NCBI GenBank assembly: GCA_036676495.1 | Contig: JAKFCT010000024.1 | Coordinates: 1-11,378 of the forward strand | DNA: 11,378 nucleotides | Direction: 5' to 3' | Source of the DNA: Candidatus Sericytochromatia bacterium | Lineage (GTDB): Bacteria > Cyanobacteriota > Sericytochromatia > S15B-MN24 > UBA4093 | In this document: in pieces, positions 1 to 11,378 of the stretch | Position numbering within the stretch: position 1 is the stretch's first letter | How the letters are laid out: every line of letters begins with the position of its first letter | The notes under the pieces: generated by a model | What the model was told of the DNA's origin: nothing | What the model saw: the letters and a program-made list of their open reading frames with translations, nothing else | Databases searched by the model: none | Position numbers and translations under genes: made by a program

Positions 1-1446
1 GGTCGCGATCTCGCCGGTGGCCTTGGCGGAGCGCTCGGCCAGCTTGCGGACCTCGTCGGCGACCACCGCGAAGCCGCGGCCGTGCTCGCCGGCCCGCGCC
101 GCCTCGATGGCCGCGTTCAGGGCGAGCAAATTGGTCTGCTCGGCGATGTCGTCGATCACCGAGATGATCTCCCCGATCTCCTCGGACGACTTGCCGAGAT
201 TGCCGATCACCGTGACGACGTCCGACATGGCCCGGTTGATCCGCGTCATGCCATCGATGGTCTGGTTCACGGCCTGACGGCCCTTGGCCGCGATCTCAGC
301 CGACGTGCCCGCATACTGGTTGGCTTCCGAGACGTTGCGGGCGACCTGCTGCACGCTGGCGGCGAGCTGCTCGACCGAAGCCGAGGTCTGGGAAACGGCG
401 GCACCCAGGGTATCCGCGTTGCCGGCGACCTGCGTGATGCTGGCGGCCATCTCCTCGATGGAGCTGGAGGTCTCCTCGACGGCAGCCGAGAGGGAATGGG
501 CGTTGCCGGCCACCTGGGTAATGCTGGCGGCCATCTCCTCCATCGAGCTGGAGGTCTCTTCCACGGCGGCCGCCTGGGACTGGGCCGACTTCGCCATCTG
601 CTCGGCGCTCGACGAGATCTGCTCGGAGCCCGCGGCGACGGTCGAGGAGGCCATGCGCACCTGGCCGACGATCTGGCGAAGGTTGGCGATCATGGTCTGG
701 AAGCTCTTGGCCATGTCGCCCAGCTCGTCGTTGGTCGTGACCGAGACGCTCTGGTTCAGGTCTCCCTGCGCCAGGGCGTCCGCCGCCTTGGCCACCTGGG
801 AGAGGCCCGCGGTGATCTGGCGCGAGATGAAGACGCCCAGGCCCAGGGCAATCAGGAAGACGATGATGATGACGGCGACGGTGACTCCCAGGGCGGTGCG
901 GAAGGTCTCCGCCGCGTTGCGGGTAGCCGCCTGACCGCCTTCGAGGTTGTAGGTGACGATCTCCTCGATGTTCTTGTTGGTCTCGACGAAGCGGGGGAAG
1001 ACCTTTTCCCGCAGGTATTCGGCGCCCTCGGCCTTGCGGTTGGCCCGGCTCATCCCGAGCATGGTCTCGAGGCCCTCGCGGTAGGTGCCGTAAGCGCGCT
1101 GGAGGGCGTCGAACTTCGACTGCTCGTCCGCCGCCGTGATGGTCTTCTGGTAGGCCGCGGCACTCTTCTCGTAGCCGTCGTTGAAGCGCTGGAAGTCCGA
1201 CTCGAGCTTGGCAAGGATCTGGGGATCGCTCTCCAAGAGATGGCGCAGCAGCACCCGCTGGGCATCCGTCGCGTTGGCCTTCATGGCGTCCGCATAGGAG
1301 GTCGCCGGCAACCAGTTCTCACCCAGCTCGACCGCCGATGCGTTCACCTTCTGCATCTGGATCAGGGAGAACAGGCCCAGGGCGAGGGCCAGCACGGCGA
1401 CGATCAAAAAGCCGCCCACCAACTTCTTAGCAACTGTGAGTCTCAA
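1..1446 (-). CDS. Methyl-accepting chemotaxis protein (TM - probable four-helix sensor - TM - HAMP - signalling domain), 3' end outside the window
   Basis: Manual minus-strand translation from TTG at 1446-1444 with AGGAGG just upstream: [28 protein letters not shown] (TM1), GENWLP, TM2 [26 protein letters not shown] ([22 protein letters not shown]), and the conserved tip [43 protein letters not shown]. The frame is open to position 1. Confidence 0.96.
319..570 (-). repeat. Three tandem 84-bp (28-aa, four-heptad) repeats in the MCP methylation helix
   Basis: [28 protein letters not shown] (570-487), [28 protein letters not shown] (486-403), [28 protein letters not shown] (402-319). Copies 1 and 2 share 24/28 aa. 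Confidence 0.85.
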
Positions 1447-1541
1447 ATGGCCTCCTACAACTCAGTCAAAACGAGCCATTTCCGGCAAAGGAAGGGCCGG
1501 AATCGTCCAATGGTCATCGTATGGGCCGAGTCAAGGAGCAC

Positions 1542-1561
1542 CTAGGGACATTTGTCCTCGG
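1542..1561. promoter_or_regulatory. Palindromic candidate transcription-factor site upstream of the MCP
   Basis: CTAGGGACATTTGTCCTCGG contains the inverted repeat GGACA-TT-TGTCC (1546-1557). A minus-strand TACGAT (-10-like) lies at 1521-1516. Confidence 0.45.
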
Positions 1562-1577
1562 TAGAAATTACGGATCG

Positions 1578-2216
1578 TTACAGCGGGAAGGCGTCCAGCC
1601 CGAAGTGCCGGTAAGCGACGATGGCCTGGGAGCGGCTGGTCACCTTGAGCTTCTCGTAGATGGCCGTGAGCGCGTTTCGCACGGTCTTCTCGCTCAGGTC
1701 CAAGCCCCGAGCGATCTGCAAGTTGGAGTCCCCCTGGGCGAGCCGCGAGAGGATTTCCTGCTCGCGTGGGGTGAGGGTCTCGACGAACGGGGGGCATGGC
1801 AACGGTGCGGTGGCATTGGCCGTCCGCGGGCGCTTGCGGCGCCGCTCCAAGGCTTGCTCGATGACCGCGTTGACCTGGTGCAAATCCGTGACCGGCTTGA
1901 GCAGGAAATCGAACGCCCGCCCCTGCCGCAGCGCGGCGATGGCATCGTTCATCGTGGCCACTCCGCTCAGGAAGATGACCTCCAGGGACGGATCGCGGTC
2001 CTTGAGGAGATCCATGAGCTCGAGGCCCGGGATGCCCGGCATCTTCAGGTCGATCAGGGCCACGTCGAAGGCCCCCGGACGCATCAACGCCAAGGCCTGC
2101 TCGCCCTCCGAGGCCATGGCCACCTCGCACCCGCACGCGGAGAGCCATTCGTGGAAAACCTCGAGATGCAAGGTATCGTCGTCAACGAGTAGGATTCTTG
2201 CTCGATAAAGCGTCAT
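1578..2216 (-). CDS. Response regulator, receiver domain + LuxR/NarL-type HTH
   Basis: ILLVDDD acidic pocket, ALIDLKMPG phosphoacceptor Asp, FLSG, FLLKP; C-terminal LTPREQEILSRLAQGDSNLQIARGLDLSEKTVRNALTAIYEKLKV. GAGGG precedes the ATG. Confidence 0.95.
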   Translation of the reverse strand: MTLYRARILLVDDDTLHLEVFHEWLSACGCEVAMASEGEQALALMRPGAFDVALIDLKMPGIPGLELMDLLKDRDPSLEVIFLSGVATMNDAIAALRQGRAFDFLLKPVTDLHQVNAVIEQALERRRKRPRTANATAPLPCPPFVETLTPREQEILSRLAQGDSNLQIARGLDLSEKTVRNALTAIYEKLKVTSRSQAIVAYRHFGLDAFPL

Positions 2217-2310
2217 GATGGCACCCTCTGTACTGACTCGCTTGTACCCCGCTGGATGCGGCCTCTATCGCGGATCAGGGCGATTCATGGCAAAAGGCAT
2301 GCCCCGCGCG

Positions 2311-2319
2311 TGGTACGCT
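2311..2319 (+). promoter_or_regulatory. Candidate extended -10 promoter for the histidine kinase
   Basis: TG-G-TACGCT (TGn-TAnnnT), upstream of the GAGGAGG RBS (2334-2340) and ATG 2346. Confidence 0.4.
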
Positions 2320-2345
2320 GAGGGGATGATCACGAGGAGGCCCTC

Positions 2346-4121
2346 ATGCCGCTCCCGGACAGCTCCCCCGATCGCCGCTCGCTTGGTGGCATGCCGGCCG
2401 CCCTGGGAGTCTTCGCGCTGGCCATGTTACTCACGGCGGGCTTCACGGCCTTCGCCCTGCAAACCACCCAGGAGCAGGAGCGGATTGCGTTCGACGCCCT
2501 GGCGCGCCGAACCCAGACCATCATCGCGCAGCGCATGCAGATCTACATCAATCTGCTCTACTCCAGCCGAGCCTTCCTGGAGGGCAGCCGGGAGGTCACC
2601 CGCAAGGACTGGCGCGACTTCGTGAACGCGCTGGATATCAGCGCGCGCTTTCCCGGCATCCAGGGAGTCGGCTACACGGTCCGCATCCCTCCCGGGCACC
2701 TCGCCGCGCATGTCTCCCAGGTCCAGAGGAGCGACCTGAGCACGTACCGGGTCTGGCCGGCGGGCGATCGCCCCGAGATCACCTCGATCCTCTACCTCGA
2801 GCCCATGGACGAGCGAAACCAGGCCGCCATCGGCTACGACATGTACTCCGATCCGGTACGCCGCGTGGCGATGGCCCGCGCCCGCGACACCGGAGAGCCC
2901 GCCCTCTCGGGAAAAGTCCAGCTCGTCCAGGAGATCACCCAGAACAAGCAGGCCGGATTCCTCATCTACCTCCCGTTCTATCGCGACACCCATCCGCCCG
3001 AGACCGTCGCCCAGCGCCGGGAGCTCCTGCTGGGCTACGTCTACGCCCCTTTCCGGGCCGACGACCTCTTCACCGGCCTCTTCGGAGCAAGCCCCCACCC
3101 GCAGATCACCTTCGAGATCTACGACGGCCCGCCCTCTCCCGAGACGCTGCTGCACGACCATAACCCCGCCATCATGACCATGCCGCCCCCCAAAGACGCC
3201 TTCCGGCTGAGCCTCCCCGCCACCGTCGCCGGCCGCACCTGGACCGTCGTCTACACGTCCACCCCCCGATTCGCCAGCGAGGCCGACCGCGGGCTGGTAT
3301 TGGTCGTCTTCCTGGGTGGAACGCTCATCAGCATGCTGCTGGCCGGCATCACCTGGTCGCTCGCCAGCAGCCGCAGCCGCGCCCTCGACATGGCCACCGA
3401 GATGACCGCCGAGCTCCGAGAGGCCGACAAGGCCAAGGACGAGTTCCTCTCCGTCATCAGCCACGAGCTGCGCACCCCCCTCAACTTCATCATGGGCTTC
3501 GGCTCCATCCTGGAAGACGAGGTCCCGGGACCGCTCAACCCCCAGCAGAAGGACTACCTCGGCAAGATGCTCAACGGGGTCGACCGCATGCTGCTGCTCG
3601 TGAACGACCTGCTCGACTTCGCCAAGATTCAATCCGGCAAGCTCGACCTCATGCCCGCCCGCGAGGACTTCGTCCCCCTGGCGGAGGAAGTCCGCGCCAC
3701 CTTGACCCCCCTCGCCGATCAGAAGGGGCTCTCCCTGTCGACCGACCTTCCCGAATCGCTGGAGCTGACCATGGACGGGTCCCGGATCGTCCAGGTCCTC
3801 ACGAACCTGGTCGGGAACGCCATCAAGTTCACGCTTCCCGGAGGCACGATCGTCCTCAAGGCCCGGCGCGATGACGACGACCTGCTGGTCGAGGTGGTCG
3901 ACACCGGCATCGGGATCGCGCCGGAGGACCTGCCCAAGCTCTTCACCCGCTTCCGGCAGCTCGACATGAGCTCGACCCGGCAAGTCGGAGGAACGGGCCT
4001 CGGGCTCTCGATCAGCAAAGCCATCGTGGAAGGGCACGGAGGCCGCATCGGCGTCCGGAGCGAGAAAGGGCGAGGCAGCACCTTCTGGTTCCGCCTCCCC
4101 CTCGACGGCGCAACCGCCTAG
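2346..4121 (+). CDS. CHASE-domain membrane sensor histidine kinase
   Basis: TM1; CHASE-type motifs (FPGIQGVG, YLEPMDERNQAAIGYDMYSDPVRRVAMARARDTGEPALSGKVQLVQE, GFLIYLP); TM2; H-box ISHELRTPL, N-box LTNLVGNAIKFT, G1 DTGIGI, G2 GTGLGL; strong RBS. Confidence 0.96.
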   Translation: MPLPDSSPDRRSLGGMPAALGVFALAMLLTAGFTAFALQTTQEQERIAFDALARRTQTIIAQRMQIYINLLYSSRAFLEGSREVTRKDWRDFVNALDISARFPGIQGVGYTVRIPPGHLAAHVSQVQRSDLSTYRVWPAGDRPEITSILYLEPMDERNQAAIGYDMYSDPVRRVAMARARDTGEPALSGKVQLVQEITQNKQAGFLIYLPFYRDTHPPETVAQRRELLLGYVYAPFRADDLFTGLFGASPHPQITFEIYDGPPSPETLLHDHNPAIMTMPPPKDAFRLSLPATVAGRTWTVVYTSTPRFASEADRGLVLVVFLGGTLISMLLAGITWSLASSRSRALDMATEMTAELREADKAKDEFLSVISHELRTPLNFIMGFGSILEDEVPGPLNPQQKDYLGKMLNGVDRMLLLVNDLLDFAKIQSGKLDLMPAREDFVPLAEEVRATLTPLADQKGLSLSTDLPESLELTMDGSRIVQVLTNLVGNAIKFTLPGGTIVLKARRDDDDLLVEVVDTGIGIAPEDLPKLFTRFRQLDMSSTRQVGGTGLGLSISKAIVEGHGGRIGVRSEKGRGSTFWFRLPLDGATA

Positions 4122-4149
4122 CGCCAGCATCGTGCTTCAGGCGCTAGGC
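4116..4149. terminator. Hairpin between convergent genes, possibly a bidirectional terminator or pause site
   Basis: GCCTAGCGCC (4116-4125) / GGCGCTAGGC (4140-4149) perfect 10-bp inverted repeat, with inner AGCA-tcg-TGCT. No U-tract on either strand. Confidence 0.45.
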
Positions 4150-5871
4150 TCCCGGGTCTACCTCGGCGCCGTCCCGCCCGTCACGGGGATCCTCGGCGAG
4201 CACGGCCAGGAGATCGTCGAGGAAGGACTCCTGTAACTGGGGAAATTGCCCGTCGATGGCCTCCGCGACCACGCCGAGCTTCTGCGCCAGGAGGCGCTCG
4301 ATCTCCTCGTCAAGGGTTCCAACCGCCGACAGGTAGGTCACCGTCACCGCGTTCCCCTGTCCGATCCGGTACGGGCGGTCCTCGGCCTGCAAATGCTCAG
4401 CCGGCACGAACGAGTAGTCCACGAAGAGCACCTGGGTCGCCGCCGTCAGCGAGACCCCGACTCCCGCGGCGACCAGGTTCCCCACGAAGACCCGCACCTC
4501 GGGGTCGTTCTGGAACGCATCGACGGCCGCCTGTCGCTGCGAAGCGCCGTCCTCGCCCGTCAGCCGCACGGCCTGCGGCCCGAAGCGCTGCATCAAGGCC
4601 TCGACCACTCCCGTGTGGCAGGTGAAGACGACGACCTTCTGCCCCGTCTCCAGGACCGCTTCGACGTGGGCGATCGCCGCCGGCAGCTTCGCGAGGGCCG
4701 CCGCATGCCGCAGCTTGGCGACCTCCGCCAGCAGCAGCGCCCGCGGGATGCGGCGCTTGCGCGTGGCGAGAAGCTGCACGTAGTCCAGCCAGACCTTGCG
4801 GTACGCGATCAGGTCCACTTCCACCGGCATGTAAGTTCTCAGCTTGGGGGGGAGATCCAGCACCTCGTCCTTGCTGCGCCTCAAGAGCACGTCGCGGAGG
4901 CGGTCGTGAAGCTCGTCGAGGTGAGAGGCTCCGCCCATGTCCCAGCCCCACTCGGTCTGGAACGCCGCGCAGTAGCGCAAGGCGTAGCTCAGAAGATCGT
5001 CTCCGAGCGGGTGGCCGATGGCCCTCAACAGGGGAAAGAGATCCAGCGGGCGGTTGGTGATCGGCGTTCCGGTGAGCAGGATGACACGCTCCGAGCGTTC
5101 GACCAATCCCCGGATGCGGCCGGCCGGGAGCTTCCCGTGCTTGCGGGGACGATGCTCGCCGCCGAGTACGAGCAGCGAGCGCTGAGAGTGGCGATTCTTG
5201 AGGTAGTGTGCCTCGTCCAGGATGAGGCAACTCCACTCCTCCGCGCTCAGCGTGGCCTGGTGAGTCCGAAGCCGGTCATAATTGATAATCGTCCAGCGCG
5301 CCAGCCCCTCATCACGCCCCAAAACGCTGATCTCTTGGGCGCCCAGCACCGCCTGGATCTCGCGAGCCCAGGTGAGCTTGAGGGATGCGGGGCAGATAAT
5401 GAGGATGCGCCCGTGAGGATGGGCCTCCTGAGCGGCGATGATGGCCTGGCGGGTTTTCCCCAGGCCCATGTCGTCGGCAAGCAGGGCCCCTCGATAAGGG
5501 CGGGGCTGGAGCAGGAAGTCGATGCCCTCTCGCTGATGCTGGAAGAGGCCCGGGTAGCGTTCGGCGAGCTGCGGCATGGCGCGTGCGTAGGCTTCGACGG
5601 CGCGGACGTTGGCGGCGGCCGTGCGGCTCAAGGCCTCGCCGGCGATTTCGCGAAGCTGCTCCAGCGCTTCCGGAGGCGCTTCCGCACCTTCCAGGTGCGC
5701 CAAGAGATCCGGGGCCAGGCGCTCGGGAACGACCCAGGCCCGGGTCTCGGGGTCGAAGGCCCGGGCCTTCAAACGCTTGATTGCCTGGACCCAGGGCGGG
5801 TGAAAGGGGAAGGCGAGGAAGATCTCGCCGTCCCGCTGCAAGACGTCCAGGCGAGGCGGGTCAGCGGCCAC
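4144..5871 (-). CDS. SNF2-family ATPase/helicase, SMARCAL1/ZRANB3-like, with a probable N-terminal HARP-like domain
   Basis: LFQHQREGI, motif I LLADDMGLGKT, Ia IICPASL, II LILDEAH, III LTGTP, V AAGVGVSLT, VI QAEDRPYRIGQ. Start moved from 5982 to GTG 5871-5869, which overlaps the upstream TAG stop by one base (TAGTG), giving 575 aa. Confidence 0.92.
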   Translation of the reverse strand: MAADPPRLDVLQRDGEIFLAFPFHPPWVQAIKRLKARAFDPETRAWVVPERLAPDLLAHLEGAEAPPEALEQLREIAGEALSRTAAANVRAVEAYARAMPQLAERYPGLFQHQREGIDFLLQPRPYRGALLADDMGLGKTRQAIIAAQEAHPHGRILIICPASLKLTWAREIQAVLGAQEISVLGRDEGLARWTIINYDRLRTHQATLSAEEWSCLILDEAHYLKNRHSQRSLLVLGGEHRPRKHGKLPAGRIRGLVERSERVILLTGTPITNRPLDLFPLLRAIGHPLGDDLLSYALRYCAAFQTEWGWDMGGASHLDELHDRLRDVLLRRSKDEVLDLPPKLRTYMPVEVDLIAYRKVWLDYVQLLATRKRRIPRALLLAEVAKLRHAAALAKLPAAIAHVEAVLETGQKVVVFTCHTGVVEALMQRFGPQAVRLTGEDGASQRQAAVDAFQNDPEVRVFVGNLVAAGVGVSLTAATQVLFVDYSFVPAEHLQAEDRPYRIGQGNAVTVTYLSAVGTLDEEIERLLAQKLGVVAEAIDGQFPQLQESFLDDLLAVLAEDPRDGRDGAEVDPGA

Positions 5872-6515
5872 TAGAACAGCAGGCGCGGGGCGTCGCCCAG
5901 GCGCAAGGGCTTCGTCGCATAGGGGAGGCGGTTCAGGTAGATCAAGCGCGGACCCTTGAGGGTCAGGTGAAGCTCGGTGCACGAGGCGTTGGCCAGCTCG
6001 AAGTCCAGGTGCACTCCCGGATCCAGCGCGAGCAGCTTGCGAATCATCCGCCGGAGAATCGCCCCGTGGGCGACGATCGCCACGCGCTCCTCGGCATGGT
6101 TCTCGCGCAGTTTGACGAGGAAGCGCTCCAGGCGCGCCTGAGCCGCCGTCTCGCCTTCCGCCTCCGGCACGACCGACCAGTCCATGGAGGACGCGAGGAG
6201 GCGCTGGTACTCCTCGGGGTAGCGCTCGGAGATCTCGGTCCAGCTGAGGCCCGTGAAACAGCCGATGCCGATCTCCCGGAGATCCGGATCGACCTCCAGC
6301 GGCGACTCCCTCCGGGCGCAGAGGATCTCGGCGGTTTCCCTGGCCCGCAGGAGATCGCTCGTGAAGACCTTCGCGAAGCGGTCCTCCTGGAGGGCGCCCG
6401 CGAGCTTCTCGGCCTGCTCGCGCCCCGTCTCGTTGAGCGGGGAGTCGAGGTGTCCCTGGAGGATGCGCTGGCGGTTGGCCACGGACTCCCCGTGCCGGAT
6501 GAGCAGGAGTTGCAT
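5871..6515 (-). CDS. Histidine phosphatase superfamily protein (phosphoglycerate-mutase-like, PhoE/CobC branch); substrate unknown
   Basis: LLIRHGES catalytic His motif, SDLLRARET, LREIGIG, VAHG; GGAGG upstream within the last tex codons. Confidence 0.93.
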   Translation of the reverse strand: MQLLLIRHGESVANRQRILQGHLDSPLNETGREQAEKLAGALQEDRFAKVFTSDLLRARETAEILCARRESPLEVDPDLREIGIGCFTGLSWTEISERYPEEYQRLLASSMDWSVVPEAEGETAAQARLERFLVKLRENHAEERVAIVAHGAILRRMIRKLLALDPGVHLDFELANASCTELHLTLKGPRLIYLNRLPYATKPLRLGDAPRLLF

Positions 6516-6519
6516 GGCG

Positions 6520-8700
6520 CTACTGGCCTCCCTGGAGGACCCGGCGGCGGCTCAGGGAGATCCGGCCGCGCTTGGCATCGAACTCGAGCACCTCGACTTC
6601 CATGACGTCCCCGACGGAGACGACCTCCATGGGGTTGCGCACAAAGCGGTCGGCCAGCTCGGAGACGTGGATGAGGCCATCCTGCTTGACCCCGATGTCC
6701 ACGAAGGCTCCGAAGTCCACGACGTTGCGGACGGTGCCGGTGAGGCGCATGCCGGGCTTGAGGTCCTCCATGCGGAGCACGTCCTGGCGCAGATGGGGTT
6801 TCGGCAGCTCCTCGCGGGGGTCGCGGCCCGGCTTTTCCAGGTTGGCCAGGATGTCCTGAAGGGTCGGGAGGCCCACGCCCAGCTCATTGGCAAGGCTCGG
6901 CAGGTCAAGACTGGGTCGCCGTTGGGCGATCGCCTTCCCCAGCTCCTTGTCGGACGGGTCGAGGCCCAGCTTCGCGAGCAGCTTGCGGGTGGCCGGATAG
7001 GATTCCGGGTGGATGGCGGTGTTGTCGAGCGGGTCGAGGCCACCGGCGATGCGCAGGAAGCCCGCGGCCTGCTCGTAGGTCTTCTCTCCGAGCCCCTTGA
7101 CCTTGAGGAGCTCGGCGCGCTTCTTGAAGGGGCCGGCGGCGGCCCGCTGGGCGACGATCGCCTTGGCGACCTTCTTGGACAGACCGGAGACCCGGGTCAG
7201 CAGGGACGCGGAGGCGGTGTTGAGGTCGACCCCCACGTGGTTGACCGCATCCTCGACCACGCCGTCCAGGGTGGCTCCCAGGGCCTTCTGGTCGAGGTCA
7301 TGCTGGTAGAGGCCGACGCCGATGGCTTGCGGGTCGATCTTCACCAGCTCCGCCAGGGGATCCTGAAGCCGGCGGGCGATGGAGATGGTGCCGCGCTGGG
7401 TGGCGTCGAGCTCCGGGAACTCCTCGCGCGCCACCTCGGAGGCCGAGTAGACGCTCGCTCCCGACTCCGAGACGATCACATAGCCGACGTGGGGGGTCTC
7501 GCGGATGGCCTCGGCGACCAAGGTCTCGGTCTCGCGGCTGGCCGTGCCGTTTCCGATGGCCACCACCCCGACTCCGTGCTTGCGGATGAGGTTTCGCAGC
7601 GTGTCTACGGCTTCTGCCCAGCGTTTCTGGGGCTCGTGAGGGTAGATGGCGATGCCGTCGAACAAGGGGTTTCCGGTGGGATCGACCACGACCACCTTGC
7701 AGCCCGTGCGATAGCCGGGATCGATCCCGAGGACGGTCTGGCCGCGCAGGGGCGGCTGCAGCAAGAGCGCCTTGAGGTTCGAGGCGAAGACGGTGATCGC
7801 GTGCTGCTGAGCCTTCTCGGTCAGGGCGGCGCGGATGTCGCGCTCGAGGGCAGGAGCCAGGAGGCGCTTGTAGCCGTCGGCCAGGGCCAGTTCGACTTGG
7901 TCGCGCCAGAGCGAGGGCGCGACGCGGGGCAGGGCAGCGCGCATGAAGTCGAGGATGCGCTCGTCGGGAAGCGTGACGCCGACCTTGAGGACGCCTTCGG
8001 CCTCACCGCGGTCGCATGCCAGCACCCGGTGGGGCTGGACGCGGCTCACGGGCTCCGAGAAAGCGTAGTACTGGGTGTACTTGCCCTGGGGGTCTTCGCC
8101 CTTGGGGGCCTTGGCGGCAGTGATCAGGGCCTCGCGCATGGAGAGGGTGCGGGCGCGACCGCGGACCTCGGGGTCCTCGCTCACGGTTTCGGCGAGGATG
8201 TCGCGGGCTCCGGCCAGGGCGTCCTCGGGGGTGGCGACCTCGAGGGCGGGGTTCACGAAGCGGGCGGCGGCCGTCAGCGGGGGCTCGCCCTTGGGCTGGC
8301 GCATGAGGTCGGCCAGGGGGGCGAGGCCGCGCTCCCGGGCGATCATGGCGCGGGTGCGGCGCTTGGGGCGGAAGGGGAGGTAGAGATCCTCGAGGGTCGT
8401 GAGCTTGTCGGCCTGCGCGAGGCGGCTGGCGAGCTCGGGAGTCAGGTGCCCTTGCTCCTCGAGGGCCTTGTGGATCTCGGCGCGGCGCTCTTCGAGCTTG
8501 CGGCGTCGGGCCAGGCCGTCCTGCAAGGCGCGCAGCTGGACCTCATCGAGGCCGCCGGTGACTTCCTTGCGGTAGCGGGAGATGAAGGGGATGGTGTTTC
8601 CGTCGTCGAAGAGGGCGATGACGCGCTCGACCTGAGGGGCGCTGAGACCGAGGTCCCGGGCGAGCTCCCGGGCGATCTGGCTTTCGATGGCATTTGACAT
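6520..8700 (-). CDS. tex: Tex family RNA-binding transcriptional accessory protein
   Basis: GNTIPFISRYRKEVTGGLDE, LEDLYLPFRPKRRTRA, YqgF-like VLGIDPGYRTGCK, SGASVYSAS, ARRLQDPLAELVKIDP, HhH motifs, C-terminal S1 (GTVRNVVDFGAFVDIGVKQDGLIHVS). Start taken as ATG 8700 (MSNAIESQ) rather than 8751. Confidence 0.96.
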   Translation of the reverse strand: MSNAIESQIARELARDLGLSAPQVERVIALFDDGNTIPFISRYRKEVTGGLDEVQLRALQDGLARRRKLEERRAEIHKALEEQGHLTPELASRLAQADKLTTLEDLYLPFRPKRRTRAMIARERGLAPLADLMRQPKGEPPLTAAARFVNPALEVATPEDALAGARDILAETVSEDPEVRGRARTLSMREALITAAKAPKGEDPQGKYTQYYAFSEPVSRVQPHRVLACDRGEAEGVLKVGVTLPDERILDFMRAALPRVAPSLWRDQVELALADGYKRLLAPALERDIRAALTEKAQQHAITVFASNLKALLLQPPLRGQTVLGIDPGYRTGCKVVVVDPTGNPLFDGIAIYPHEPQKRWAEAVDTLRNLIRKHGVGVVAIGNGTASRETETLVAEAIRETPHVGYVIVSESGASVYSASEVAREEFPELDATQRGTISIARRLQDPLAELVKIDPQAIGVGLYQHDLDQKALGATLDGVVEDAVNHVGVDLNTASASLLTRVSGLSKKVAKAIVAQRAAAGPFKKRAELLKVKGLGEKTYEQAAGFLRIAGGLDPLDNTAIHPESYPATRKLLAKLGLDPSDKELGKAIAQRRPSLDLPSLANELGVGLPTLQDILANLEKPGRDPREELPKPHLRQDVLRMEDLKPGMRLTGTVRNVVDFGAFVDIGVKQDGLIHVSELADRFVRNPMEVVSVGDVMEVEVLEFDAKRGRISLSRRRVLQGGQ

Positions 8701-8722
8701 GCTCCTAGCATGCCATATGCGA

Positions 8723-8761
8723 CGGGGGATCGGCCATCCCCCGCGCGGCATGGGCTGCCGC
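8723..8761. other. Two tandem GC-rich hairpins between the glutaredoxin-like gene and tex
   Basis: CGGGGGAT/ATCCCCCG (8723-8743) and GCGGCA/TGCCGC (8745-8761); no U-tract. Confidence 0.35.
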
Positions 8762-8782
8762 CGGGGGAGAGGCGACCGGGTT

Positions 8783-9037
8783 TCAGACCTTGGCCTTGGC
8801 GTACTTCTGGGAAAGATAAGGTAGAATCTTCTCCTCGTCGTCCAGGACCGTGTCGCCGTCCACGAGGACCGGGACGGCCCGCTGCCCGGAGATCTGCTCG
8901 ACTTCCTGGCGCTGGCTCTTGTCGCGCGGCACGTTGATGTTAATGTAGGTGATCTGCAGCTCGCTGAGCTTCTCGCGGACCTGCTTGCAGTAGGGGCAGG
9001 ATTCGAACTGGTAGAGCTTCATCATGCTTTCAGGCAT
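8783..9037 (-). CDS. Glutaredoxin-like / GST N-terminal thioredoxin-fold protein
   Basis: KLYQFESCPYCKQVR (CPYC), SGQRAVPVLVD (cis-Pro loop); RBS AAAGGAGAGG before ATG 9037. Confidence 0.92.
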   Translation of the reverse strand: MPESMMKLYQFESCPYCKQVREKLSELQITYININVPRDKSQRQEVEQISGQRAVPVLVDGDTVLDDEEKILPYLSQKYAKAKV

Positions 9038-9064
9038 ACGATCCTCTCCTTTCGCACCGGCCTC

Positions 9065-9093
9065 AGCCTATCGACATCGGGCGCGCGGCTCAA
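9065..9093 (-). promoter_or_regulatory. Candidate sigma70-type promoter for the glutaredoxin-like gene
   Basis: TTGAGC (9093-9088) - 17 nt - TAGGCT (9070-9065) on the minus strand, just upstream of the RBS. Confidence 0.5.
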
Positions 9094-9209
9094 GGTTCTC
9101 CTGGCCGGCTTCGCGAGAGGCCGGGCCGATTTCCGAGGCCCGAGTGTTTTCATCTTCCCCCCGACCTGCTCTCATGGGAGGGGATCGGTGAAGATGAGAG
9201 GAGGCCGTC

Positions 9210-9542
9210 ATGGCGGAAACCTCAGCCCGCAAGATCAACGTGGCGCACTCGGAGCAGGGCTCTCGGGGGCAGAAATGCCTGGCCTCGGGAAGCAGCGTGG
9301 GGATGCGGCTCTGGGAGAACGAGAGGCCCGGCGAGTCCAAGCCGGTGACCCGGCGGGACTACGAGACCGTGGGCTACGTCCTCTCGGGACGGGCCGAGTT
9401 GCACATCGAAGAGCAGATGCTCAAGCTCGAGCCCGGGGATTCCTGGGTGGTGCCCCGGGGCGCCGCGCACACGTACAAGATTTTGGAACCCTTCACGGCC
9501 ATCGAGGCGACGGCCCCGCCGTCCAGCCAGCAGCCGGAATAA
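9210..9542 (+). CDS. Small cupin-domain protein
   Basis: YETVGYVLSGRAELHIE and LEPGDSWVVPRGAAHTY cupin motifs; GAGGAGG RBS at 9198-9204. Confidence 0.9.
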   Translation: MAETSARKINVAHSEQGSRGQKCLASGSSVGMRLWENERPGESKPVTRRDYETVGYVLSGRAELHIEEQMLKLEPGDSWVVPRGAAHTYKILEPFTAIEATAPPSSQQPE

Positions 9543-9584
9543 CCAGCCCGGGGGCGATCGCCCGCCCCCACTCAAGGAGGAAGA

Positions 9585-10124
9585 TTGGACAACCTGTATA
9601 ACTACCCGCTTGGCGATCGGTTCCCCGAGGAATCCGCCGTGGTCATCGAGATCACCAAGGGGTCCCGCAACAAGTACGAGTACGACGCGACCTACGGTGC
9701 GATCCGGTTGGACCGCGTGCTCTCCAGCCCGCTTCACTACGTGGCCGAGTACGGTTTCTTCCCCCAGACGCTCGCCGGCGACGGGGACCCCGCGGACGTC
9801 CTGGTGCCCATGGAGGAACCCACGTTCCCCGGCTGCATCATCGAGGTCCGGCCGGTCGGACTGCTGAAGATGGAAGACGAGAAGGGGGAGGACTACAAGA
9901 TCCTCGCCGTGCCGGTGGGCGATCGCCGCTACGCCGAGGTGACCCAGCTCGATCACCTGCCTCCGCACCTCCTGCTCGAGATCGAGCACTTCTTCACGGT
10001 CTACAAGAACCTCGACGGCCTCTACCCCTCGGTTTCCGGCTGGGAGAACGAGCGTAAGGCCAAGGAGTACCTGAGGACCTGCCACGAGACCTACCTGAAG
10101 GTCTGCGCCGAGTCGCAAGCCTGA
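9585..10124 (+). CDS. ppa: Family I soluble inorganic pyrophosphatase
   Basis: IEITKGSRNKYEYD, LDRVL, YGFFPQTLAGDGDPADVLV (DxDPxD), DEKGEDYKILAVP, IEHFFTVYK; TTG start after AAGGAGG. Confidence 0.96.
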   Translation: MDNLYNYPLGDRFPEESAVVIEITKGSRNKYEYDATYGAIRLDRVLSSPLHYVAEYGFFPQTLAGDGDPADVLVPMEEPTFPGCIIEVRPVGLLKMEDEKGEDYKILAVPVGDRRYAEVTQLDHLPPHLLLEIEHFFTVYKNLDGLYPSVSGWENERKAKEYLRTCHETYLKVCAESQA

Positions 10125-10130
10125 TCCGCG

Positions 10131-10155
10131 AGCCCGCCAGAACCTCTGGCGGGCT
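10131..10155 (+). other. 11-bp hairpin between ppa and def (mRNA-stabilising or attenuating stem)
   Basis: AGCCCGCCAGA-acc-TCTGGCGGGCT, followed by only one further T. Confidence 0.5.
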
Positions 10156-10193
10156 TCCGCATCTCCCCTGCCTGCCCCCTCGAAGGAGACCTC

Positions 10194-10745
10194 ATGGCCC
10201 TGCTCAAGATTGCCAAGCTCGGAACCCCGATCCTGCGGGAGGTCGCCCAGGAGCTGAGCCCGGAAACGCTGGCGCTTCCGGAAACCCAGGCCTTCATCGA
10301 TGATCTGATCGAGACCTTGCGGGATGCCAATGGCCTCGGCCTGGCCGCTCCCCAGGTCTACCGGTCGATCTCCATCGTGGCCATCGAAGGCAAAGGGCGA
10401 AACCCGCGCTACCCTGACGCTCCGCCAATTCCCCTCACGGTCCTGGTCAATCCGCGCTTCACCATGCTCTCCGAGGAGAAGGTCTGGGGCTACGAGGGGT
10501 GCCTGAGCATCGACAACCTGCGGGGCAACGTCGCCCGCTCCACCGAGGTCGTCGTCGAGGCGCTCGATCGTCACGGCACCCCCCTGCGCATCGAGACCGG
10601 CGGCTTCTTCGCCGTGGTGCTCCAGCACGAGATCGACCACCTCTTCGGCACGCTCTTCGTGGACCGGGCCGATCCCACGACCTTCGCCCACCAGCGCGAG
10701 TTCGACCGTCACGTCCTGCAAGCTCCCGTACCCATCACGGAGTAG
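10194..10745 (+). CDS. def: Peptide deformylase
   Basis: All three PDF motifs: GLGLAAPQ, EGCLS, QHEIDHLFG; AAGGAG RBS. Confidence 0.96.
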   Translation: MALLKIAKLGTPILREVAQELSPETLALPETQAFIDDLIETLRDANGLGLAAPQVYRSISIVAIEGKGRNPRYPDAPPIPLTVLVNPRFTMLSEEKVWGYEGCLSIDNLRGNVARSTEVVVEALDRHGTPLRIETGGFFAVVLQHEIDHLFGTLFVDRADPTTFAHQREFDRHVLQAPVPITE

Positions 10746-10758
10746 CGCACGTGGTTGA

Positions 10759-10864
10759 TGGCTCGGTCCGGAATGGAGTGGCTCGGTCCAGTCGGAACCG
10801 TCCTCCACGGATCTCGATAATGAAGTGGCTCGGTCCGGTCGGATCGGTCCTCCGCGGATCTCGA
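10759..10864. repeat. Degenerate tandem direct repeat: two 46-nt copies at 47-nt period plus one partial copy
   Basis: 10772-10817 versus 10819-10864 match at 41/46. The core TGGCTCGGTCC occurs three times (10759, 10779, 10826). Confidence 0.85.
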
Positions 10865-10871
10865 ACGCTTC

Positions 10872-10901
10872 CCCAGGCTAGAGTTTGGATTCTAGCCTGG
10901 G
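10872..10901. other. Perfect 11-bp hairpin, possibly the def 3' stem or the left boundary of the downstream element
   Basis: CCCAGGCTAGA (10872-10882) / TCTAGCCTGGG (10891-10901), 8-nt loop; no U-tract. Confidence 0.55.
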
Positions 10902-10910
10902 CCTGGGGAT

Positions 10911-11378
10911 CCGGGCCTTGCTGAGGTGGCCTGGGGGTCGGGGCCCCTGTCTCTTCGGGCCAAAGCGTTGGGTATCAAGCCTATCCCCGGGCCCTCGTGA
11001 CCTCCCCGACTCGTTGCGGCCCGGCACGCTAGTCGAGAGTCCGCTTGAGGACTCGACCGCCCTTCCCTCGCCATCATTGCCAAGATTCCCCTTCGCTTCG
11101 GAAACATCCGGCGGGGAAACACCCGACGGTGCCCGTGCCTGCCTTCGGGCACATGAAGGAAGGCTGCCGGTCACACTCTCGGCGGGCTCAGCTTCGAGAG
11201 CTGCCGTGTTCTTCGTCAAACGGATCACGAAAACTCCGATGGCCACCCGTTGTGGGAGGGAAGGGCGGTCGAGTCCATCAGCGCCCCCTCGACAGCGGGC
11301 CGGGCCGCGACGGAGTGGCAACGCGCAGGATGCGCTAGGGCGGCGAAGGCCACGGATGGCCGAGAGCCGCCGTCTCGG
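10911..11378 (+). ncRNA. Candidate large structured non-coding RNA or palindromic repeat element, unclassified, probably truncated by the window end
   Basis: Long-range pairing of 11009-11076 with 11251-11316, including a perfect 21-bp helix (11049-11069 / 11256-11276); inner hairpins including TGCC-TTCG-GGCA; two terminal GGA-loop hairpins; no credible ORF. The pairing is seen directly; RNA status and strand are inferred. Confidence 0.5.

Follow-up and report, generated by a model that had tools for sequence, protein, structure and literature searches.

An oversized, GC-rich foldback repeat, probably a MITE-like element, and a nested 57-nt hairpin motif in an uncultured bacterial lineage

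Eukaryotic foldback (FB-type) elements are long imperfect palindromes with terminal sub-repeats and a variable centre. REP and BIME repeats are modular, palindromic and extragenic, and the number of units varies from site to site; REPs are 20–40 nt long and are associated with RAYT (Y1) enzymes. The MITE E622 has long terminal repeats and a Tn3-family parent. A review (PMC10969869) describes MITEs as AT-rich and shorter than 500 bp, with terminal inverted repeats (TIRs) of 4–30 bp, and gives E622 of Pseudomonas syringae as a MITE of 611 bp. Rickettsia palindromic elements (RPEs) are described in the same review as hairpin-forming repeats of about 150 bp, located in intergenic DNA or in frame in unrelated genes, where they are translated as a conserved peptide (PMC10969869).

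Here, we analyzed a window of 11,378 nt, which is the whole of contig C24 in the MAG G000 (4.14 Mb, 106 contigs, 91.9% complete, 6.7% contamination). Two genomes of the same genus, G001 and G002, were used for synteny. The original prediction placed a rod-like, branched structure at 11009–11316 and read it either as an unclassified structured RNA or as a palindromic mobile element.

Architecture of the element

The insertion at the window locus is about 850 nt long and extends from near 10746–10822 to past the window end. Its features and the flanking gene are given below.

10194..10745, plus strand: def (peptide deformylase gene), the flank; Pfam Pep_deformylase, E 3.6e-42
10746..10821, plus strand: left extension of the insertion, made of partial tandem copies of the left terminus; repeat search; absent from the empty site of G002
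10822..10950, plus strand: left terminal inverted repeat; BLAST to right ends, alignment of 7 left and 6 right ends
10951..11011, plus strand: sub-terminal segment on the left; conserved in every copy extending this far (copy alignment), full-length folds
11012..11069, plus strand: inner left arm of the long stem; sequence reading, repeat search, arm alignment
11070..11255, no strand assigned: unique 186-nt centre of this copy; its small hairpins are poorly conserved; copy alignment
11256..11312, plus strand: inner right arm of the long stem; sequence reading, repeat search, arm alignment
11316..11372, plus strand: nested 57-nt three-helix motif, model R1; cmsearch 70.3–70.4 bits, covariation
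11373..11378, plus strand: element runs off the window; the remainder lies on contig C3, about 51–268, as the right terminal inverted repeat followed by the GTCAAGAATTGCTTGAGCAATCAGACCTAC module

Similarity between copies starts at about 10822 (GGCTCGGTCCGGTCGG...) and persists to position 11378, where the window stops. Contigs C47 and C3 both open with the final 50 nt of the window, letter for letter, and on them the repeat extends about 175 nt beyond this overlap and ends in ...CCCGGACCGAGCC. The def gene has an orthologue in G002 (87% amino acid identity); the homology stops at the stop codon and resumes past it in sequence that matches C3. Because of this resumption, the window could be paired with C3 and the insertion of about 850 nt defined; the C24–C3 pairing rests on synteny with G002. 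The limits 11009 and 11316 proved too narrow, since the unit begins about 190–260 nt further left and runs about 220 nt past the window end.

The first and last 100–130 nt or so of the element are inverted copies of each other, and within them a terminal core of about 28 nt is far better conserved. This core, the first 28 nt or so, reads GGA(A/G)(G/C)GGCTCGGTCCGG(T/G)CGG(T/A)(A/T)CGGTCC and gives the best match to the right end. By BLAST on the reverse strand, the left end matched the heads of C47, C3 and C84 and the tails of C98 and C103 with 76–78% identity over 83–135 nt. The left extension contains GGCTCGGTCC at 10760 (10760–10769) and a 46-nt duplicate (10772–10817) that is 89% identical to 10819–10864; in other copies, 0–3 partial tandem terminus units are found at the left end. 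At the right end, a module of about 32 nt with the palindrome ATTGCT-TG-AGCAAT is present in four of the seven copies and in part in a fifth. This module was considered as an independent REP-like target and rejected, as it occurs in the genome only beside the element.

Around a unique centre, whose length ranges from 186 to about 375 nt, the left half (about 250 nt) and the right half (about 300–350 nt) are arranged as inverted copies that have diverged from each other; because of this arrangement, either strand folds into one long rod. Two copies were reconstructed, and their two strands folded at −460 and −474 kcal/mol (copy 1, 775 nt) and at −558 and −549 kcal/mol (copy 2, 953 nt). In the full-length fold, 10951–11011 pairs loosely with the right half. 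The structure at 11009–11316 is, in these folding models, the apex (apical third) of a near-continuous rod formed by the whole element.

The GC content of the element is 64–67% (66%). GC3 in its reading frames is mostly 0.59–0.77 and GC2 mostly 0.57–0.73, compared with 0.81–0.95 and 0.38–0.61 in the flanking genes, and the codon-position GC pattern of these genes is absent from every frame of the element. The long open frames on both strands were therefore ruled out as genes by codon-position GC, together with frame-breaking indels. A Pfam search with the two longest element ORFs of the window returned nothing.

Copies, empty sites and mobility

We counted the copies in the genome itself by BLAST and found seven dispersed copies, all intergenic. 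The seven left ends lie on C16, C22, C24, C32, C60, C94 and C99, and the seven right ends on C3, C47, C57, C84, C98 and C103, with a degenerate one on C60. Nearly all of these ends sit at contig ends, as expected of a repeat that breaks the assembly. Synteny gave the pairs C24–C3, C32–C47, C99–C84, C16–C98, C22–C57 and C94–C103, and the C60 copy is internal to its contig. Where it could be measured, the length of the insertion was about 560, 720, 850 or 1030 nt.

A single copy without empty-site alleles in relatives had been named beforehand as a finding that would speak against mobility. Such alleles were found at all seven sites, each of which lacks the element in G002 and/or G001; at these loci the relatives hold 9–135 nt between the flanks, compared with about 560–1030 nt in G000 (7/7). 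Exact matches to the terminal 15-mer number 11 in G000 and zero in each of G001, G002, G005 and G008, and in these four relatives matches with one mismatch were not above a reversed-pattern control. A BLAST search with 10822–11378 in 40 relatives recovered the element in none (0/40) and only fragments of at most 48 nt.

The C32 copy lies downstream of the cytochrome bd subunit II gene (cydB). Within its inserted DNA, which is absent from G002, the first 55 nt or so are homologous to def around its 3' end and stop codon: the last 50 nt or so of the gene (10697–10745) and 6 nt past the stop codon are duplicated there. This fragment (G000:C32:25598–25660) is about 85% identical to 10697–10751 of the window. 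Since it begins with DNA of the def flank, the C32 copy came from the def locus or its ancestor and took upstream flank along.

Taken together, the repetition, the terminal inverted repeats, the absence at seven orthologous sites in congeners, the carriage of flanking DNA and the lack of a coding signal point to a MITE-like, non-autonomous foldback DNA transposon, non-coding, with seven intergenic copies and moved by an enzyme in trans; we put the probability of this reading at roughly 75%. The mobile-element half of the original prediction is in this way supported by the seven copies, the seven empty sites and the flank DNA brought from another locus. What is said here of transposition as the mechanism, and of the identity and even the class of the enzyme, we infer from these observations. 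An enzyme supplied in trans would recognize the terminal motif of about 28 nt, which stands in inverted orientation at the two ends and recurs on the left in additional, partial direct copies, and it would move the unit into intergenic DNA.

The family resembles MITEs in being non-coding, in having terminal inverted repeats and in its multiple dispersed copies with insertion polymorphism, and it departs from them in size and composition (560–1030 nt, long TIRs, 64–67% GC). At the seven junctions, compared with relatives by eye and by local alignment, there was no consistent target-site duplication, the flanks being 7–27% diverged; a candidate 5-nt duplication, TCGAA, was found at C32/C47 only. 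The ends are asymmetric, with direct partial repeats on the left and, in four of seven copies and partially in a fifth, the separate palindromic module on the right. Such asymmetry and the carriage of upstream flank are not typical of cut-and-paste TIR elements.

No autonomous partner with matching ends was found in G000, a 92%-complete MAG; all 14 ends belong to the non-coding copies. Searches of this genome for transposase-like domains gave a single broken DDE_Tnp_1, a single rve and a weak Y1, while ISL3 had no match. Near the DDE_Tnp_1 locus and the rve locus, which were examined for element-type ends, there were none. A weak, partial Y1 transposase-like domain (E ~5e-9) is located at G000:C48:6110–6346 and at G002:C67:46778–47017; because it is also present in G002, which has no foldback element, it is not an obvious partner. 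Outside the genome, the TIR pattern had a single match in genome_contigs, which by eye is a chance match in GC-rich, coding-looking sequence, and a 20-mer of the left arm had no match in metagenome_contigs. A 22-mer gave four matches, all of which read by eye as ABC-ATPase genes and were rejected. The element had no match in viral_contigs, nor in plasmids and phages searched with blastn in distant mode.

Several observations concern the neighborhoods of single copies. An AT-rich motif common to the left flanks of two copies had one exact match in the genome and was dropped. At the G002 site orthologous to the C60 copy (L028:1888–1990), about 63 nt are weakly similar to the terminal unit (TGGCTCGGTCAG, GGAATGGTCCAGTCC); this stretch may be the footprint of an older insertion, or it may be due to chance. 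Downstream of the C60 copy (G000:C60:4680–4820) is a small gene with an N-terminus that, by eye only, is like a Flp-type pilin; it is a tandem duplicate in G000, G001 and G002. Beside the C16 copy, about 2 kb (G000:C16:9800–11875) have no high-GC3 frame and a GC content down to 0.60–0.65, and this DNA is possibly foreign or non-coding.

The intergenic positions could also be explained in another way. The repeat could be a co-opted module acting in cis that recombination dispersed and the host retained for some function: a terminator, an insulator, a supercoiling or cruciform site, or the carrier of an operator for protein binding (ATTGCT-TG-AGCAAT). In its favor, the seven copies are without exception intergenic, and several follow directly on stop codons or terminators, 60–170 nt upstream of a co-oriented gene; the right-end palindrome is found only with the element; and two terminator-like sites were found where 0.2 were expected. 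However, the flanking genes are unrelated (def, cydB, the flp-like pilin recognized by eye, an LssY_C protein and others), congeners do without the element at all seven sites, and the internal structure varies widely among copies. A host function of this kind is therefore unlikely, and we prefer the transposon reading.

The long stem and the test for a conserved RNA

Reading of the sequence confirmed that 11049–11069 is the exact reverse complement of 11256–11276. Pairing had been predicted to continue outward to about 55–60 bp, and the arms 11012–11069 and 11256–11312 indeed align with 54 Watson–Crick pairs, 5 mismatches and 4 gap columns. In the repeat search the two parts of this stem were recovered as 11032–11069/11256–11293 (38 nt, 84% complementary) and 11012–11030/11294–11312 (19 nt, 89%).

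We folded both strands of 11005–11320 and compared them with shuffled sequences. The plus strand folded at −178.4 kcal/mol (shuffle mean −131.9, sd 6.2, z = −7.46) and the minus strand at −190.3 kcal/mol (z = −8.73), and on either strand none of 100 shuffles equaled the native value. The stability is thus far beyond chance on both strands. Because the minus strand folds even better than the plus strand, the structure is not strand-specific; it is real and non-random, but a property of the DNA palindrome rather than of one strand. Two details had been taken to favor folding of the plus strand. One was a G–U pair, which fails as an argument with one G·U pair in the long stem on each strand; the other was a C(UUCG)G loop, which is lost or altered in other copies, while both strands fold alike. 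Without strand asymmetry or covariation, fold z-scores of this kind say little.

The noted absence of hallmarks of RNase P, tmRNA, SRP, 6S RNA and group II introns agrees with the covariance models of Rfam, which match nowhere in the window. There were no matches at gathering threshold in the whole window, and no family, including HEARO, came near its gathering score. In E-value mode on 10700–11378, the best match had E = 1.7 and belonged to unrelated eukaryotic and viral families, and seven loci covering five other copies of the element gave no match at E ≤ 0.1.

The enclosed segment measures 186 nt in the window copy (11070–11255), a length particular to this copy. At the GAGG-flanked junction 11255/11256, the C32, C99 and C57 copies contain an additional 185–190 nt or so; in C32 and C99 this makes the interval between the arms longer by that length. 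It could be suspected that part of the window's 300-nt structure is an assembly artefact, in which a unique left part was chimerically joined to a collapsed repeat unitig at 11255/11256. From 11256 on, identity to the window is 100% for C99 and 99% for C32, compared with 86–87% upstream. In addition, 11229–11255 is spanned by no contig of X1, the run with most of the window's words, where the depth of 9.38 in that bin is spill-over from two adjoining contigs; the junction is thus without independent support, although contigs of a run show presence, not absence. The 4 nt shared at the junction (GAGG), however, are too short for a de Bruijn mis-join, and in C32 and C99 the two arms follow each other as in the window, around a longer centre. 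We therefore regard a chimeric join as quite improbable, and the stem is real either way, since those two long-form copies carry it as well. The short centre of the window copy is a candidate form.

Contigs of four runs were compared with the window, and only short fragments were found. Diverged pieces of the foldback repeat were detected in contigs of the other three runs (X2–X4), which come from two other studies; the family is thus not confined to one sample.

With 8–14% divergence among its copies, the family is not young. Three of six copies have lost 15 nt by slippage between two GGAAACA sequences, the gap of about 185–190 nt in the window copy is flanked by GAGG, and the deletion in C57 runs from GAGGGAAG to GAGGGAAG. 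One hairpin loop is inverted between copies. Microhomology deletions and loop inversion are the decay typical of selfish repeats.

If the fold were a functional RNA, its pairs should be compensated among copies. The consensus of the six centre-spanning copies has 23 pairs, and none of them is compensatory (0/23; covariation term +1.17, unfavorable). The small hairpins that had been listed in the enclosed segment are present in the window copy, but they are not conserved: they are deleted or broken in 2–3 of 5–6 copies. In three copies the 15-nt deletion removes half of the hairpin at 11108–11129, C32 and C99 have another sequence in place of the UUCG loop at 11140–11151, the hairpin at 11189–11203 is broken in C32, C99 and C60, and the CCTTC/GAAGG closure is broken in C57. 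In the long stem, left-arm substitutions raise the number of mismatches from 5 in the window copy to 10 in C32 and 7 in C99, and the right arms are unchanged; their identity (61/61) in the three assembled copies may reflect collapse into one sequence in assembly. In the alignment of seven left and six right ends, the left terminal repeats differ from the right ones by changes that are fixed and common to all copies; thus their pairing was inherited from a master copy and not maintained. We infer that neither the long stem nor the small hairpins represent a selected RNA fold; both would have arisen as by-products of the inverted-duplication architecture and, later, of deletions.

Seven paralogous genes for a structured non-coding RNA would agree with the very stable predicted fold (z = −7.5) and with the two C(UUCG)G-type loops and the GAAA-type loops of the window copy. 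All four copies between co-directional genes share the direction of those genes (weak, one-sided p ~0.06), and a co-oriented gene lies downstream of five of the seven copies, which is also weak. MITE transcripts can yield small RNAs (PMC10969869). Against such genes, the minus strand folds better, Rfam gives no match in the window or in the seven loci of five other copies, the consensus pairs and the left-arm substitutions are uncompensated, the hairpins are broken in several copies, no sigma-70-like promoter was found at the element and the differences between terminal repeats are not repaired, so that a functional RNA at 11009–11316 is very unlikely and this part of the original prediction is not supported. 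A false lead is removed in this way: a very stable, RNA-like fold of 300 nt is the tip of a palindromic selfish repeat.

The nested 57-nt motif and comparison with known systems

The 57-nt motif at 11316–11372 consists of hairpin 1, a CUGAU-like linker and an outer stem that encloses hairpin 2, both hairpins being of the form CA-SGGA-UG. In G000 it occurs only within the foldback element, once per copy and on the plus strand, and most of the length by which the right half exceeds the left is due to it. With filters off, no further degenerate copies inside the element reached E < 0.1. Most simply read, a small 57-nt element would have invaded the right arm before the foldback family amplified.

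Short matches in relatives gave the lead that the motif recurs outside the foldback element. A 22-nt core pattern with at most two mismatches was found in 7 of 61 genomes, and the reversed control in none of the 61. Among 12 motif sequences, 97.8% of cells were paired and 10 of 15 pairs were compensatory (0/500 shuffles equal; slid controls 28–44% paired). With 24 distinct sequences the values were 94.7% and 11 covarying pairs of 15, in an alignment fitted to the model. Of 27 genomes in the order, the covariance model placed the motif in 10, including two marginal cases; the highest count in one genome was 26 copies. By family, it is present in 6 of 8 genomes of f3, in none of 8 of f4 and in none of 20 from other families of the class. 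No Rfam family matches the motif loci. Beyond the window, the motif was recorded at L085–L113 (G005, G011, G013, G017, G019, G023 and G025). Tandem 57-nt units occur in G011 and G013.

Twelve of 23 motif sites lie inside long frames with coding GC3, in both orientations, and nine of ten proteins with an in-frame motif have Pfam domains, among them P-type ATPase, Ser/Thr kinase-AAA_16, PKS and AAA-ATPase_like/PDDEXK_9. Proteins of the last type (about 540–556 amino acids; L087, L088, L099, L106 and L112, from G025, G013 and G019) are a repeated target of the motif. Among five such homologues (78–82% identical to the first), an 18-amino-acid insert is present at one site in two of five, and a second site holds 0, 1 or 2 units of a RSRPSLASAESAHPWAS-like peptide, each of 17–19 amino acids. 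One insert site lies within each of the two Pfam domains. In its behavior the motif matches an RPE-like, in-frame palindromic element; in two related families it is a dispersed repeat.

In G005 (L060, L065, L068 and L070), four 57-nt units are each nested in a palindrome of about 110 nt, CCCCGCCCCC...GGGGGTGGGGGG, followed by AT..ATCAAGTTCC. The latter resembles GAATCCAAGTTCC in the right terminal repeat of the G000 element, which hints that the G005 palindrome and the G000 foldback repeat families share ancestry.

A Y1 enzyme was considered as the mobilizer of the motif and rejected, as the presence of Y1 does not track the motif and at least three motif-bearing genomes have no Y1 match. One could speculate, with little confidence, that the foldback element and the 57-nt motif are substrates of one hairpin-recognizing mobilization system in this order of uncultured bacteria from soil, which would be neither a DDE enzyme with matching ends nor Y1/RAYT. 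Such a system would copy from a fixed end, sometimes into the flank (as for the def fragment at the cydB locus), without ordinary target duplication. If true, this would be a new mode of non-autonomous DNA mobility.

To the few mobile elements described in this uncultured lineage, the analysis adds a foldback element of unusual size and high GC content, for which seven insertions are datable and one flank capture is recorded. The family is a new one of a known general kind with unusual proportions. Its likeness to the FB-type elements of eukaryotes is architectural only, and the mobilization differs. Like REP and BIME repeats, the element is modular, palindromic and extragenic, with a variable number of units, whereas the 57-nt motif differs from REPs in that Y1 presence does not track it.

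The closest systems are the prokaryotic MITEs. As described (PMC10969869, PMC3189936), Correia, Chunjie, QMITE and MITEPsy are, like the element, non-coding, with TIRs, dispersed intergenic copies and no transposase of their own; they also have internal-deletion variants, and their transcripts or DNA are predicted to form stable stem-loops. Compared with the MITE dimensions in the review (PMC10969869), the element is larger (560–1030 nt vs. <500), has longer inverted repeats (about 100–300 nt vs. 4–30) and is richer in GC (66% vs. AT-rich). Further differences are that it has no visible direct repeats and no related IS that was found, that one terminus occurs in partial tandem copies and that one copy carries upstream flank. 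E622, likened here by its description only, is also an oversized MITE consisting mostly of inverted repeat; it differs in its parent, which is said to be known (none was found here), and in host and GC content. Thus, the element is MITE-like in logic and an outlier in form.

The 57-nt motif resembles the RPEs as a small hairpin repeat that is found both in intergenic DNA and in frame in unrelated protein genes. It differs from them in length (about 51–57 nt vs. about 150 bp), in its distribution over free-living soil lineages of one order and, in G000, in its confinement to the foldback element. As a compact, strongly covarying unit in ATPases, kinases, P-type pumps and polyketide synthases of two bacterial families, it may be the more useful by-product of this analysis: a free-living counterpart of RPEs, and a natural experiment in how proteins tolerate insertions.
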